Part shown: positions 1 to 64,000 of the stretch, piece after piece
Numbering within the stretch: the first letter of the stretch is position 1
Layout: the number at the start of each line of letters is the position of its first letter
Assembly: GCA_965223325.1 (NCBI GenBank)
Contig: CBDCWI010000002.1
Span: 640,001-704,000, forward strand
Reading direction: 5' to 3'
Length of the DNA: 64,000 nucleotides
Source of the DNA: Candidatus Multivoradales bacterium
GTDB lineage: Bacteria; Acidobacteriota; Thermoanaerobaculia; Multivoradales; Multivoraceae
Notes under the pieces: model-generated
The model's database searches: none
What the model was told of the DNA's origin: nothing
What the model saw: the letters and a program-made list of their open reading frames with translations, nothing else
Made by a program: the position numbers and the translations under genes

Positions 1-1
1 C

Positions 2-499
2 ACTCGCGACGGGAAGCTCGCCCCGGCGGCCGAACCGGCCGAGCGTTCCGACCTGAGGCGGCCGGAACCCAACGCGCACTACCTGGTCGGTTCTCTCGTC
101 TACACCACCGACCACCTCGGCCGTGTCTCGAGGGTCAGCGGCCAACTCGCGCTCGACAAGCAGCGTGACTCCTACTACTACCGCCGCAAGATCGGCAAAC
201 TAGGCAACAAGGGCGACGAGGGGGCTCACCTCATCGACCGTCGCTTCGGTGGCAAGAGTGTGCCGCTGAACCTGGTGCCGCTCGACCGCGACTTGAACCG
301 CGACAAGGCCAGTGAGTGGATGGCGATCGAGAACCAGATTGCCGAGGCACTCGAGGAAGGGCGCGAAGTCAACGTCGATTTCGAGGTGCGCTATCCCGCG
401 GGCTCCACCTCACATCGACCAGACGAGATCCTGGCGGCCTGGGGTATTGACAAGGCGTCGTACCAGCGCCGGGTCGAGAACGAACACGGCGACGACTGA
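2..499 (+). CDS. Partial (5'-truncated) protein ending in a DNA/RNA non-specific endonuclease (Endonuclea_NS_2-like) toxin domain
   Basis: Frame is open from base 2: ...YTTDHLGRV...DEGAHLIDRRFGG...NLVPLDRDLN...EWMAIEN...YP...RP. This matches the HLI-x3-FGG / NLVP / N / E pattern of this nuclease family. The track ORF 260..499 is only its tail. Confidence 0.75.
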   Translation, partial: TRDGKLAPAAEPAERSDLRRPEPNAHYLVGSLVYTTDHLGRVSRVSGQLALDKQRDSYYYRRKIGKLGNKGDEGAHLIDRRFGGKSVPLNLVPLDRDLNRDKASEWMAIENQIAEALEEGREVNVDFEVRYPAGSTSHRPDEILAAWGIDKASYQRRVENEHGDD

Positions 500-632
500 A
501 TCCCGGGCACCGGCGCTGCGGTGGTGGTGTGCCAGGGAAAACACACTGGGCTCGATGCGCTTAGACTGAGACCCCGCGACCGCAGAGATCGCGCGATGAC
601 GAATCGGTCCACAGCCTTCGAACGGTGCCCGC

Positions 633-2093
633 TTGAGTCTCCATCCTCCCGCTCCCCACAGAAGGACGCCTGCCGCGGCAGCGTTCACCGCCAGCCTTCT
701 GTCTCTGCTGGCCGCCTCGGTGCTGGCCGGCTGCCGGCCGACCGCCGAGCCGCCGCCGGGCGCCTCCGCGTTGCCAAAGCCGGCGCCAAAGTCGGCGCTC
801 GAGACTCCGGCGCCGTTCGAGAACCTGATCATCCTGATGATCGACACCCTGCGCGCCGACCATCTTCCCTGCTATGGCTACGAGCGCAACACCGCCCCTT
901 TCGTGTGCCGCCTCGCAGAGGATGGTCTTTCCTTCGAGTCCTACTCCGCCTCGTCGTGGACGCGGCCGTCGGTCGCCACCCTCTTGACCGGTCAGCCACC
1001 ACCGGTGCACCAGACAATCACCCGCAGCGACTCCCTGCCGGCCGCGATCCCGTACCTGCCTGAACTCCTGAGCGAGCAGGGTTTTGTGACCGCGACGTTC
1101 GTCGGCAACCTCAACAGCGGTCGGCGCTTTGGTTTCGCGCGTGGCTTCGAGCACTACCACCAGACTCGGCCGACCGGCAAGGTCGATGGCGCCAAGGTCA
1201 CCGATCGCGGCATCAGCCTCCTCCCGATGCTCAGCGGGCGCTACTTTCTCTACCTGCACTACGTCGACCCGCACGACCCCTACCGTCCTGCGCGCCCGTG
1301 GCAGAGCGCAGGAAGAGAAGCACGAGAACACTCCTGGACGCAGCCGCGAAAGATCGGGTCCCGCCCCCCCAACCCGCGAGAGATCACCAGCCTCATCGAT
1401 CAGTACGATGGCGAAATCCGCGAGATGGACAGCGAGATCGAGCGCTTCCTGGCGGCTGCCGACGCGGCCGGGCTGCTCGCCGACACTCTCGTGGTGATCA
1501 CTTCCGATCACGGCGAAGAGTTCGGTGAGCACGGCGGCCTCACCCACGGTCGGACCCTGTGGGAAGAAGTTGTAGCGGTACCACTCGTTCTGTGGTCCGC
1601 CGACGGTCGGCTCAGGCCATCGGCTGGCCGCCCGGTCCTCGACCACATCGATGTCCTCCCGACGCTCCTCGAAGCACTGGCGCTCGAGGTCCCCCAGGGC
1701 CTGGCCGGCGACTCGCGCTGGTCCAACCTCGAGGCGCCGCGAACAGGTTCCCGCTGGTTGCATCTCGACCTCGATGATCGCGCCCTTCTGGCTTCGCGCA
1801 ACGGCGACCAGAAGACCATTTGGAGCCCGCAGAGAAGCCTCACCTTCGACCTGGCGAGTGATCGAGAAGAACAGGCGCCGCGCCCGGCCAAGCGCCAAGC
1901 GACACTCCACATCCTCGAGCACTACCTGGCAATCGTTACCTCAACGCCACCGCAGCAGGCGCCACTGGATGACGAGGCACAGGCGGCGTTGACGGCGCTG
2001 GGCTATCTGGATCCAACCGAAGACACCACCGACCTCGGCCGGCGACAACTCACCCGCGAGTCGATCGAGCGCGCCCTCGATCAACTGCCCTGA
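633..2093 (+). CDS. Sulfatase-like hydrolase (alkaline phosphatase superfamily), lipoprotein
   Basis: Lipobox LAGC; IDTLRADHL, SWTRPS, HYVDPHDPY, YDGEI, TSDHGEEFGEHG motifs. Confidence 0.85.
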   Translation: MSLHPPAPHRRTPAAAAFTASLLSLLAASVLAGCRPTAEPPPGASALPKPAPKSALETPAPFENLIILMIDTLRADHLPCYGYERNTAPFVCRLAEDGLSFESYSASSWTRPSVATLLTGQPPPVHQTITRSDSLPAAIPYLPELLSEQGFVTATFVGNLNSGRRFGFARGFEHYHQTRPTGKVDGAKVTDRGISLLPMLSGRYFLYLHYVDPHDPYRPARPWQSAGREAREHSWTQPRKIGSRPPNPREITSLIDQYDGEIREMDSEIERFLAAADAAGLLADTLVVITSDHGEEFGEHGGLTHGRTLWEEVVAVPLVLWSADGRLRPSAGRPVLDHIDVLPTLLEALALEVPQGLAGDSRWSNLEAPRTGSRWLHLDLDDRALLASRNGDQKTIWSPQRSLTFDLASDREEQAPRPAKRQATLHILEHYLAIVTSTPPQQAPLDDEAQAALTALGYLDPTEDTTDLGRRQLTRESIERALDQLP

Positions 2094-2099
2094 CGCTTC

Positions 2100-2837
2100 G
2101 TGCCCGACAAGCGCCGACAACGTGGCCCGCACCCGCGCGACAGCAGGGACTTCTCCCTCGCGGGGGTCGCGACTCTGAGAACGGCGGTCAAGGAGCTCTC
2201 GACCCTCCTGAGCTGGGGCTACTCGCACAAGGCGGCAGTGACGCTGGTTGGTGACCGCCACCTGTTGCGGGTGCGTCAACGCAAGGCTCTGAGTCGCTGC
2301 GCGGCTTCTGATGCGGCGTGCCAGGACCGACTCTCTCGACGGGTGAAGCTCCAGGCCATCGCCGGCGAACAGCTCTGGATCGATGGCTACAATGCGTTGT
2401 TGACCGTCGAAGCCGCCATGTCGGGAGGCGTCATTCTCATCGGGCGCGACGGCGCGGCGCGCGACCTGGCCTCGTTGAGCCGCCACTATCGCGACGTTCT
2501 CACTACCGGGCCAGCACTCGAAGCCATCACCGCCATGCTCCACCGGGCAGAGGTGGGAGGAGTCCGGTGGTTGCTGGACCGCCCGATCTCGAACAGTGGC
2601 CGGCTGGCCGCTCGGATCCGAGCGATCGGTGAGGCCGCCGGCCGAAGCGACGACGTCGATCTGGTCGCCAGTCCCGATCGTCTTCTCAAAGAGACCTCCC
2701 ACCCGATCGCCACCGCCGACAGCGCGATCCTCGACCGCTGCCAGCGCTTCGTCGACCTGGCTGGTGAGACCATCGAAGAGCACGTACCCAATGCCTGGGT
2801 GATCGACTTCTCGGGCCAGGAGGAAGAGCCGGTGTGA
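2100..2837 (+). CDS. DUF434 domain protein
   Basis: LLSWGYS...VGDRHLL...QR, IDGYNAL, GRDGAARDLA, PISNSGRLA, IATADSAILD pattern. Confidence 0.75.
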   Translation: MPDKRRQRGPHPRDSRDFSLAGVATLRTAVKELSTLLSWGYSHKAAVTLVGDRHLLRVRQRKALSRCAASDAACQDRLSRRVKLQAIAGEQLWIDGYNALLTVEAAMSGGVILIGRDGAARDLASLSRHYRDVLTTGPALEAITAMLHRAEVGGVRWLLDRPISNSGRLAARIRAIGEAAGRSDDVDLVASPDRLLKETSHPIATADSAILDRCQRFVDLAGETIEEHVPNAWVIDFSGQEEEPV

Positions 2838-2991
2838 AGATCGGTAGACGAAACGCCTCCGAGAGCGAATCGTAGGCCAGATATGATTGAGACTCTCCAC
2901 CCGAGAAACCGATCGATCGCCGGTCTCCGGCCCGACCCAGCGGGACGGGCGCCAAACGGCCGTATGTTCCAACAACAGAGAGTCATGCCCG

Positions 2992-4167
2992 ATGTCCGAG
3001 ACCTTTTCCCACGCGCCATTGTCCGTCGGCCAGCAGCTGCTGTTTCGCGCCCTGTTCTTCGGTTTCGGCTTCATGCTGCCGGTAGTCTTTGTCGCCGGGA
3101 CGTTTGCCGCCGGACCGGCCGGTGCCGCTGGAGAGACCGCCGCTGGCGGGTCATCGCAGACCGAGCAGGCCGGTGAGACCTGGGCCGAGCGCCTCGGCTT
3201 TCCCAAAGGCACCCGCGCCGCCATCCTGCACGTCGACGACGTGGGCATGTCGCACGACTCGAACGTCGGCCTGTGGCGCTCGGCACTGGAGGGAGTCGCC
3301 AATTCCGCCTCGATCATGATGCCCTGCCCCTGGGTTCCCGAGTTTTTTCACTGGCTCGAAGACCACCCCGACTTCGACGCTGGCCTCCACTTGACGCTGA
3401 CTTCCGAGTGGTCCGAGTACCGTTGGGGGCCGCTACTCGGCAAAGACACCGTACCCGGCCTGGTCGACAGCGAGGGCGCGATGTGGAGCAGCGTCGCCGA
3501 GGTCGTCGCGAACGCCACCGCCGACGAGGTCGAGCAAGAAATCCGCGCCCAGGTCGAACGGGCGCGCGCCTTCGGCTGGGAGCCGACCCACCTCGACTCG
3601 CACATGGGCACTTTGTTTGCCACCGATGAGTTTCTCGAGCGCTACATGAAGGTCGGTATCGAGCTCGGCATCCCCGTGATGATCCCGGCCGGTCACAACA
3701 CTGCTCTTGAGAACCAATACCGCGACGAGGCCATCGAACAGCTCAAGCGAGCCGGCAAGTACGAAGAAGGCATGAAGGTCCCGCTGCCTGAGAACCTCTC
3801 ACGTTCCGGACCCGCCGGCCAGTTGCTCTGGCAAGCCGGGCTGCCGGTCATCGATGACCTCCACAACACCAGCTACGGCTGGAGGCTGCCCGAAGGCGAG
3901 GACTTCTCGGTTGAGGCCATTCGCGAGCTCAAGGTCAAGAACTACCAGCAGGCGATTCGCGAGCTCGAGCCCGGCGTCACCATGATCATCATGCACGCCA
4001 CCGTCCCGAGTGAGAACTTCGAGTTCGTCTCGACATCAGGACCCACCCGTCACGGTGATGCGCTGGCGATGATGGATCCCCGCCTTCGTAAGACCATCGA
4101 AGAAGAAGGCGTCGTGCTCACCACCTGGCGCGAGCTCTACGAACGACGCAAGGCGATCGATCGCTAG
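2992..4167 (+). CDS. YdjC/ChbG-family carbohydrate deacetylase
   Basis: LHVDDVGM, GLHLTLTSEW, PTHLDSHMG motifs; N-terminal hydrophobic segment; start uncertain. Confidence 0.85.
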   Translation: MSETFSHAPLSVGQQLLFRALFFGFGFMLPVVFVAGTFAAGPAGAAGETAAGGSSQTEQAGETWAERLGFPKGTRAAILHVDDVGMSHDSNVGLWRSALEGVANSASIMMPCPWVPEFFHWLEDHPDFDAGLHLTLTSEWSEYRWGPLLGKDTVPGLVDSEGAMWSSVAEVVANATADEVEQEIRAQVERARAFGWEPTHLDSHMGTLFATDEFLERYMKVGIELGIPVMIPAGHNTALENQYRDEAIEQLKRAGKYEEGMKVPLPENLSRSGPAGQLLWQAGLPVIDDLHNTSYGWRLPEGEDFSVEAIRELKVKNYQQAIRELEPGVTMIIMHATVPSENFEFVSTSGPTRHGDALAMMDPRLRKTIEEEGVVLTTWRELYERRKAIDR

Positions 4168-4173
4168 ACCTAT

Positions 4174-5511
4174 CTACTTGACGAGCAGAATCCGCTCGTT
4201 GACCGGGTAGAGCCACTCGACGCCGCGGGCGGTCACCAAGGCGTCATCTTCGAGCGGTATCCGGACCTTCTTTCCGCCCCACTCGGGGGCCGCCGTGTAG
4301 GCGAACAGCTCGATCGACAGGAGGTTGCTGGCCCGCAAGGTGTATCCCCGACGGACCGGGTTGAAGGTGGCGATCGACGGACCGATGCCGTGACCGGTGT
4401 TGCCGACCGAGTGGCAGCCGATCACCACATCGGTCGAAAGAGGGTCATCGGTGGGCTGGTTGAAGCCGATCTGCTTGAAGCCGCCTTCGGAGAGTGCTTC
4501 GTAGATCGCCGCCTCCGCTTCTCTTGCCGTGACATTCGGTCGGATGGCGCCACGCACGATGGCGCGCGCTTCCTTGGCGCGATCGAAGGCGTTTCGTATG
4601 CCAGCCGGCGCCTCGGTCTCGCCATCGCGCAGCACGTAGGCGATGCGCTTCATATCGGTATAGAGATTCATCAAGCCAACGCCCCAATCGATCATCAACA
4701 GATCGCCACGCGCGATGATGTGCTCGTTCGAAAGGTGCGCAATGCCCTCGGGACCGGTGACGTAGATCGACGGCATGCCGAACGAAAGCCCCAGGCCGCG
4801 TTGGAAGAGCTGATCCTGAAGCCACCAGGCGACATCCTCGAGCGTCGTGACGCCAGGTGTGATCACCTCGTTCGAAAAGGCCCGCTCGGCAAGCTGGCGC
4901 GAAATCTCACCGGCCTCGGCAAACGCGGCGATCTCACTGGTGACCCGACGTGAACGGAAGTCCGAAACCAGCTTCTCTGCCGACACCAGGCGTGATGCAT
5001 AGGGCTCGCCGAGGGTCTCACGAAGCTGCTCCCAGGCGCTGTAGGTGAGGCCGTCGGCGGCACCGAAGTTGCGCGAGATGTTGACGCCGATACGCTCTGG
5101 ATCGCGCGAGCGGACAACCTCGGCCAGATCTCCAGACGGGAGAAACTCGTCGTAGGCCAACGACCGTTCGAGCATGTAGCCGGTGATACCGAGAGCCAGG
5201 CGTTCGATGCGACCGGAACCGTTGTCGAAGAAGACGTAGTAGCCGTCCTTGCCTACGTAGCCCTGGCCCAGATCGAGCCACAACGGATCGTGATAGCCCT
5301 CGCGCAGCGCCACAATCCACAGATCGATCTGGTTCTCGCGCATGGCCTCTGGCAAGACGAGATCGAACTTGTCGCGCCGGATCTGCGCCATCGTCTCCCA
5401 TCGACGCTTGGCTTCGTTCGCCTCAGAAGAGTCGGGCAGAGCCAGAGGAAGAACGAGGGCCATCGCAAGCGAAGCGCCGAGAGGAAAGCGAAACGTTGGG
5501 TGCATGCTCAT
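4174..5511 (-). CDS. M24 family metallopeptidase (Xaa-Pro peptidase-like), secreted
   Basis: Signal peptide; pita-bread metal ligands IDWG / YTDMKR / HSVG..GHG / IELF / LEDD. Confidence 0.85.
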   Translation of the reverse strand: MSMHPTFRFPLGASLAMALVLPLALPDSSEANEAKRRWETMAQIRRDKFDLVLPEAMRENQIDLWIVALREGYHDPLWLDLGQGYVGKDGYYVFFDNGSGRIERLALGITGYMLERSLAYDEFLPSGDLAEVVRSRDPERIGVNISRNFGAADGLTYSAWEQLRETLGEPYASRLVSAEKLVSDFRSRRVTSEIAAFAEAGEISRQLAERAFSNEVITPGVTTLEDVAWWLQDQLFQRGLGLSFGMPSIYVTGPEGIAHLSNEHIIARGDLLMIDWGVGLMNLYTDMKRIAYVLRDGETEAPAGIRNAFDRAKEARAIVRGAIRPNVTAREAEAAIYEALSEGGFKQIGFNQPTDDPLSTDVVIGCHSVGNTGHGIGPSIATFNPVRRGYTLRASNLLSIELFAYTAAPEWGGKKVRIPLEDDALVTARGVEWLYPVNERILLVK

Positions 5512-5566
5512 CAGATCTCCTGCAGCTTGAAAGCAAAGAGGCACATCGGGCCGGTTCTCTAGCGGC

Positions 5567-6250
5567 TCACTGTGCGTGGGCTTTTCGGTGAATCGACGCC
5601 AGCTGGCGGCGGAGGCGTTTCTCCTTCACCTGGCCGGAAACGATGCGCCGGTAGCGCTCGGAATCCGCAACAAAACGGCCGATCTCGGTCAGCACGCCGA
5701 TCTTGTCCATCGACTCCGCCTCCCGATCGAGAGAAAGGAGAGCCGCCGCAAGGTCGACCTCGTCACGAACGACGTGGCGCCTGATGCGGTCCCGCTCATC
5801 GTTCATGAGAACGACCCCGCTCTTTGTGTCTGCCACCAGGTGGCCTTCTTCGGTCTGCCAGGCCAGGACCTTGACCGGATCACCACTCCGCCAGGTCTCG
5901 ATCAACGCGGTGCGCTCGAATCGAGTCGCTTCGCACACCGACGCCTCGGGATCGCGACGCTCGACCAGCACCAGGTCGTACTCACGCCGACGCGTCGGCA
6001 GGTGGATCGGATCGAGTACCTCGACCGACACCGCCCAGCCGCCCTCGATCGGCACCGCAGGCACCACCACCCGGCCGATGAACAAGAAGGCACCAGGTAA
6101 GAAGGTGTCTGGCCGCGCGTCGAACTCGGGCAGGCCGCACGGCGACTCGCCCAAGGAGGGCAGAGCGGCGACGGTGGTCAGGAGAAGGCCTGCCACGACC
6201 GCCCACCGAGCACTGCCGCGGCCGCCACTGCGGCGGGTGCGAGGTTTCAT
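5567..6250 (-). CDS. Hypothetical secreted protein
   Basis: Arg-rich N-region plus hydrophobic signal; collinear with flanking minus-strand genes. Confidence 0.6.
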   Translation of the reverse strand: MKPRTRRSGGRGSARWAVVAGLLLTTVAALPSLGESPCGLPEFDARPDTFLPGAFLFIGRVVVPAVPIEGGWAVSVEVLDPIHLPTRRREYDLVLVERRDPEASVCEATRFERTALIETWRSGDPVKVLAWQTEEGHLVADTKSGVVLMNDERDRIRRHVVRDEVDLAAALLSLDREAESMDKIGVLTEIGRFVADSERYRRIVSGQVKEKRLRRQLASIHRKAHAQ

Positions 6251-6283
6251 TCCCGCCAAGCTACCACCGGCACCCGGGACCCT

Positions 6284-8560
6284 CTAGCGGCCGCCGAAGA
6301 CGTCGATCAGGTGGCTGTACTTGATGATCAGGGAGCGGTCAGGGCGTAGGAACTGCCGCCCACGGCCGAACTCGTCGATCTCGTTGTAGACCACGAACAG
6401 GCCGGTATTCGCGCCCTGCAACCAGCTGAAGCGCAGATTCGTCGAGATGGCATCGGTAACGTCGTTGTACTGCACCAGGGTCTGCACCAACATACGCGGT
6501 GTGATCGCAAACGAGACCCGGGCCCGACCGAGGTTGATCTCGAAGTCGCCGAGCGGCAGGTTGACGTTGTCGTGACGCCAGGTGAGCTGAGACGTCAGCT
6601 GTTCTCCCCAACGTAGTGCCACCGTGTTGCTCATCGACACCCGATCACCGCCGAAGAAGCCGCCTATCGTGATGCGGTTGGAGTAACTGTAGGGGGCGCC
6701 CTGGTTGGTGAAGAAGACGATCTGGGCCTCGTCGTGGCTGTACTCGCCGGCTGGTACGAAGACATCGGGCGCGATTTCGAACGTTTCGCGCACCCCCTCG
6801 TAGGTGAAGTTGATCCCAGTGTGAATCTCCATACCACTGCGCCACTCCCAGTGGTTGTCGACGTGAATGAACTCGGACTCCTGCTCGTCGTCGAGGTAGT
6901 CCCAATAGCCGGTGTACGACACGTGCGGCCGGAGCTCCTGCAGGCCCCAGCGATCTTTGGGCCTGATGGTGCGCATGACGAAACCTGAACCCTTGTGAAA
7001 GGCCGAGCGCGACAGGAAGCCGACTTCCGGGTTGAAGGCGTCACCGGTCTCGGTGTAGTCGAGAAAGCCGCGCCACTTCGGCGAGGCATGGGAGTAGTTG
7101 AGCTGGAAGGCGTGGTCATCGCCGTCGAGCCCCGGGGTGTCGGTCTGGGCAACGAAGCCGCGCAACGTGTGGTACTCGCCAATGCCGGCCTGGAAGTCGA
7201 GGCCATAGGTGCGGTTCGAGTCGCCGGCGGGCGAAAAGGAACCCGACCCGTCGCGCGATATCGCGATGACGCCGATGTTCGAACGGTTCGGCAGGTCACG
7301 GCTGACTCGCGCGACACCGAACGCGTTGGCCTGTACGGCTGCGTTGTCGCCCTTGGCACGCAGCGAATCGGTGCGCATGCCGAGAACACCGACCGACGTC
7401 CGGCCGACGCGACCCGAGAGACGCAGGCCGCCTGCGATCGGAATCTGTTGACCGGCCGGTCCCAGTCCGATCCGGCGGCTGAAGAAGAGATCGACCTCGC
7501 CGGAGCTACCGACGGCGAACAAACCGGCGTTCTCGAGAAAGAAGGGGCGCTTCTCGGGAAAGAACAGATTGAAGCGATCGAGATTGACCTGCTGTTCGTC
7601 GACCTCGACCTGGGCGAAGTCGGTATTGATGGTGGCGTCGAGCGTCAGGCTTGGGGTAATGCCCCACTTGGCGTCGATGCCAACCTCGGCATCGTCACTT
7701 TCACCTCGAGCCTCCGCAGGATCCTGGCGCACCGTACCGAGTGCATAGGGGATCAACTGAAGATTGCGCTGCGGAGGTACCTCGAGACCACTGATAGTGC
7801 CCGCCTCGGTCAAGCGATCGATACTCATCTGTCGATCGAGCGGCGCCCAGAACGCTGTCTCGTTGCGCCGCCGGATGTTGCGCTGGAAGTTGATCCCCCA
7901 GCTCTGCACTCGACCGGGCGGGTAGCGCAGAGTGGAGAACGGAATGGCCATCTCCGCCGACCACCCGTCGGCGCTCTGCTGGGCGGCCACCAACCAGTCG
8001 CCGTCCCAGTTCAAATTGAAGCCGCCGCCGGCGCCACCGCGGAAACGCCCGCCGCCACCGAGGGATCCGAACGCTCCCGAGCCGCCGCGCACGACCTGGC
8101 CGTCGTACTCGATGCCTGCTGGGTTGGTGCCGAAGAGAAAGCCGTTCTGCCCGTCCTCGAAGGTGTCGAAGATGACCTGAAAACTGTCGCCGTCATTGAG
8201 CGAGGCATCGCGCCGTGCATCGGAAACGATGATCGCATCAGGCTCGCGGTCATACGCCATGAGACCGATATAGAGCGTGTCCTCGGTGAAGGCGATGCGC
8301 ACCTCGGTCTTCTCCGACGCGGCCTGACCTGCGAATGGACTGGTCTGGAAGAAGCCGGTCGCCGGCGGCACATCTGCCCACACCGGATCGCCCAGGACAT
8401 CGCCGTCGACCGTCGGTGGTCCGTCCACGGCCATCGCGGTCATCGACGGGCGCGGGCTCGAGGCGTCTTCGGCCATCGCCGGAGGCGCCAGCACCACCAT
8501 CGCAACGGCCACCGCGGCGAAGCAACAGAGGAAAGGTCGACCAAGGGGGAAGCGCAACAT
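6284..8560 (-). CDS. DUF5916 / CBM9-like domain outer-membrane protein
   Basis: Signal peptide; N-terminal sugar-binding-like domain (VDGDV...W, GWSAEMAIPF); NTDFAQVEVD, FFPEKRPFFLEN, LFFSRRIG motifs. Confidence 0.85.
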   Translation of the reverse strand: MLRFPLGRPFLCCFAAVAVAMVVLAPPAMAEDASSPRPSMTAMAVDGPPTVDGDVLGDPVWADVPPATGFFQTSPFAGQAASEKTEVRIAFTEDTLYIGLMAYDREPDAIIVSDARRDASLNDGDSFQVIFDTFEDGQNGFLFGTNPAGIEYDGQVVRGGSGAFGSLGGGGRFRGGAGGGFNLNWDGDWLVAAQQSADGWSAEMAIPFSTLRYPPGRVQSWGINFQRNIRRRNETAFWAPLDRQMSIDRLTEAGTISGLEVPPQRNLQLIPYALGTVRQDPAEARGESDDAEVGIDAKWGITPSLTLDATINTDFAQVEVDEQQVNLDRFNLFFPEKRPFFLENAGLFAVGSSGEVDLFFSRRIGLGPAGQQIPIAGGLRLSGRVGRTSVGVLGMRTDSLRAKGDNAAVQANAFGVARVSRDLPNRSNIGVIAISRDGSGSFSPAGDSNRTYGLDFQAGIGEYHTLRGFVAQTDTPGLDGDDHAFQLNYSHASPKWRGFLDYTETGDAFNPEVGFLSRSAFHKGSGFVMRTIRPKDRWGLQELRPHVSYTGYWDYLDDEQESEFIHVDNHWEWRSGMEIHTGINFTYEGVRETFEIAPDVFVPAGEYSHDEAQIVFFTNQGAPYSYSNRITIGGFFGGDRVSMSNTVALRWGEQLTSQLTWRHDNVNLPLGDFEINLGRARVSFAITPRMLVQTLVQYNDVTDAISTNLRFSWLQGANTGLFVVYNEIDEFGRGRQFLRPDRSLIIKYSHLIDVFGGR

Positions 8561-8754
8561 GAAGAAAACCTCGTGGGTACTTATTCGGGCCCGCTGGCGC
8601 AGCCGGTGCTGACAACGCTCACGGCGCTTTCCACGAGAATGCGGCCGAGGACCAGTGCGAGGGACTATCCCAGGCTACTGGCCGTCCGGTCAATAGCTCG
8701 CTTCTTCTTCTAGCTCTTCCAGGCGGCTCCGGGTCTTACGCCGCGGGGCATAGG

Positions 8755-9351
8755 ATGCCCGCCATGGAGCAGTTCAGAAAAGCCAAACGGGTCGCCGACA
8801 TCGATTGGGCGACCTGGCGGGCGGTCGAGCGCGCCACCCTCGTTTTCGTCACCCGAAAGGTCCGTCGAAAGCGCGAGGTCCTCTTGATTCGCAAGAAGCG
8901 CGGCCTCGGCGCCGGCAAGATCAACGGCCCTGGCGGCAAGCTCGATCCCGGCGAGAGCGCCCGCCAATGCGCAGCCCGCGAGACCCAGGAAGAACTGCGA
9001 ATCGAAGTCTCTGACCTAGAACTGATGGCCGAACACCGTTTCCAGTTCCAGAACGGCCACTCGATCCACGTGCTCGTCTACACCACCGAACGCTTCTCTG
9101 GCACCCCGACGGAGACCGATGAAGCCGTCCCGCTGTGGACCGATACCAGAGAGGTCCCGTGGTCAGAAATGTGGGCCGACGACGAACTCTGGCTGCCCTA
9201 TCTGTTCGAAGGCCGCACGGTGCGGGCGGAGTGGATCTTCGACGGCGAAGCAATGTGTGACGGTGTCATCGAGGTCGCGGTTGCACTCGACGAGGATGCG
9301 CTTGCTGACGGCTACTGCGACAGCCATGCGGAGAATGCCAACCAGCCTTGA
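8755..9351 (+). CDS. NUDIX hydrolase, 8-oxo-dGTP diphosphatase-like
   Basis: Nudix box GGKLDPGESARQCAARETQEEL; KKRGLGAGK and MWADD motifs of MTH1-like enzymes. Confidence 0.9.
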   Translation: MPAMEQFRKAKRVADIDWATWRAVERATLVFVTRKVRRKREVLLIRKKRGLGAGKINGPGGKLDPGESARQCAARETQEELRIEVSDLELMAEHRFQFQNGHSIHVLVYTTERFSGTPTETDEAVPLWTDTREVPWSEMWADDELWLPYLFEGRTVRAEWIFDGEAMCDGVIEVAVALDEDALADGYCDSHAENANQP

Positions 9352-9382
9352 GGCTGGTTGGCACCTTTCGATCCGCGATCGG

Positions 9383-10159
9383 CTAGGGAGCCTGGATGTT
9401 GCTGAGCTCGGGCACGAAGGCCATGATCGAACGACGCGAGGCGATGGCACTTGTCGCATCCATCATGCGAGCCGCCTCTGCCGCGCCGTACTCCTCCGCT
9501 AGAACTGCGGGCACACCGGGAAAGTCGTCGATGGCCGCGAACGAGTCGATACCCGTAAAGAAGCCGTACTCCGCACCCTGCCCACCGATGGTCGTCTGCA
9601 GGCACAGGACCGGGTCGACGTCGTCGTTCTTGCGGGCCGCCTTGACCCAGGCTCCGGCGCCCTTGGCAAAAGTCTCCATCTGATCCGGCGCGGGCCTGAA
9701 GCCTGTGAAGTACAGGTAGGCCGGAGGTGCCATCGAGGGCGTTTCCGAGGGCTTCGACCATTGTTGACACTCGGTCACTACCCGCGTCTCGCTGGCCGAA
9801 TTCGCCGCCAGGGCGGCGCCGACTTTGGCAGCCTTCGCGGCTCCCAAGGACTCCGTCAGCACCTCTTGCGGCTGTGCCCAGCCATCCATGTCGCCCATCT
9901 TCTGGATCGGCACGAAGAAGACGAAGCTGGTTCCCTCGCCGGTGACATTGGTGTAGGTCGCCCAGCTGTTGCCGTTGTCATGCTTCTTGTGGGCCTCAAC
10001 CACGGAGGCCAGGGCCTCGGTGTAGGCCGCTTCGCCACCGGGGTGGATATCGGCCGAAATGACGTAGAACATGGAACCGGGCGCCTCGTCTTGAGCGAGG
10101 CCAGGCATGGCGATCAGGGCCATACTGAGTCCAAGCAGGAATGTCAGGACGTACTTCAT
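9383..10159 (-). CDS. Hypothetical secreted protein with two similar halves
   Basis: AGGAGG RBS before ATG 10159; signal peptide MKYVLTFLL...LAQ; duplicated pattern (FFVPI..M.D.D / FFTGI..FA..D). Confidence 0.75.
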   Translation of the reverse strand: MKYVLTFLLGLSMALIAMPGLAQDEAPGSMFYVISADIHPGGEAAYTEALASVVEAHKKHDNGNSWATYTNVTGEGTSFVFFVPIQKMGDMDGWAQPQEVLTESLGAAKAAKVGAALAANSASETRVVTECQQWSKPSETPSMAPPAYLYFTGFRPAPDQMETFAKGAGAWVKAARKNDDVDPVLCLQTTIGGQGAEYGFFTGIDSFAAIDDFPGVPAVLAEEYGAAEAARMMDATSAIASRRSIMAFVPELSNIQAP

Positions 10160-10314
10160 TGAGAAACCTCCCTGAGTTTGTGGAACGGTACGGATCAATT
10201 GCACGTTGAGTGCACGAGCGTCAGCCGGCCAGAGTCCGAACCCGCTGGGCACTTCCGGAGGAACCGCCAGCGGAGTAAGGAGGAGAGCGTTCTTGGTTGT
10301 CGTGGCTTGCAGAC

Positions 10315-10343
10315 AGGGTAGAGCGCCAGCAAGAAATCGTCAA
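10315..10343 (-). promoter_or_regulatory. Putative sigma70 promoter for the 10159 gene
   Basis: TTGACG-N17-TACCCT on the minus strand in the intergenic region. Confidence 0.45.
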
Positions 10344-10389
10344 GTGCGGATCGTCTGGAAGGGGTGCCCATGAAAGCGCCCGCTATCCC

Positions 10390-10890
10390 CTACTCCTCTT
10401 CGTCAGCCAAGACGCGCAGCAGGTCGGAGGCGGTGATGATGCCGACCGGTGCGTTGTCATCGGTCACCAGAACCCGGCGAATGTGGGCGCTCTGCATCAT
10501 GCGGGCGACTTCGGACAGTGACGCGGTCACCGGGACGGAGTAGATGGCGCGGTTCATGATGTCGTTGACGTCTCGCGACACGTCCTCGAGGTGAAAGCCG
10601 CCCTGAGCGGGACCATCGAGGGACTCGTTCCACTCGCGTACCCAGTAGTCCGGCAGGGCGTAGTTCCAGCCCGGGGCGGCGCGCTCGACGGCGACCCCGG
10701 CGAGATCGTAGAGCGACACAACGCCGACGAGATCGCCAGCCTCATCCTCAACGAGGGCGCCGCTGATCTCGTGCTCGATCAGAAACTCGGCAAGGGCAGA
10801 GACCGGCATGTCCGAGGGCACGATACGCAGGTCTGTGGTCATCAAGTCGGCGATCTTCGTTCTGCTTCGGGCGGCGGTCGAGGTCTTCAT
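10390..10890 (-). CDS. CBS domain pair protein
   Basis: IADLMT...ISGALV...VGVVSLYDL and VNDIMN...IRRVLV...VGIITASDLL. Confidence 0.9.
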   Translation of the reverse strand: MKTSTAARSRTKIADLMTTDLRIVPSDMPVSALAEFLIEHEISGALVEDEAGDLVGVVSLYDLAGVAVERAAPGWNYALPDYWVREWNESLDGPAQGGFHLEDVSRDVNDIMNRAIYSVPVTASLSEVARMMQSAHIRRVLVTDDNAPVGIITASDLLRVLADEEE

Positions 10891-11031
10891 GCGTGGCCCC
10901 TCTGGTAGCGGTCGGTTTCGAGCTTCACGCAGCGAGTGTGTTGCGGTTCGCCGGCGGCGGGCACCCGGGTTTATGGCCAGTCGACCACGTGGAATCCGCA
11001 GCCGGGACACCGCCCTACCGCCGATGACCGA

Positions 11032-11844
11032 TCAAGAGCGCCTGTTCCAACGATTCATCCCCGCGCGCGCAACGAAGCCTGCGGTGATGAAGCCCGCAAG
11101 CATGAGCCAGTTCCAATTGTGACCGTAGGAGATGATCGGAAAGTGGTTGCTCACCATGATGAAAATGAGGGGCAAAGCCATGAAGGTGTTGTGGGTCGAG
11201 CGCTCTTTGGCGCGAAGGCCCAGGCTCAGGTCGGGTTCTTCACCCGCTTTTAGGCTTTCGACCATCGCCCGCTGCCCAGGAAGAATGCGCATCCAGACGT
11301 TGGCCGTCATGATCGTTCCCATGACCGCACCGACGTGGATGTAGGCGGCGCGGCCCGAGAAAACCCGACTCATCGCGTAGCCAAGGGCAAAGAGGGCAAG
11401 CGTCGAGACCACGCTTCCGAGCGCTTCTCGCTCTACGAAGACCGTGTTCCATAGGAAGTCGTAGACCAACCAGCTGAACGCCAGTACCGCCAGTGAGATC
11501 ATGATCGCAACGCCGAGGCTCGCTTCGGAGCTGAAGTCGAGAAGAGCGCCGCCGTAGTAGTAGACCAGCGCCAGCATCAGGATTCCACTCAGCCAGCTCG
11601 CCGCCGCCTCCCACTTGAACCAGTGCAGAACCCTGGGTAACGGGTCCGGAACTCCCAGCTTCTCGACCCGATAGAAGCCGCCGCTGTGCACCATCCACAC
11701 GCGCTCGATGCCCTGGTCGTCCTGCTCGATCCTCATCCGGGTATCGAGCCAGGCAAAGAAGGCAGTCTGCCCGATCCACAGCACGCCGGCCACGACATGA
11801 AACCAGCGGGTCGCAAGATGAATCCAGTTGTAGAGCGTATCCAT
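11032..11844 (-). CDS. Urate hydroxylase PuuD-like membrane protein (Urate_ox_N domain only)
   Basis: RWFHVVAGVLWIG, WMVHSGGFY, LHWFKWEA, GTIMTANV, RSTHN, SNHFP motifs; AGGAGG RBS; no CxxCH domain. Confidence 0.85.
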   Translation of the reverse strand: MDTLYNWIHLATRWFHVVAGVLWIGQTAFFAWLDTRMRIEQDDQGIERVWMVHSGGFYRVEKLGVPDPLPRVLHWFKWEAAASWLSGILMLALVYYYGGALLDFSSEASLGVAIMISLAVLAFSWLVYDFLWNTVFVEREALGSVVSTLALFALGYAMSRVFSGRAAYIHVGAVMGTIMTANVWMRILPGQRAMVESLKAGEEPDLSLGLRAKERSTHNTFMALPLIFIMVSNHFPIISYGHNWNWLMLAGFITAGFVARAGMNRWNRRS

Positions 11845-11855
11845 GCGCCTCCTGA

Positions 11856-11883
11856 CGAGGTAGCGAGGTAACGAGGTAACGAG
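11856..11883. repeat. 8-bp tandem repeat (CGAGGTAR x3.5) in a divergent promoter region
   Basis: cgaggtag cgaggtaa cgaggtaa cgag. Confidence 0.7.
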
Positions 11884-11972
11884 CCTACCCGCTTCGATCG
11901 ACCGCTCGCCGAGCGCGACGAAACACGCTCAGCCCCGCCGCGCTAGGATCGCCGCTCCCAACTGGAGTCACC

Positions 11973-13319
11973 ATGGCCAATCACCACACCAGAGTCTACG
12001 AAGGCATCCTCGAGATGCTCTCCAGCGCGGAGAACCCCACCCCCATGGTCCGCTTGAACCGGACCGTTCCCTACCAGCAAACCACGGTGTACGCCAAGCT
12101 GGAGTGGTACAACCCGTTCGGGTCGGTCAAAGACCGCGTCGCCCACAACCTGCTTCGGGATGCCCGCGAGAAGGGGCTCCTGGCCGACGGGCAGCAGCTG
12201 GTCGAGCCAACGAGCGGCAACACCGGCATGGGACTCGCCATGATGGCCAACGCCGCCGGCTACCACCTGACGACCCCGCTGTCGAACAAGGTCCCGGCAG
12301 AAAAGCGGGTCATGTTGAAGGTATTCGGTTCCAACGTCGTGGAGCTGGACGACGATCTGTGACCCGCCCCCGGGTCCCCGGAGGGGGCCATCGCACGCGC
12401 CAGGGAGCTTGCCGAACAGCCCGCGTTCCACATGCCCAACCAGTACGAAAACGAGGCGAACATCGAGGCTCACGTTCGCACGACCGGGCCTGAGATCTGG
12501 CGGCAGACCGACGGCCAGGTCACCCATTTCGTCGCCGGAACAGGCACCTGCGGCACGATCACCGGCAACGGACGCTTCCTCAAGGGTCAGAACCCTGAGA
12601 TCCAGGTCATCGGTGTGCATCCGCAAGAGGGGCACGACATTCCGGGCGTCCGTTCTTTGCGTCAGCTCGAGCTCACCAAACTCTTCGTTCCCGAGGAGTA
12701 CGACCAGATCGTCGAGGTCAGCGACGCCGAGTCGTTCGAAATGTGCGTGCGTCTCAATCGTGAAGAAAGCCTGATCGCCGGTCCCAGCTCGGCGATGGCA
12801 CTCGTCGGGGCCCTCAAGGTCGTCGAGGACCAGCCAGACGCTGTCGTCGTGGTGATCTTCCCAGACAACTCGTTCAAATACGCCTCCACCTTCGAGCGAC
12901 ACTTTCCAGAACTTCGCGCTTCTCGTCCGGGCGGCGATCCCGCGGTCTCGAGCGACAAGGAGCTGCTCTTCGACAGGCTGGTTGAAAACTCCCGCAATGC
13001 CCACAACACCTTGGAAGTAGAGGACCTCGTCGCGGCGCTCGCAAGCGACCGACCACCCCTGCTGGTCGATGTGCGCTCACCTGAGGTCCACGCGCGCCAA
13101 CACATCACGGGGACCCTCAACCTTCCGGTCGCCGAGCTCGGCAATCGTCAGGGCGTGCTGCCAGAACGGCGCGACCACCCGATCGTCACCGTGTGTACCG
13201 TCGGCAACCTGTCGGTCTCGGGCATGCTCGTTCTGCAATCGCTCGGCTATCGGAACGTGCGCAGTCTGAACGGTGGCACCGTGGCGTGGGCAAAAGAGGG
13301 GCTGGCGACGAATCCATAG
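11973..13319 (+). CDS. PLP-dependent cysteine synthase family protein fused to a rhodanese domain; probable selenoprotein (in-frame TGA, codon 130; 448 aa)
   Basis: ORFs 11973..12362 and 12432..13319 share one frame and are separated only by TGA 12360-12362 (..DDDL-U-PAPGSPEGAIARA..). Motifs NPFGSVKDR and EPTSGNTG lie before the TGA; NQYEN, TTGPEIW, GTGTCGT and rhodanese DVRS/VCTVGNLS/LNGGTVAW lie after it. Confidence 0.85.
12373..12389 (+). promoter_or_regulatory. Candidate bacterial SECIS hairpin
   Basis: Stem GGUCCCC (12373-79), loop GGA, GGGGGCC (12383-89). The stem starts at the 11th nt after the UGA, and the G-initiated loop is 17 nt downstream of it. Confidence 0.65.
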
Positions 13320-13360
13320 GATCGAGGGCGACACCGAGGCTTCCACTCACCACCTCTGGC

Positions 13361-13389
13361 TTGACTCTCTAAAACAATTTTGCTATTGT
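13361..13389 (+). promoter_or_regulatory. Putative sigma70 promoter with extended -10
   Basis: TTGACT-N17-TATTGT with TG at the extended -10 position, in an AT-rich patch 44 nt upstream of ATG 13433. Confidence 0.6.
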
Positions 13390-13432
13390 TTTACTGGGTT
13401 GTGGGGTTATCCCATTCCAACAGGAGATTGCC

Positions 13433-14275
13433 ATGGCGAAACCGAGCTCCGACCTCGCAAGAATCGAGAAACTTCGCGCCGGACTGCTTCAGTTCCTGAT
13501 CGTCGTTGTCATGTGCCTCCTGGGCGGCATCATTGCGATCGCCTTCCGGGACGCGATTGGCACACAGATCCCCGGACTCGCCATCCTGGCTCTTGCAACG
13601 TGTCTCTATGTTCTGGGCCGCGAGCGCTACCTCAAGAGGGCCCAACAGGAACTTGTCGAGGGTGCCATGGCTGTCCAGGCACGGGCCTCGGCGCTCGAGA
13701 ACATCACGCGCCGAGAGCGCTCCGACAAGGCCGACCTCGGCGTTCGGCTGAGCGAATTGACCGCGCTCTACCGCGCGATCAGCACCGTGCGGGCGGTGAT
13801 GGACCACGAGCAGACCTTCGACACCACCCTGCGCTCCGTCCTCGACCTCGTCGAGGGCGATGTTGGCTCCGTCATGTTGGTCGACGACCAGCAGCAGACC
13901 CTGCGCATCGTCGCAGCGCACGGCCTGACCAACGTCCCAGTCGGCCACACCGAAAGTCTGGAGCAGGGAGTCGCCGGCTACGTCGTTCGAACCGAAGAGC
14001 CCCTCCTGCTCCAGGGAGACGCCAAAGACGACGAGCGCTTCGAGGTCTCGCATGAACGCAGTGAAGCGCTGGCGCTCTCGATGTGCGTACCGCTCGCGCT
14101 CCGCGGGCGGGTGCTTGGGGTTCTCAGCATCGGATTGTCGGTGAACAACGAGAAGCAGCACTTCAGCGACGACGATCTGCGCTTTGCCACCCTGTTCGCG
14201 CAGCACGCGGCGATCTCGGTCGAGAACGCCAGCCTGCTCGAGCGGCAGTCCATCTACGAGGTCCAGGCTATCTAG
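13433..14275 (+). CDS. Membrane-anchored GAF domain protein
   Basis: Two TM helices, coiled coil, then GAF motifs (GVAGYV, MCVPL..RGRVLGVL, FSDDDL, AAISVENA); AGGAG RBS. Confidence 0.85.
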   Translation: MAKPSSDLARIEKLRAGLLQFLIVVVMCLLGGIIAIAFRDAIGTQIPGLAILALATCLYVLGRERYLKRAQQELVEGAMAVQARASALENITRRERSDKADLGVRLSELTALYRAISTVRAVMDHEQTFDTTLRSVLDLVEGDVGSVMLVDDQQQTLRIVAAHGLTNVPVGHTESLEQGVAGYVVRTEEPLLLQGDAKDDERFEVSHERSEALALSMCVPLALRGRVLGVLSIGLSVNNEKQHFSDDDLRFATLFAQHAAISVENASLLERQSIYEVQAI

Positions 14276-14321
14276 CAGGCGGATAGTCTGTGCACCCCGG
14301 CTCCAGCCAGGACCTCACACG

Positions 14322-15257
14322 ATGACCGCACCTCCTCCAACCTCGTTACCCGAGCTGCATCTCCACCTCGACGGCTCGTTGCGCCGCACAACGCTCGAGG
14401 AGCTGGCGGAACCGCTGGGGGTCGAGGTGCCGGCGGTTCTCGAGTTCCGTGCGGGCATGGGACTGGAGGCGGCTCTCGAACTCTTCTCGGTGACGCTCGC
14501 GGTGTTGCAAACGCCCGATCGGGTCCAGCGCGTCGCGTCTGAAATCTGCGAAGACGCCCAGGCCTGTGGCGTTTCGACGCTCGAGGTGCGCTTCGCACCG
14601 CAGCTCCATCGTGGCGCAGCGGTCGAAGAGATCGTCGACGCGGCACTCTCTGGTCTCGAGCGCTTCGGCGAGCTGACCGGCGAAGAAGCGGGCTTGATTC
14701 TCTGCGGGCTCTACGGCGAGGATCCCAGCGTCTATGACAGGTTCCTCGAGGTGGCGGTGGGGCGTCCGGGCGTAGTGGCGATCGACCTGGCCGGTGGGCC
14801 GCAAATGGGACACAGCTTCTCGATGGAACACTACGCTCCCGCCTTCACTCGGGCGCGCGACCTCGGTCTCGGCCGCACAGTGCATGCCGGCGAGGGGCGG
14901 CCACCTGCCGAGATCGGTCAGGCGATCGAAACCCTGCACGCCCAACGCATCGGTCACGGCACCAGCGTCCTCCAAGACCCTCGGGTCACCGATCTGGTCC
15001 TCGAGCGCGGTGTGCGACTCGAGGCCTGCCCGACCTCCAACGTCCACACCAGCGCCATTGCCAACGTCGAAGAGCACCCGCTGCCCCGTTGGCTCGACCT
15101 CGGCATTCAGGCGTCGATCAACTCCGACAACACCTTGTTCTCGCAGGTCAACGCCGCCAGTGAACACCAGGTGGCACTAGGGATTCCCGGCATGAGCCAG
15201 GCCAAGCTCGAAACCGCCATTGCCGCCGGACACGCCAGCCGCTTCGAGCGCCGCTAG
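14322..15257 (+). CDS. add: Adenosine deaminase family protein
   Basis: ELHLHLDGS, EVRFAP, DLAG, TVHAGE, RIGHG, CPTSN, NSDN motifs. Confidence 0.88.
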   Translation: MTAPPPTSLPELHLHLDGSLRRTTLEELAEPLGVEVPAVLEFRAGMGLEAALELFSVTLAVLQTPDRVQRVASEICEDAQACGVSTLEVRFAPQLHRGAAVEEIVDAALSGLERFGELTGEEAGLILCGLYGEDPSVYDRFLEVAVGRPGVVAIDLAGGPQMGHSFSMEHYAPAFTRARDLGLGRTVHAGEGRPPAEIGQAIETLHAQRIGHGTSVLQDPRVTDLVLERGVRLEACPTSNVHTSAIANVEEHPLPRWLDLGIQASINSDNTLFSQVNAASEHQVALGIPGMSQAKLETAIAAGHASRFERR

Positions 15258-15303
15258 CGGCAGATTTTTTGACGAATCAAAATCTCTGCTATCGTCTCCG
15301 GCC

Positions 15304-15939
15304 ATGGACCTTCTCCCGACCATGACCGACGGGCTGGCGCGCACTCTTTTCGCCGCAGTGTGGATCCCCTTCGTCGCCGTGCGGGTTCACTTCCACCGCC
15401 TCGCCGGCGCCCACAAACAGCGCGGCCCCAGCGCCTGGGAAGGGCGTGGAATGCACTTCGTGCGCGTCTTCATCGCACTCCCCTGGACCGTCACCCTGCT
15501 GGCCTGGCTCCTCCACCCGCCGGTCCTCCGCTTCGCCTCCTTTCCGGTGTCCACGGGCTGGCGATGGTTGGGGCTCCTTCTTCTCGCCGCCGGGGCGCTC
15601 TGGGTTGCATGGGTCAACAGCACCCTCGGCCGGAACTTCTCCGGCTCGCTGATCCTGCAAGACGACCACCAGCTGGTAACCGGCGGTCCCTACCGCTTCA
15701 TGCGCCACCCGATGTACCCGGGTTTTCTGGTGATGAGCGTCGGGATGCTGCTGCTCACCGCGAATCTCTGGCTGGGGCTTCCGGTCCTACTCGCCGTGGC
15801 GTGGGTGATGTGGAAGCGCACGCCGCGCGAAGAGGCGATGCTGCTCGATCGTTTCGGAGACGAGTACGTGGACTACTGCGCTCGTACTGGAAGGTTCCTG
15901 CCCCGGCTCGGTGGTCGCCAGGCCAACGAGCCAAACTGA
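15304..15939 (+). CDS. Isoprenylcysteine carboxylmethyltransferase (ICMT/PEMT) family protein
   Basis: LGRNFS, HQLVTGGPYRFMRHPMY, EEAMLLDRFGDEY..Y...TGRFLP. Confidence 0.88.
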   Translation: MDLLPTMTDGLARTLFAAVWIPFVAVRVHFHRLAGAHKQRGPSAWEGRGMHFVRVFIALPWTVTLLAWLLHPPVLRFASFPVSTGWRWLGLLLLAAGALWVAWVNSTLGRNFSGSLILQDDHQLVTGGPYRFMRHPMYPGFLVMSVGMLLLTANLWLGLPVLLAVAWVMWKRTPREEAMLLDRFGDEYVDYCARTGRFLPRLGGRQANEPN

Positions 15940-15964
15940 GGCCGGCGCCAAGCAGCAGCGGGAC

Positions 15965-17008
15965 TCACGCATGGCGGTGCACCAGGTCGACACACTGCTC
16001 GAGGGCAGCGGTGCGTTCGTTCCAGGTTTCACCGGCCGGGTGTAGCCGTAGGGTGTCAACACCCGCGTCGCGGTACTCCGCGAGGCGCTCGAGAATCATC
16101 TCTTCGGTGCCCAAGAGGTTGGTTTCGAGCACCATCTCATCGGGCACCCGCGCGACCGCCTCCTCTTTCTTGCCGGCAACCCACAGGCGCTGGACTTCTT
16201 CGGCCGGCTCGACGTAGCCGGCGCGCCGGAACGCATCGTTGTAGAAGTTGGTCCTGGCCGAACCCATGCCACCAAGGGTAAACGCTAAGGCTGGGCGGCG
16301 CGCATCGATCATGCGCTCGACATCATCGCCAACTTCGATACTCACCCCGATCTGCACGTCGATCTCTGCGAGCGAACGTCCACGGCTCTGGGCACCGCGT
16401 CGCATCGGGTCGAGAAAGATCTCCGCGTGGCGCGGCACGAACGACGTCCCCAGCCAACCATCGGCCACCTCGCCGGTGAACTCGAGTGACTTCGGCCCCA
16501 GGGTCGCCAGGTAGAGCGGCAACTCGGGACGTGCGGGCTGCGACAGACGAATCGGCTTGCCTTCACCACCCGGTCGCGGGAACTCGTAGTGCTGGCCGCT
16601 GAACTGGATGCGCTCACCCCGGAGCCCCATCTGAATGACTTCGACACACTCGCGCAGGCGACCGAGAGGGCGCGCGAACGATGCACCGTGCAGGCCTTCG
16701 ACGACCTGTGGCCCGCTGACTCCGAGACCGAGACGAAAGCGACCGCTCGAAACCGTCGACAGGCTCTGCGCGGTCATCGCGATCATCGACGGAACACGCG
16801 AACTGATCTGCATGATCCCGGTCCCCAGGCCAATGCGCTCGGTGCGCGCCGCTAAGAAGGCGAGCGGAACGACCGCATCCATTCCCCAGGCCTCGGCCGA
16901 CCACACCGAATCAACGCCCATGCGTTCGGCTTCGATCACATAGGACACTGCCTCCGGCCAGTCCTCGCCGTTGTAGTAGGCGCTGCCAATTGAAACCGAT
17001 GTCTTCAT
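15965..17008 (-). CDS. LLM class (F420/flavin-dependent) oxidoreductase
   Basis: WSAEAWGMDA, LGLGVSGPQVVEGLHG, GEVADGW motifs. Confidence 0.88.
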   Translation of the reverse strand: MKTSVSIGSAYYNGEDWPEAVSYVIEAERMGVDSVWSAEAWGMDAVVPLAFLAARTERIGLGTGIMQISSRVPSMIAMTAQSLSTVSSGRFRLGLGVSGPQVVEGLHGASFARPLGRLRECVEVIQMGLRGERIQFSGQHYEFPRPGGEGKPIRLSQPARPELPLYLATLGPKSLEFTGEVADGWLGTSFVPRHAEIFLDPMRRGAQSRGRSLAEIDVQIGVSIEVGDDVERMIDARRPALAFTLGGMGSARTNFYNDAFRRAGYVEPAEEVQRLWVAGKKEEAVARVPDEMVLETNLLGTEEMILERLAEYRDAGVDTLRLHPAGETWNERTAALEQCVDLVHRHA

Positions 17009-17134
17009 CCTCTCTCCTCGCGCAAGTTCTGGAAGCACTCCTTCTCGCCGTTCAGCGAGGCGTCACTTTACAGCGCACGGCGCTCCGACCCCGTGCTAGC
17101 TTTGCCCCACGAGTCCCCAAGCAAGGAGCCAACG

Positions 17135-18253
17135 ATGACCACCCGCCGCCTCTTTCGGACCGCCTTCCTCGCCCTCGCCGGCACCGCACTCTTCGCCGCC
17201 CCGCCGCTGGCCGCCAACGACGTTGAACTGGGTACGGGCACACAAACCGGCGCAGTACCCTTGCGCTCGATTGGTCCGATGACCTTTGGCGACGACGGAG
17301 TGCTCTTCGTCGGCGATTCAACCGGTGCCGCAGTCTTCGCAATCGACACCGGTGACCAACGAGAAGGCCCAGCCAAACCACTCGCGGTCGAGAACCTCGA
17401 GCGCAAGCTCGCCAGCTTCCTGGGCACGACCCCCGATGGAATCGAAATCCACGACCTGGCAGTCAACCCGCTCTCGAAGACGGTGTACCTGTCGATCACC
17501 CGTGGGCAAGGTGACGTGGCGCAGCACGTCATCGCGTCGGTCAATACCGAGGGTGATCTCGGCCTCCTCGACCTGACCGACGTCCGCTATGCACGCGCCG
17601 ACCTCTCAGATGCCCCGGCAGAAGACGCTAGAGATCGCCGCGGCCGGCCCATGCGTCGTGAAGCGCTGACCGATCTCGAGTACCAGGACGGTGCCCTCCT
17701 GGTCACCGGCCTGTCGAACGAAGAGTTCTCCTCCAAACTCCGCAAGTTCACCTTCCCGTGGACCGGCGTCGCGGGAGGCACCAGCGTCGAGATCTTCCAC
17801 GGCGCACACGGCAAGTGGGAGACCCACGCACCGGTGCGCACCATGACCTTCTACGACGTTGCCGGCGACCCCAATGTCCTGGCGGCCTACACCTGCACTC
17901 CGTTGGTGCGCTTTCCGCTTTCCGACCTCGCCAAGAGCAGCAAGGTCACCGGCTCGACGATCGCCGAGCTCGGCAACCGCAACCGGCCGCTCGACATGTT
18001 CGTCTACCAGGACGACGGCCGCGACTTTCTGTTGATGGCCAACTCGAGCCGTGGAGTGATGAAGGTCGATCTCGCCCGCATCGGTGAGGTTCCCGAGATC
18101 ACCGAGCCGGTGGCAGACAAGGCCGGCCTCCCCTACGAGACCATCGAGGAGCTCGAAGGCGTCGTCCAGCTAGCGCGCTACGGCAAGGAGAACGCCGTCG
18201 TCCTGTCAGCGAGTGACGACGGCTCCGCCCTCCGTAGCATCGCGCTGCCCTGA
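17135..18253 (+). CDS. Conserved hypothetical secreted protein (possible beta-propeller)
   Basis: AAGGAG RBS; signal peptide; GLSNEEF, HGAHGKWETHAP, AYTCTPLV, ELGNRNRPLDM; strong GC3 coding bias. Confidence 0.8.
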   Translation: MTTRRLFRTAFLALAGTALFAAPPLAANDVELGTGTQTGAVPLRSIGPMTFGDDGVLFVGDSTGAAVFAIDTGDQREGPAKPLAVENLERKLASFLGTTPDGIEIHDLAVNPLSKTVYLSITRGQGDVAQHVIASVNTEGDLGLLDLTDVRYARADLSDAPAEDARDRRGRPMRREALTDLEYQDGALLVTGLSNEEFSSKLRKFTFPWTGVAGGTSVEIFHGAHGKWETHAPVRTMTFYDVAGDPNVLAAYTCTPLVRFPLSDLAKSSKVTGSTIAELGNRNRPLDMFVYQDDGRDFLLMANSSRGVMKVDLARIGEVPEITEPVADKAGLPYETIEELEGVVQLARYGKENAVVLSASDDGSALRSIALP

Positions 18254-18254
18254 C

Positions 18255-19391
18255 GTGATCCGCGACTGGATCGCGGCTGGCAGAGCCGCGGCCTTCCTTG
18301 TCGCTGCGGTCGTATCGCTGGCCGCGGTTGCCGCGACCGGTGAGTCACCCTCGATCGTGCTGGTCGAAGGTCGGCTCGAGGTAGAGGGCCTGGTTTCCAG
18401 CGCGCCTGATGCCCTACCGCCCTTCGACGTCTTCGTCGAGTCAGAAAACCAACCAGCGATCGCGGGCACCGTCACAAGAAGCGACTCCGGAAGCGTGGTC
18501 TTCGAACCGCGGTTTCCCTTCGTGCCCGGCGTTTCCTACCTTGCCGTCCTCGCCGCACCGGGGCGCGACACCGTCCGGCACCCGTTCTCCGTCCCAGACA
18601 CGAGAACACCTGGCCCACCTACGCGGGTCGAGGCGATCTATCCCTCGGGGCCCGAGGTGCCACCGAATCTCTTGCGCTTCTATTTGCACTTCAGTGCTCC
18701 GATGACCCGCGGGCGCGCCTACGACTTCATCCAGCTGCGCGACCATCGCGGCGAGCCGGTCGAAGACGCGTTCCTGGTTCTCGATGAAGAGCTCTGGGAC
18801 CCTTCTGGTCGCCGCTTCACGCTGCTCTTCGACCCCGGGCGCATCAAGTCGGGCCTCGTGCCCAGAATCGAGCTCGGCGCGGCCCTCAACCAGGGTCACC
18901 ACTTCGAGCTCATCATCGACGGGGCCTGGCCGGATGCCACCGGCAGGCCGCTCGTGGGCGCGTTCCGACACCGCTTCCGCGCCGGTGGGCTCGACGACGC
19001 GGGCACCGACCCACAACGCTGGCGTCTCACTCCGCCCAGTGCCGGCACCCGTGATGCGCTCCTGGTGCAGTTCGACGAGCCCCTCGACCGGGCGCTCGCC
19101 CTGCGGCTGATCGACGTGGTCCGGAGCGGCCAGTACATCGACGGCTCGAAGAGCGTCGGCGAACAGGAAACGCAGTGGCAGTTCACACCGACCGAGCCCT
19201 GGTCGGCCAACCGCCATGAGCTGATCGTCGATGTTCGGCTCGAAGACCGCGCCGGCAACCGCATCGACCGCCCGTTCGAGCGACTCGTCACCAGCGAGTC
19301 GCCTGACCCAGCCGGGCCAGGTAGCGAGCGGACGGATCAGGTCGACGGAAGCGCTGGCCCCATCGCAGTACCTTTTACTCCCGGAGGGTGA
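18255..19391 (+). CDS. Conserved hypothetical exported protein with Ig-like (Big_5-like) segments
   Basis: Starts 2 nt after the previous stop; FEPRFPF, IYPS..VPPNLLRFYLHFSAPM, DPGRIK, LEDRAGN. Confidence 0.7.
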   Translation: MIRDWIAAGRAAAFLVAAVVSLAAVAATGESPSIVLVEGRLEVEGLVSSAPDALPPFDVFVESENQPAIAGTVTRSDSGSVVFEPRFPFVPGVSYLAVLAAPGRDTVRHPFSVPDTRTPGPPTRVEAIYPSGPEVPPNLLRFYLHFSAPMTRGRAYDFIQLRDHRGEPVEDAFLVLDEELWDPSGRRFTLLFDPGRIKSGLVPRIELGAALNQGHHFELIIDGAWPDATGRPLVGAFRHRFRAGGLDDAGTDPQRWRLTPPSAGTRDALLVQFDEPLDRALALRLIDVVRSGQYIDGSKSVGEQETQWQFTPTEPWSANRHELIVDVRLEDRAGNRIDRPFERLVTSESPDPAGPGSERTDQVDGSAGPIAVPFTPGG

Positions 19392-19449
19392 GGGCGCAGG
19401 TGGCCGCTGACAGAGAGGCTCACCGCGAAGAAAGCACCGGCTCGCCCGC

Positions 19450-19914
19450 CTACCAGTCGAGCCTGACCTCCAGCGACTTCGCCTGTTCGAGGCCGTAGAT
19501 CAACGTCGACTGGGTCATTGTCGTGATGTCGTGGCGCTCCTCGTCGTCGAGCTCTTCCTCGTCGTCGTAGCCGTCGATGACGTTGCCTCTCGCGTCTTTC
19601 CAGACCACGTAGGTGTTCATGTCGATATCGCGAGTCGAGTCGTTGGTGTACTCGACCTCGATCACCACGGTCTTGGTGAAGTCAGGGTTGTGCGGCCGAA
19701 TGATGCGCGACTTGACGTTCCTGGCGGTCTCGACAACCCGCACTCGATGGATGGTGACCGGACCATCGGTCACTTCGAGCTCGTACCACTTGCCGAGTTC
19801 GAAATCGAAGGTGCGGTCGATCTTGTCGGCCGCAGCTGGTATCGCCGTAGCCAGAAGAAGGGTCAGCGCCGCAATCAGAGGGAGCATGCGCGACAGAGCT
19901 ATTCGGGACTTCAT
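19450..19914 (-). CDS. Hypothetical secreted protein
   Basis: Signal peptide ending AAA-DK; GGAAGG RBS. Confidence 0.7.
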   Translation of the reverse strand: MKSRIALSRMLPLIAALTLLLATAIPAAADKIDRTFDFELGKWYELEVTDGPVTIHRVRVVETARNVKSRIIRPHNPDFTKTVVIEVEYTNDSTRDIDMNTYVVWKDARGNVIDGYDDEEELDDEERHDITTMTQSTLIYGLEQAKSLEVRLDW

Positions 19915-20010
19915 GAACGTTCCTTCCAGTCGAGTTTCAGGATTCGGTAGCCGACCGAGATTCTACAAAGGAACGCAACCAGGCGTTCTGCGCCTCCAGG
20001 CTCCGAACCG

Positions 20011-21175
20011 TCACGCCACCCGGTCACGACCGACGAGCTCGCCGATCGATACCAGCCCCTCGGTGGCCAGCCGCGCCACCAGGCCACGTTCGAGACGCGC
20101 GATGAGACCAGGCCCCTGGAAGACAAGCGCCGAGTACACCTGAACCAGTCGAGCGCCCGCAGCCAGTCGCTCCCAGACATCCGAAACGCTCGCGATTCCA
20201 CCAACCGAGATCACCGTGCCCTCGCCCGCCAACTCGCTCGTTACGACCTCGAGAAGCCGTCGCGACCGCTCCCGCAAAAGACGACCGCTGATTCCGCCCG
20301 CTCCCAGACCTGCAGCATGCCGCGCGAGCAACTCCGGTTCGTTGGTGGTATTGGAGGCCACGATCCCGGCCGCCCCCGATGAAAGCGCCGCCCGCACCAA
20401 CTGACCGGCAACGGCCGCCTCGAGATCCGGCGCGAGTTTGACCAGAACCGGCCTCGCAGTGCGCTCACGAACGGCGGCCAGTGTCTCCGAAAGGAAGACC
20501 TCACTCTGCAGATCGCGCAGTCCCGGTGTGTTGGGAGAGCTCACGTTGAGTACGACGTAGCTTCCGAAGTCACCGAGCAGGGCGGCGAGCTCGGCATAGT
20601 CATGGATGGCGCGGTCGTCGGGGGTGTCCTTGTTCTTTCCGAGGTTGATGCCGAGCGGAACCGGTGACGCGCCCAGGCGTTCGAGCTCGCGGTGAAAGGC
20701 CTGGCCACCGCGGTTGTTGAAGCCGAGGCGATTGAGCAGGCTTTCGTCTTCGACCAGGCGAAACATGCGCGGCCGAGGGTTCCCGCGCTGCGGCCGAGGC
20801 GTCACGGTCCCCAACTCGAGGAAGCCGAAGCCCAGGGCAGCCATTCCCCGAACCACTCGCGCGTCTTTGTCGAAGCCTGCCGCCAGCCCGATCGGCGACG
20901 GAAAGACCGTGCCGCCATCAGGCCCTTCGACGAACAGCTCCTGGGCGAGACAGTGATCACGCACGCGAGCGAGCGCTGCCAGAACATGTGTCACCCCGGT
21001 CGCCTGGGCAACGCGCAGGCTCGCCATGGCCAGGCCATGTGCACGCTCCGCGTCGAGGGCAAAGAGAACGGGACGTATCGCGCGATAGAGCGCGCTCGGC
21101 TTCGAGTCGGGCGGGTTACCAGGCGATGCCGTAGTCCTCACCAAAGTTCGACGCCCCACCTCGGAAGGTGCCATG
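20011..21175 (-). CDS. pyrD: Quinone-dependent dihydroorotate dehydrogenase (class 2)
   Basis: GLAAGFDK, GTVTPRPQRGNPRPRMFRL, NRLGFNN, NVSSPNTPGLR, KLAPD, SVGGI; start uncertain and overlaps the end of the GGT gene. Confidence 0.92.
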
Positions 21176-23089
21176 TTCGCGGTCGAACAGAATCGCAGTG
21201 ATAGGTCCCGAGGTGCGCGCACTGGTCTGGACCCGGTAGCCCATGCGGCGCAGCTCGGCGATGACCCAGGGCGACGTATCGGAGCGCACAGTCAAACGGC
21301 CCGGCTGGCGGCCGTGCTCCCCGAAGCTCGACATCATCTGGTAGCTCGTGATGTTGGCGGCCTCTGCTGCCTGCTGTACGTCCATGCCGAACTCGACCAC
21401 GTTCAAGAAGAACTGCAACAGGTTCTGATCCTGCGTATCGCCACCCTGAACGGCAAACGAAAGGTACGGCTCGCCTTCCTTGAGCGCCATGCCGGGGGTC
21501 AACGTCGCCCGCGGTCTCTTGCCCGGTTCGACGACGTTGTAGGGGTTGATGCGCGGGTCGACGACGAAGCTCTGCATGCGCTGCGACAGGCCGATCCCCG
21601 TGTCACCGGCGATATAGGCCGGAATCCAACCACCCGAAGGGGTCACCGAGACCACCCACCCCTCCTTGTCGGCGGCCTGGATCGACGTCGTGCCGGCGGT
21701 GAAGCCGCGGTCGAAGTCGTTTTGGTCGGCCAATGCCTCTGGAACACCCAGGTCGGAGACCTCGTACTCGGCACCGCGCTCGCCACCCGCAGCCGGTGGC
21801 CATTCTTCGAGTAGATCGAGGAACGGGTTTTCCCCTCTCTGAAAACCGTAGGGGTCTCCTGGCTTGACCCCAGGATCGTTCTTCTCCCAATCGATCGCCT
21901 CGGCGCGCGCCCGGGCGTAGTCTTTCGACAACAAACCCTCGAGCGGTTCGGCCGGCGGAAAGTAGGGATCGCCGTAGTAGAAGTCTCGGTCGGCGAAGGC
22001 GTGGTTCATGACCTGGTAGAGGGCGTGCATGTAGCGTGCGCTGTTGTAGCCCATCGCTTGGACGTCTAAGTCTTCGAGCATGTTGAGCGCCTGCAACATG
22101 ACCGGACCCTGCACCCAGCTGGTGAGCTTGTAGACGTCGATACCCTTGTACGACGTCTTGACCGGCTCTTCGACGTAGACCTGCCACTGGTCCAGGTCTT
22201 CGCGGGTGAACAGACCGCCGGCGTCGCGCGTCGCCTCGACGATCGCCGCGGCAATGTCGCCGCGATAGAAGCGGTCGTAGGCCGCCTGGATCGCCTCTTC
22301 GCGGGTCCTGCCGGCAGCGAGTGCCTGGGCTTCCGCTTCAACCAGCTTGCGCAAGGTCTGGGCCAGCTCAGGCTGCCGAAAAACCTCGCCGGCCGCCGGT
22401 GCGGCCCGCTTCGAGGCATCGTCTGGGTCGTAGTGCGGCAGAAAGACCCGGGTTGACGACTCCCAGCGCAAGAGAATGTCGCGTCGTCGCTCCATATTGT
22501 CGGCCTGCGACTGCTCGATTGCGTAGCCGTCGGCGAGCGCGATCGACGGCGCCAGCACCTCGGCCAGCGACATGGTGCCGTAGTCGGCGAGCATCTTCAT
22601 CAGGCCGCCGGGTGTTCCCGGAGTGACCGCGGCCAGAGGACCGTACTCGGGCGGATAGGGCATTTTCTTCTCGGCGAAGAAACCGGCCGTCGCGCCGGTG
22701 GGTGCAACACCCAGCGCGTTGATGCCCACCACCCTGCCGGTGTTCGGGTTGTAGATGAGCGCCTGGGTTTCCCCGCCCCATCCCAGGGTGTCCCACATCG
22801 TGCAGGTGGCCGCGAGCATTGCGGCCGTCGCATCGACGGCGTTGCCGCCCTGCTGAAAGATCTGGGCGCCGGCCGTGGCCGCCAGGGGCTTGCCAGTAAT
22901 CGCCACCCATTCCTTGCCGTAGAGGGCCGGCTTCTGGGTGCGCTGGGCAACAGCGGGCAGGGCCACCAGCACCAGAAAGGTGAGCCCGGCCAGCGCAGCG
23001 GCCGCCGCCCGGCGGTGGTGACCATACGCCACGGCGATCTTCCGCATACCGGTGACTCGGGGCCGATTCTTCGTGCGCTCACACTGCAT
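21116..23089 (-). CDS. ggt: Gamma-glutamyltransferase family protein (Ntn hydrolase)
   Basis: GGNAVDA, PELAQTL, FADRDFYYGDP, catalytic GTTS, PGKRPRATLTP; AGGAG RBS before ATG 23089. Confidence 0.88.
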   Translation of the reverse strand: MQCERTKNRPRVTGMRKIAVAYGHHRRAAAAALAGLTFLVLVALPAVAQRTQKPALYGKEWVAITGKPLAATAGAQIFQQGGNAVDATAAMLAATCTMWDTLGWGGETQALIYNPNTGRVVGINALGVAPTGATAGFFAEKKMPYPPEYGPLAAVTPGTPGGLMKMLADYGTMSLAEVLAPSIALADGYAIEQSQADNMERRRDILLRWESSTRVFLPHYDPDDASKRAAPAAGEVFRQPELAQTLRKLVEAEAQALAAGRTREEAIQAAYDRFYRGDIAAAIVEATRDAGGLFTREDLDQWQVYVEEPVKTSYKGIDVYKLTSWVQGPVMLQALNMLEDLDVQAMGYNSARYMHALYQVMNHAFADRDFYYGDPYFPPAEPLEGLLSKDYARARAEAIDWEKNDPGVKPGDPYGFQRGENPFLDLLEEWPPAAGGERGAEYEVSDLGVPEALADQNDFDRGFTAGTTSIQAADKEGWVVSVTPSGGWIPAYIAGDTGIGLSQRMQSFVVDPRINPYNVVEPGKRPRATLTPGMALKEGEPYLSFAVQGGDTQDQNLLQFFLNVVEFGMDVQQAAEAANITSYQMMSSFGEHGRQPGRLTVRSDTSPWVIAELRRMGYRVQTSARTSGPITAILFDREHGTFRGGASNFGEDYGIAW

Positions 23090-23377
23090 CCTGGTCTCCT
23101 CTACGGACAAACCCCTCTTTCGAGTCACCGTTGAACGGGCTCTGGGGAACGTCTCCATCATAGAGGAGGCCGCGCGGGTCTCCGGCCTCTCGGCTCTGCC
23201 CCGCGAAGATGCCCCTCGAGGAGACCGAGCACTAGAATCGCCGAAGCAAGAATGAAACACAGCCACCCCGCGTAGAGCAACCAGGATCGTAAGAACGGCC
23301 GCCCCAGCTTCGCCGGAGTCTCTCTCGGTCCCTTCTCGAAACCTCGCGTTTCTCTACCCTGGCCACGAAGGGAATCT

Positions 23378-23938
23378 ATGGACGGCTTCAGTCTCCTTAC
23401 TCTCTACCTCGGATGCGCCGCGCTAGGCGGTGGCGTCATGCTGCTCCAGACCGTGCTGACGCTGTTCGGCGGTGGAGTCGACGCCGACGGTGACTTCGAC
23501 GCCGATGTCGACTCGGTCGATGCCGACCATGGCACCGGTTTCAGCCTGCTTTCGGTGCGTTCGGTAGCCGGCTTTCTGCTGTTTTTCGGCCTGGTTGGCT
23601 GGGGCGGACACTCTGACGGCTGGGGGACGTTCCCTACCCTCCTGGCAGCAACCGCTGCCGGCGCCAGCGTCATGCTGTTGGTGGCCTGGGCGCTGGCGTT
23701 CTTCCGGCGCCTGACCGAATCTGGAACTCTCGATCTCGAGGACACCGTCGGTGCCACCGCCCGGGTCTACCTGCGGGTTCCTGGCAAGCATGCCGGGCGC
23801 GGCAAAGTCACCGTGGCGGTCGACGGCCAGAGCGTCGAGCTGCAGGCGGTAACCGCCGGCCCGGAGCTCGCCACCGGCAGTGCCTGCCGGGTCGTACGGC
23901 TGGTCGAAGGCGACACCGTCGAGGTCGAGCCCGCTTGA
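23378..23938 (+). CDS. NfeD-like (YuaF/YqiJ-type) membrane protein, flotillin partner
   Basis: Three TM segments plus C-terminal OB-like domain (VGATARVYLRVP..GRGKV); directly upstream of the SPFH gene. Confidence 0.8.
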   Translation: MDGFSLLTLYLGCAALGGGVMLLQTVLTLFGGGVDADGDFDADVDSVDADHGTGFSLLSVRSVAGFLLFFGLVGWGGHSDGWGTFPTLLAATAAGASVMLLVAWALAFFRRLTESGTLDLEDTVGATARVYLRVPGKHAGRGKVTVAVDGQSVELQAVTAGPELATGSACRVVRLVEGDTVEVEPA

Positions 23939-24048
23939 GTAGAACAGCCAAAGGCACGGCACTCCGTTCGTCGATCCAGGTTCGCGCCTCGAGGCGGTTC
24001 ACGTTCCACGGTGCTCGACGATGAGCACATCCTCCAAGGAGATCTGAC

Positions 24049-25713
24049 ATGGGCACACTGGCCTGGCCACTCACAATCCTCGCGCTGGTCCTCGTTGCCG
24101 GCAGCCTTCTCCTCGCCCTGGCGAAGCGCTACAAGCGGTGCCCCTCGAACCGCGTGCTGGTGATCTACGGCCGCACCGGTTCGGGGCGCGCCGCCCGCGC
24201 CTTGCATGGCGGCGGTGCCTTCGTCTGGCCCCTGATCCAGAACTACGACTACCTGTCACTCGACCCGATCAAAATCGACATTCCGCTCCAGGGAGCGTTG
24301 TCGCTCGAGAACATCCGGGTCGCCGTGCCCAGTGTGTTCACCGTCGCCATCGGCACCGACAACCAAACGATGAACAACGCCGCGGTGCGTTTGCTGGGCC
24401 TCAAGACCGGTGAAATCATGAAGCAGGCCGAAGACATCATCTTCGGTCAGCTCCGCCAGGTGATCGCCTCGATGCGCATTCAGGAGATCAACCGCGACCG
24501 CGACGTTTTTCTCGAGAAGGTCCAGACCTCGCTCGAGCCCGAGCTCAAGAAGATCGGCCTGATTCTGATCAACGTCAACATCAAGGACATCACCGACGAC
24601 TCGGGCTACATCGAAGCCATCGGCCGTAAGGCAGCATCCGAGGCCATTCAGCAGGCGCTCGTCGACGTGGCGCAGCAGGAGAAGCTCGGAGCCGTCGGAG
24701 TTGCCGAAGCCGAACGCGAGCAAGACATTCTGGTCGCCAACGCCGGCCGCGAGCGCGAGATTGGCACGACCACGGCCGAGCGCGACCGGGCAGTCAAGGT
24801 CGCCGACCTGAGCAAAGAGCAGCTCATCGGAGAGAAGCAGGCCGAGTTCGAAGCTGAGGCAGCGGTGCGCGAAGCCGACCGGCAAAAGCGCATTGCCGTC
24901 GCCGCTGCCGACGCCGCCGCAGTCCAGGGCGAGAACGAGTCGCGCGCCGTGATCGCCGCTTCGAACGCCGAGCTCAAGGTGCGCGAGGCGAACGCCTACC
25001 AGGAAGGTGAAAGTCGGCACCGCCAGGCGCAGGCCGCGGTCCTCGAAGCGCAGTACGTTGCCGAGGCCCAGGCGGCGATCGCCGAGGCCCACAAAGTCGA
25101 AGCCGAGAAGCGGGCCGAGCTCGAAGCGCTGTCGAAGGCGCAGAAGGCCCAGACCATCGTTCAGGCCGAAGCCGCTGCGGCCAAGAAGCGCATCGAAGCC
25201 GAAGGCGAAGCGGCCGCGATCTTCGCGCGCCTCGACGCGGAGGCGAAGGGAAACTACGAGATCCTCGCTCGCAAGGGTCAGGGCATGCGCGAGATCATCG
25301 AGGCCTGCGGCGGCGCACAAGAGGCATTCCAGATGCTGATGCTCGAACACCTCGACCAGCTGTCCGAAACCGCCGCCAGCGCGATCTCGAACATCAAGTT
25401 CGACAAGGTGGTGGTCTGGGACGGTGGGGCGGCCAACGGAGGTCCCGGTGGCACGGCCGGCTTCCTGAGGAGCCTGGCGGGTTCCCTACCCCCGCTCACC
25501 GAGATCATGAAAGACATCGGTGGTGTCGACATGCCGGACTTCTTCGCCCAGATGGCCAGCGATGCCTCGAACGGAGGCGCCGAGGGCGAGAACGCGGAGA
25601 GCGAGGACGGAAAAGACGTCGTGGCCGCAGCGATCGCGGCACAGGCGACCGAGAAGAAGATGCTCGCCGAGGCCGATCAGGCGGCCGAAGGAAGCGACAC
25701 GCCCGAAGCCTAG
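24049..25713 (+). CDS. Flotillin/SPFH domain protein
   Basis: N-terminal TM; GGGAFVWP, GQLRQVIA, INRDR, NIKDITD; Ala/Glu-rich coiled coil; AAGGAG RBS. Confidence 0.92.
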   Translation: MGTLAWPLTILALVLVAGSLLLALAKRYKRCPSNRVLVIYGRTGSGRAARALHGGGAFVWPLIQNYDYLSLDPIKIDIPLQGALSLENIRVAVPSVFTVAIGTDNQTMNNAAVRLLGLKTGEIMKQAEDIIFGQLRQVIASMRIQEINRDRDVFLEKVQTSLEPELKKIGLILINVNIKDITDDSGYIEAIGRKAASEAIQQALVDVAQQEKLGAVGVAEAEREQDILVANAGREREIGTTTAERDRAVKVADLSKEQLIGEKQAEFEAEAAVREADRQKRIAVAAADAAAVQGENESRAVIAASNAELKVREANAYQEGESRHRQAQAAVLEAQYVAEAQAAIAEAHKVEAEKRAELEALSKAQKAQTIVQAEAAAAKKRIEAEGEAAAIFARLDAEAKGNYEILARKGQGMREIIEACGGAQEAFQMLMLEHLDQLSETAASAISNIKFDKVVVWDGGAANGGPGGTAGFLRSLAGSLPPLTEIMKDIGGVDMPDFFAQMASDASNGGAEGENAESEDGKDVVAAAIAAQATEKKMLAEADQAAEGSDTPEA

Positions 25714-25780
25714 TGCTCCAGGCGCGATCCCTCTCACCAAGACGAGCAGCGGCTTCGAACGGTCTCGGGTGCGGTGTGCC

Positions 25781-28024
25781 TCAATATCTCGCAGCGAGGA
25801 TGCGTCTAGCCCTCTCGACCATCTGCTCGAACTCGAGGACCCGTTCTGCGGCCTCTGGCCGGAAAGCCCCCTCGAGAGCCGCGAGGCCCTTTTGGGCTTG
25901 CACCAGCACCTTCGCTTGCTCGCCCCCGTCTTGCCCATCGCGAAGGGAGTCGGCGACCAGAGCGACGGTCCCGGCAAGCCGCAGATCGGCGTTGGCGCTC
26001 TCCCAGTCCTCTGTCAGCTCGCGGCGAGTGACTTCCTTTTCGATCTCTTCGAACGAACCGGTCTTCTTCGACCTGTAGCGCAATCGTACGTCGGCCAGTT
26101 TCGGAATGTCCGCGCTGCCACGCAACAGCTCGACTTCGTAGAGCACGGTGACCTGGTGACCGGCGGCGACTTCGCCAGCGTCGGTCTGGGGGTCCCTGAA
26201 GGCCTCGGGGGGTAGTTCACGGTTCTCGTAGCCGAGCTGGCGGTAGCGCAGGACCGCATCGGCATTCCACTCCACCTGCACCCGGGCATCCGAGGCGATG
26301 GTGGGCCGTAGCCCGGTGAGTTTCTCGCCGAACACGCGCGTGGCCTCGCGCAGGTCGTCAACGTAGGCATACGATCCGTCACCGCGATCGGCGAGTTGCT
26401 CGAGGAGAGCGTCGTTGTAGTTGCCCATTCCAAAGCCCACCGCCACCATCTCGATTCCGGCCGATGCGGCGTCGGCAACGGTTTCGAGAATGCTGCGGGC
26501 GTTGGTCGCACCGACGTTGGCGACCCCGTCGCTGCAGAGAATCACCCGACTGGTGACCCCTCGAGAAGCGTTGCGCGCTGCCATGGCGTAGGCGAGCCGC
26601 ATGCCGTCTTCGAGGTTGGTCGACTGTTCGGGGTGTAGCCGCGCGAGTGCGACCCGCGTCGCCGCACGGTCTGAGGTCGGCTCGAGGACTTCGCGCGCCG
26701 TCGAGCTGTAGGTCACCAGGCCCACCTTGTCGTCGTCATGCAGTTCGTCGAGCAGCACGTCGAGTGATCGCTTGACCAGCTCGAGACGGTTCTCGCGCGC
26801 CATCGAGCCCGAGGTGTCGACCAGGAAGGTCAGTGTGACGGGCGGGCGACGCTCTGGTTTGACGTCGCGCGCTCGCACACCGATGCGCACCAGGTGGCGC
26901 TGCCGCGCTGCGGTGGTGGCCTCACGGCCGGAAAGCATTCCGGCAGGGATTGGCGCGCCCGCAACCGTCAAGCGAAAGTCGCCGCGACGCGGTGGCCTCT
27001 CCTGGGTTTCGAAGTAGTTGACCCACTCTTCGATCCGAATCGACTGTGGGGGCGGCAACATGCCTTCTTCGAGCAGGTAACGACGCGCCAGGGTGAACGA
27101 CCCGGTGTCGACGTCGAGGCTGAAGGTCGAGAGCGGCTGGTTCGTCGGATCAACGAACCGGTGCGCCGCGCGTCGGTCGAAGAACATCGCGTCAGGCGCA
27201 GGACGGCGCCTTGGGAGATCAACCGGTGGAGCCATGACGATGCCCGGTGTCGCGCTGCTGGCGATGCGAAACGTATCAACCATCGGCGCATCGCTGGTCA
27301 CGGTGATGTTCTCGGAAACGCCGTCGCTCGAACCGACGATTCCCTGGGTCGCCTGCTCTTTTTGACGCAGGGATCTTTCGCCCCGAGGCGCCGGCAGGTC
27401 GACCCTCGGTTCCGCACCGGACAGTGGCCGCGCTCGCGCTTCGGAGTTGACGTGCTCGAGCTCGAGCTGGATTCTCTCCATGTCCGCCTCGCGCTTCGGG
27501 TTGACTTCTTGAAACCAGGGGTCCGCGCTCGCCTGCTCATAGCGTAGAGGCTCGAGACCCGCGTCGTCTTCGGCACTCGAGACAGCCCCCACTGCGGAGG
27601 CGGCGACCTTCTGGCCGGTCACGACTTCGCCAGTAGGTGCAGTCACCTCTCCTACTTCGGCAGCCGAAGACGGCGGCATGCTGGCAGGCTGCGCGAGGAC
27701 ATCGGCCGCCCTCGAGCGAGCATCATCAGCATCGGCTTGCAGGACCTCCGATGGCGGTGCCTTGACGACCTGCTGGACCAGCAGAACGGGAAGAGCGGCG
27801 AGCACGAGCGCCGCCGCCAGCGCCCACGGGCGCCAGTGCAAGCTCTGCGGCACCGGCGCTTCCTCACTCGCAGGCGCCTTCTGGTTGGCATCTACGCCCG
27901 CCAGGGCCCTTAACTCCTCCGAAGAGGGCACATCGGCGAGCAGACGTGGCAGCAGATCAGGCGGAATCTCGACCTGCTCGGGGTGCTCGAGGGAATCGAG
28001 CCAGTCGTTGTTGTTGCCTACCAT
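25781..28024 (-). CDS. Membrane-anchored von Willebrand factor A domain protein (YfbK-like) with anti-sigma-like N-terminus
   Basis: TM WALAAALVL; PLSTFSLDVDTGSF, RIEEWVNYF, MIDAS DTSGSM..T..SDG, YRQLGYENR, DAGEV. Confidence 0.85.
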   Translation of the reverse strand: MVGNNNDWLDSLEHPEQVEIPPDLLPRLLADVPSSEELRALAGVDANQKAPASEEAPVPQSLHWRPWALAAALVLAALPVLLVQQVVKAPPSEVLQADADDARSRAADVLAQPASMPPSSAAEVGEVTAPTGEVVTGQKVAASAVGAVSSAEDDAGLEPLRYEQASADPWFQEVNPKREADMERIQLELEHVNSEARARPLSGAEPRVDLPAPRGERSLRQKEQATQGIVGSSDGVSENITVTSDAPMVDTFRIASSATPGIVMAPPVDLPRRRPAPDAMFFDRRAAHRFVDPTNQPLSTFSLDVDTGSFTLARRYLLEEGMLPPPQSIRIEEWVNYFETQERPPRRGDFRLTVAGAPIPAGMLSGREATTAARQRHLVRIGVRARDVKPERRPPVTLTFLVDTSGSMARENRLELVKRSLDVLLDELHDDDKVGLVTYSSTAREVLEPTSDRAATRVALARLHPEQSTNLEDGMRLAYAMAARNASRGVTSRVILCSDGVANVGATNARSILETVADAASAGIEMVAVGFGMGNYNDALLEQLADRGDGSYAYVDDLREATRVFGEKLTGLRPTIASDARVQVEWNADAVLRYRQLGYENRELPPEAFRDPQTDAGEVAAGHQVTVLYEVELLRGSADIPKLADVRLRYRSKKTGSFEEIEKEVTRRELTEDWESANADLRLAGTVALVADSLRDGQDGGEQAKVLVQAQKGLAALEGAFRPEAAERVLEFEQMVERARRILAARY

Positions 28025-28026
28025 TT

Positions 28027-28617
28027 CTATCTCCTCTCGCCGAGCTGGCGACGCAGAATGCGCCGGGCCCTGGCCAGGCGCTTGCGAATCGCGGAGCGCG
28101 TGACCCGTTCGGTTCGCGCAATCTCGTGGGCACTGATGTCTCCCCAGTACCGCGCCGCAACCACCAGGCGGAGCTCGTCGGGGAGGGCGATCACCGAGCG
28201 ACGTAGGAGCTCGCGCTCCTCGGCCCGGGTCAGTTCTTCTTCGGCGCCGACCGCTGGGTCGGCAACCTCTATCTCGTCTTCGAGTGGCGCCAAGAGGGCC
28301 GGCCGCCGGCACCGGTTGAGGAAGGTGTTGTAGGCGATGCGAAAGAGCCAGGTCGTGAAGCGCGACTGACATTCGAAGCTGTCGAGTGCACCCCAGGCCC
28401 GCCGGTAGGCGTCCTGCGTCAAGTCGGCGGCCAGCTCACGGTCGCCGCACATCCGTGTGACGGAGGTAAAGACCTTCGCGTAGGTGCGCCGCACGAGTTC
28501 CTCGGCTGCCTCACGATCGCCCGCCTGACAGGCGCGCACCAGCTCCTCTTCATTCCTCTTCCGAGGGCGATGGACGGCGGGCTTCAACCGTTCGGGCCTT
28601 TCGGCTTGCAGAATCAT
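28027..28617 (-). CDS. ECF RNA polymerase sigma-70 factor
   Basis: AADLTQDAY..AW, FTTWLFRIAYN (region 2); LPDELR...EIA...IRKRLARAR (region 4). Confidence 0.9.
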   Translation of the reverse strand: MILQAERPERLKPAVHRPRKRNEEELVRACQAGDREAAEELVRRTYAKVFTSVTRMCGDRELAADLTQDAYRRAWGALDSFECQSRFTTWLFRIAYNTFLNRCRRPALLAPLEDEIEVADPAVGAEEELTRAEERELLRRSVIALPDELRLVVAARYWGDISAHEIARTERVTRSAIRKRLARARRILRRQLGERR

Positions 28618-28639
28618 GTCGCTTCCCCTTCCTGCCCCT

Positions 28640-28668
28640 TTAGACACACGAAGCCAGCAAACGGGAAC
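28640..28668 (-). promoter_or_regulatory. Possible ECF-type autoregulatory promoter
   Basis: GTTCCC-N17-GTCTAA on the minus strand, 23 nt upstream of the ECF start. Confidence 0.35.
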
Positions 28669-28779
28669 GGCTCGGCTGCTTTTCTTGACATTCTGATCCA
28701 TGGCCCTGGTGAGCGAGCCGTGGGCTCCGGATCGCTATGATCGAGTCACGCCCTTCTTCACCGGGCGGAGGAGAAGACC

Positions 28780-29373
28780 ATGAGACGTTCACGAGTAGGC
28801 CAGCTGGTGTCGCTCTGGTGTAGCACTGCCTTCACGGTGGGCCTTGGCCTCATCACCCTCCTCCTTGTTGCGACCGGAGAGCCAGCAGGCGCGCAGCAGA
28901 GCACCGAGACCGGCACCGGACCGGCGCCGATCGAAGAGTCAGTGGCGGAGCTCGTCGAGCTGGTGCGCTCGTTGGTCGAGGCGCAGCACGACGAGCTTCT
29001 CCTGCGCCGACTCGAGCTCAAGCAGCGCCAGATCGAGCCCATGGAGGCTTCGCTGCGCTCCCAGCGCCAGAACTACCGCCGCCAGGAATCGCAGCTCGAG
29101 ATGATGGAACAGCAATTCGAGACCCAGCGCCAGCAACTGCGCGACCTGCGCGATTTCGGCAGCACCGAGCTCGATGCCGGCGATCTCGAAAGGCGCATCG
29201 AACAACTCGAGGCTGAGATCCGCCAGCAGACGGAGTATCGCGCGATGGCGGAAGGCCAGCTCCAGCAACTGGCCGCCCAGATGGCCGAGTTGGAGGCCGA
29301 TATGGCGCAGCCACTGGCCGAGTTCAGGACCCTCGAGGCGGAGGTCGACGACCGCCTGTTCGGGCAACGCTGA
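28780..29373 (+). CDS. Hypothetical exported/membrane coiled-coil protein
   Basis: GGAG RBS; hydrophobic N-terminus then long Q/E/R heptad pattern. Confidence 0.75.
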   Translation: MRRSRVGQLVSLWCSTAFTVGLGLITLLLVATGEPAGAQQSTETGTGPAPIEESVAELVELVRSLVEAQHDELLLRRLELKQRQIEPMEASLRSQRQNYRRQESQLEMMEQQFETQRQQLRDLRDFGSTELDAGDLERRIEQLEAEIRQQTEYRAMAEGQLQQLAAQMAELEADMAQPLAEFRTLEAEVDDRLFGQR

Positions 29374-29541
29374 CCGAACCAGAGGAGCCGTCCTCCTCCA
29401 CGATCCCGCCTGACAATCCGGGGTTTCCGAAGCCCCCCTAGGCGTCGACCACAGTCTGCGGTACACTGTTCTCTGTCGGAAACCAGTTTTGACTCGGCCG
29501 GACTGACCGGTCGACCAGTTACATCACCAGGAAGGATCAGC

Positions 29542-30966
29542 ATGCGCACCTCGAGATCCCTTTTCGCGACTCTGGCGGTCCTCGTTCTTGCCGCCCCGCT
29601 CGCCGCCGCTCCGCCAAACAACGCGGACAAGACCGGCGAAGTTCCAACCTTCTACGGCGACGTTCTCCCGGTTCTGCAGGAAAACTGCCAGGTTTGCCAC
29701 CGCGCGGGCGGTGCCAACCTCGGCGGCATGGTCGCCCCCATGTCGTTCATCAGCTACGAAGACACGCGGCCGTGGGCCAAGTCGATCGCCAAGCAGGTCG
29801 AAGCCCGCACCATGCCGCCCTGGCACGCTTCGACGCATCAGGCCGGGGTGTTTGCCAACGAGCGTGTGCTCGAAGAAGAGGAGATCGCGACCATCGTCGC
29901 CTGGGCACGCGCCGGCGCACCAGCGGGTGACGTGAGCCTCGCGCCCGACGCCGTCGACTGGCCGGTCTACGAAGGTGGCTATGCCATCGGCAACCCCGAC
30001 CTCGAGATCTACATGGGGCCGAAGTACTTCGTCGAAGACGACGTCGAAGACCAATACATCACGTTCGTGACGCCGATCACCGAAGAGATGCTGGCCGAGC
30101 CACGCTGGGTGAAGGCGGTCGAGTTCCTGCCTGGCAGCTCGGTCGTGCATCACATCGTCGCGCCACCGCTCGGCGGCATCGCCCCCGGCAACCAGCCCAG
30201 CATCTACCCGGAAGGCTACGGCACCCTGCTCAAGCCCGGTGACACCGTTCGTTGGTCGATGCACTACCACAAGGAAGCCGGCGAAGGCACCGGCGTATGG
30301 GATCGTTCCAAGGTCGGGATTCGCTTCTATCCCAAGGGTTACACCCCGGACCGTCCGATCGTTGTCGACCCCATGGCACGCATGGACTTCGTGATTCCGC
30401 CGGGTGAGCCATCGGTGTCGTACAACACGAAGGTCAAGTTCGAACGGGACTCCTACTTGATGTCGATCCTGCCGCACATGCACCTGCGCGGGAAGTCAGC
30501 GGAGTACATTGCGCACTACCCCGACGGCAGCAAAGAAACGCTGCTCGAGGTGCCGCGCTACGACTTCAACTGGCAGACGTCGTACGAGTACCCGGCCGAC
30601 AACCTGAAGAAGCTGCCGGCGGGCACCGAGGTCGAGTTCATCGCCACCTGGGACAACTCAGCCGACAACCCCTACAACCCGGATCCGACGGAGGAGGTTC
30701 ACTTCGGCGAGCCCACCACCGCCGAGATGATGTTTGGTTTCCTCACCTACGCCGATGCCGAGGCTGGCTACATGCCGCAGGGCAATGGTTGGTTGACCAA
30801 CCGGGAGAACCGTCCGAAGATGACCGGCGAGCGCATGCGCAAGATCCTCAAGGAGCGCATGGGTCTCGACTACGACACGCTTCCCGAAGACAAGAAGAAG
30901 GAAGTGCTCGAGCGCTTCGGCATGACCGCCGAAGAAGCGGCCATCGGAACGAGCGCCGGCGACTGA
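29542..30966 (+). CDS. Copper type II (PHM/DBH-like) monooxygenase-like protein with N-terminal c-type haem domain
   Basis: Signal peptide; CQVCH; VVHH, HYH, PHMHLRGK, YDFNWQ and EMM copper-ligand pattern. Confidence 0.8.
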   Translation: MRTSRSLFATLAVLVLAAPLAAAPPNNADKTGEVPTFYGDVLPVLQENCQVCHRAGGANLGGMVAPMSFISYEDTRPWAKSIAKQVEARTMPPWHASTHQAGVFANERVLEEEEIATIVAWARAGAPAGDVSLAPDAVDWPVYEGGYAIGNPDLEIYMGPKYFVEDDVEDQYITFVTPITEEMLAEPRWVKAVEFLPGSSVVHHIVAPPLGGIAPGNQPSIYPEGYGTLLKPGDTVRWSMHYHKEAGEGTGVWDRSKVGIRFYPKGYTPDRPIVVDPMARMDFVIPPGEPSVSYNTKVKFERDSYLMSILPHMHLRGKSAEYIAHYPDGSKETLLEVPRYDFNWQTSYEYPADNLKKLPAGTEVEFIATWDNSADNPYNPDPTEEVHFGEPTTAEMMFGFLTYADAEAGYMPQGNGWLTNRENRPKMTGERMRKILKERMGLDYDTLPEDKKKEVLERFGMTAEEAAIGTSAGD

Positions 30967-30980
30967 GTCACTGGCAGCAG

Positions 30981-31006
30981 GCGCTTGCGTGCTCGTAAGC
31001 GCTTTT
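30981..31006 (+). terminator. Rho-independent terminator candidate
   Basis: GCGCTTGCG-tgct-CGTAAGCGC followed by TTTT, 14 nt after the stop. Confidence 0.6.
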
Positions 31007-31033
31007 CGAAGCGGCGAGGGATACGCTCGGGGT

Positions 31034-32038
31034 ATGAACACCCCGCGCGTCGTCCTCGCCGTTTTCGTTTTGCTACCCGCCCTCGCCTGCTCTCCGGAGG
31101 TGCCGGACTCCCCATCCACCACATGGCCCGAGGGCTACGAGGCGGCATGGCAGCAGTGGCGGTCGGATCGGGTTGCCGGACTCACGGCGCGCGACGGCTG
31201 GCTCAACCTCGTCGGCCTACATTGGCTCGACTTCGGTGAGAGCACCCCGCAAGAGGGAGCCACCTGGAGCTTCGGCTATGGGCCGGACAACCAGGTGGTG
31301 TTCGAAGACCGACCCTCGGCTGACGGTGCTCCTCCGGTCCTGGGGACGCTCGAGATTCGTCTCCCGGATCACTTCCTGCTGACCTCCGCCGAGGAAGCCG
31401 GGCTCGCGATCGACGGTCAGCCGGCGGCGCCGGGGAAGCCGATCAGCCTCACCCGCATCGAGCCCGCCGAGGACCAGGCGCCGCTTGCCGAAGTCACCCG
31501 CGGGCCGATTGCCATCACCCTGATCAGTCGCGGTGGAAACTGGGCGCTGCGGGTTCGTGATCGCTCGATCGACAGCGCGGCCCTCCTCGAAGGCGGGATC
31601 GAAACCTGGGAACCACAACCTCGCTTCCTCATCGCCGCGCGCTTCGAGCCCTTCGACGAGGTGCGCCTGGCCGAAGTGCCCAATGTCACCCCCTTTGCCT
31701 ACGGCGCCGAAGCCCTCGGTGAGGTCCTCTTGCCGCTCGCCGATGACCATGGCGTGGTGACCGAGCATCGCATTCTGGCGCTCGGAACCGACCGCAGCGA
31801 ACCGCTCTTTCTCATCATCGCCGACCAGACCAACGGTAGGAACAGCTACGGCGGCGGTCGCTACCTCTATGCCGGACCGCCCGATAAAGACAACCGACTG
31901 ACCGTCGATCTCAATCGGCTCTACAACCCCCCCTGCGCCTTCACCGGCTGGGCCACTTGTCCTCTCCCGCCGAGACAGAACCGGCTGGAGGTAGCGATCG
32001 AGGCTGGCGAGAAAAGCTGGGACCATCACCTCGAGTAG
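31034..32038 (+). CDS. DUF1684 domain lipoprotein
   Basis: Lipobox ALAC; DGWLNLVGLHWL, D.TNG..SYGGGRYL, DLNRLYNPPCAF...TCPLPP.QNRL..AIEAGEK. Confidence 0.88.
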   Translation: MNTPRVVLAVFVLLPALACSPEVPDSPSTTWPEGYEAAWQQWRSDRVAGLTARDGWLNLVGLHWLDFGESTPQEGATWSFGYGPDNQVVFEDRPSADGAPPVLGTLEIRLPDHFLLTSAEEAGLAIDGQPAAPGKPISLTRIEPAEDQAPLAEVTRGPIAITLISRGGNWALRVRDRSIDSAALLEGGIETWEPQPRFLIAARFEPFDEVRLAEVPNVTPFAYGAEALGEVLLPLADDHGVVTEHRILALGTDRSEPLFLIIADQTNGRNSYGGGRYLYAGPPDKDNRLTVDLNRLYNPPCAFTGWATCPLPPRQNRLEVAIEAGEKSWDHHLE

Positions 32039-32044
32039 CAGGCG

Positions 32045-32512
32045 TTGAGCCCCGACAGCCTGGTCGAACTCGGCCTGCTCGGTCTTTTCGTCGCCGCCTT
32101 CCTCGCCGGATCGATCCTGCCCTTCGCCTCCGAAGCTGTTCTCACCGGGCTCCTGCTGGTGGGCGTTGGGGCCCCGTCGGCGGTGAGCACCGCCACCGCA
32201 GGGAACGTTCTCGGAGCGCTCACCGTGTACGCCATCGGCCGCTACGCGGGCGGCGGCGCACTCAGGCGGCGCTTCATGAGACGCCTCGGCGCGAACGACC
32301 CGAAACGCGCCGCGGCGGCCGACGAGAGGATCGCACGCTGGGGACCACTGGTCCTTCTCTTCTCCTGGGTGCCGGTTCTCGGCGACGCGCTGGTCCTGGC
32401 AGCAGGCCTGGCAAAGCTCGACGCACGGCGAGTTCTTCTGTTTGTGGCGCTCGGTAAAGGAGCCCGCTACTGCTTTGTCGCCTGGGCGGTCTCGAAAGCC
32501 GCCGGCGGCTGA
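32045..32512 (+). CDS. YqaA-like DedA/VTT family membrane protein
   Basis: FLAGSILPFASE, GNVLG, SWVPVLGD, GKGARY. Confidence 0.88.
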   Translation: MSPDSLVELGLLGLFVAAFLAGSILPFASEAVLTGLLLVGVGAPSAVSTATAGNVLGALTVYAIGRYAGGGALRRRFMRRLGANDPKRAAAADERIARWGPLVLLFSWVPVLGDALVLAAGLAKLDARRVLLFVALGKGARYCFVAWAVSKAAGG

Positions 32513-33633
32513 GCGCGGTCGCCGCGATCGCCGATGGGAACCAGCCAACCACCGCCAGGCCGAAGAGCAACTCGAACCCGGTCACCGATCGCTGGTGCCT
32601 CGATGTCACCCAGCCCCCTCACCCTGAGCGTCGTGCCCTCGTCGAGCGCCACCACGTCGATTCGGTCGTGCCCATAGAAGCGACACCCGGTGACCACACC
32701 GGCCGGGCCATCGAGTCGATGAGGCGAGTCCTCACGGTGGAGTTCGATCTCTTCCGGCCGCACCACCAACATCACTTGGTCGCCGCGACGTAGACCACCC
32801 TCGTCACCAGGCCGCCCCACCTCGCCGAGCAGCGAGCTGAGCCGCGTCCCGCGCGCGGCCACCGGAAGGAGCTGGCCGTCGCCAACAAAGCGCGCCACCC
32901 AGGCCGAGGCGGGTTGCCGGTAGATATCTTGCGGATGACCGACCTGCAGCACCTCGCCGCCGTCCATGACCACCACCCAGTCTGCGACCGAGAGCGCTTC
33001 TTCCTGGTCATGGGTCACCAGAATCGTGGTCGTACCATAAGAGCGCAGGGTCTCGAGCACCTCGTCACGAACGGTGGCCCGCGAGGCGGCATCGAGGTTG
33101 GCGAACGGCTCATCCAGGAGCACCAGGTCGGGACGCGGTGCCAGCGCACGCGCCACCGCAACGCGCTGCCGCTGGCCGCTCGAAAGCTCGCCCGGGTACC
33201 GCTCCCTGAGCTCGGCCAGGCCGAGACGATCGAGAAGCTCCTCGACGCGGGCCGAGCAATCGCGTCTGGGAAGCCCGTAAGCGACGTTCTTGGCTACCAC
33301 CAGGTGCGGAAAGAGAGCACCTTCCTGGAAGACCATGCCGACCCGGCGCTGCTCGGGCAGAACGAACCGCGAGGCGTCAACCAGCACGCGACCGCCGAGC
33401 GCGATACTGCCGGTGGCCGGACGCTCGAAGCCGGCGATCGCTCGCAGGACGGTCGTCTTGCCACAGCCACTCGGCCCGAGGATCGCGGTGACCAGGCCCG
33501 CCGGTGCCACAAAGGAGACATCGCGCACCGCCACGACGTCGCCGTAGTGCAGGCGAAGGTTGGTCGCCCGGAGCTCTGGCGCTCGCTTCAAGACCGAACG
33601 CCCCCTTCTGGAAGGCACCACTCGAGAGAACAC
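32467..33633 (-). CDS. ABC transporter ATP-binding protein (FbpC/PotA-like, TOBE domain)
   Basis: GPSGCGKTT, VFQEGALFPHL, LSSGQRQR, LLDEPF, VTHDQEEA; start uncertain. Confidence 0.9.
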   Translation of the reverse strand: MFSRVVPSRRGRSVLKRAPELRATNLRLHYGDVVAVRDVSFVAPAGLVTAILGPSGCGKTTVLRAIAGFERPATGSIALGGRVLVDASRFVLPEQRRVGMVFQEGALFPHLVVAKNVAYGLPRRDCSARVEELLDRLGLAELRERYPGELSSGQRQRVAVARALAPRPDLVLLDEPFANLDAASRATVRDEVLETLRSYGTTTILVTHDQEEALSVADWVVVMDGGEVLQVGHPQDIYRQPASAWVARFVGDGQLLPVAARGTRLSSLLGEVGRPGDEGGLRRGDQVMLVVRPEEIELHREDSPHRLDGPAGVVTGCRFYGHDRIDVVALDEGTTLRVRGLGDIEAPAIGDRVRVALRPGGGWLVPIGDRGDRAQPPAAFETAQATKQ

Positions 33634-33891
33634 CTCACACGGAGGGATCGTCGACGGACGGGGGGAAGAATCCTGCGGCGAAAAGGCATGGAGTGGCTCC
33701 GGAGAATCGCCTGATGGAGGTGTCCATCAAGGACCATTCTGGTACGGATAGTTCTTGGATTGTGGGGTTCCCCGCTTCAGGTTGTCAACAAACCGAACCC
33801 GCGTACTTGCCGCAAGGCCCGGGATCCACGGCCTGACGCTACCGGGGCCCCGGGCTAGAGGCCCCCTGGTTGCCCGCTAACATCCACTCCC

Positions 33892-35997
33892 ATGCCTCGC
33901 TCTCGGTTCCTCCACGTGACCCTCAACGCGATCCTGGCGATCAGTCTCCTCAGCTGTCGGCCGGAGCCGTCATCTCTTGCCAGCGCCAGCGAAGGGAACG
34001 GCTCAGACGAGGGTCGACCGGACATCCTGCTCGTGACCCTGGACACCACGCGCGCCGATGCCATGGACTGGGAATCGGGCGGCACCGCGACTCCCAACCT
34101 GGCGGCGCTCGCCGAGCGAGGAGTGCGCTTCGCCCACGCCTACACCACGGTGCCTACGACGCTTCCCGCCCACACCTCTCTCTTGAGCGGCCAGTATCCG
34201 GCCGAGCATGGAGTCCACGAGAACGCGCGCACACTCGACCCGGCGACGCCGCTGGTCACAGCAGAGCTCAGCGCCTCCGGATACGAGACAGCGGCGTTCG
34301 TCAGCGCCGCGCCACTGGCGGCACGATTTGGCCTGGCGCGTGGTTTCGCGCTCTACGATGACGACTTCCCCACCGGCCAAGCCGAACGCTCGGCCACCCA
34401 GACGACAAAGCGCGCAGAGCACTTCCTGACGGCAGCCGATTCCACGGAGCCGATCTTCCTGTGGGTGCACTACTTCGATCCCCACGACCCCTACCAGCCG
34501 CCCGAGCCTTTCGCCTCGCGTTTCCGAGACCGTCCGTACCTGGGCGAAGTGGCCGCCATGGACGATGCCTTCGGCTCCCTTCTTGCGACGTTCGAGCAAG
34601 TCGCCAAGAGGCGTGGGAGGAGTCACCAGGTGCTGGTGGTCGGCGATCACGGTGAAGGGCTTGGCGACCATGGCGAGGTCCGGCACGGCAACCTGCTCTA
34701 CCAGGGCACGATCCGGGTTCCGCTGGTGATCGCCGGCGAAGGCGTCACCGTTTCAGTACGCAAAGACGAGGTCAGCACACGACGGGTCTACGACACCATC
34801 CGGGCCTGGGCCAAACTCGAGCGAATCGCCACGGAGAACTCCCTGCTCGACCCGGGAGTCGATGAAGTCGTCATCGCGGAGGCGATGAAGCCGTTTCTGC
34901 AGTACGGTTGGCAGCCCCAGGTAGCAGCCGTTGGTCCAACCTCCGCAGGCGCAACGTCGAAAGCCATCATGGCCGGCGACTTCGAACTCTTCGACCTGAC
35001 CCGTGATCCCCACGAGAGCCTCGACCTCTCCAAAGCCGGCGCGCGTCTCCCCACCACCCTGGCCGATGCCATCTCTTCCTACCCGGTGGTCCCGCGGCTG
35101 AGACAAAGCTCGCTCGCCAACACCAACAAGCCGGCCCTCGACAACACCGAGAGGGCCGAGCTGGCGGCGCTCGGCTACGCAGATGCGACCGGCCCCTCGG
35201 TTCGGGTCGGCCTACGCGAAGACGCGCCAGCGCCGCGCGCGATGACTGGCCTCTTCGAATTGCTCGACCGCGGCTCGCTCCTTTTTGCTGCAGGTCGCTA
35301 CCAGGAAGCTTCGGTGGTGTTCGAGAAGGTGCGCTCCTCGGACCCGAACAACCCGGCAGCCGTCATGCGGCTTGCCATCGCTGCCTCGAGCCTCGGTGAA
35401 ACCAGAAAGGCCGATCGGCTCTTCGAGGAAGCACGCCGATTGGCACCGGACTCGCCAGATGTTCGCCACTACCACGCCATGCACCTTCTGCGCAGCAACC
35501 GCCCGCTGCTCGCCGAACCCTTCTTCATGGCGGTGCTCGACCAAATGCCCAATCGCCTCCCGGCCCTCGAAGCCCTCAGCCGCATCCGTGAGCGCCAGGG
35601 GCGCCTCCCGGAGGCACGCGAGCTTCTCGAACGTGCCAACGCCCTGGGACTTGCGGACAAAACCACGCTCGTGCGTCTGGGAGGCCTTCGTATGATGATG
35701 GGCGACAGCCGTCCCGCGATCGACGCGCTAGAACGAGCCCGCGCTCTTCCCGGCCCCTTCCCCTCCGATCTCGAGTTGGGAGTGCTCTATCTCGCCGAGC
35801 GACAGTTTGAACAGGCGCGCCAGGCTCTCGACCGGGTCCCGCCGAATCACCCCGGCTGGCCCATGGCGGCCTTCAAGCGCGCCCAGGTCAGCGTCCTGCT
35901 CGACGAACCCGATCAGGCGGAGTACATCGAAAGGGCCCGCCAAGTCGCCGATGACACCACCCGCAAACTAATCGCCGGGGAGCGACTCTTTCAGTAG
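33892..35997 (+). CDS. Sulfatase-like hydrolase with C-terminal TPR repeats, lipoprotein
   Basis: LLSC lipobox; LDTTRAD, PTTLPAH, HYFDPHDPY, GDHGEGLGDHGE; helical TPR-like tail. Confidence 0.85.
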   Translation: MPRSRFLHVTLNAILAISLLSCRPEPSSLASASEGNGSDEGRPDILLVTLDTTRADAMDWESGGTATPNLAALAERGVRFAHAYTTVPTTLPAHTSLLSGQYPAEHGVHENARTLDPATPLVTAELSASGYETAAFVSAAPLAARFGLARGFALYDDDFPTGQAERSATQTTKRAEHFLTAADSTEPIFLWVHYFDPHDPYQPPEPFASRFRDRPYLGEVAAMDDAFGSLLATFEQVAKRRGRSHQVLVVGDHGEGLGDHGEVRHGNLLYQGTIRVPLVIAGEGVTVSVRKDEVSTRRVYDTIRAWAKLERIATENSLLDPGVDEVVIAEAMKPFLQYGWQPQVAAVGPTSAGATSKAIMAGDFELFDLTRDPHESLDLSKAGARLPTTLADAISSYPVVPRLRQSSLANTNKPALDNTERAELAALGYADATGPSVRVGLREDAPAPRAMTGLFELLDRGSLLFAAGRYQEASVVFEKVRSSDPNNPAAVMRLAIAASSLGETRKADRLFEEARRLAPDSPDVRHYHAMHLLRSNRPLLAEPFFMAVLDQMPNRLPALEALSRIRERQGRLPEARELLERANALGLADKTTLVRLGGLRMMMGDSRPAIDALERARALPGPFPSDLELGVLYLAERQFEQARQALDRVPPNHPGWPMAAFKRAQVSVLLDEPDQAEYIERARQVADDTTRKLIAGERLFQ

Positions 35998-36010
35998 GCC
36001 TCCCTCGCCG

Positions 36011-36526
36011 TCACGCTTCGCCCCGCACCATGCGAGCGACCTGTTCGAGCAAGGCGTCGACCGCCACCCGGTGCTGCTCGATCGGTGCAGAAGAAAGCTC
36101 TTCGGGCTCTCGCCACGACAACTCCGCCAGCTCGTCGCGTTTGGCCACCACCGCAAACCGGACCGACGGCTCACGGGACAGGTGCTCGAAGAGCAGCGCC
36201 TGCTCGAGCTCGATCAACATCTCGTGAAGACGGCGCATCACTCGGAAGACTTCGAAGATCTGCGTTCGCATTGACGGAGTGCTACGCCAGTCGCGGCCGC
36301 CGAAACTGTGCTGAGTGACCTTCTGGCCCGCACCGAAACAGTCGTAGACCACACAGCCCGAGAACCCATGGTCAGACAAACGGTCGTGAATCGCACACCG
36401 AAACCCTTCGGTCAGATGACGACAGGGATCACCGGATGCCTTGTCGACGGCGAACTCCTCTGACTCAGAAAAGCCGGGAGCTACGCAGCACAGGCCACTG
36501 CACGCTTGGCAGTCGGCGACCAACAT
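36011..36526 (-). CDS. Cys-rich putative metal-cluster protein (N-terminal domain type of pentapeptide-repeat proteins)
   Basis: DCQACSGLCCVA, PCRHL, CAIH, GCVVYDCFGAGQKV. Confidence 0.75.
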   Translation of the reverse strand: MLVADCQACSGLCCVAPGFSESEEFAVDKASGDPCRHLTEGFRCAIHDRLSDHGFSGCVVYDCFGAGQKVTQHSFGGRDWRSTPSMRTQIFEVFRVMRRLHEMLIELEQALLFEHLSREPSVRFAVVAKRDELAELSWREPEELSSAPIEQHRVAVDALLEQVARMVRGEA

Positions 36527-36582
36527 CGAGTCGCGCTCGAGCAGTGCGGGGCGCCCGGTGTTTCTGGTCACCGCGCCGATCT

Positions 36583-37242
36583 TCAGTCGAAGCTCGCTTC
36601 GATTGCCTCGACGTACGGGCGACGCACACCGAGCTTGTTCGCGGCGTAGGCGGCGGCATCGAGCTCCGCGAGTCGAGCGGCTTCGGTCAGGGCCTGCTCG
36701 TGAAGTTCTTCGGCCGCCACCGTTCGGTCGAGGTACCCCACCGCCCGAGCCTCTTCTGGACCGTAAAGCTCTGAACGCACAGCCGCCGCCGGTAGATGAT
36801 GCGAGGCCAGGCCGGCGCGTGCAATCTCGAGACCGAAGACCGGGAGCGCCATGCCGATCGCGGTCTCGTTGAGGCCGATCTTCCAATCACCCACCGCGCC
36901 CAGCCTGGTGTCGGATGCCAGGAGCAGAAGTGCCCCTGCCGCCAAGGCGTGCCCGGTGCAGGCCGAGACCACCGGCTGCGGATGCTTGAAGAGCCGCAGC
37001 AGCAGCCGCCCGCCGGCATCGACGAGTGCGCTCGCCTCCGCCGGCCCTTTACCGATTTCTTTGAGATCGAAGCCGGCCGAGAACACGCCTTTGCGGCCCT
37101 CGATCAGAACCGCCCTGGCCTCTCGCTCGGCTCGGTCGAGGGCCTCATGGAGGGCACCGATCAAACCATGACCGAGGGGGTTGGCCTTGCCGTCGTCCAG
37201 GCAGAGGACGGCAACCGAGTCGTTCAAGCTGAATTCCAACAT
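36583..37242 (-). CDS. Enoyl-CoA hydratase/crotonase family protein
   Basis: LDDGKAN, FSAGFDL, ACTGHALAAG, IGLNETAIG. Confidence 0.88.
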   Translation of the reverse strand: MLEFSLNDSVAVLCLDDGKANPLGHGLIGALHEALDRAEREARAVLIEGRKGVFSAGFDLKEIGKGPAEASALVDAGGRLLLRLFKHPQPVVSACTGHALAAGALLLLASDTRLGAVGDWKIGLNETAIGMALPVFGLEIARAGLASHHLPAAAVRSELYGPEEARAVGYLDRTVAAEELHEQALTEAARLAELDAAAYAANKLGVRRPYVEAIEASFD

Positions 37243-37258
37243 CTGATCTGTTCCTGTT

Positions 37259-38998
37259 CTAACGTCTGTCGAAGCGTAGGCGACGAATTCGCGAACCCTC
37301 GTTGATGAACAACGCCTTGACCCGCCCCGTCCCGTCGCGCTCGAAGTGTACGACCCAGGGCACGGTGATCTGTTGTCGTAGCCGCCGCGGAAAGCGCGCA
37401 TTGACGACATCCTCGAGCTCGAACGTATCGCTCCACAGCGGTGAGAGTTCCTGGGGCGGACGAAACGGTGCATCGAAGAGCAACCGGCCGCCTTCGACGG
37501 TGATCGAGTAGGAGACGTCGAGCTCGTTGCTGCTGAAGAGGCCAGTGTATTCGGTGAGCTCTGCGAGCGACGGCGTAGGCTCCTCCATGTGCACGAAGCG
37601 GCGCTCTTCTTCGAGCCCCAGGTCCATGAAACGGGCGCTCTGCCCTTCGGGTCCCGACGACGACTCGGAGAAGGCAACCTCAAAGGGCGGCCCCTCGAGC
37701 TCGAACCGGTTGTCCGCGCTTGCCCTGGCGGCGACTGCTCCGAGAACCAGGCCGTCGTCGTTGGCACCCACCCGAATCACGCTGTGGTCGTCGAGACTTC
37801 GATACGTCCCGGCCCAACGGGTGAAGTCTGTGGCATCGCGACTCGGCTTTGTGGACCCTGGCCCCGGTGCTGACGGCGCCAGGGTCGGGGTCATTGCCGG
37901 GCCCAACACCGCATCGACCACCTGGTGCGCTAAACGCGTCGGGTTGATGTCACCGTCGTTGCACAAAAGGGCGATCGAGAGCCGGTCGTCTTCCGGGTAT
38001 CGAGCAAGGTAGGCGCGGTAGCCGGCGGTGCCGCCGCTGTGGGCGACTTGGCGCATGCCCCGGTACTGGCCCATGATCAAGCCGAGCGCGTAGGCATTGA
38101 CCGTACCGTTGTTGAGCCGCCCCTGGGTCTCGAGCGCCAGCGACAGGTCCTTACCGAGAACGGTTCCCAGGTCGAGTTCCGAGTTCCAGCGCTCGAGGTC
38201 ACCCACCGTCGTCAACAGGCCGCCGTTGCCATGCACGTCGGTGTTCGACATGTTGGTGTGCCGCACGTCGCCAGGACCGGTTTCATAGGCAGTCGCACGA
38301 CCAGCGATCACCTCAGTGAAGTCGTCTCGCCACTCGGTGTGTGACATTCCGAGCGGCTCGAAGAGTCGAGCATCGGTGAAATCCTGGAGCGACTGGCCGG
38401 AGACCCGTTCGACGATGAGCGCCGCGAGGATGTAGCCACTGTTGCTGTACAGGTACTCCTCACCGGGCAGAAAGTTGAGGTCCTGCTGACGGGCGATGAG
38501 CGCCAGGATCTCGCTGTTGTCGTGCGCCGCCCGACCGTCGGGACGCCCCTGTAGCGCCACCAGCGCCCGAAAGGTACGCAACCCGCTGGTGTGGTTGAGC
38601 ATCTGTCGAATGGTGATCGGCACGCCGAAGTCGGGTACCTCGGGGAGGTAGGTCCGCACATCGTCGTCGAACGACAGCTTCGCGTCGGCAGCTAGGAGCA
38701 CCACCGCTGCAGCGACGAACTGTTTCGACACCGAACCGGCTTCGAAAATCGTCTCGGGGGTGATCTTGCTCGGCTGCTCGAGATGTGCCATTCCGTAGCC
38801 GCGCGCGAAGACGTTCTGACCTCCGCGCGCGATCGAAACCGCGCAGCCAGGACTGTCGCTGCTGTTCCACGGAGCGAACACGGAATCGACACGCCGCGCA
38901 TCCGCTCGCGAGAGTTTCGCCGCCCCGGCGGGTAGGGCGACCAAGAGGCCTGACACCGCGAGGGTCACGAGCCCCTTCAGATTCATCTGGATTCTCAT
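37259..38998 (-). CDS. Serine hydrolase, beta-lactamase class C-like family, secreted
   Basis: Signal peptide; SVSK (SxxK), LNHTSG, YSN, HSG. Confidence 0.88.
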   Translation of the reverse strand: MRIQMNLKGLVTLAVSGLLVALPAGAAKLSRADARRVDSVFAPWNSSDSPGCAVSIARGGQNVFARGYGMAHLEQPSKITPETIFEAGSVSKQFVAAAVVLLAADAKLSFDDDVRTYLPEVPDFGVPITIRQMLNHTSGLRTFRALVALQGRPDGRAAHDNSEILALIARQQDLNFLPGEEYLYSNSGYILAALIVERVSGQSLQDFTDARLFEPLGMSHTEWRDDFTEVIAGRATAYETGPGDVRHTNMSNTDVHGNGGLLTTVGDLERWNSELDLGTVLGKDLSLALETQGRLNNGTVNAYALGLIMGQYRGMRQVAHSGGTAGYRAYLARYPEDDRLSIALLCNDGDINPTRLAHQVVDAVLGPAMTPTLAPSAPGPGSTKPSRDATDFTRWAGTYRSLDDHSVIRVGANDDGLVLGAVAARASADNRFELEGPPFEVAFSESSSGPEGQSARFMDLGLEEERRFVHMEEPTPSLAELTEYTGLFSSNELDVSYSITVEGGRLLFDAPFRPPQELSPLWSDTFELEDVVNARFPRRLRQQITVPWVVHFERDGTGRVKALFINEGSRIRRLRFDRR

Positions 38999-39000
38999 TA

Positions 39001-39993
39001 CTAGCCTTCCTCGACCGAGAACAGTTTGCCGCGCACCGCCCTACGGTACATCGACGGCGTCTGTCCCATGACCGCTCGGAAGACGGTGGCGAAGTAGGCG
39101 TTGTCGTCGTAGCCCACTTCGGCTCCAACCTGCGCAATCGAGAAGTTGGTTTTCGCCAGCAGCTCGCAGGCGAGGGCGATGCGCAGATCGCGGTGGTAGT
39201 CGATCGGTGAAATGCCGGTGGCCTCGCGAAAGCGCCGGTGAAGCGTCCTGGGGCTGACTCCGAGCTCCAGAGCGAGGTCGCTGATACGCACCTTCTCCGC
39301 CAGGCGCTCGCTCAGCCACTGCTGCGCGTCGACGATCATTTCGTCGCGGTGGGGGTTGACCTCCCCTTCGATGAACCCCTGCGAGCGGTACGGCCGCCGG
39401 CTCTCAGGAGAAAACTGCACCGCCACGTGGCGTGCCATGCGCGGCCCGTAAAGGCGCTCGATGAAATGCGTCGTGAGATCGGCCAACGAGTTGACGCTCC
39501 CAGCACAGTAGTGATTGCCAGCGCGAGTGATCAGGTGGTCACGCTTGAGGTCGACTCGCGGGTAGCGCCGCGCAAACGCGTCGAGGTAGAACCAGTGCGT
39601 GGTCGCGGGCTTACCGTCGAGCAGACCCGCCTCGGCTGGGAAGAACGCCCCGGTGCCGGAAGAACAGATCATCGTCTGACCGGCGGCGAGCTCTGAAAGC
39701 GCGGGCAGGACCTCGGAACACTCGCGGACCACCGGCAGGGGGTTGCGAAAGAAAGACGGGAAGAACAACAGATCGACCGCGCCGAGATCGGAGAACGCGC
39801 AATCCGCTTCAATCGACATGCGTTCGAAGGCCGGTACCGAGCGACCGTCGACGGTCGCAATCTTGATCTCGAGGTTCGAAACCGCACGCCGACGGGCGCG
39901 GTCGAGCCCGTCGGCGGCGCGAATCATCTCCGCGGGAATCGTGATGCTGGTCATCAGGGCGCGCGGGTGAAGGAAGAAGGCAACGGTTGGCAT
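39001..39993 (-). CDS. GlxA-family (DJ-1 + AraC HTH) transcriptional regulator
   Basis: AEAGLLDGKPATTHW; SPRTLHRRFR, VGYDDNAYF..VFR..MGQTP..YR. Confidence 0.9.
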   Translation of the reverse strand: MPTVAFFLHPRALMTSITIPAEMIRAADGLDRARRRAVSNLEIKIATVDGRSVPAFERMSIEADCAFSDLGAVDLLFFPSFFRNPLPVVRECSEVLPALSELAAGQTMICSSGTGAFFPAEAGLLDGKPATTHWFYLDAFARRYPRVDLKRDHLITRAGNHYCAGSVNSLADLTTHFIERLYGPRMARHVAVQFSPESRRPYRSQGFIEGEVNPHRDEMIVDAQQWLSERLAEKVRISDLALELGVSPRTLHRRFREATGISPIDYHRDLRIALACELLAKTNFSIAQVGAEVGYDDNAYFATVFRAVMGQTPSMYRRAVRGKLFSVEEG

Positions 39994-40130
39994 GGGGCGT
40001 TGGACCCTTCGTTTGCTTGGAGAGTTCGCGGTGTGGCGCAATCATTGAATAACTCGGCTCAATTTTCAAATAACACCCGCGAACGCCCGCCTAGACTGAC
40101 CGCTCACAATCGCAACATCAGGTGAGAAAC

Positions 40131-41993
40131 ATGACCAGACTCGCCGTGGTCGCGGGATTCGGCGGCATCAATGCCGCCGGCCGCTCCTCAGGACATCACG
40201 GATACAGGCGCACCGTCATCGATCGCCAGAGTCCCGACCGGGCCGATGCCACCTGGCGCAGCCTGGCGGGCTTGATGGGAATCGACTCCCCGATCGATGG
40301 GCCAACGCGCGAGTACCTCGCCGCCCACACCCTGATTCGGGGGCTCGAAGAACAGCACTTCGACCCTGGTGACGCCCCGTGGAACCGGCGCATGGAGGTC
40401 ACCCTCGGGCCCGAGCAGTGGTTCGAAGTCAAGGCACGCGAGCTGCCCACGCCACTTCCTCCGGGTTGGCAGGTCGAGGCCCAAAACGGTTGCAACCTCG
40501 CCGACCCCGGCCGCTACGACCGGGTGCGGGTGCGCCTGAGCGCGCCCACCGAAGTCCTGGTCGAGAGCCGCCGTGCCCTCGGCGTCAGCGCTGCCGGTCA
40601 GCTGCCGACCGGCTTCGATCCCAAGGCGCTCTACGCCGCCCGCAGCCACCCGCGCGCCCTTCAGCTGGCGCTCTATGCCGCCAACGACGCCGTCGGCAGC
40701 CTCGGCATTCCGTGGGAGACCATCACCGAGCGAGTTCCGCCGGACCAGTTCAGCCTCTACGCCGGCAGCGCCCTCGGCCAGATGGACGATGAAGGCAACG
40801 CCGGCCTGCTCGGTTCGCGCTACCGCGGCGGCCGACCGACCTCGAAGCACATCGCGATGGGCCTGGCCGAAATGCCGGCCGATTTCGTCAATGCCTACGT
40901 TCTCGGCAGCCTCGGCAAGACCGGGCACAACATGGGCGCCTGCGCGACCTACTTTTACAACCTCAGACAGGGCCTGCTCGACATTCAGAGTGGCACCTCA
41001 CGCGTCGCCATCGTCGGTGGTGCCGAGGCACCGCTCAATCCTGACGTCGTCGAAGGTCTGGCCACGATGGGCGCACTCGGGCAAGACAAAGCCATCGCGG
41101 AGCTCGATCGTGCGCTCGGCCGCGAGGGACCTGACCTGCGCCGCGCCTGCCGCCCGTTCGCCGAGAACTGCGGCTTTACGATTGCCGAAGGTGCCCAGTA
41201 CATCGTGCTCATGGACGCGCAGCTGGCCGTCGAGCTGGGAGCCGCAATCTACGGCGCAGTCTCAGACGTTCAGGTACACGCCGATGGTCACAAGCGCTCG
41301 ATCTCCTCACCCGGAGTCGGCAACTACGCGACAGTCGCCAAGGCGGTTGCCCGAGCCCGCCGGGACTTCGGAGATCAAGCGATCAAGAAGAGCTTCGTGC
41401 ACGCACACGGCACCGGAACTCCACAGAACCGCACCACCGAATCACACATTCTCTCGACCGTCGCCAAGGCTTTCGGAATCGAAGCCTGGCCAGTCGCAGC
41501 GGTCAAGTGTTTCGTTGGCCACACCATGGCAACCGCGGGTGGTGACCAACTGGTCTCGGCGCTCGGCACCTGGACCGACGGGATTCTGCCCGGGGTCGCG
41601 ACCATCGACCAGGTGGCAGACGACGTCTATCAAGACCACCTGCGCATCTCCCCCGAGCCGTTGGAAGGTGACCCTCGAGAGATGCCCATCGCCTTTCTGA
41701 ACGCCAAGGGCTTCGGCGGCAACAACGCCACCGCCACCCTTCTCTCTCCCTACGAAGCACGAGCCCAGCTGCGGGGGGCCCTCGGAAGCGTGGCGATGTC
41801 AACGTGGGAAGATCGCCACCAGGAAGTCGCCCACCGCATCAGCGACTGGGACCTTGCCCAGACCGAAGGGCGAGCCGAATTCATCTACCGCTACAACCAC
41901 GAGGTCCGTGACGGCAGTCACGTGCAGCTCGATGAGAACACTCTCCGAATCGAAGGCCTGCCAGCGATCGCACTGCTGGACCAGCAAGCCTGA
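40131..41993 (+). CDS. fabY: FabY-like beta-ketoacyl-ACP synthase
   Basis: GFGGINAAGRSS.HH.YRR N-terminus typical of FabY; SAAGQLPTGF, GACAT (catalytic Cys), AHGTGTPQNR.TES, GHT, GFGGNN. Confidence 0.8.
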   Translation: MTRLAVVAGFGGINAAGRSSGHHGYRRTVIDRQSPDRADATWRSLAGLMGIDSPIDGPTREYLAAHTLIRGLEEQHFDPGDAPWNRRMEVTLGPEQWFEVKARELPTPLPPGWQVEAQNGCNLADPGRYDRVRVRLSAPTEVLVESRRALGVSAAGQLPTGFDPKALYAARSHPRALQLALYAANDAVGSLGIPWETITERVPPDQFSLYAGSALGQMDDEGNAGLLGSRYRGGRPTSKHIAMGLAEMPADFVNAYVLGSLGKTGHNMGACATYFYNLRQGLLDIQSGTSRVAIVGGAEAPLNPDVVEGLATMGALGQDKAIAELDRALGREGPDLRRACRPFAENCGFTIAEGAQYIVLMDAQLAVELGAAIYGAVSDVQVHADGHKRSISSPGVGNYATVAKAVARARRDFGDQAIKKSFVHAHGTGTPQNRTTESHILSTVAKAFGIEAWPVAAVKCFVGHTMATAGGDQLVSALGTWTDGILPGVATIDQVADDVYQDHLRISPEPLEGDPREMPIAFLNAKGFGGNNATATLLSPYEARAQLRGALGSVAMSTWEDRHQEVAHRISDWDLAQTEGRAEFIYRYNHEVRDGSHVQLDENTLRIEGLPAIALLDQQA

Positions 41994-42029
41994 GGAGCGA
42001 AGAGCGAGCAAATAGAGCAAGAGGAAACC

Positions 42030-43517
42030 ATGCAAACGATCGACCATCTGATTCATGGCCAGGCGAGGCCGGGATCCGGTGACCGTACGAGCCCGATCTG
42101 GAACCCTGCCACCGGCGAGCGCCTGCATGACCTCTCCCTGGCGAGCCTGCATGAGGTCGATGCGGCGGTCGACGCGGCGTCACAGGCCTTCCGCTCCTGG
42201 AAGACGTCGAGTCTGGCCCAGCGCACCAAGCTCATGTTCGCGTTTCGCAACCTGGTCGAAGCCAATGCGAGCGAGATCGCCAGTTGCCTCTCCCGCGAAC
42301 ATGGCAAGGTCAAGAGTGACGCTCTGGGCGAGGTCGCGCGCGCGGTCGAGAACATCGAGTTCGCCTGTGGCATTGCCGAGCTGCTCAAGGGCAGCTACAA
42401 CGAGTCCGCTTCGAGCGGAGTCGACGTCTACACGGTGCGCCAGCCGCTAGGGGTCGTCGCAGGGATAACCCCGTTCAACTTCCCGGCGATGGTGCCGATG
42501 TGGATGATCCCCAACGCTGTCGCCTGCGGCAACACCTTCGTTCTCAAACCTTCGGAAAAGGACCCCTCGGCACCGCTCATGCTGGCCGAGCTCTTTCACG
42601 AGGCCGGCTTTCCACCCGGGGTGCTCAACGTCGTCCATGGCGACAAGCTGGCCGTTGACCGACTGATCGAGCATCCCGAGGTTCGGGCGCTCAGCTTTGT
42701 GGGCTCAACGCCGATTGCGCGCTACGTACACCAAGAGGCCAGCCAGGCCGGGAAACGCGTACAGGCCCTGGGCGGAGCGAAGAACCACATGGTGGTGCTT
42801 CCGGATGCCGACATCGATCTCGCCGCCGACGCCGCGGTCTCGGCAGCCTTCGGCTCCGCCGGTGAGCGGTGCATGGCGATCTCGGTGGTGGTGGCCGTGG
42901 GTTCCGCGGCCGATCCGCTGGTGGCCGCGATCCAGGAGCGCATGGCAAAACTGCGGATCGGCCCGGGCGACGACCCCCAGTCTGAGATGGGGCCGCTGAT
43001 CACCCGCGAGCATCGAGATCGGGTCGCCGGCTACATCAACGAAGGGCAAGAAGCCGGCGCGCGGGTGGTCGTCGACGGGCGCGAGGCGCAGTTCCCAAAC
43101 GGCGGCTTCTTCCTCGGCGCCACGCTCCTCGACCAGGTGACGACCGACATGTCGGTCTATCGCGACGAGATCTTTGGTCCCGTCCTCGCCGTGATGCGTG
43201 TCGAGAGCTATCCCGAGGCTCTCGCCATTCTCAACCAGAATCCCTTCGGCAACGGCACCGCGATCTTCACCCGTGACGGCGGCGCGGCGCGGCGCTTCCA
43301 AGAAGACGCCGAGGTCGGCATGGTGGGCATCAACGTACCGATTCCGGTCCCGGTCGGGTATCACTCCTTCGGTGGTTGGAAAGACTCGCTGTTTGGCGAC
43401 GCCCACATGTATGGACCCGAGGGAATCCGCTTCTTCACCCGCGCCAAGGCGATCACCAGCCGCTGGCCCGACCCGGCCGAAAGCACGGTGGACCTGGGTT
43501 TCCCGCGCCTGTCGTAG
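42030..43517 (+). CDS. mmsA: CoA-acylating methylmalonate-semialdehyde dehydrogenase
   Basis: ITPFNFPAMVP, KPSEKDP, FVGST, GGAKNH, AGERCMA, EIFGPV, INVPIPVP. Confidence 0.93.
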   Translation: MQTIDHLIHGQARPGSGDRTSPIWNPATGERLHDLSLASLHEVDAAVDAASQAFRSWKTSSLAQRTKLMFAFRNLVEANASEIASCLSREHGKVKSDALGEVARAVENIEFACGIAELLKGSYNESASSGVDVYTVRQPLGVVAGITPFNFPAMVPMWMIPNAVACGNTFVLKPSEKDPSAPLMLAELFHEAGFPPGVLNVVHGDKLAVDRLIEHPEVRALSFVGSTPIARYVHQEASQAGKRVQALGGAKNHMVVLPDADIDLAADAAVSAAFGSAGERCMAISVVVAVGSAADPLVAAIQERMAKLRIGPGDDPQSEMGPLITREHRDRVAGYINEGQEAGARVVVDGREAQFPNGGFFLGATLLDQVTTDMSVYRDEIFGPVLAVMRVESYPEALAILNQNPFGNGTAIFTRDGGAARRFQEDAEVGMVGINVPIPVPVGYHSFGGWKDSLFGDAHMYGPEGIRFFTRAKAITSRWPDPAESTVDLGFPRLS

Positions 43518-43536
43518 GCCGATGGACGGTCCACGA

Positions 43537-44160
43537 CTAGACCGGTCCAGCCTGCGAGGTGAACTCTTCTCCGTCGTCATCTTCGGTGTGACTGGCGTCA
43601 TCGAGCAGCGAGACCGTAAAGGGCGGCTGACCCTCGAACGCAGTGATCGAACTGTTGGTCCAGTGCGGTGGCAGGTCGCCTTCGGCAGAAAGGTGGTCTT
43701 CGACCATCGCTCGACAGACCAAACCATGCGCCACCAGAATGTGACAACGGGGAGGCGACAACCCACTCCAGCTCGGCGCCAGGCGCTCGAAGGTTGCGCC
43801 CACCCGCTGCCTGAAGACCGGCCAGCTCTCACCCGCCGGAGGCTCGTAGAGAGGCGCCATGATGTCGACACCGATGTCGCTGTAGGCGCGCCCCCGAAGG
43901 TCACCGAAGTCGCGCTCCCGTAGACCCTCGTCGATCTCGACCCGCGCCCCACAACGCCGGCCGATGACCAGGGCGGTCTCGTGGGCTCGCGCCAGGTCAC
44001 TGGTCAGAAGGCGCTCGATCTGCCAACCCTCGCGGCGGATGCGCTCGGCCAGGAGCTCGGCCTGGCGGCGGCCACGGGCGTTGAGTGGTGTCTCGGGCGT
44101 TTGCACGATGCGATTGGCGTTGGAGGCCGTCTCGCCGTGTCGTACCAGGAGGACGGTCAC
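43537..44160 (-). CDS. Histidine phosphatase (phosphoglycerate mutase) family protein
   Basis: LVRHGET, SDLARAHETA, LRERDFG, VAHG; start approximate. Confidence 0.85.
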   Translation of the reverse strand: MTVLLVRHGETASNANRIVQTPETPLNARGRRQAELLAERIRREGWQIERLLTSDLARAHETALVIGRRCGARVEIDEGLRERDFGDLRGRAYSDIGVDIMAPLYEPPAGESWPVFRQRVGATFERLAPSWSGLSPPRCHILVAHGLVCRAMVEDHLSAEGDLPPHWTNSSITAFEGQPPFTVSLLDDASHTEDDDGEEFTSQAGPV

Positions 44161-44283
44161 CGGCGGGTTCTCCCACCCGACCGTGGGTTCTCGATGGAGC
44201 TCATGCGCTCGAACCGTATCCGAAACGGATATCCGATCTTCTCGGGTACGATCGACGCCAGACAAAGCGGGAGCAAGAGGAGC

Positions 44284-45699
44284 ATGTCCGAGGCAGTCCT
44301 TTCGCCTTCGGCCGAGATCGGTGCGGCCCAGGAGACCAGCGTCACCGTACCCTTCATCGGTGCCGTCGACCGCCCGCGAGTCGTGATCGTCGGGGCCGGG
44401 TTTGGCGGGCTCGAGTGCGCCCAACGGCTGCGTTCCGCACCGGCCGAAGTCGTGGTCATCGACCGCACCAACCATCACCTCTTCCAACCTCTGCTCTACC
44501 AGGTGGCAACTGCGGCCCTGTCACCAGCCGACATCGCGCGACCGATTCGCGCCATCCTCAGACGTCAGCGCAACGCGGCCGTGGTGCTTGCCGACGTCAA
44601 GCACATCGACACAGAACGGCGTGTCCTCGAACTCGACGGTGCCGACCCGATGCCCTACGACACCCTGGTCCTGGCAATCGGTGCGCGCCACTCGTACTTT
44701 GAAAACGACGACTGGGAGCGCCACGCGCCAGGGCTCAAGACCCTGGGTGATGCGCTCGCGATACGCCGCCGCATTCTGTTGTCCTTCGAACGCGCCGAGC
44801 GCGCCGCCCTCGATTCCCCAACGACGGTTCGCACCGGCAATCCGGACCTGACCTTCGTGGTGGTTGGTGCCGGACCCACCGGAGTCGAGCTTGCCGGTGC
44901 CATCGCCGAGATCGCTCACCAGACGTTACGGCGCAACTTTCGGGCGATCGATCCAACCCGCACCCGGGTCCTCCTGGTCGAGGCGGCCCAGGAGGTTCTA
45001 CCGCCGTTTCCGAGCGACCTCGGCGAGAGCGCGCGGCGACAGCTCGAAGAGCTCCGGGTCGAGGTCCGCCTGGGAACGCGCGTCATCGGGGTCGATGCCG
45101 AAGGGGTCGATCTCTCTTCTGGTCAGGACTCTGAACGCGAAACCGAGCGCATCGCGTGCCGTAATGTCTTCTGGGCGGCCGGCAACGCAGTGTCTGGATT
45201 GTTGAAGGACCTCCATGCGTCCTACGACCGTCAGGGACGGGTCAAGGTTCTGCCGGATCTTTCGGTTCCGGGCCACCCCGAGATCTTCGTCATCGGCGAT
45301 GCCGCCCACTGTAAGGACACCAATGGAACAGCGCTCCCCGGCGTGGCCCAGGTGGCGAAGCAGCAAGGTCGCTTCGTCGCCGAGTTGCTCGCGCGTGAGG
45401 GCTTTGCGCGCGACACCACATCGAAACGCAGCTTCAGCTATCGCGACCCCGGCACCATGGCGACGATCGGCCGGGCGCGCGCCGTGGCCTGGCTCGGCCG
45501 CTTCCGCTTCGGCGGCCTGGTTGCCTGGTTGCTGTGGAGTTTCCTCCACGTGTTCTTCCTGATCGGTTTTCGCAACCGCGTTTCGGTGATGCTCGAGTGG
45601 ATCTTCTGGTACTGGAGCGGGCGGCGCGGTGCGCGACTGCTCTATCGCTCAGCCGAAGAAGAGACCTTCATCCCTCGCGCGCGCTCCCCCAAGCGCTAG
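44284..45699 (+). CDS. ndh: Type II NADH dehydrogenase family FAD oxidoreductase
   Basis: VGAGFGG, HHLFQPLLYQVAT, VGAGPTGVELAG, FVIGD, AQVAKQQG; AGAGGAG RBS. Confidence 0.9.
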   Translation: MSEAVLSPSAEIGAAQETSVTVPFIGAVDRPRVVIVGAGFGGLECAQRLRSAPAEVVVIDRTNHHLFQPLLYQVATAALSPADIARPIRAILRRQRNAAVVLADVKHIDTERRVLELDGADPMPYDTLVLAIGARHSYFENDDWERHAPGLKTLGDALAIRRRILLSFERAERAALDSPTTVRTGNPDLTFVVVGAGPTGVELAGAIAEIAHQTLRRNFRAIDPTRTRVLLVEAAQEVLPPFPSDLGESARRQLEELRVEVRLGTRVIGVDAEGVDLSSGQDSERETERIACRNVFWAAGNAVSGLLKDLHASYDRQGRVKVLPDLSVPGHPEIFVIGDAAHCKDTNGTALPGVAQVAKQQGRFVAELLAREGFARDTTSKRSFSYRDPGTMATIGRARAVAWLGRFRFGGLVAWLLWSFLHVFFLIGFRNRVSVMLEWIFWYWSGRRGARLLYRSAEEETFIPRARSPKR

Positions 45700-47588
45700 G
45701 GACCGGGTCGACCCGGTCGTGGCGGCCCAGCGGCGCGAACGCCGCGACCTGGCCGTCGGCCGTTGGCCACCGCGTTCGACCACAGTGAGGTTCCACCGCT
45801 CTCGAAACCGTCGCGAAAGAGCAGGTTGCGCAAGAGGCGGGTGCCTGAGATCACCAGCAAGTTGCCGACGTCGTGGAGACTGCCGTTGTCTCCTAGCATC
45901 TCGTTGATGATCAGATCGGAACGACCGTCGCCATCGACGTCGCCCGCTGCCGCGCTGTAGGCGAGGGTGTCACCGGAGTTGCCGCCGGCGTTGTTGCCGC
46001 GCGCGCCGCGAATCTCGGCGACGAAGAGGTCGTCCGGGTCCGGAAGGTCGAAGAGCTCGACCACCGCGGGCCAGGCACCTTCCTGGCCGTAGGCAATGTG
46101 TACGACGCCGGCGTGGGTACGGCTCTGGGGGTTGCCGTGCGGTGAACTGAACATCAAGTCGCCCTGGCCGTCGCCGTCGAAATCGCCGTGCGCGGCGGTA
46201 TCGGCTCCGATCGCTCCGGCGTTCGGGCCCTCGATCACCGTGAACTCCAACGAAGCGGGCGGCATGTCGAGATCGAAATCGAGCCCCTTGAGTTCGGCGG
46301 CGTCAAAGAACACATGCCCGATCCCTGCGTTTAGACCAGCCGGTCCAGCACCCGTCAGATCGCCAACGAACAAGTCCGCCTGTTGGTCGCCGTCGTAGTC
46401 GAGCCCACCCAGGATCTCCTCACCGAAGCTCACATTGCGGGTGCTCCCATCGATGACGGTCGACGAAAGAGCGTTTGCGCCGGCGACCAGCGAGAAACCG
46501 TCGACCCAGGGAGGCGCAGGGAAAGCGTCGTCCCAAACGATATAGAGCGCGCCGTCGGGCGAGCGACCCCCGGGACCGGCGTCGCCAAACCCCGAGGGTG
46601 GCGCCAGGAGACCACCGACCCGGTTGAGCGCCGCGCCTACGAGCACCTCGGCCTTGCCATTGCCGTCCAGGTCCGCCGCCTGGACGGTGGCGCCGAAGTG
46701 GTAGTCGCAGGCGGGGGAAGGAGGCCTGATCTCAGCCACCCGCCCCGCGAGACCGAAGCCCGGCGACCCGAAGTCGAGAAGGTCGTAGCGAGTACCACTG
46801 GCGAGTTCTGTACCGCCGAGGATGACCCAGGCCGTCCCCTGGTCGGCGGTCGCACTGCAGCCAACCCCGGTGTAGTGCACGACGCGGTCCGCACCGACGA
46901 CCAGGTCGTTGGTGCCATCACCATCGACGTCACCGGCGCGCGCCCACATGCAGAAGCGGTCGAACTCTGCGCCGCCCGTGATCTCGGTAACGGTCAGGCT
47001 GGCCGGCGGCGAAGCGAGGTCGAGCACCGTCTCGGTCAAGGCGAAGTCACGGACGGCGGTGCCGCCGACGAGAATGGTCAGCTTGCCGGCCCCGGAACGC
47101 CCCGTGGCTGGCTCGTAGTTCTGGCTACAAATCAGCAGATCGCCAGTGCCGTCGCCGGTCACATCGTCAATCCAGATTTCGCTTCCCGCATGCTCACTCG
47201 AGTGCGCGCCAGCGATGCGCAACGTCCGCCCTGACAACACGGTGGTGTCGACCGTCCCCTCGATGGTCCCGGTCCCGTGGATCAGGTAGACCAGACCATT
47301 CTCGGAGCGACCAAGTGAGCTGTTGGTCATCGCCGATATCGCCCAGTCCGCCAGACCGTCGCCGTCTATGTCATGGCCACCGGCAACCGGTACGCCGTAG
47401 GTGCCGCCGTCTGGGTTCGAGCCCAGTGTGCGATGGATGCCTTCGTAGCTGTCGAGCAAGAGATCGATGACCAGACCGGCCTGGGCGGCAACGGGAACCG
47501 TACCGGTGGGAGCCATCAACGCGAGTAGAACGGGCGCGAGCCACCCGACAGTACATCTCAAGACATCTTCACCTCGGTGGTACACCAT
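45696..47588 (-). CDS. Secreted FG-GAP repeat (integrin-alpha-like beta-propeller) protein with a C-terminal FxDGFESG motif
   Basis: Seven DxDGDGxxD-like loops (DIDGDGLAD, DVTGDGTGD, DVDGDGTND, DLDGNGKAE, DYDGDQQAD, DFDGDGQGD, DVDGDGRSD); LFRDGFESGGTSLWS. Confidence 0.85.
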   Translation of the reverse strand: MVYHRGEDVLRCTVGWLAPVLLALMAPTGTVPVAAQAGLVIDLLLDSYEGIHRTLGSNPDGGTYGVPVAGGHDIDGDGLADWAISAMTNSSLGRSENGLVYLIHGTGTIEGTVDTTVLSGRTLRIAGAHSSEHAGSEIWIDDVTGDGTGDLLICSQNYEPATGRSGAGKLTILVGGTAVRDFALTETVLDLASPPASLTVTEITGGAEFDRFCMWARAGDVDGDGTNDLVVGADRVVHYTGVGCSATADQGTAWVILGGTELASGTRYDLLDFGSPGFGLAGRVAEIRPPSPACDYHFGATVQAADLDGNGKAEVLVGAALNRVGGLLAPPSGFGDAGPGGRSPDGALYIVWDDAFPAPPWVDGFSLVAGANALSSTVIDGSTRNVSFGEEILGGLDYDGDQQADLFVGDLTGAGPAGLNAGIGHVFFDAAELKGLDFDLDMPPASLEFTVIEGPNAGAIGADTAAHGDFDGDGQGDLMFSSPHGNPQSRTHAGVVHIAYGQEGAWPAVVELFDLPDPDDLFVAEIRGARGNNAGGNSGDTLAYSAAAGDVDGDGRSDLIINEMLGDNGSLHDVGNLLVISGTRLLRNLLFRDGFESGGTSLWSNAVANGRRPGRGVRAAGPPRPGRPGP

Positions 47589-47669
47589 CGACCCTGAGCA
47601 CTACAAAAAGGGCTTTGAGAGCACCTCGTCGCCGACCAGAGTGCCCACCAAAAGTATAGTTCAGCCTCG

Positions 47670-48836
47670 ATGACATCTTCGCCGCATGAGCCGTCTGGCC
47701 CCGACTCCGATGCTCTTAGCCCTGGCTGGCAACGAGGGTTGCGCTGGCTGTTGATCGCGATGGTCTACCTGGCGGCGGCCGGAAGCACCCTCGACACCTT
47801 CATGGATCGCTGGGGGCTGGATAGCGCTTCACCGAATGCCACGTTCGTGCGCATGCTCGAGCGCAGTGCCGATCGGCCGTATGTACACCGGCTGCTGGTC
47901 CCCGTCACCGCGAAGGCCATCGCCCTCAATATGCCTTCACCGATTCGCCGTCAGTTGGAGGCACCCCGCGGCGAGCGCGGTCTGTCATTGGCAGACCGGG
48001 TGGTCGAACGTTACGGCCACGGCCACGAGGACCCTCTCCTCTACGCTTCGACCTACGCTCTGGTGGGTATCGCCTGTCTTTTTCTGCCCTGGATCTGGCG
48101 CCAGGTGCTCCACGAACCTGCCAGCGGGTTGCCGACGGGTAGCCGGTGGTTGAAAGACGCGGCACCCGTTGGCCTGGTGCTCCTCCTGCCGCTCTGCTTC
48201 GGTCGCGGAGGCTACCTGTATGACCTGCCGGCGCTCGCTCTCTTGTCACTCGCCTTTCTCTTCTTCCAGAAGGAGCGCCCGCTTTTGTTCGCGCTCTGCC
48301 TCGGCCTGGCGGTCCTCAACAAGGAGGCTGCCCTCCTCGCCCTCGCCTGGCCAGCGGCGCGCATCGCAGCAAAAGAACGACAGGAGGAACGGCAAGCGGC
48401 GCTCCGCTTCGCTTTTCCAGCCGTCGCTTCAGCCACCGCGCTGGCTACCGCGACGCTGTCCTTCTACCGTCATCACCCGGGCGGCATCGTCGAGCATCAC
48501 CTCGCCGGCAACCTCGCGAGCTGGTTCGACGCCGGCACCTGGCTGCATGCGCGCGACGTCTTCGCTGCCGGCCTACCCACACCTCAGGGGTTCAACCTGC
48601 TCAACGTCGCCATGGTCGCTGGGCTCCTTGCTGCCGGCTGGAAGACCACGCGCCGCGAGACCCGCCTGGCTTTCACCTTCGCCGCTCTCTTGACGCTGCC
48701 GCTCTTTCTCGCCTTCGGCTATCGCGACGAGGTGCGGGTGTTCGACACCGCCTTGCCGCCCTTCCTGGTACTCGCCAGCCAGGCGCTACAGAACCTGTGG
48801 GGGACGGCTCGGGGTCGCACTCAGGAGGAGACCTGA
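47670..48836 (+). CDS. Polytopic membrane protein (GT-C glycosyltransferase-like)
   Basis: About 9 TM segments; PYVHRLLVP, YD, LNKE, DEVR loop motifs. Confidence 0.6.
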   Translation: MTSSPHEPSGPDSDALSPGWQRGLRWLLIAMVYLAAAGSTLDTFMDRWGLDSASPNATFVRMLERSADRPYVHRLLVPVTAKAIALNMPSPIRRQLEAPRGERGLSLADRVVERYGHGHEDPLLYASTYALVGIACLFLPWIWRQVLHEPASGLPTGSRWLKDAAPVGLVLLLPLCFGRGGYLYDLPALALLSLAFLFFQKERPLLFALCLGLAVLNKEAALLALAWPAARIAAKERQEERQAALRFAFPAVASATALATATLSFYRHHPGGIVEHHLAGNLASWFDAGTWLHARDVFAAGLPTPQGFNLLNVAMVAGLLAAGWKTTRRETRLAFTFAALLTLPLFLAFGYRDEVRVFDTALPPFLVLASQALQNLWGTARGRTQEET

Positions 48837-49852
48837 GAGCCTCTGCGAGCCACCGCACGGTCAACCATCCGCCCGCAGAGTTCCGCGAATTCGATCCCCG
48901 CCACCGCCGCCGACTGCGGCAGCAGGCTGGTGACCGTCATACCTGGCAGAGTGTTGACTTCGAGGCAGAAGATCGACCCGTCACCGTCGAGGCGAAAGTC
49001 GACGCGGCTGAAGTCGCGCAGACCGAGGGTTCGATGGGCGAGGAGCGAGAGACGCTTCAGTTCCTGCGTCTGCTGGTCGGGAATCGCCGCTGGAAAGATC
49101 TCCTCGGCACGACCGGGAGTGTATTTGTCGTGGAAGTCGAAGATCTCACCCTGGGGGATGATCTCGCCCACTCCCAGTGCCTCATCCCCTAAGACCCCGA
49201 CGGTCAGCTCACGTCCCGGAACGTAGCGCTCGAGAAGGACCTGACTGTCCCAGAGCATGGCGCGACCAAGGGCCTGGTCGAACTCGGCCTCGCTGTGCAC
49301 CAGGGAGAGGCCCACCGTCGAACCGACCCGGCTCGGTTTGACCACCACCGGTAGACCGAGCGCCCGCACCTCCGACGCGGTCGGTACAGAACGCGTGGTC
49401 TGCAGTAACCAGGGCGCGGTCGGAACACCTGCCGCCCTGAGCAGACGTTTGCTCAGGTCTTTGTCCATCGCCACCGCGCTACCGAGATGATCGCTGCCGG
49501 TATAGAGCAATCCTTCAAGCTCGAGGAGTGCCTGGACAGCTCCACCCTCGCCCTGACGGCCATGCAGCACCAGGAAGATGACCTCCGCCAGACGCAGCTC
49601 GGGAAGACGAACGGTGGCGAGCAGGTCTTCCTGCTTCTCGAGGCGTCTGACCTCCGCTCTGCCTGGCGGCGCACTCCCCACCGCTGCACCGAGCACTTCG
49701 CCTTCGCGCTCGCCAGCGAGCGAGCCCAGACAGGTGTCGACGACAGAAACCTCGTGTCCCAGGGACCGCAGGGCGGGCGCGACCTGGCCTGCTCCGGCCA
49801 GCGCGACGCTTCGTTCAGGGGTTGAGCCACCAGTGAGCACAGCGATTCGCAT
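48821..49852 (-). CDS. ddl: D-alanine--D-alanine ligase
   Basis: GGSTPERSV, LHGRQGEGG, AMDK, VKP..VGSTVG, RVDFR, LEVNTLPGMT..SLLP; TGATG overlap with the MFS gene. Confidence 0.93.
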   Translation of the reverse strand: MRIAVLTGGSTPERSVALAGAGQVAPALRSLGHEVSVVDTCLGSLAGEREGEVLGAAVGSAPPGRAEVRRLEKQEDLLATVRLPELRLAEVIFLVLHGRQGEGGAVQALLELEGLLYTGSDHLGSAVAMDKDLSKRLLRAAGVPTAPWLLQTTRSVPTASEVRALGLPVVVKPSRVGSTVGLSLVHSEAEFDQALGRAMLWDSQVLLERYVPGRELTVGVLGDEALGVGEIIPQGEIFDFHDKYTPGRAEEIFPAAIPDQQTQELKRLSLLAHRTLGLRDFSRVDFRLDGDGSIFCLEVNTLPGMTVTSLLPQSAAVAGIEFAELCGRMVDRAVARRGSQVSS

Positions 49853-51114
49853 CAGCTTTGGCCTCCTGTCGCGGTCGACTGCACTTTGGCAGACATCCGA
49901 CGGCTGAGATAGACGACGGCCACCAAGCAGGCAGCCAGCTCAACGGCACCGGCGAGCACGAACGCCGGGCCGGCACCCAGCCGCTCGTAGATCAAGGCGC
50001 CAGCCACCGGCCCGACAGCGAAACCCGCTGAACCCGCCAGGTTGAAGCCGCCCATCGCCGCCCCGCGGGTTTCTTCATGGCTCCAATGGCCGGTCAGAGC
50101 AATCGCCGGCGGGAACATGATCGACGCCAGGATACCCAGAGCCGCCATCACCCACCACAGAGCGTAGAGACCCGAGTAGCCCACCAGGCAAAGGCCGAGC
50201 CCGTAGAGAAACGACCCGACAACGAGCGGCCGCAGCGGCCCCCAGCGATCTGTCAAGCGCCCGGTAAACGCCTGCAGAAACGCGAAGGGTAAGAGAAAGA
50301 CGGCCAGATAGCGGCCGCGGACCGCCGGGTCACCGGCGCCGAGACTCTCGAGGTAGAGCGGAAACAGGACCACGAACAGGCCAACGGTGTAGCGGTCGGC
50401 GAAGTGAAAAAGGTAAGGCAGGAGCAAGCGCGGCCGCGACACCAACGCGTCGCGCACCGAAGCGAGGCGCAGCGCCGGCAGCCGCGTGCGCGGGTCACCG
50501 ACGACCAGACTCATGGCGGCGAGCACCAGAAACAGTCCACTGGCCAGGAACAGTGGCGCCTCGGGACCGAAGTGAGACGTCAGGTAGGCACCGACCGGAA
50601 TGCCCATCGAGATCCCGAAGATCAAGCAGGCGCCCATGATGCCCATGTTGCGGCCGCGGCCCTCTTGGGCAGGCTCGTCGACCACGATGGCCATCAAGCT
50701 CGACCAACCCATCACCGAGAACACCCCCTGAACGAAGCGCAGAAGAAGGAGCACGCCAACGCTCGACGCGAAGGCGAAGGACGCATAGAGGAGGGCGGAG
50801 ACCAGGAAACCAACGATCACCAACGGGCGTCGACGACCCAGACGATCGCTCGCCACCCCCCAGACCGGAGCGAACAGCACATAGGCCACCATTTCGGTCG
50901 AAAAGAAGAGGCTGACCTGAAACAGGCTGCCACCGAGGCCGTCGACGATCAGCGCCTCGAGTCCGATCACCGGCAGGGTGAGATTGAACATCGCCACGCC
51001 CAGGAGAAGCGACGGCAGGATCACCGTCTGGAACGGCGCCCGCGCCGGAGCTCTGAGCCTCGAGGGCGGGGGGGCGGACCGGCGTGCCGGCGTTGGCATC
51101 TGGGAAGAAGACAT
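49852..51114 (-). CDS. MFS transporter
   Basis: Motif A GVASDRLGRRR and GRLTDRWG; about 12 TM segments. Confidence 0.9.
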   Translation of the reverse strand: MSSSQMPTPARRSAPPPSRLRAPARAPFQTVILPSLLLGVAMFNLTLPVIGLEALIVDGLGGSLFQVSLFFSTEMVAYVLFAPVWGVASDRLGRRRPLVIVGFLVSALLYASFAFASSVGVLLLLRFVQGVFSVMGWSSLMAIVVDEPAQEGRGRNMGIMGACLIFGISMGIPVGAYLTSHFGPEAPLFLASGLFLVLAAMSLVVGDPRTRLPALRLASVRDALVSRPRLLLPYLFHFADRYTVGLFVVLFPLYLESLGAGDPAVRGRYLAVFLLPFAFLQAFTGRLTDRWGPLRPLVVGSFLYGLGLCLVGYSGLYALWWVMAALGILASIMFPPAIALTGHWSHEETRGAAMGGFNLAGSAGFAVGPVAGALIYERLGAGPAFVLAGAVELAACLVAVVYLSRRMSAKVQSTATGGQS

Positions 51115-51288
51115 AGGCGAAGGGGCACGATGCGGACGGCTTTCGGTCGTGCGGCCGTACTGTATCCGCGATCGATGGCGAGAAAGTGGCCGTCGCGTGC
51201 TCTCCAGGATCGTTCATCGGCGGGCCCGTGAGCGCTATCGGCGGCGCCCAACCCGCGGTAGGCTGGTCCCAAAACGGAGGCACGAGCC

Positions 51289-52986
51289 ATGTTCTACCGC
51301 TCCATTTCGAAATCCGTCCCGGCGGGGCGCTCCCTGCGGCTGCTCGGCATGACGTTCCTTGCGCTGGCAGCAGTCCTCTTGCTGACCACCACACGCGCCG
51401 CAGCCGAGACTGAAGAGGTGCCCCTCGCACCGCGGCTGCAGGATCTGGGAACCCACACCCACCCGATCACCACGTCGGTGCCCGACGCCCAGCGCTACTT
51501 CGATCAGGGCCTGCGCCTGACCTACGCCTTCAATCACGCCGAGGCCGAACGTTCGTACCGCGAAGCCGCGCGCTTGGATCCCGAAGCGGCAATGCCCTAT
51601 TGGGGAATCGCCCTGGCTCTCGGGCCGAATATCAACGACCCGATGCCCCGCGAGCGCGAGGAGCTGGCCCTCGAAGCCCTCGCCGAAGCCAAGAAGCGTC
51701 TCGACAACGAGACCAGGCTCGAACGGCGGCTCATCGAAGCGCTGGCTGAACGCTACTCCGAGAAGGACGCCTTGGAGCGTGGCGTCGACGGCCGAGCCGA
51801 CCTTGACCAGGCCTGGGTCGACGCCACCGCTGCACTCAGGAAGGAGTTTCCCGAAAACGGAGACATCGCCACCCTGCACGCCGCGGCCCTCATGAACACC
51901 ATGCCCTGGAAGTACTGGAAGCCTGATGGCTCACCGGCCCCTGGCACCCTGGAGGCGATCGCGGCGATCGAGAAAGTCCTCGAACGCTGGCCCGACCACC
52001 CCGGCGCCCACCACTACTACATTCACCTGGTCGAAGCGTCCGATGATCCCGACCGAGGAATCTCGAGCGCCGAGGCCCTCGGGCCCCTGATGCCGGGTGC
52101 TGGTCACCTCGTTCATATGCCCTCGCATATCTGGATTCGTACCGGCAACTACGAAAAGGCCGCTGAAGCCAACCGCCAGGCGATTCTTGCCGACCAGGAC
52201 TACATCGCGCAGTGTCAGGCCCAGGGCCTCTACCCGGTGGGCTACTACCCGCACAACATTCATTTTCTGTGGGCCTCGACCACCTTCGGTGGCCACGAAA
52301 AGGAGGCGATCGCCGCCGCCGACAAGGTGGCAGAAAAGGTGCCTCTCGACATGCTCGACGAGTTTGGCTTCGCGCAGCGCTACCTGGTCACTCCCCTGTT
52401 CGCGCGCGTTCGCTTCGGGCGCTGGGACGAAATCCTGAGAACACCCCTGCCGGCAGAAAAACCCTTCGTCCGCGGGATCTGGCAGTACGCGCGAGCCTCG
52501 GCCTTCCTAGGAAAGAACGACCTGCGCGCGGCGCGCCGCGAAGTGCGAGCGCTGCGCAAGACTCTCCGTAACCGCGCACTCGATTCGGTCTCGGTGGCGT
52601 TTGAAAGCGGGCGCGACCTCCTGGAACTGGCGCGTTTGACCCTCGAAGGCGAAATCGACGCCGCACGCGGCAAGGAACGAAGGGCGCTAGCGAAACTCGA
52701 ACGTGCGGTGGAGATGCAAGACCGGTTTGCCTACTCCGAGCCTCCGACCTGGCACTACCCGGTGCGTCACACGCTCGGCCAGGTGTTGCTCGACTTCGAG
52801 CGTCCGCTGGCGGCCGAAAAGGTGTTCCGCGAGGATCTCGACGAGAACCGCAACAACGGTTGGGCAATGCTCGGTCTCGCGGAAGCGCTCGACCAGCAGG
52901 ATCGCTCTGACGAAGCACGAGCCGTGCGGGCGAAGCTCCAGGACGGTTTTTCCGGCGGCAACGGGCCGCGCTCAGCCTGGCGCTAA
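51289..52986 (+). CDS. Secreted TPR-like repeat protein
   Basis: Signal peptide; AQRYFDQGL..YAFNH.EA, HPGAHHYYIH, AGHLVHMPSHIW, YYPHN. Confidence 0.8.
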   Translation: MFYRSISKSVPAGRSLRLLGMTFLALAAVLLLTTTRAAAETEEVPLAPRLQDLGTHTHPITTSVPDAQRYFDQGLRLTYAFNHAEAERSYREAARLDPEAAMPYWGIALALGPNINDPMPREREELALEALAEAKKRLDNETRLERRLIEALAERYSEKDALERGVDGRADLDQAWVDATAALRKEFPENGDIATLHAAALMNTMPWKYWKPDGSPAPGTLEAIAAIEKVLERWPDHPGAHHYYIHLVEASDDPDRGISSAEALGPLMPGAGHLVHMPSHIWIRTGNYEKAAEANRQAILADQDYIAQCQAQGLYPVGYYPHNIHFLWASTTFGGHEKEAIAAADKVAEKVPLDMLDEFGFAQRYLVTPLFARVRFGRWDEILRTPLPAEKPFVRGIWQYARASAFLGKNDLRAARREVRALRKTLRNRALDSVSVAFESGRDLLELARLTLEGEIDAARGKERRALAKLERAVEMQDRFAYSEPPTWHYPVRHTLGQVLLDFERPLAAEKVFREDLDENRNNGWAMLGLAEALDQQDRSDEARAVRAKLQDGFSGGNGPRSAWR

Positions 52987-53019
52987 CACCTATCCGTAAC
53001 GTAGATCAGAGCGGCGCCC

Positions 53020-54267
53020 CTACGGGAACACAGCACGCGCCAGCTCCACCGCCAGACTTTCCGAAAGTGCACGACCGGCCAGGGTCGGCACGAGTTGCGA
53101 CCCTCTAACCGTCAAGAGGCCATTGCGCAGTGCCTCATCGAGAACGGCGACCGCTTCTGCTGCCAGATCGACGCCGAGCCAGCTCCTGGTGATCTCGAGG
53201 TCAATGCCGGCTTTCAGTCGCAGTCCCAGCAACAGATGCTCGAGCAGGAGCGCTCCGCGGTCGGGCTCTTCGAATTCCTCGACGGCGCCGCTGCCGTCCT
53301 CGAGATGCTTCCTCCATGTCTCGAGGCTCCGCCAGTTCCACCACCGCCGGTACCCATTCCAGGAGTGCGCCGATGGACCGAGACCGAGGTACGGGGTGTG
53401 AAACCAGTACTTGGGGTTGTGTTGCGAGCGCGCCGACGGCGTGCGGGCAAAGTTCGACACCTCGTAGCCTTCGTAGCCCGCCGACTCGAGAAACTGATGG
53501 GTGAACTCGAAGCGTTCGGCGCGACCCTCCTCGGCGAGCGGCAGCAGTTGACCGCGCTCCCTGGCAGTGCCGAAGGGAGTGCCGTCGTGAAAGGTGAGCT
53601 CGTAGCAGGAGAGATGGTCGGGCGAGAAGCGAATCGCGCAGGCGAGGGTACTCGCCCACTCATCATTCGACTCCTCCGGCAGGGCGTACATCAGATCGAC
53701 AGACACGGTGCTAAACCCAGCAGCCAGCGCCAACTCGACAGCCCGTTCCGCTTCGCCGCCACGATGCCGGCGCCCCAGCCTTTTGAGGGCATCATCGTCG
53801 AATGCCTGGACCCCGAGGCTGAGGAACTGGATTCCGAGCTCACGCCAGACGGCGAGTGAGGCATCGCTCACGTCTTCCGGGTTCGCTTCCAGGCCGATCC
53901 AGGGGTCACGGGTGAGGCCGAGTCGCGACACGTTGTCTAGCAGACGCTTCAGTTCATTCGCACGCAGCGCCGAGGGAGTTCCGCCACCGAGGTAGAGGGT
54001 GTCGAAGGGTACGTGCTCTGGTTCGCGTTCTGACCACGGGTCGCGGGCCTTGAAGCCACCGCCTCTCCGCCATCCCTCGACCTCTGTTTCGAGACCGGCG
54101 AGGAACACCGCATGGTCTTCCTGACGATCGCGTCGTACCGCGAAGTCGCAGTAGGGGCACACCGCGGAACAGAACGGAACATGCACATACAACCCGGGAC
54201 GGCGAGACGGTGCACCTTCTAAGGAGGCAGACGCAGCCGACGAGTCGTTCAGCGTCGCCGCGTCCAC
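53020..54267 (-). CDS. hemW: Radical SAM heme chaperone HemW
   Basis: YVHVPFC-SAV-C-PY-CDF (CxxxCxxC), GGGTPS, EANP, YEVSNF, YLGLGPSAH. Confidence 0.88.
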   Translation of the reverse strand: MDAATLNDSSAASASLEGAPSRRPGLYVHVPFCSAVCPYCDFAVRRDRQEDHAVFLAGLETEVEGWRRGGGFKARDPWSEREPEHVPFDTLYLGGGTPSALRANELKRLLDNVSRLGLTRDPWIGLEANPEDVSDASLAVWRELGIQFLSLGVQAFDDDALKRLGRRHRGGEAERAVELALAAGFSTVSVDLMYALPEESNDEWASTLACAIRFSPDHLSCYELTFHDGTPFGTARERGQLLPLAEEGRAERFEFTHQFLESAGYEGYEVSNFARTPSARSQHNPKYWFHTPYLGLGPSAHSWNGYRRWWNWRSLETWRKHLEDGSGAVEEFEEPDRGALLLEHLLLGLRLKAGIDLEITRSWLGVDLAAEAVAVLDEALRNGLLTVRGSQLVPTLAGRALSESLAVELARAVFP

Positions 54268-54872
54268 CGTCGTTCGGAAGCCGCGCGCGGCTGACGGGGG
54301 GCCGCCACCTCACTTTCGCCGAGGCGCGACAACAGATACTCCTGGACCCCGCAGCGCAGGAGGTAGCAATTGTCGACCTCGAAGCCCGGCATGCTGCGCA
54401 GCAGCTCGGGCTCCTTGATGCGCGGGCTCGGCACGGTCGAGCCCGCCGGGTCTTCGTAGTCGACCTCTTCTCCATTGACAAGATAGAAGCGCCGAGGCGC
54501 CAACGGAATCTCCTCACGGTACGAGACCATGCAGAACACCCGACCGCCCGGCTTCATCAGCGCGCGCAAACGCGCGCCGAGCACCTTGCGGTCTTCCTTC
54601 TCCAGGTAGTCGAAGAGGTCCCAGACCAGAGCCAGGTCGTAGGGCGGCAGAGCGCCCGGTAGCAGGAGAGCCTCTTCGAGCTGCGAGCGAACTCCCCGAT
54701 CGGCAACCGACGACCGCAAGTCGGCGATGGTGAGATTGGCGCCGAAGCGCGACAAGAAGTCGACGTTGGAACCGGTCGCACTGCCCAGGTCGAGTACCTT
54801 CAGTCCGGGGCCACGTGAAAGCAGATCCACGACCTCGGCGAGGGCACGACTGGCGTTGCGTACCTTGTCCAT
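54249..54872 (-). CDS. Class I SAM-dependent methyltransferase-like protein
   Basis: VLDLGS, YDLALVWDLFDYL, MKPGG; overlaps the hemW start. Confidence 0.75.
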   Translation of the reverse strand: MDKVRNASRALAEVVDLLSRGPGLKVLDLGSATGSNVDFLSRFGANLTIADLRSSVADRGVRSQLEEALLLPGALPPYDLALVWDLFDYLEKEDRKVLGARLRALMKPGGRVFCMVSYREEIPLAPRRFYLVNGEEVDYEDPAGSTVPSPRIKEPELLRSMPGFEVDNCYLLRCGVQEYLLSRLGESEVAAPRQPRAASERRWTRRR

Positions 54873-54945
54873 TGCTGGTGTATCAAACTCCTTGGCCGCG
54901 AAGCGGCATTTGGCCAGGGCGATCTGTGGCGATGACCCTCGCGAC

Positions 54946-55440
54946 TCAAGCCGTCGCCGGTGATGCCCCGGGCCGACCCGCATTCGCAGACGGTGCAGCG
55001 ACTGCGTCGACTTTTTCCTTGGCCTTCTTCTGCGGTGCCTTCTGCGCGGTCTTCGCTTCGACGGGGCTCATGTCCACCGCTCCTTCGAAGCGCGCTCCAT
55101 CGTCGAGCGCAACTCTCGGTGCTTGCAGTTCGCCGGCGACACGACCGGTGCGACGGATCGCCAGCCCGTCAGTGGCACGCACGTTGCCATCGACCTGACC
55201 TTCGATCACCACAGTGCGCGCCTTGATGTCGCCCTCGACATGACCCGACGCGGCCACCGTAACGTCGTATTCGACGAGCTCGATCAAGCCTTTGATCCGA
55301 CCTTCGACGATCAGATCTTCGGCACCGCGGACCTCGCCTTCGAGGGTCGTCGAGGCGCCGACTCGTGACGGAGAACCGCCGCGCGAACCTGCTCCACCGA
55401 TGGACCCGGTGGCACTTTCATTTCCATCTTTCTTGAACAT
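54946..55440 (-). CDS. Bactofilin (polymer-forming cytoskeletal protein)
   Basis: LEGEV...LIVEGRIKG...VEGDIKARTVVIEGQVDGNV...GARFEG; AGGAGG-like RBS. Confidence 0.9.
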   Translation of the reverse strand: MFKKDGNESATGSIGGAGSRGGSPSRVGASTTLEGEVRGAEDLIVEGRIKGLIELVEYDVTVAASGHVEGDIKARTVVIEGQVDGNVRATDGLAIRRTGRVAGELQAPRVALDDGARFEGAVDMSPVEAKTAQKAPQKKAKEKVDAVAAPSANAGRPGASPATA

Positions 55441-55726
55441 TGGACTGGACCTCCCTTGGGCGTCAGGATGAACGTTTCACCGCGCTGGCGGTGACGGGGC
55501 AGAAAGAGATTTATAACAACAAGACTATGATCCCGGCACGCAGCCGCGTAACGTCAACGCTGGTGGGCGCTTGCGGCTCGATCAGCCGAATCGTTCGAGT
55601 CTATAGCCGTTTTGTGCGCCGATGCCGCTCATCGTCGAAAAAGACGGATTTCTCCGGATTTCGCCGCTCCGAGAGGCAACCGCACACCACGACTCTGGCC
55701 GGCGCCTGGCAATCCGCAGCCAGTCG

Positions 55727-57520
55727 TCAGTCGTCAGAGCGCAGAACGGCGACGAAGGCCTCCTGCGGAATCTCGATCGAGCCCACCATCTTCATGCGCT
55801 TCTTGCCTTCTTTCTGCTTCTCGAGCAGTTTACGCTTGCGGGTGATATCGCCGCCGTAGCACTTGGCGGTGACATCCTTTCGGAAGGCTCCGATGGTCTC
55901 GCGCGCGATGATCGTGCCGCCGATGGCGCCTTGAATGGCGATCTTGAACTGCTGGCGAGGAATCGTCTCTTTGAGCTTCTCGCAGTAGCGCAGCGCTCGC
56001 GGACGCGCCTTCTCCCGGTGCACCAGCTGGGAGAGCGCATCGACCTTGTCGCCATTGACCAGTATGTCGACCTTGGCGATATCGGTGCGCCGGTAGTCGA
56101 GCAGCTCGTAGTCGAACGAACCATAGCCTTGAGTCACCGTCTTCAAACGATCGTAGAAGTCGAACATCACCTCGGCGAGCGGCAGTTCCGCAGTGAGCTC
56201 GACGCGGCCAACCGACAGGTAGTTGAAACTGACGTTCTCACCTCGCCGGTCGTGGCAGAGCTCCATGATGACGCCGATGTAACGCTCGGGAATCATGATC
56301 GACGCTTCGATGAACGGCTCCTCGACCCACTCGATCTGGGATGGGTCGGGGTAGTGCGACGGATTGTCGACCTCCTGAACGTCCCCGCCTTCGAGCTTCA
56401 CGCGGTATTGAACCGAAGGTGCCGACAGGACCAACGACAGGCCGTGCTCGCGCTCGAGCCGCTCTTGCACGACATCGAGGTGCAGGAGACCGAGGAAACC
56501 GCAGCGATACCCGAAGCCGAGAGCACTCGAGCTGTCCTTTTCATAGGTCAACGACGCATCGTTCAGAGCCAACTTGTCGAGCGCCGCGCTCAGGTCTTCG
56601 TACTCATCGGTCGAGATCGGATACATCGACGAGAACACCACCGACTTGGCCTCGCGGTACCCCGGAATCGGTTCGGCAGCCGGGTTGGCCTGGGTAGTGA
56701 CCGTGTCGCCAACTTCTATCTCGGAGATGTTCTTGATGCCCGAGATCACGTAGCCGACGTCGCCGGCGATCAACTGCTTCCTGGGTGAGCGCTCGAGGGT
56801 GAGAATGCCAAGTTCCTCGACGTCGTGGTCGCTGCCGGTGTGCATGAGCCGAATCGCCGAACCGGATCGGAGAGTCCCCTCTTTGATCCGCACCAGCATG
56901 ACGACCCCGCGATAGGTGTCGTACTGGGCGTCGAACACCAACGCCTTGAGCGGAGCCTCGGGATCACCCACGGGAGCGGGAAGGCCGTTTACCACCGCTT
57001 CGAGAACGTCCTCGATCCCCTCGCCCTTCTTGGCAGAGCACAGCACCGCATCTTCGCGCGCCAGACCGAGGTCTTCTTCGATCTCCTCGAGTACGCGCTC
57101 GGGCTCCGCCGCTGGCAGATCGATCTTGTTGAGGACCGGCACCAGCTCGAGGTCGTATTCGAGCGCCAGGTAGAGGTTCGCCAGCGTCTGTGCCTCGACC
57201 CCTTGCGCCGCATCGACGACCAGAAGGGCACCTTCACACGACATCAGGGAACGTCGCACTTCGTGCGAGAAGTCGACGTGGCCAGGAGTGTCGATGAGGT
57301 TCAGCTCGTAGACCTCACCGTCGCGCGCCTTGTACTCGAGCGTGATGGTGTTGCTCTTGATGGTGATCCCGCGCTCGCGCTCGATGTCCATCGAGTCGAG
57401 GATCTGGTCACGAAACTGGCGCTCGTCGACACCGCCGCAATGCTGAATCAGGCGGTCGGCAAGCGTCGACTTGCCATGGTCGATATGGGCGATGATGCAG
57501 AAGTTGCGGACTTTGCGCAC
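55727..57520 (-). CDS. lepA: Elongation factor 4
   Basis: RNFCIIAHIDHGKSTLADR, ERERGITIK, DTPGHVDF, GFLGLLHL, KDVTAKCYGGD, KLLEKQKEGKKRMK. Confidence 0.97.
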   Translation of the reverse strand: MRKVRNFCIIAHIDHGKSTLADRLIQHCGGVDERQFRDQILDSMDIERERGITIKSNTITLEYKARDGEVYELNLIDTPGHVDFSHEVRRSLMSCEGALLVVDAAQGVEAQTLANLYLALEYDLELVPVLNKIDLPAAEPERVLEEIEEDLGLAREDAVLCSAKKGEGIEDVLEAVVNGLPAPVGDPEAPLKALVFDAQYDTYRGVVMLVRIKEGTLRSGSAIRLMHTGSDHDVEELGILTLERSPRKQLIAGDVGYVISGIKNISEIEVGDTVTTQANPAAEPIPGYREAKSVVFSSMYPISTDEYEDLSAALDKLALNDASLTYEKDSSSALGFGYRCGFLGLLHLDVVQERLEREHGLSLVLSAPSVQYRVKLEGGDVQEVDNPSHYPDPSQIEWVEEPFIEASIMIPERYIGVIMELCHDRRGENVSFNYLSVGRVELTAELPLAEVMFDFYDRLKTVTQGYGSFDYELLDYRRTDIAKVDILVNGDKVDALSQLVHREKARPRALRYCEKLKETIPRQQFKIAIQGAIGGTIIARETIGAFRKDVTAKCYGGDITRKRKLLEKQKEGKKRMKMVGSIEIPQEAFVAVLRSDD

Positions 57521-57809
57521 GGAGTTCCTGTAGGCCTGGCGGCCTCGACCGGCCCGCGGCGGCGCGATGGTTCCCATCTCACCTCCGACGGCGACGCGGT
57601 TTGTGAACGAGTTCCTGGAGAGAATCCTGGGAAAGGGCCCTGGAAGCGGGGTCAGACAAAGCGGGGCCCCGTCGCAGTGGTGCGCCGAAGCCCCCCGAGG
57701 TTGACGGAGCATATCAACGCGAAGCTCCTCGGGATCCGATAGGGCCGCCCTTGATACCGTCGCCAACAGCGGCCGGCAGAGCCTGCGCAGCATCCCGGAG
57801 GAGTCAAGC

Positions 57810-58703
57810 GTGTCAGAGAAAAGGATTTTCACTCTCGGTGTTCCGATGGACCTCGGCCAGTCGCGGCGTGGGGTCGACATGGGGCCGTACGCGGTGCGCT
57901 ACGCCGGTCTCAACCGTGGGTTGCGCGCCCTTGGCCATCGCGTTTTCGACCGCGGCAATGTCGACATTCCAGAGCGTGACACGCTTGAGCCAGGGGGTGG
58001 GATGGACTACCTGCCCGAGGTCGCCCTCGCCTGTCAGTCGATCTACGAAACTGCCGCTGAGCTGGCCGAAGGGGGTGGCATTCCCCTCTTCCTCGGCGGC
58101 GACCATTCGATCGCCCTGGCAACCGTCGGGGGTGTCAGCCACAGCCGAGACGTTGGTTTGCTTTGGGTCGACGCCCATGGTGACTTCAACACCCCCGAGA
58201 CCTCGCCATCGGGAAACATCCATGGCATGCCCCTGGCGGCGCTCCTGGGTCGCGGCGCTCCCGAGCTCGTCGACCTCGGCCGCAAGGGGGCCAAGCTCGA
58301 CGCCTCACAGGTGGTGTTGATCGGCATTCGCGATCTCGACGCTCTCGAGCGCGTCGCCCTCCGCGAATCGGGCGCCACCGTCTACACGATGCACGACATC
58401 GATGAGCTCGGCATGGCAACCGTTGCCGCGCAGGCGCTCGACCAGCTGACGAAGTTCGAGTCGCTCCACGTGAGCCTCGACATGGACAGCATCGACCCCA
58501 ACCAGGCACCGGGCGTCGGGACGCCTGTACCGGGGGGCATCACCCGGCGTGAGGCGCACCTGTTGATGGAGATCATTGCCGAGCGCGCCAACGTCGGCTC
58601 GGTCGACGTGGTCGAGGTCAACCCGATTCTCGATCACAAGAACGAAACCTCGGTTCTCGCCTGTGGCCTGGTGGCGTCGCTGTTTGGTAAACGGATCTTC
58701 TAG
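57810..58703 (+). CDS. rocF: Arginase
   Basis: [50 protein letters not shown]; GGAGG RBS. Confidence 0.93.
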
Positions 58704-58809
58704 TGACCCGTGGTTTTCGGCCTTTTGTGATGTGCACCTTTCTTTGAAGGCGGTGCTTGGGGGGTGGCGATTTCGGGTAGGCGGAGCGTCGTTTACCACG
58801 GGTCACTAG
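58700..58809. mobile_element. MITE-like element: 102 bp, 11-bp terminal inverted repeats, flanked by a CTAG duplication
   Basis: CTAG(58700-03) TGACCCGTGGT ... ACCACGGGTCA CTAG(58806-09); no ORF inside. Confidence 0.6.
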
Positions 58810-58827
58810 AAGGTCACTTTTGCGGCG

Positions 58828-60736
58828 ATCGCGGTAGGAGCGCCGGTTGCCCGGCGCCCCCCGCACAGATCCCAGCGTGCACTGCTAATGCACTGGGCTC
58901 CTGCCTCAGGTATTGACGACAAGTCGCTCATCAGGCCAGGGATGTTGGACTCGGGCTTTGGGTAGGTAGTGGGCCACCAGGGCCCACATCCGTTTCCAGG
59001 ACGTGCGGTCTTTGTCACTGCGTCGGCGCAGAGCGCGCATCCAGTGCCGAATGACCTCCTGTCGAAAGGCGTTCAACGCCGCTGAGTTGCCGGGTACGCC
59101 GTAGTAGGCATTGAAGCCTCGCACCACGGATCCCAGCCAGAGACCTTGCTCTGGTAGCGGCGAGTGTCGGTGTCCCAGAAGGGCCGTACCGACAGCCTTC
59201 AGTGTCCTGCGGATTCGGTGGCGGCTCGTGATGCGCTTCAGCAAGAACCTCCCTCGACTAGACTGCGCACAGCAGTGCGTAAAGCCTAGAAACTCGAAGG
59301 TCTCCGGCCGCCCGAGACCTCGCGCGCGTCGGTTGTAGGCCGCAAAGCGGCCAAACTCCAGCAGGCGCGTCTTCTCGGGTTGGATCTCCAACGAGAAGTC
59401 ACGGAGTCGCAGGTTCAGTTCCTCGAGGAATCGTTCTGCCTCCTCCTGCCTCTCAAATCCAACGATGAAGTCATCCGCGTAGCGCACGAAGATCATGTCC
59501 CCAAGCGCGTTGCGTTTCCTCCACTGCTGGACCCAGAGATCGAGCACGTAGTGCAGGTACACGTTCCCGAGGAGAGGCGAAATCGTCGCCCCCTGAGGAG
59601 TCCCCCGCGTGCTCGCGTGCCACTTACCGTCTTCCATCACTCCGGACCTCAGCCATTTCTGGATGAGGCGAAGGATCCTACGGTCTCCGATACGGTGCTC
59701 GAGAAACTTCACCAGCCACTCGTGGTCCAGGGCATCGAAGAACCCACGAATGTCTGCGTCGAGCACCCAGTTCACCTTCCGCTTTGTGATTCCAACGAAT
59801 AGCGCATCCAAAGCATCGTGCTGGCTGCGGCCTCGCCTGAATCCGTATGAGTACCCGAGAAAGTCTTCCTCGTAGATCGCATCCAACACCGAGACGACGG
59901 CGCGCTGAAGGATCTTGTCCTCCAACGTGGCGATGCCAAGCGGTCGGAACCGCCCATCCGATTTCTCGATGTAGACGCGACGAGTCGCACTCGCCCGGTA
60001 GCTCCCACGGTGGACACGAGAGTGCAGGTCCTCGAGATTGCTCAGCAAAGATTCTGCGTACTCGCTCCATGACACTCCGTCCACTCCTGCCGCTGCGTCT
60101 CGGTGCAACACGTCAAATGCGCTCCGGAGTCGCTCGACCGTGATGTGGTGAAGAAGCGCTGTGAACTTCACTTCCTTGCCCCTGCGGGCGGCTTCTCGTA
60201 CACGGCCCAGCGCATTGCTCGCACTCTCCATCCGGCTCTGTGTCCGGGGTGCGTTTTGCTTGCCCGTGTTCCCCTTGGCCAGGCCCCTTCCCTCCACCGC
60301 CTCCGCCGCTGGTCTCCCACCGTTGTTCGACGACTTCGCAGGTACTACGGGCCTGTCTGACTTCCGCCATCCGTGCGTCATCGGCTTACGGCCTCTAGCC
60401 TTCCCGATGCGGACCAGATACCCAACTGGCCAGATCGCGGATCTCCCGGTTCTCGCGCATGGAGATTCCACACATGCACAGGGTCTACGACCGCGGGGAG
60501 TCGCCGCAGAGCTCGCGATAGCGCGCTACGGAGTCTCGCCTTCCGCTTCGCTTGACAGCGTCGGCACTCCCAAATTCTTATTTCGCGGCTCAATACCCGG
60601 CCTGTGTGTGCCCCTGTCAACGCTTCACCGCACCCTCGCGGGAGCCGGCGCATGACTCGGGGACCCTCTGGGTCGCTACCCCTTCGAGGGTGGGACTCTC
60701 TCATTCCTTTCTCCATGCCGGTTTATCCCGGCGTAT
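58828..60736 (-). mobile_element. Group II intron (about 1.9 kb)
   Basis: Domain V GAGCCCAGTGCATTAGCAGTGCACGCTGGGATC (AGC triad, AC bulge) just after the ORF stop; domain VI ending CCTACCGCGAT; 5' end ATACGCCGGGATAAACCGGCATGG (boundary approximate). Confidence 0.9.
58906..60381 (-). CDS. ltrA: Group II intron reverse transcriptase/maturase (no endonuclease domain)
   Basis: AAGVDG, RPLGI..LEDK..QRA, SYGFR.GRS.HDA, DADIRGFFD, GTPQGATISPLL.NVYLH, RYADD, FEFLGFTH, domain X; ends HPWPDERL with no HNH. Confidence 0.95.
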   Translation of the reverse strand: MTHGWRKSDRPVVPAKSSNNGGRPAAEAVEGRGLAKGNTGKQNAPRTQSRMESASNALGRVREAARRGKEVKFTALLHHITVERLRSAFDVLHRDAAAGVDGVSWSEYAESLLSNLEDLHSRVHRGSYRASATRRVYIEKSDGRFRPLGIATLEDKILQRAVVSVLDAIYEEDFLGYSYGFRRGRSQHDALDALFVGITKRKVNWVLDADIRGFFDALDHEWLVKFLEHRIGDRRILRLIQKWLRSGVMEDGKWHASTRGTPQGATISPLLGNVYLHYVLDLWVQQWRKRNALGDMIFVRYADDFIVGFERQEEAERFLEELNLRLRDFSLEIQPEKTRLLEFGRFAAYNRRARGLGRPETFEFLGFTHCCAQSSRGRFLLKRITSRHRIRRTLKAVGTALLGHRHSPLPEQGLWLGSVVRGFNAYYGVPGNSAALNAFRQEVIRHWMRALRRRSDKDRTSWKRMWALVAHYLPKARVQHPWPDERLVVNT

Positions 60737-60752
60737 CCAAGCGGTCCGATGG

Positions 60753-61382
60753 GAGGGCCGGCTTCACCAGGCGGCCGCCCTGCAGGTGCGACCGTGGACT
60801 GCGATCGACCGTCGCGCGCCGCGGATTCGTGGCTTCGTTGGAGCGGTGGATCTTAGGGACTCCGAGGGAAGCAGTCCGACTGAGGGCCGGCTTCGCTGGG
60901 CGCTAAACCCTGCAGGTGCGGCTGTGGACTGCGATCGACCGTCGCGCGCCGCGGATTCGGGCCCCCGTTGGAGCGGTGGATCTCAGGGACTCCGAGGGAA
61001 GCAGTCCGACTGAGGGCCGGCTTCGCTGGGCGCTAAACCCTGCAGGTGCGGCTGTGGACTGCGATCGACCGTCGCGCGCCGCGGATTCGGGCCCCCGTTG
61101 GAGCGGTTGATCTCAGGGACTCCGAGGGAAGCAGTCCGACTGAGGGCCGGCTTCGCTGGGCGCTAAACCCTGCGGGTGCGGCTGTGGACTGCGATCGACC
61201 GTCGCGCGCCGCGGATTCGGGTCCCCGTTGGAGCGGTGGATCTCAGGGACTCCGAGGGAAGCAGTCCGACTGAGGGCCGGCTTCGCTGGGCGCTAAACCC
61301 TGCAGGTGCGACTGTGGACTGCGATCGACCGTCGCGCGCCGCGGATTCGGGTCCCCGTTGGAGCGGTGATCTTAGGGACTCC
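60753..61382. repeat. Tandem array of about 4.9 copies of a 130-bp structured repeat
   Basis: Unit TGAGGGCCGGCTTCGC...GCAGTCCGAC starts at 60881, 61011, 61141 and 61271 (last copy truncated); diverged copy at 60753. Confidence 0.95.
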
Positions 61383-61513
61383 GCTGGATCCGGCCTCTAG
61401 GGGCCCGGGCCACTTGTCATCCAACCTTTCGCCGCAAGCGCTCGGCCGCCGCCACCGGTCATGGCTCCGATCAGACTGCGGCTCGTTGATCCACCGCCCC
61501 TGGGACCTGGTCG

Positions 61514-61975
61514 TCAGACGCCGCCCATCTTGCAGACGATCTTCCATTCTCTCGGGGTCACGCGCTGTACAGATAGGCGCTGGCCTTTGCGCAGGAGGGC
61601 CATGCCTTCTAGATCGTCACGCTCTCGCAGCTCGGCTAGCGACACGAATCTGGGGAAGGTGCGCACATATTCCAGGTCGACCAGGAACCAGCGCGGCTTC
61701 TCCTTCGTCGCTTTGGGATCGAAGTACTTGCTCTTCTCGTCGAACTGGGTCGGGTCGGGATAGGACTCTTTTGAAACCTTGGCTAGACCCGCGACTCCGG
61801 GCGGCTTGGCGTTCGAGTGGTAGTACAGAACTCCATCGCCTAGCTTCATTTCGTCACGCATCAGGTTGCGGGCCTGGTAGTTGCGCACGCCGTCCCAGTA
61901 GGTGGTGTTATCACGCTCGAGATCGTCGATCGAGTAGACGTCGGGCTCACTCTTCATCAACCAGTACTGGGCCAT
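61514..61975 (-). CDS. EVE domain protein
   Basis: YWLMKSEP, WDGVRNYQARN, YYHS, DPTQFD..SKYFDPK, RLSVQ; GGAGG RBS. Confidence 0.93.
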   Translation of the reverse strand: MAQYWLMKSEPDVYSIDDLERDNTTYWDGVRNYQARNLMRDEMKLGDGVLYYHSNAKPPGVAGLAKVSKESYPDPTQFDEKSKYFDPKATKEKPRWFLVDLEYVRTFPRFVSLAELRERDDLEGMALLRKGQRLSVQRVTPREWKIVCKMGGV

Positions 61976-62111
61976 GAGGGCACCCTCCTCGGTGCATTCG
62001 ATGTTGGTTTCAAGAGGGAGCGCACAGGCTATCGCGTGAACACGGCGGCGTGACATCTCTCGGACTGGCCCTCGCCACAGTAGGGCCACATCGCTCTGCT
62101 AGTTTCGCTCC

Positions 62112-62567
62112 ATGGTCAGAAGGATTCTTCTCGCTCTCGGCCTCGGCAGTCTCGTCGGACTGCTGGTTGGCTGCCAGCCGTCGACCATCGTCGAATCGCC
62201 GTCGCCCGACGGCAGGTCGATCGCCTTGATCAAGAGTCATTTCGCCTTTGACGGGCCCAGCCACAGCCTGTGGCTGGCCGGGGCCGCGGGCGAGGTTCTC
62301 CTCGAACGTCTCGGTGAAGACACGCATTGGGCGAGCGACGTCGCGTGGTCACAAGATAGCGAGCTGGTTGGTTTCCTGGTTCGCGATGACCAGGTGTTGG
62401 TCTACGACCGCGACCGTGGCCGGCTGGTCGCAGACATCGAGGTGCCTGACCACACCACATCACTTCGTTCCCTGGTTGTCGAAGACGGCGCGGTGAAGGT
62501 TCGCTTCGAGGGTTGTGAGGCTGGACCCAACGGCTCGACGGACTGTGAGGCGCTCGCGAGGCGGTGA
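62112..62567 (+). CDS. Hypothetical lipoprotein (TolB-like repeats)
   Basis: Lipobox LVGC; SPDGRSIA and WSQDS motifs. Confidence 0.7.
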   Translation: MVRRILLALGLGSLVGLLVGCQPSTIVESPSPDGRSIALIKSHFAFDGPSHSLWLAGAAGEVLLERLGEDTHWASDVAWSQDSELVGFLVRDDQVLVYDRDRGRLVADIEVPDHTTSLRSLVVEDGAVKVRFEGCEAGPNGSTDCEALARR

Positions 62568-63658
62568 GCGCCCTGGGTCACCACCTGAACCACTGGAGGC
62601 GAGTCAGCTGGTTTCCGATTCTGCTGGTCCTGTTCGTTCTCGGTTGCCGAGCCGAACAGCCAGCCAGGCCATCCGCAGGCGTCGCGACCTGCCCGCAGTC
62701 GTTACCCCTTCTGGTCTCGGAGGATGACCTGAGCCCTGCTCAGGTCTCTGTTGAACGCCTGGCCGCCTGGACCAAAGCGCTCTCGGCCTCGGAACTCTCC
62801 GGACGCAGCAACTATCGCGCCGAAGAGAGCGCGCGTGTCGCTCGATCGATCCGGGACGCCTTTCTTGAAACCGGCGTCGAACCGCCACCTGGCAACAGAG
62901 GCTACTGCCAGGGCATCGACTTCGAACCCGTCCTCTACAACGTCATCGGGCATGTCGGGCGATCGTCGCGCCCTGGGCGCCCGGAGAAGCCTGTGGTGGT
63001 GCTGGCTGCACACTACGACGGCCAGGGCACCACGCCGGCGGGAAAGCTCCTACCAGGGGCCGACGACAATGCCTCCGGCGTGGCCGCTCTGCTCGAGGTT
63101 GGCCGGTTGCTGTCCGAGCGCGAGCTGGCGGTTGAAGTGGTGTTGCTGGCCACTGCCGGAGAGGAGATCGGGCGGCTCGGTGCGCTGCGCTATGCCAACG
63201 CCCCGACGGTTGATCCCGCGCGCATCGAAGCGGTCTTCGCCCTCGACATGGTCGGGCGGACCACGCTGGGCGTTGGCTCGGGTCTCGGGTACCGGCTCGC
63301 GAGTCCCGGAGAGGGCGACCCGGAGGCGCAGGCGAAATGGCAGGCGACTCTAGAGCGACGCGGCCTGCCCGCCGTCGACCTGGCGGCGGCAGAGAACCCC
63401 ACGGCGGCAGATGCAGAAGCCGAACACACCGGGGACCCACGCGAGCCCGAACCTGCCAGCGAAGCCGCGGCCCTGGCGAAGCAGATGGCCGGCGCCGTGT
63501 CAGACGCCGATGCCTTCGCGGCCATCGCTCCCAGCATCCTGATCACCACCGGCCTTCACCGCGACTGGCATCAGACGAGCGACAGTTGGGAGAAGGTCGA
63601 CCCGCACCGCACTGCCGAGGTCGTGCGCGCGATGGTCGACATGATCACCAACTGGTGA
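62564..63658 (+). CDS. M28 family metallopeptidase, lipoprotein
   Basis: VLGC; NVIG, AHYD, GADDNASG, GEE.GRLG, DMVG, WHQTSD; GTGA overlap with the upstream gene. Confidence 0.88.
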   Translation: MSALGHHLNHWRRVSWFPILLVLFVLGCRAEQPARPSAGVATCPQSLPLLVSEDDLSPAQVSVERLAAWTKALSASELSGRSNYRAEESARVARSIRDAFLETGVEPPPGNRGYCQGIDFEPVLYNVIGHVGRSSRPGRPEKPVVVLAAHYDGQGTTPAGKLLPGADDNASGVAALLEVGRLLSERELAVEVVLLATAGEEIGRLGALRYANAPTVDPARIEAVFALDMVGRTTLGVGSGLGYRLASPGEGDPEAQAKWQATLERRGLPAVDLAAAENPTAADAEAEHTGDPREPEPASEAAALAKQMAGAVSDADAFAAIAPSILITTGLHRDWHQTSDSWEKVDPHRTAEVVRAMVDMITNW

Positions 63659-63684
63659 TCTGGCTTCCTACTCTCGCCTCTGGG

Positions 63685-64000
63685 CTACTGGGCCTCGACG
63701 CGAATCCCGCCCGAGCCAGTGTCGAGGTGCACTCGAGCGTCGCCGCTACCGACGATCACCCGCGCGAAGTCGCGGCTGCTTTTCACGATACGCGCGTCAG
63801 GCGCGTCGATATGAATACCGCCGCTGCCGGTATCGGCTTCGATCTGAGCCGAGGCATCGGACGGTAAGAGGAGCGTAATCGAGCCGGAGCCGGTATCGAT
63901 CGTGAAGTCGCCGTCGCCCATTTCGGTGAGCGTCAGCTCGACGCCGCCACTGCCGGTGTCGATGGTGGCGCTCTCGGTGCTGACGTCGCGCGCCCGGACG
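63685..64000 (-). CDS. Partial DUF4097-family beta-strand repeat protein (5' end outside the window)
   Basis: Repeated IDTGSG.I/V motifs (4 copies visible). Confidence 0.8.
   Translation of the reverse strand, partial: VRARDVSTESATIDTGSGGVELTLTEMGDGDFTIDTGSGSITLLLPSDASAQIEADTGSGGIHIDAPDARIVKSSRDFARVIVGSGDARVHLDTGSGGIRVEAQ

What the first reader, a model, noticed from the sequence alone, without database searches (positions are those of the whole stretch)
11973..13319. Candidate selenoprotein: cysteine-synthase/rhodanese fusion with in-frame UGA and SECIS
Seen: two track ORFs are one reading frame broken only by TGA at 12360-12362 (VELDDDL-*-PAPGSPEGAIARARELAEQPAFHMPNQY). The fold-type II PLP domain needs both halves, since the PLP lysine (SVKDR) and TSGNTG lie upstream while NQ and GTGTCGT lie downstream. 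All motifs are intact, with no frameshift or decay. Established: bacterial Sec is encoded by UGA followed directly by a SECIS hairpin. Inference: codon 130 is Sec, in a DDL-U-P motif, giving a 448-aa enzyme with a PLP site, a Sec and a rhodanese active-site Cys (VCTVGNLS). This could be an intramolecular sulfur/selenium relay. I do not recognise this as a classical selenoprotein family, but novelty needs a literature and database check.
Basis: partly seen in the sequence, partly recalled or inferred. Interest (0 to 1): 0.92.

Follow-up and report, generated by a model that had tools for sequence, protein, structure and literature searches.

The report
New selenocysteine enzyme: CysM-rhodanese fusion
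The in-frame TGA very probably encodes selenocysteine in a cysteine-synthase-like enzyme fused to a rhodanese domain, a selenoprotein family absent from the current catalogue and routinely mis-called as a truncated gene.

Summary
One frame (11973-13319, +) is broken only by TGA at 12360-12362. Read through, it gives a 448-aa PALP (CysK/CysM-like) plus rhodanese protein.

The Sec reading is strongly supported:
- The TGA column is Cys in 119 of 119 full-length database homologs and in 76 genomic loci.
- It is TGA in 19 other distinct loci from other assemblies at 70-81% identity.
- All 120 best short database relatives end exactly before this column.
- Ten bases downstream lies a 17-nt hairpin (12373-12389). 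It meets all four published bacterial SECIS constraints.
- Synonymous variation is lowest in the whole gene there, in Sec forms only.
- The genome has selA, selB, selD and tRNA-Sec, plus an FdhA-like gene with TGA in the canonical UHxP motif.

No PLP or cysteine-synthase selenoprotein appears in the 2026 catalogue of 119 families or in NCBIfam.

The proposed sulfur relay between Sec130 and the rhodanese Cys408 is inference only. This is a new member of a known kind. Selenium incorporation is unproven.

The parts
11964..11967 (+). Shine-Dalgarno-like GGAG, 5 nt before the ATG
   Evidence: Read directly. Not tested further.
11973..13319 (+). Complete selenoprotein gene: 448 codons plus TAG stop. 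CysK/CysM-like PLP domain fused to a C-terminal rhodanese domain.
   Evidence: Orthologs are 57-81% identical over residues 1-447.
12021..12866 (+). PALP (fold-type II PLP) domain, residues 17-298. K53 codon at 12129-12131. Invariant C193 codon (GTCGT loop) at 12549-12551.
   Evidence: Pfam PF00291, 228 bits. K53 and C193 are each present in at least 94 of the 95 aligned rows. Nearest solved relatives are CBS Rv1077 and E. coli CysM.
12360..12362 (+). UGA codon 130, read as selenocysteine
   Evidence: Column is Cys in 119/119 homologs and TGC/TGT in 76 loci. It is TGA in 19 other distinct loci. 120/120 short database relatives end just before it.
12373..12389 (+). Candidate bacterial SECIS core: 17-nt hairpin with a 7-bp stem and 3-nt loop (12380-12382), beginning 10 nt after the UGA
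   Evidence: dG -11.8 kcal/mol. Identical in 18 of 20 Sec-form loci. Sits in the five 9-codon windows with the least synonymous variation of 432 windows in the gene, in Sec forms only. Meets the four constraints quoted. No compensatory changes, because the stem is invariant.
13026..13295 (+). Rhodanese domain, residues 352-441. Active-site Cys408 codon at 13194-13196.
   Evidence: Pfam PF00581, 50.7 bits. C408 invariant in 95/95.

Best explanation
The gene at 11973-13319 encodes one 448-residue selenoprotein. UGA130 is decoded as selenocysteine by tRNA-Sec and SelB, directed by a 17-nt hairpin that starts 10 nt downstream (12373-12389). The protein is a CysM-like PLP enzyme fused to a rhodanese domain. 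It belongs to a widespread, uncharacterised family in which this position is otherwise an invariant Cys. The Sec/Cys sits in a five-residue insertion (relative to E. coli CysM) in the loop that leads into the segment aligned with CysM Met119, at the mouth of the PLP site.

Inferred mechanism: the rhodanese Cys408 picks up sulfane sulfur (for example from thiosulfate) as a persulfide. Sec130 either relays it into the PLP site or resolves the mixed disulfide formed when the persulfide attacks the PLP-bound aminoacrylate. This would yield cysteine or a cysteine persulfide, and a Se-S bond that is then reduced.

Shown: the recoding signature, the fold assignment and the residue conservation.
Inferred: actual Se incorporation (about 0.9), a redox or sulfur-transfer role for residue 130 (about 0.6), and the specific relay with Cys408 (about 0.3).
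For: 1. In-frame TGA with coding sequence conserved on both sides.
2. Cys at the column in 119 of 119 full-length hits and TGC/TGT in 76 of the 97 loci examined. TGA is found in 21 of the 97, counting the window itself and one duplicate (L056 = L023), so 19 other distinct loci.
3. Of the 120 best short relatives in the 5.8-billion-protein collection, 120 end exactly before the column and 115 are 129 aa long.
4. The hairpin meets the published bSECIS constraints quoted: loop 3 nt (allowed 3-9), stem 7 bp (4-16), G in the first loop position followed by G, 17 nt between UGA and loop (16-37), and -11.8 kcal/mol (limit -7.5).
5. Nucleotide-level constraint in Sec forms only. The 9-codon windows starting at +0 to +4 are the five lowest of 432 (0.16-0.19 against a gene mean of 0.42). 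In the 76 Cys forms the windows starting at +1 to +4 score 0.59-0.65 against a mean of 0.53.
6. Ser (TCC) replaces the family's Ala at residue 135 in 19 of 21 Sec rows and 0 of 76 Cys rows. Its T makes the U-G pair of the stem.
7. The genome holds selA (449 bits), selB (327 bits), selD (223 bits) and tRNA-Sec with anticodon TCA. G003 and G010, which carry Sec forms, also have selA and tRNA-Sec.
8. The same genome has an FdhA-like gene with TGA in CAAT-U-HAP, the UHxP motif of Table 1. A 7-bp hairpin with loop GGUCU starts 11 nt downstream.
9. TGA is an ordinary stop here: 25 of 56 open frames of at least 300 codons in the window end in TGA.
10. The Sec rows cluster. All 19 lie in one 21-row group, the tree needs a minimum of 2 changes, and a single origin is not excluded.
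11. For the role of the residue: the only Cys invariant across the family are C130, C193 and C408, and the insertion relative to CysM is shown.
Against: - No experiment shows selenium in the protein.
- The hairpin shows no compensatory covariation because it is invariant. It does not stand out by folding energy: z = +1.47 for 70 nt.
- 48 of 76 Cys forms also fold to -8 kcal/mol or better at the same place. Hairpin propensity is therefore partly a by-product of the G-A-P-E-G-A codons.
- The loop is GGA and lacks the U of the E. coli fdhF loop (the fdhF loop is recalled, not from a call).
- Against the relay with Cys408: PLP-only relatives without rhodanese (L024, L048) keep the Cys and the GTCGT Cys. 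No neighbour gene is conserved across the family; the best cluster is in 12 of 95 loci. No structure was examined.
- Sec machinery is also present in two Cys-form genomes and in a congener that lacks the gene, so its presence is necessary but does not discriminate.
- No RNA run holding the stretch was listed, so expression is unknown.
Confidence: 0.85

Rival explanations
1. The TGA is a nonsense mutation or a sequencing or assembly error, and the gene is a pseudogene.
For: TGC and TGT are one substitution away from TGA. The automatic ORF list splits the gene, and databases hold only truncated calls.
Against: The same TGA occurs in 19 other distinct loci from other assemblies at 70-81% identity, with intact frames on both sides. 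All 120 of the 120 best short relatives stop at the same column. A contig from another study reproduces it. All catalytic motifs are intact.
Confidence: 0.02
2. The TGA is a true stop and the locus makes two polypeptides, 129 aa and 295 aa (from ATG 12432), that assemble into a split enzyme.
For: An ATG follows 23 codons downstream. Split PLP enzymes are conceivable.
Against: The 23 codons between the TGA and that ATG are conserved in frame as protein (PAPGSPEGAIARA...) and align with the uninterrupted Cys forms. The break coincides exactly with an invariant Cys codon, which a split does not explain. I did not test for a ribosome-binding site before 12432.
Confidence: 0.03
3. The UGA is read through, but not as Sec. 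It is decoded by near-cognate tRNA (Trp, Cys or Arg), helped by the weak UGA-C context and the hairpin.
For: The base after the UGA is always C because Pro131 is invariant. That UGA-C is a leaky context is recalled, not from a call. Cys forms also carry a hairpin-prone sequence here.
Against: The genome keeps the complete Sec machinery and a canonical FdhA-type Sec codon. The hairpin matches SECIS spacing and loop rules. A Cys/UGA pair at an invariant Cys is the standard signature of Sec. Leaky read-through would waste most of the product.
Confidence: 0.05
4. The protein is a real selenoprotein, but Sec130 is a regulatory or structural redox switch (for example pairing with Cys193 of the phosphate-binding loop) and not part of a sulfur relay with the rhodanese domain.
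For: C130 and C193 are both kept in PLP-only relatives that lack rhodanese. C193 lies in the GTCGT loop, where other cysteine synthases have Gly or Thr (alignment).
Against: The rhodanese Cys408 is invariant in all 95 fusion proteins, which argues for a working sulfurtransferase next to the PLP domain. No distances between these residues were measured.
Confidence: 0.3

Closest known systems
E. coli cysteine synthase B (CysM / O-acetylserine sulfhydrylase B; PDB 2bhs, 2bht, 2v03)
   Same: Same fold-type II PLP domain (phmmer E 8.5e-57 over residues 20-311). It has the Schiff-base Lys, the TSGNTG loop, Gln, and the CysM-like P-x-E-G-x-x-I-P-G-[IV]-R stretch.
   Different: Scores below NCBIfam's cysM and cysKM cut-offs (257 against 394, 271 against 344). 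It has a five-residue insertion carrying the Sec/Cys, Cys in the phosphate loop (GTCGT against GTTGT), and a C-terminal rhodanese domain. No enzymatic data exist.
Rhodanese-like selenoproteins, forms 1-5, in the 2026 catalogue (PMC13188914, Table 1)
   Same: Selenoproteins that contain a PF00581 rhodanese domain and are presumed to act in sulfur transfer.
   Different: In those forms the Sec lies in the rhodanese domain (motifs UxxS, UxxG, CxU, UxxxxU). Here the rhodanese keeps Cys408 and the Sec lies in the PALP domain.
Formate dehydrogenase alpha selenoprotein (FdhA) and its SECIS
   Same: The same genome has an FdhA-like gene with UGA in the UHxP motif. It is followed by a 7-bp hairpin whose loop begins GG, 11 nt after the UGA. 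The geometry is close to the hairpin here (7 bp, loop begins GG, 10 nt after the UGA).
   Different: The protein family is unrelated. The FdhA loop is GGUCU; here it is GGA.
CysO/MoeZ/CysM-type cysteine synthesis, in which sulfur reaches CysM through a carrier loaded by an E1-rhodanese protein
   Same: A rhodanese domain and a CysM-like enzyme are functionally coupled. Operons joining cysteine synthase with an E1-rhodanese fusion are described in PMC1779556 (passages seen). The rhodanese part here also matches the MoeB-rhodanese model NF006444 (E 2.7e-12).
   Different: Here the rhodanese is fused directly to the PLP enzyme. No ThiS/MoaD-like or E1 gene is conserved next to it. The details of the mycobacterial pathway are recalled, not from a call.

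Membership tests
Bacterial selenoprotein (SelB/SECIS-dependent UGA recoding) | In-frame UGA inside an ORF whose protein sequence is conserved on both sides | tested here: met
Bacterial selenoprotein (SelB/SECIS-dependent UGA recoding) | Homologs with Cys aligned to the UGA | tested here: met
   119 of 119 full-length hits. 76 loci with TGC/TGT.
Bacterial selenoprotein (SelB/SECIS-dependent UGA recoding) | UGA conserved at the same column in orthologs of other organisms | tested here: met
   19 other distinct loci. 120 of 120 short database relatives end at the column.
Bacterial selenoprotein (SelB/SECIS-dependent UGA recoding) | Downstream stem-loop meeting the bSECIS model: loop 3-9 nt, stem 4-16 bp, G in the first two loop positions, 16-37 nt spacing, MFE <= -7.5 | tested here: met
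   Loop 3 nt (GGA), 7 bp, 17 nt, -11.8 kcal/mol. Criteria quoted. Synonymous-site suppression in Sec forms only. No covariation is available.
Bacterial selenoprotein (SelB/SECIS-dependent UGA recoding) | selA, selB, selD and tRNA-Sec present in the genome | tested here: met
   All are over the curated cut-offs. ARAGORN calls tRNA-SeC with anticodon TCA.
Bacterial selenoprotein (SelB/SECIS-dependent UGA recoding) | Selenium actually incorporated at the UGA | not testable with these tools
   Needs 75Se labelling or mass spectrometry.
Cysteine synthase CysK/CysM (NCBIfam TIGR01136, TIGR01138, TIGR01139) | PALP fold with the Schiff-base Lys, the substrate loop TSGNTG and the phosphate-binding Gly-rich loop | tested here: met
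   PF00291 at 228 bits. K53, T80-G85 and G191-T195 are each present in at least 94 of the 95 aligned rows. The assignment of these motifs to their roles is recalled.
Cysteine synthase CysK/CysM (NCBIfam TIGR01136, TIGR01138, TIGR01139) | Score over the curated equivalog or subfamily cut-off | tested here: not met
   cysKM 271 against 344, cysM 257 against 394, cysK 246 against 351. It is a related but distinct subfamily. Two other paralogs in the genome score higher (306 and 296 bits).
Cysteine synthase CysK/CysM (NCBIfam TIGR01136, TIGR01138, TIGR01139) | Catalyses beta-replacement of O-acetyl- or O-phosphoserine with a sulfur nucleophile | not testable with these tools
The only context hint is a divergent sulfite/nitrite reductase gene in 10 of 95 loci, all Cys forms.
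Rhodanese domain (PF00581) | Domain match and active-site Cys | tested here: met
   50.7 bits against a cut-off of 22.2. C408 invariant in 95/95.
Catalogued rhodanese-like selenoproteins (forms 1-5) | Sec located in the rhodanese active-site motif | tested here: not met
   The Sec is residue 130 in the PALP domain. The rhodanese has Cys.

The most novel reading that the evidence does not exclude
The family is a self-contained cysteine (or cysteine-persulfide) synthase that depends on sulfane sulfur and bypasses free sulfide. The rhodanese domain takes sulfur from thiosulfate or a persulfide. Residue 130, on a lid loop of the PLP site, carries it as Se-S (or S-S) to the aminoacrylate intermediate or resolves the resulting mixed disulfide. 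The lineage that switched to Sec did so to speed this chalcogen exchange. This would be the first PLP enzyme with a catalytic selenocysteine.
Probability: 0.25. Interest if true: 0.78.

Novelty: new member of a known kind. Interest (0 to 1): 0.62.

Why it matters
The finding would add a selenoprotein family with a fold (fold-type II PLP enzyme) that is not among the 119 families and subfamilies listed in the 2026 review. Most of those are thioredoxin-like or metal-binding.

A Sec/Cys pair marks a residue as chemically active. It therefore points to the functional centre of a large, uncharacterised CysM-rhodanese family found in MAGs labelled Acidobacteriota, Planctomycetota, Verrucomicrobiota, Actinomycetota and Myxococcota. 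It also gives a concrete hypothesis for sulfur entry into cysteine.

There is a practical consequence too. At least 120 database clusters are truncated 129-aa 'cysteine synthase' calls that should be merged with the downstream ORF.

Tried and rejected
**Hairpin energy and covariation**
- A plain MFE fold of the 70 nt after the TGA gave no signal (z = +1.47). The MFE of longer stretches picks alternative pairings with the variable bases 4-12. I therefore defined the hairpin from the invariant bases.
- Hairpin energy does not separate Sec from Cys forms cleanly: mean -11.7 against -8.4 kcal/mol, and 48 of 76 Cys forms reach -8 or better.
- Covariation cannot be used, because the stem never varies.

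**Gene neighbourhood**
- All-against-all clustering of flank ORFs of 95 loci found nothing conserved across the family.
- The window's neighbours give no functional lead: a Urate_ox_N membrane protein, a CBS-pair protein, a GAF protein and an adenosine deaminase.

**Sec machinery as a discriminator**
- selA and tRNA-Sec are also present in the Cys-form genomes G054 and G591, and in G001, which lacks the gene.

**Is this the only cysteine synthase?**
- No. Two other CysK/M-like paralogs score higher.
- No cysE reaches its cut-off (best 126 bits against 210).

**Expression**
- No RNA holder was listed.

**Structure**
- No model was made. The tools return no coordinates, so the distance of residue 130 from PLP, C193 or C408 could not be measured.
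- The only support that this loop lines the pocket is indirect. The alignment puts CysM Met119 six residues after the Sec. A passage in PMC3805590 names Met119, Phe143, Ala231, Gln142 and the PLP phosphate around a docked ligand. I did not verify which isozyme's numbering that passage uses.

**Literature**
- Searches (listings and abstracts seen) found no paper describing a cysteine-synthase or PLP selenoprotein.
- In the 2026 review PMC13188914 I read section 5 and parts 1-2 of section 7, including the whole of Table 1.
- In PMC9312934 and PMC2398784 I saw only term counts and passages.
Subscription journals are not covered.

**Rows left out**
- L056 (a duplicate of L023) was left out.
- L066 was missed by my motif pattern. 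It was left out, then shown to carry TGA and included.
Full report
**What is in the sequence**

Window 11973-13319 (+ strand) is one reading frame interrupted only by TGA at 12360-12362. It follows a GGAG five bases before the ATG and ends in TAG. Reading TGA as U gives 448 residues with U130 in the context ...ELDDDL-U-PAPGSPEGAI....

- Pfam finds a PALP domain at residues 17-298 (228 bits) and a rhodanese domain at 352-441 (50.7 bits).
- NCBIfam places the first domain nearest cysKM, cysM, CBS and cysK, but below every curated cut-off. No selenoprotein-specific model matches.
- The nearest solved structures are the CBS-like Rv1077 protein and E. coli CysM.

**Is the TGA column special?**

Among 120 database hits, 119 are full-length fusion proteins of 390-560 aa. 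All 119 have Cys at the column, in a nearly invariant L-C-P-A-P-G-A-P-E-G-A-I motif. The remaining hit is the window's own downstream ORF.

At the DNA level I examined 97 loci:
- the window;
- 16 loci from genome handles;
- 80 loci from the species-representative genome collection.

The codon is TGC in 52, TGT in 24 and TGA in 21. The 21 TGA rows include the window and one duplicate (L056 = L023). That leaves 19 other distinct loci with TGA at exactly this column. They are 70-81% identical to the window's protein and have open, conserved frames on both sides.

Of the 80 collection loci, 18 carry TGA and 62 carry Cys codons.

In the 5.8-billion-protein collection, the 120 best relatives of the 129-aa upstream ORF all end at the residue before the column: DDDL in 93, EDDL in 25, and two variants. 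Of these, 115 are exactly 129 aa. Where sources name them, they are called 'cysteine synthase' or 'pyridoxal-phosphate dependent enzyme'. The Sec form is therefore common in environmental data and is systematically called as a truncated gene.

Contigs of two runs reproduce the whole stretch without a difference, although they may be the source. A short contig from a different study covers the TGA without a difference.

**The recoding signal**

In the Sec-form loci, the bases from 13 to 35 after the first base of the TGA are almost invariant, including third codon positions. The Cys forms vary freely there.

I measured the fraction of same-amino-acid sequence pairs that use different codons. 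In the 19 Sec forms analysed, the 9-codon windows starting at codons +0 to +4 are the five lowest of 432 windows in the gene (0.16-0.19, gene mean 0.42). In the 76 Cys forms the windows starting at +1 to +4 score 0.59-0.65, above their mean of 0.53.

The invariant core, window 12373-12389 (GGTCCCCGGAGGGGGCC), folds into a 7-bp stem with a 3-nt loop at -11.8 kcal/mol. It is identical in 18 of 20 Sec loci. The other two (L067, L071) fold into a 5-bp stem with a 4-nt loop shifted by one base.

The hairpin meets all four constraints of the bacterial SECIS model as quoted in the 2026 review: loop size, stem length, G in the first loop position followed by G, 17 nt between UGA and loop, and energy.

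One amino-acid change tracks the signal. Residue 135 is Ser (TCC) in 19 of 21 Sec rows and Ala in 76 of 76 Cys rows. Its T supplies the U-G pair of the stem.

Weaknesses of the hairpin evidence:
- There is no compensatory covariation, because nothing varies.
- The region does not fold better than shuffles.
- 48 of 76 Cys forms also form a hairpin of -8 kcal/mol or better. The G-A-P-E-G-A codons are self-complementary in GC-rich DNA, which may have pre-adapted the site.

**The organism can decode Sec**

- The genome (6.69 Mb, 2 contigs, 98.2% complete) has selA (449 bits), selB (327 bits with its C-terminal part), selD (223 bits) and a tRNA-SeC with anticodon TCA.
- It also has an FdhA-like gene with an in-frame TGA in CAAT-U-HAP, the UHxP motif given for FdhA in the review's Table 1. 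A 7-bp hairpin with loop GGUCU starts 11 nt downstream. The geometry is close to that of the hairpin studied here.
- TGA is a normal stop in this DNA: 25 of 56 open frames of at least 300 codons in the window end in TGA. A reassigned code is therefore not the explanation.
- G003 and G010, which carry Sec forms, have selA and tRNA-Sec. So do two Cys-form genomes and a congener without the gene. This test shows the machinery is necessary but does not discriminate.

**Evolution and taxonomy**

- In a quick maximum-likelihood tree of 95 rows (focal column masked; L056 and L066 left out), all 19 Sec rows fall in one group of 21 with two Cys rows (L031, L068). The tree needs at least two changes, and a single origin is not excluded by the well-supported branches.
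- The Sec loci come from MAGs titled Myxococcota, Myxococcales or Deltaproteobacteria, Candidatus Multivoraceae, Candidatus Marinacidobacterales, Planctomycetota and one Spirochaetaceae. Such labels are uncertain.
- G010 is in the same family as the window by the tool's kinship. Its record is titled Candidatus Multivoraceae, which NCBI taxonomy places in Acidobacteriota, Thermoanaerobaculia.
- A genome of the same genus (G001) has no ortholog.

**What the protein probably does**

The only Cys invariant across the family are C130 (the Sec site), C193 in the phosphate-binding loop (GTCGT) and the rhodanese C408.

Against E. coli CysM, the Sec lies in a five-residue insertion just before the segment that aligns with CysM Met119. 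A passage in PMC3805590 lists Met119 with Gln142, Phe143, Ala231 and the PLP phosphate around a docked ligand. This is only indirect support that the loop lines the active-site mouth.

PLP-only relatives about 50% identical (L024, L048) keep both C130 and C193 but have no rhodanese. Residue 130 therefore belongs functionally to the PLP domain.

Neighbours are not conserved. The one recurring hint is a sulfite/nitrite-reductase gene placed head-to-head upstream in 10 of 95 loci. All ten are Cys forms, from MAGs labelled Verrucomicrobiota, Planctomycetota and Actinomycetota. The genome has two further CysK/M-like paralogs that score higher on the cysKM model, so this is a specialised enzyme and not the only cysteine synthase.

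My best mechanistic reading is inferred. Rhodanese C408 is loaded with sulfane sulfur. Sec130 relays it to, or resolves the disulfide formed with, the PLP-bound aminoacrylate.

**Comparison with what is known**

- The 2026 review's Table 1 (119 families and subfamilies, read in full) has no PF00291, cysteine synthase or other PLP enzyme. Its five rhodanese-like entries have the Sec in the rhodanese motif, unlike here.
- The 2022 review and the GOS survey contain none of the terms 'cysteine synthase', 'pyridoxal' or 'PLP'.
- Six full-text searches found nothing relevant.
- The ESM Atlas labels the Cys-form clusters only generically.
- Supplements and subscription journals were not visible.

**Verdict**

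This is a new selenoprotein family of a familiar type: Sec replacing a reactive Cys, with a SECIS directly after the UGA. Selenium incorporation and the chemistry of residue 130 remain to be shown.

Noticed in passing
L133 about 1828-1830 (- strand); G000:C2:861336-862079: An FdhA-like molybdopterin oxidoreductase in the same genome has an in-frame TGA in the motif CAAT-U-HAP. A 7-bp hairpin (loop GGUCU) starts 11 nt downstream. It is a second, canonical selenoprotein gene.
   Followed up: partly
L010:295-2598 (+); G000:C1: The selD homolog is the C-terminal part of a 767-aa ORF. Its N-terminal half is a Pyr_redox_2 (pyridine nucleotide-disulphide oxidoreductase) domain. There is no in-frame stop, so it is a Cys-type or other non-Sec SelD fusion.
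   Followed up: partly
L080, L087, L090, L091, L093, L095, L111, L113, L121, L122 (upstream flank, opposite strand): In 10 of 95 loci, all Cys forms, a sulfite/nitrite reductase gene (NIR_SIR plus NIR_SIR_ferr) lies head-to-head directly upstream of the fusion gene. This hints at a role in sulfur assimilation.
   Followed up: partly
L024 and L048 (G034, G431): PLP-only relatives about 50% identical, without a rhodanese domain, keep the Cys of the Sec column (ALCPSPG) and the Cys of the GTCGT loop. The single TGA counted in them is the ordinary stop.
   Followed up: partly
Same column region in Cys-form loci L031-L132: 48 of 76 Cys forms already fold into a hairpin of -8 kcal/mol or better at the place where the Sec forms have their SECIS. 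The codons for G-A-P-E-G-A are self-complementary in GC-rich DNA. This could have eased the Cys-to-Sec switch.
   Followed up: no
G001 (same genus as the window): The closest relative searched (same genus, 99% complete) has no ortholog of the gene at E <= 1e-60, although it has selA and tRNA-Sec.
   Followed up: no
window 10390-11844 (-) and 13433-15257 (+): The neighbours are a CBS-pair protein, a Urate_ox_N membrane protein (divergent from the gene), a GAF-domain protein and an adenosine deaminase. None recurs next to orthologs.
   Followed up: yes
window 11943-13004 (-): A 353-aa ORF on the opposite strand overlaps most of the gene. I take it for a chance antisense frame of GC-rich coding DNA, but I did not test this.
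   Followed up: no

Follow-up and report, generated by a model that had tools for sequence, protein, structure and literature searches.

A candidate SECIS element behind an in-frame UGA codon of a CysM-like/rhodanese fusion gene in a Multivoradales bacterium

The question raised by this locus is whether a TGA triplet that interrupts an otherwise open reading frame is decoded as selenocysteine, and whether the G+C-rich hairpin that follows it serves as the SECIS element. The window is a stretch of 64,000 nucleotides from a Candidatus Multivoradales bacterium (assembly GCA_965223325.1, contig CBDCWI010000002.1, positions 640,001 to 704,000 of the forward strand), and all coordinates given below refer to positions in this stretch. 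The features discussed are the following.

11973-13319, + strand: putative selenoprotein gene, CysK/CysM-like PLP domain plus C-terminal rhodanese domain, 448 residues, with a single in-frame TGA (codon 130)
12129-12131, + strand: codon for Lys53 (SVKDR motif), PALP-domain lysine presumed to bind PLP, 5' of the TGA
12360-12362, + strand: UGA codon 130, very probably read as selenocysteine; Cys in homologues, TGA kept, Sec machinery in the genome
12363-12372, + strand: 10-nt spacer separating the UGA from the hairpin, made up of the Pro-Ala-Pro codons and the first G of Gly134; variable in orthologues
12373-12389, + strand: candidate SECIS upper stem-loop, with 5' arm GGUCCCC (12373-12379), loop GGA (12380-12382) and 3' arm GGGGGCC (12383-12389)
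13194-13196, + strand: codon for Cys408 (CTVGNLS), the rhodanese active-site cysteine; a normal Cys codon, not TGA

The interrupted gene and its product

The frame at 11973-13319 stays open once the TGA is read as U, and the encoded protein matches the PALP domain (2.1e-67, residues 17-298) and the Rhodanese domain (2.6e-13, residues 352-441). The column of Lys53 holds K in 118 of the 119 homologues and a gap in the remaining one, and alignment to CysM and CBS suggests that this residue would form the Schiff base. Cys408, inside the rhodanese match, is C in 119/119 homologues. The PALP fold is shared with the O-acetylserine/O-phosphoserine sulfhydrylases CysM and CysK, for example E. coli CysM (PDB 2bhs, E = 8.5e-57), as are the SVKDR lysine, the TSGNTG loop and the glycine-rich loop. 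The protein differs from CysM by a 5-residue loop insertion that includes residue 130 and hence bears the Sec/Cys, and from both CysM and CysK by the rhodanese domain fused at its C-terminus. None of the 25 NCBIfam families shown, the CysK/CysM equivalogs included, reached its cut-off; the best match was TIGR01136 (271.2 versus a cut-off of 344.15), and the score against CysM NF008735 was 265.7 versus 413. Among the papers listed by literature searches there was none on a Sec-containing cysteine synthase or a CysM-rhodanese fusion.

The gene neighbourhood has no evident tie to sulfur or selenium metabolism. The neighbours encode a membrane protein with a Urate_ox_N domain, a CBS-domain protein, a GAF-domain protein, an adenosine deaminase and an ICMT-like methyltransferase.

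Decoding of the UGA at codon 130

The column occupied by the TGA is Cys in 119/119 full-length homologues, that is, the pattern sought in a Sec/Cys pair, and two genomes of the same family (G003 and G010) also have TGA at codon 130. Among the 83 loci collected from genomes, 25 carry TGA and 58 carry TGC or TGT, while another 50 metagenomic loci fit a TGA search pattern in which the wobble sites of the hairpin were left unconstrained. After removal of duplicates, there were 65 distinct homologous sequences with TGA. A tree of the family requires at least three changes of state between Cys and Sec.

The genome contains the genes needed for selenocysteine insertion, all with scores above the curated cut-offs. 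SelA scored 449.1 bits (cut-off 267.9), SelD 222.8 bits (cut-off 125) and SelB, encoded at C2:2634293-2636191, 296.9 bits, or 327.4 bits when a second piece was included (cut-off 242.25), while tRNA-Sec scored 71.9 bits and was likewise called as tRNA-SeC with anticodon tca by ARAGORN. SelB was above the cut-off in 9 of the 10 other TGA-bearing genomes tested. Its presence fails as a discriminator between the Sec and Cys forms, since it was also found in 4 of 5 genomes with the Cys form. A crude genome-wide scan for coding frames interrupted by TGA gave 61 candidates, four of which were followed further; two of these had Pfam matches and Sec-type motifs and two were without a match. The filters of the scan missed the known FdhA gene, so the scan is not a census.

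An opposing explanation is that the TGA is a true stop in a pseudogene or split gene with products of 129 and 295 residues, and that the hairpin has no role in recoding. The gene caller did predict the 295-residue downstream product (P0037), starting at the ATG at 12432, and the best 120 database proteins include no full-length Sec form of the orthologues that are 74-81% identical. The TGA is, however, retained in all 65 distinct sequences with both halves intact, and each of the 18 full-length orthologues contains exactly one internal stop, located at the aligned codon. The 23 codons from the TGA to the ATG encode the most conserved motif of the family, PAPGxPEGAI, and in a split product Lys53 would be cut off from the remaining PLP fold. 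With the complete Sec machinery present in the genome as well, we give termination at this codon almost no credence.

The hairpin and its conservation

Inspection of the sequence confirmed the element described in an earlier sequence-only reading, namely a 7-bp stem GGUCCCC/GGGGGCC closed by a GGA loop, 17 nt in all, beginning at the 11th nt past the TGA. Six of the pairs are G-C and one is U.G, the distance from the TGA to the loop is 17 nt (12363-12379), and the energy of the 17-nt hairpin is -11.8 kcal/mol. The spacer is not conserved: in 44 sequences, positions 12366-12371 are occupied by 13 different hexamers, and the Pro133 codon can end in any of the four bases.

Whether the hairpin exceeds chance depends on the null model used. 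The native MFE of 12355-12420 was -23.3, whereas dinucleotide shuffles of this segment averaged -27.07 (z = +1.32). Of the 200 shuffles, 184 folded at least as well as the native sequence, and by this measure the hairpin is no better than chance. The earlier reading had cautioned that hairpins arise easily at this G+C content. Compared to 20,000 random TGA triplets of the genome (64% G+C) the hairpin does stand out: 18-nt blocks taken at the corresponding offset reached -11.8 kcal/mol or less in 0.04% of the cases, and an unbroken hairpin of at least 7 bp with a G-containing loop 16-37 nt downstream was present in 7.9%. Compared to Cys-bearing homologues, whose energies are given below, it stands out in part. 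Single-sequence folding was rejected as evidence, given the z value and because the MFE structure takes a different pairing. An RNAalifold consensus of 44 sequences recovered exactly the stem 12373-12379/12383-12389.

Two other structures were considered and set aside. The MFE-type alternative with a GUCC loop uses the variable upstream bases and would place the loop <16 nt from the UGA. The pairing of GCCCCC (12366-12371) with GGGGGC (12383-12388), which had been pointed out as a second option, does exist, but it is not a conserved element: it competes with the main stem and all 6 pairs are possible in only 27 of 44 sequences, its 5' arm varying (the 13 hexamers) without compensation while the 3' arm is frozen. 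A scan of 12200-12600 against Rfam yielded no family, only three chance-level matches with E of at least 4.6, far under the gathering level.

The comparison of synonymous sites in TGA-bearing and Cys-bearing homologues that the earlier reading had called for was informative. The 17-mer is identical at the nucleotide level in 46 of the 65 distinct TGA-bearing sequences (44 of 63 TGA forms plus 2 of 2 added later) and in none of the 57 Cys-bearing sequences. Codon usage was examined in the 18 full-length orthologues, which are 71-96% identical in nucleotide sequence (mean 78%). A degenerate amino acid is invariant in 211 columns, and in only 13 of these is the codon invariant as well. Six of the 13 follow one another, at codons 134-139, and make up the hairpin; nowhere else in the gene do three or more invariant codons stand in a row. 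The covariation part of the comparison was uninformative, with 0 compensatory pairs in the 7-bp stem; the stem never varies and can thus not covary, and for the same reason, the invariance of the 3' arm, the observed pairing was equal to that in every shuffle.

Two amino acid changes in this region keep or lengthen the stem. Residue 135 is Ala in 119/119 Cys proteins and Ser (UCC) in the TGA forms that bear the hairpin, a change by which a U.G pair takes the place of a G.G clash and the stem grows from 5 to 7 bp. Three variants have Arg in place of Gly134 (CGG or AGG), and the only base altered is outside the hairpin.

The remaining 19 of the 65 TGA forms lack the exact 12373-12389 hairpin, so the expectation that it be conserved in TGA-bearing homologues holds for the majority and not for these, which have another hairpin or no consistent one. 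In 14 of the 19, which form a subclade with the peptide G-A-P, a 5-bp stem is slipped by one register, with 6 compensated cells at one of its pairs, and a second, invariant hairpin is located farther downstream in the block ATCGCGCGTGCCGCGGAA, whose loop is 35 nt past the UGA. No consistent hairpin was seen in the 5 divergent forms. In the Cys forms, the same block has a mean energy of -8.25 kcal/mol versus -11.8 for the sequence studied here (3 of 57 are equally stable), and RNAalifold places a hairpin at the same position, ((.((....)).)). A weaker hairpin is already encoded by the conserved peptide G-A-P-E-G-A on its own.

These observations bear on the possibility that the TGA is a true Sec codon but that 12373-12389 is a mere by-product of the G-x-P-E-G-A peptide and G+C-rich codons, with the SECIS elsewhere, for example downstream. 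The hairpin at the same place in Cys homologues, the 26 of 57 Cys forms that satisfy the published SECIS model described below, the lack of covariation in the stem, the z value against local shuffles, and the 14 G-A-P sequences with a variable first hairpin and an invariant downstream block all speak in its favour. It does not account for the finding that the six hairpin codons are the only synonymous-site trough of the whole gene in the clade of the sequence studied here, where positions 3' of 12389 vary freely, nor for the absence of the 17-mer from Cys forms. The Ala-to-Ser change and the Arg134 variants, which lengthen or keep the stem, also speak against it, and we regard a SECIS located elsewhere as unlikely.

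Relation to known SECIS elements and proposed function

The bacterial SECIS model of Zhang and Gladyshev (2005; bSECISearch), repeated in the Fig. 2A legend of PMC13188914, calls for an upper stem of 4-16 bp that carries a loop of 3-9 nt; for a G in one or both of the first two loop positions, usually GG or GU; for a distance of 16-37 nt from the UGA to the loop; and for an energy of -7.5 kcal/mol or less. The hairpin at 12373-12389 agrees with all four published constraints and likewise lies in the coding region directly behind the Sec codon, and the earlier suggestion of a consensus fit, with a G-initiated loop 17 nt past the UGA, is thereby borne out. The model is loose. Besides 57 of 63 TGA forms it accepts 26 of 57 Cys forms and, among 5,000 TGA triplets drawn at random from the genome, 8.6%; the fit alone is therefore weak evidence.

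The SECIS of E. coli fdhF is described in PMC8659212 as a minimal 17-nt upper stem-loop at nt 15-31, 11 nt past the UGA, with a bulged U17 and with G23 and U24 in the apical loop as determinants. Compared to that description, the hairpin studied here is similar in being a G+C-rich stem-loop of 17 nt near the UGA with guanines on the 5' side of the loop. It differs in that the spacer is 10 nt rather than 11, placing the hairpin at nt 14-30; that there is no bulged U in the stem, the only U (U16, position 12375) being paired with G12387; that the loop reads G21 G22 A23 and has neither a U nor the G23-U24 dinucleotide; and that a conserved lower stem is absent. The FdhA gene in the same genome has an in-frame TGA and an 11-nt spacer followed by GGUCGCC-GGUCU-GGUGACC, with a 7-bp stem, and so represents the classical form (11-nt spacer, GGUCU loop); its 5' arm is only one base apart from GGUCCCC. 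The fdhF-like spacing previously ascribed to the hairpin is accordingly approximate, being one nucleotide shorter than in both E. coli and the FdhA gene of this genome.

Decoding could in principle also occur by SelB-independent read-through, with insertion of a near-cognate Trp, Cys or Arg or an ambiguity in the code, the hairpin being a generic stimulator or a site of ribosome pausing. In general, read-through of stop codons can be promoted by structures that lie downstream of them. The invariant Cys column in 119/119 homologues is, however, the classical signature of Sec/Cys replacement, SelB is encoded by 9 of the 10 other TGA-bearing genomes tested, and the geometry of the hairpin suits a SelB-type model and resembles the FdhA SECIS of the same genome. 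We hold this type of read-through to be very improbable.

The reading that we favour is that UGA130 very probably specifies selenocysteine and that 12373-12389 is its SECIS, a stem-loop to which SelB would bind. The sequences show the hairpin, the conserved TGA, the Sec/Cys pairing, the Sec machinery and a synonymous-site constraint confined to TGA-bearing genes; we infer SelB binding, selenium incorporation and the role of residue 130. With the ribosome at UGA130, the hairpin 10 nt downstream would offer its G-G-initiated loop to SelB.GTP.Sec-tRNA(Sec), which would insert selenocysteine instead of allowing termination. The product would be the full-length CysM-like/rhodanese enzyme of 448 residues with Sec at the position of the invariant Cys of its homologues. 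Residue 130 probably acts as a sulfane-sulfur relay from the persulfide of the rhodanese Cys408 to the PLP site.

A broader and rather doubtful reading, which we put forward tentatively, is that this is the first Sec-containing fold-type-II PLP enzyme, combining a selenosulfide relay at Sec130 with a peptide-encoded proto-SECIS and repeated conversion from Cys to Sec. On the inserted active-site loop, Sec130 would pass sulfane sulfur from the Cys408 persulfide to a PLP-bound aminoacrylate, and protein-bound sulfur, rather than free sulfide, would be the source of the cysteine or cysteine persulfide formed. The peptide G-A-P-E-G-A might encode a proto-SECIS, GCNCC-NGAR-GGNGC, suitably spaced from the Cys codon, which would let the conversion from Cys to Sec occur more than once, as the three or more state changes in the tree would require. 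The later change from Ala to Ser would then have been favoured for its effect on the pairing of the RNA rather than on the function of the protein.

The element is very probably a canonical bacterial SECIS, in a selenoprotein family that has apparently not yet been catalogued. In the rhodanese-type selenoproteins catalogued as forms 1-5 in the table of PMC13188914, Sec replaces the catalytic Cys of the rhodanese domain. The protein studied here resembles those described there in its rhodanese domain, its sulfur-transfer chemistry and the truncation at the UGA by gene callers, and differs from them in that Cys408 remains Cys while Sec belongs to the L-U-P-A-P-G motif of the PALP domain. No mention of pyridoxal, PLP, cysteine synthase or PF00291 was found in the text of that review.

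If Sec is inserted as proposed, the bacterial selenoproteome, in which the catalogued families are almost all thiol oxidoreductases, would gain a PLP-dependent enzyme similar to cysteine synthase. In the assemblies examined the gene is split in two by gene callers, and the annotation of the family is therefore wrong wherever its Sec form is present. The exchange between Sec and Cys marks the invariant Cys in the L-C-P-A-P-G loop, otherwise unexplained, as reactive and probably catalytic, and it opens a direct experimental route to the function of a widespread, unstudied CysM-rhodanese fusion. The locus would also be a clean natural case of an in-frame SECIS and an encoded protein that constrain each other, the signs of which are the proto-hairpin encoded by the peptide, the six frozen codons and the amino acid change that improves the pairing of the RNA.

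The in-frame TGA of the PALP-rhodanese gene

The frame at 11973-13319 comprises 448 codons and is open apart from a TGA at codon 130.

Features of the gene and its hairpin (all plus strand)
11973-13319, PALP-rhodanese gene
Residues 17-298, PALP domain (2.1e-67)
Residues 352-441, rhodanese domain (2.6e-13)
12360-12362, in-frame TGA
12373-12379, 5' arm GGUCCCC, pairing with the 3' arm
12380-12382, apical loop GGA between the arms
12383-12389, 3' arm GGGGGCC, pairing with the 5' arm

The product resembles CysK, CysM and CBS and scores below every curated NCBIfam cut-off shown (best TIGR01136, 271.2 against 344.15). In the alignment to E. coli CysM (2bhs, 8.5e-57), residue 130 falls in a 5-residue insertion directly ahead of the conserved E-G-A helix start. 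The neighbouring genes examined, encoding Urate_ox_N-domain, CBS-domain and GAF-domain proteins, an adenosine deaminase and an ICMT-like protein, gave no clue to function. An antisense open frame of 353 codons (11943-13004, minus strand) covers most of the gene and is most likely an artefact of G+C content.

The homologue set consisted of the best 120 database proteins, namely the window gene's own shortened call (P0037) and 119 full-length PALP-rhodanese fusions, in all 119 of which the TGA column is Cys, within the motif L-C-P-A-P-G-A-P-E-G-A-I. We also sought orthologues in 61 genomes (its own and 60 relatives), where full-length ones occurred in only two other genera, both of the same family; those of the relatives G003 (80% identity) and G010 (77%) both have TGA at codon 130. 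A scan of one genome per species yielded 80 loci, which with L021-L023 gave 83 rows, and codon 130 was TGA in 25, TGC in 38 and TGT in 20 of these. Scanning metagenomes with the pattern [E/D]-D-x-L-TGA-P-x-P-x-x-P-E-G-A-[I/M], in which the wobble positions of the hairpin are all unconstrained, added 50 loci. After removal of duplicates there were 65 distinct TGA forms, including L041 and L043, and 57 distinct Cys forms; some counts were taken on 63 TGA forms.

Were the TGA a true stop, the gene would be a pseudogene or split, which is very unlikely because in 18 of 18 full-length TGA orthologues the only internal stop is the one at the aligned codon, and the part 3' of it is intact. Comparison of the homologues identifies the TGA as a predicted selenocysteine codon. 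The selenoprotein family, with Sec in a PALP-rhodanese fusion, appears to be uncatalogued: the accessible part of the family table of PMC13188914 lists none of pyridoxal, PLP, cysteine synthase or PF00291, and in its rhodanese entries Sec occupies the catalytic site of the rhodanese. The same words are absent from the available text of the BSepDB paper, which does not extend to its family list (Table S2), and among the papers listed by literature searches none dealt with a cysteine synthase containing Sec or with a CysM-rhodanese fusion. None of the best 120 database proteins is a full-length Sec form from among the orthologues of 74-81% identity, and the window's own gene stands in the database as a 295-residue fragment.

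Selenocysteine machinery and other probable selenoprotein genes

The machinery for selenocysteine is complete in the window's genome.

Sec machinery in the window's genome
SelA, 449.1 bits (cut-off 267.9)
SelB, 296.9 bits, or 327.4 including a second piece (cut-off 242.25)
SelD, 222.8 bits (cut-off 125)
tRNA-Sec, 71.9 bits; ARAGORN also calls tRNA-SeC, anticodon tca

Of 10 other TGA-bearing genomes tested, 9 had SelB above the cut-off, the remaining one being a 4.0-Mb assembly of unstated completeness; SelB was present in 4 of 5 Cys-bearing genomes too. Its presence is required for Sec insertion and does not discriminate TGA from Cys forms. The SelD match (G000:C1:1389082-1390062, plus strand, locus L010; G000 is the window's genome, C1 and C2 its contigs) lies within a 769-residue open frame that has no internal stop and is far longer than plain SelD; this may be a fusion or a mere long open frame in G+C-rich DNA. 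A translational-GTPase-like gene in the window (56810-57502, minus strand; G000:C2:696810-697502, L005) has a 723-residue open frame and scores 74.3 bits to the SelB model, which is under the cut-off; it is not SelB but an elongation-factor-type paralogue.

Other probable selenoprotein genes of the genome (outside the window)
G000:C2:860046-862061, minus strand, FdhA, formate dehydrogenase alpha subunit (TIGR01591, 777.8 bits)
TGA G000:C2:2678942-2678944 (L180:463-465), plus strand, AhpC/TSA frame (peroxiredoxin-like, 1e-26), W-U-P-Y-C
TGA G000:C1:370391-370393 (L181:277-279), plus strand, CMD/AhpD-like frame (PF02627, 1.6e-13), C-H-Y-U

FdhA has one in-frame TGA (C2:861663-861665; L172:3118-3120, minus strand) in the motif C-A-A-T-U-H-A-P-T-V, followed after 11 nt by GGUCGCC-GGUCU-GGUGACC. 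This is a classical fdhF-like SECIS, and its 5' arm GGUCGCC is one base apart from the GGUCCCC of the window. The other two candidates come from a crude genome scan: the AhpC/TSA frame, with the hairpin GCAGCU-GGUCG-AGCUGC starting 14 nt after the TGA, is likely a Sec-peroxiredoxin, and the CMD/AhpD-like frame, with the 7-bp hairpin CGACCUC-CGGGCU-GAGGUCG starting 17 nt downstream, is likely an AhpD-like selenoprotein. Each of these hairpins has a G+C-rich stem of 6-7 bp, and its loop contains G and lies 17-24 nt beyond the UGA.

Conservation and classification of the hairpin

The sequence from 12360 to 12389 is TGA CCC GCC CCC GGG TCC CCG GAG GGG GCC. The sequence-only reading had proposed here a SECIS-like hairpin, and its figures for stem, loop, length, start and spacing all proved correct: the stem is 7 bp including one U.G, the hairpin measures 17 nt and starts at the 11th nt past the TGA, and 17 nt separate the TGA from the loop. 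The alternative pairing that it described, 12366-71 with 12383-88, is also present.

The TGA forms fall into three groups. The first (46 of 65, that is 44 plus L041 and L043) has the peptide G/R-S-P-E-G-A and an identical 17-mer, GGTCCCCGGAGGGGGCC; the second (14 of 65) has G-A-P-E-G-A and forms a subclade with A-R-A-A-E-L downstream; the third consists of five divergent sequences with P-K-P-G-A-P. The 17-mer occurs in 0 of the 57 distinct Cys sequences. Synonymous sites, the comparison proposed from sequence alone, were examined in 18 full-length orthologues of the first group, with pairwise nucleotide identities of 71-96% (mean 78%). Among 211 columns with an invariant degenerate amino acid, the codon was also invariant in only 13, and six of these stand in a row at codons 134-139, coinciding exactly with the hairpin; the gene has no other run of at least three. 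There is free variation in the codons on either side (Pro131, Ala132 and Pro133 upstream; Ile140, Ala141, Arg142 and Ala143 downstream). The antisense frame does not account for this 18-nt-wide conservation trough. RNAalifold recovered exactly the proposed stem from 44 hairpin-bearing sequences, and only a weak ((.((....)).)) at -3.98 from the 57 Cys sequences.

In all 119 Cys proteins residue 135 is Ala, but the 46 hairpin-bearing TGA forms have Ser, encoded by UCC; the U of this codon pairs with G12387, and an Ala codon (GCN) would set G against G there. In three sequences (L128, L041 and L043) Arg replaces Gly134 (CGG or AGG), the sole base changed being just outside the hairpin. These protein-level variants point the same way as the codon data, and together they indicate RNA-level selection on the hairpin that is confined to genes with TGA at codon 130.

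How the hairpin compares with chance varied with the null model. Folded alone, 12355-12420 reached -23.3 kcal/mol; dinucleotide shuffles averaged -27.07 +/- 2.85 (z = +1.32), and 184 of the 200 folded as well or better. Since shuffles match the native fold and the minimum free energy (MFE) structure is another pairing, the earlier caution that hairpins arise easily at this G+C content was justified. From the same genome (64.2% G+C), 20,000 TGA triplets were drawn at random: in 0.04% of them the 18-nt block at this offset reached -11.8 kcal/mol, and in 7.9% a hairpin of at least 7 bp with a G-containing loop lay somewhere 16-37 nt downstream.

The bacterial SECIS model, as given in the accessible part of a 2026 review (PMC13188914), has a loop of 3-9 nt on a stem of 4-16 bp, G at the first or second loop position, 16-37 nt from UGA to loop and an MFE of at most -7.5 kcal/mol. 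The window hairpin agrees on all four (3-nt loop on 7 bp, GG loop start, 17 nt, -11.8 kcal/mol). Implemented with uninterrupted stems only, the model was satisfied by 57 of 63 TGA forms and 26 of 57 Cys forms; of 5,000 TGA triplets taken at random from the genome, 8.6% satisfied it and 1.6% reached -11.8 kcal/mol. The E. coli fdhF element, in the portion of PMC8659212 available, is an upper stem-loop of 17 nt (nt 15-31), separated by 11 nt from the UGA; its U17 is bulged and its loop has G23 and U24. The window hairpin is of equal size, 17 nt, but occupies nt 14-30, so that the suggested fdhF-like spacing is approximate; it has no bulge, and its loop is GGA. The predicted SECIS would work in the same way as the E. 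coli element but is of another type; no Rfam family matches it.

There was no compensatory change in the 7-bp stem because the stem never varies (0 pairs changed on both sides, 87% of cells paired, values equal to those of all 500 shuffles). The conserved peptide G-A-P-E-G-A is moreover self-complementary as RNA (GCNCC-NGAR-GGNGC): the same block in Cys forms averages -8.25 kcal/mol (range -2.9 to -12.8) and is at least as stable as the window's in 3 of 57. In a slipped 5-bp register the protein sequence leaves a single pair unconstrained. Of the Cys forms, 27 of 57 have it paired, against an expectation of 0.41 from the make-up of the columns; of the G-A-P TGA forms, all 14 do (C-G in 9, U-A in 5). 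The formal count for this register gave 6 compensated cells in one pair, and none of 500 shuffles reached that value; as the sequences are related, these cells may represent one single event. Weighing all these data, we consider the hairpin confirmed and its reading as a canonical bacterial SECIS serving a selenocysteine codon very probably right.

Evolution of Sec and Cys forms

In the G-A-P subclade (L042, L053, L117, L126, L131, L133, L142, L144, L146, L148, L156, L158, L160 and L162) the first hairpin varies, with C-G to U-A compensation, and all 14 sequences share an unchanged block, ATCGCGCGTGCCGCGGAA, at nt 28-48 after the TGA, which is predicted to fold as a second hairpin with loop UGC, 35 nt after the UGA. 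No consistent downstream hairpin was found in the five divergent TGA forms (L116, L121, L135, L141 and L153), which are short metagenome contigs with L-U-P-K-P-G-A-P in which the 3' end of the gene lies beyond the contig.

A quick, unrooted maximum-likelihood tree (LG+G4, SH-aLRT support only) was inferred from 114 of 120 distinct rows, after dropping six rows shorter than 200 residues and leaving out L041 and L043. The G-S-P and G-A-P TGA forms clustered together in a 54-row group (support 90) embedded among Cys forms, while the five divergent TGA forms were far off on long branches (support 99). Inside the 54-row group is a Cys (TGC) form, L055, which joins L155 with an SH-aLRT of 86 and may be a Sec-to-Cys reversion. 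It is from JAWKSZ010000003.1, labelled a Planctomycetota MAG, with SelB in its genome; its residue 135 is Ala and its codons differ, yet it folds at -12.8 kcal/mol. At least three changes between Sec and Cys, in either direction, are needed on the tree.

A paralogous PALP family (L024 in the relative G058 and L025 in G046; identity 49-50%; the open frames have 320-334 residues and the matches stop near residue 277-317) retains the same loop cysteine in the motif L-C-P-S-P-G-M-G-D-G-S-I, so the reactive-Cys loop predates the rhodanese fusion or is independent of it. The tree and the hairpin data fit a scenario in which a peptide-encoded proto-hairpin would have eased the conversion of Cys to Sec, and the stem would then have been strengthened by Ala135Ser.
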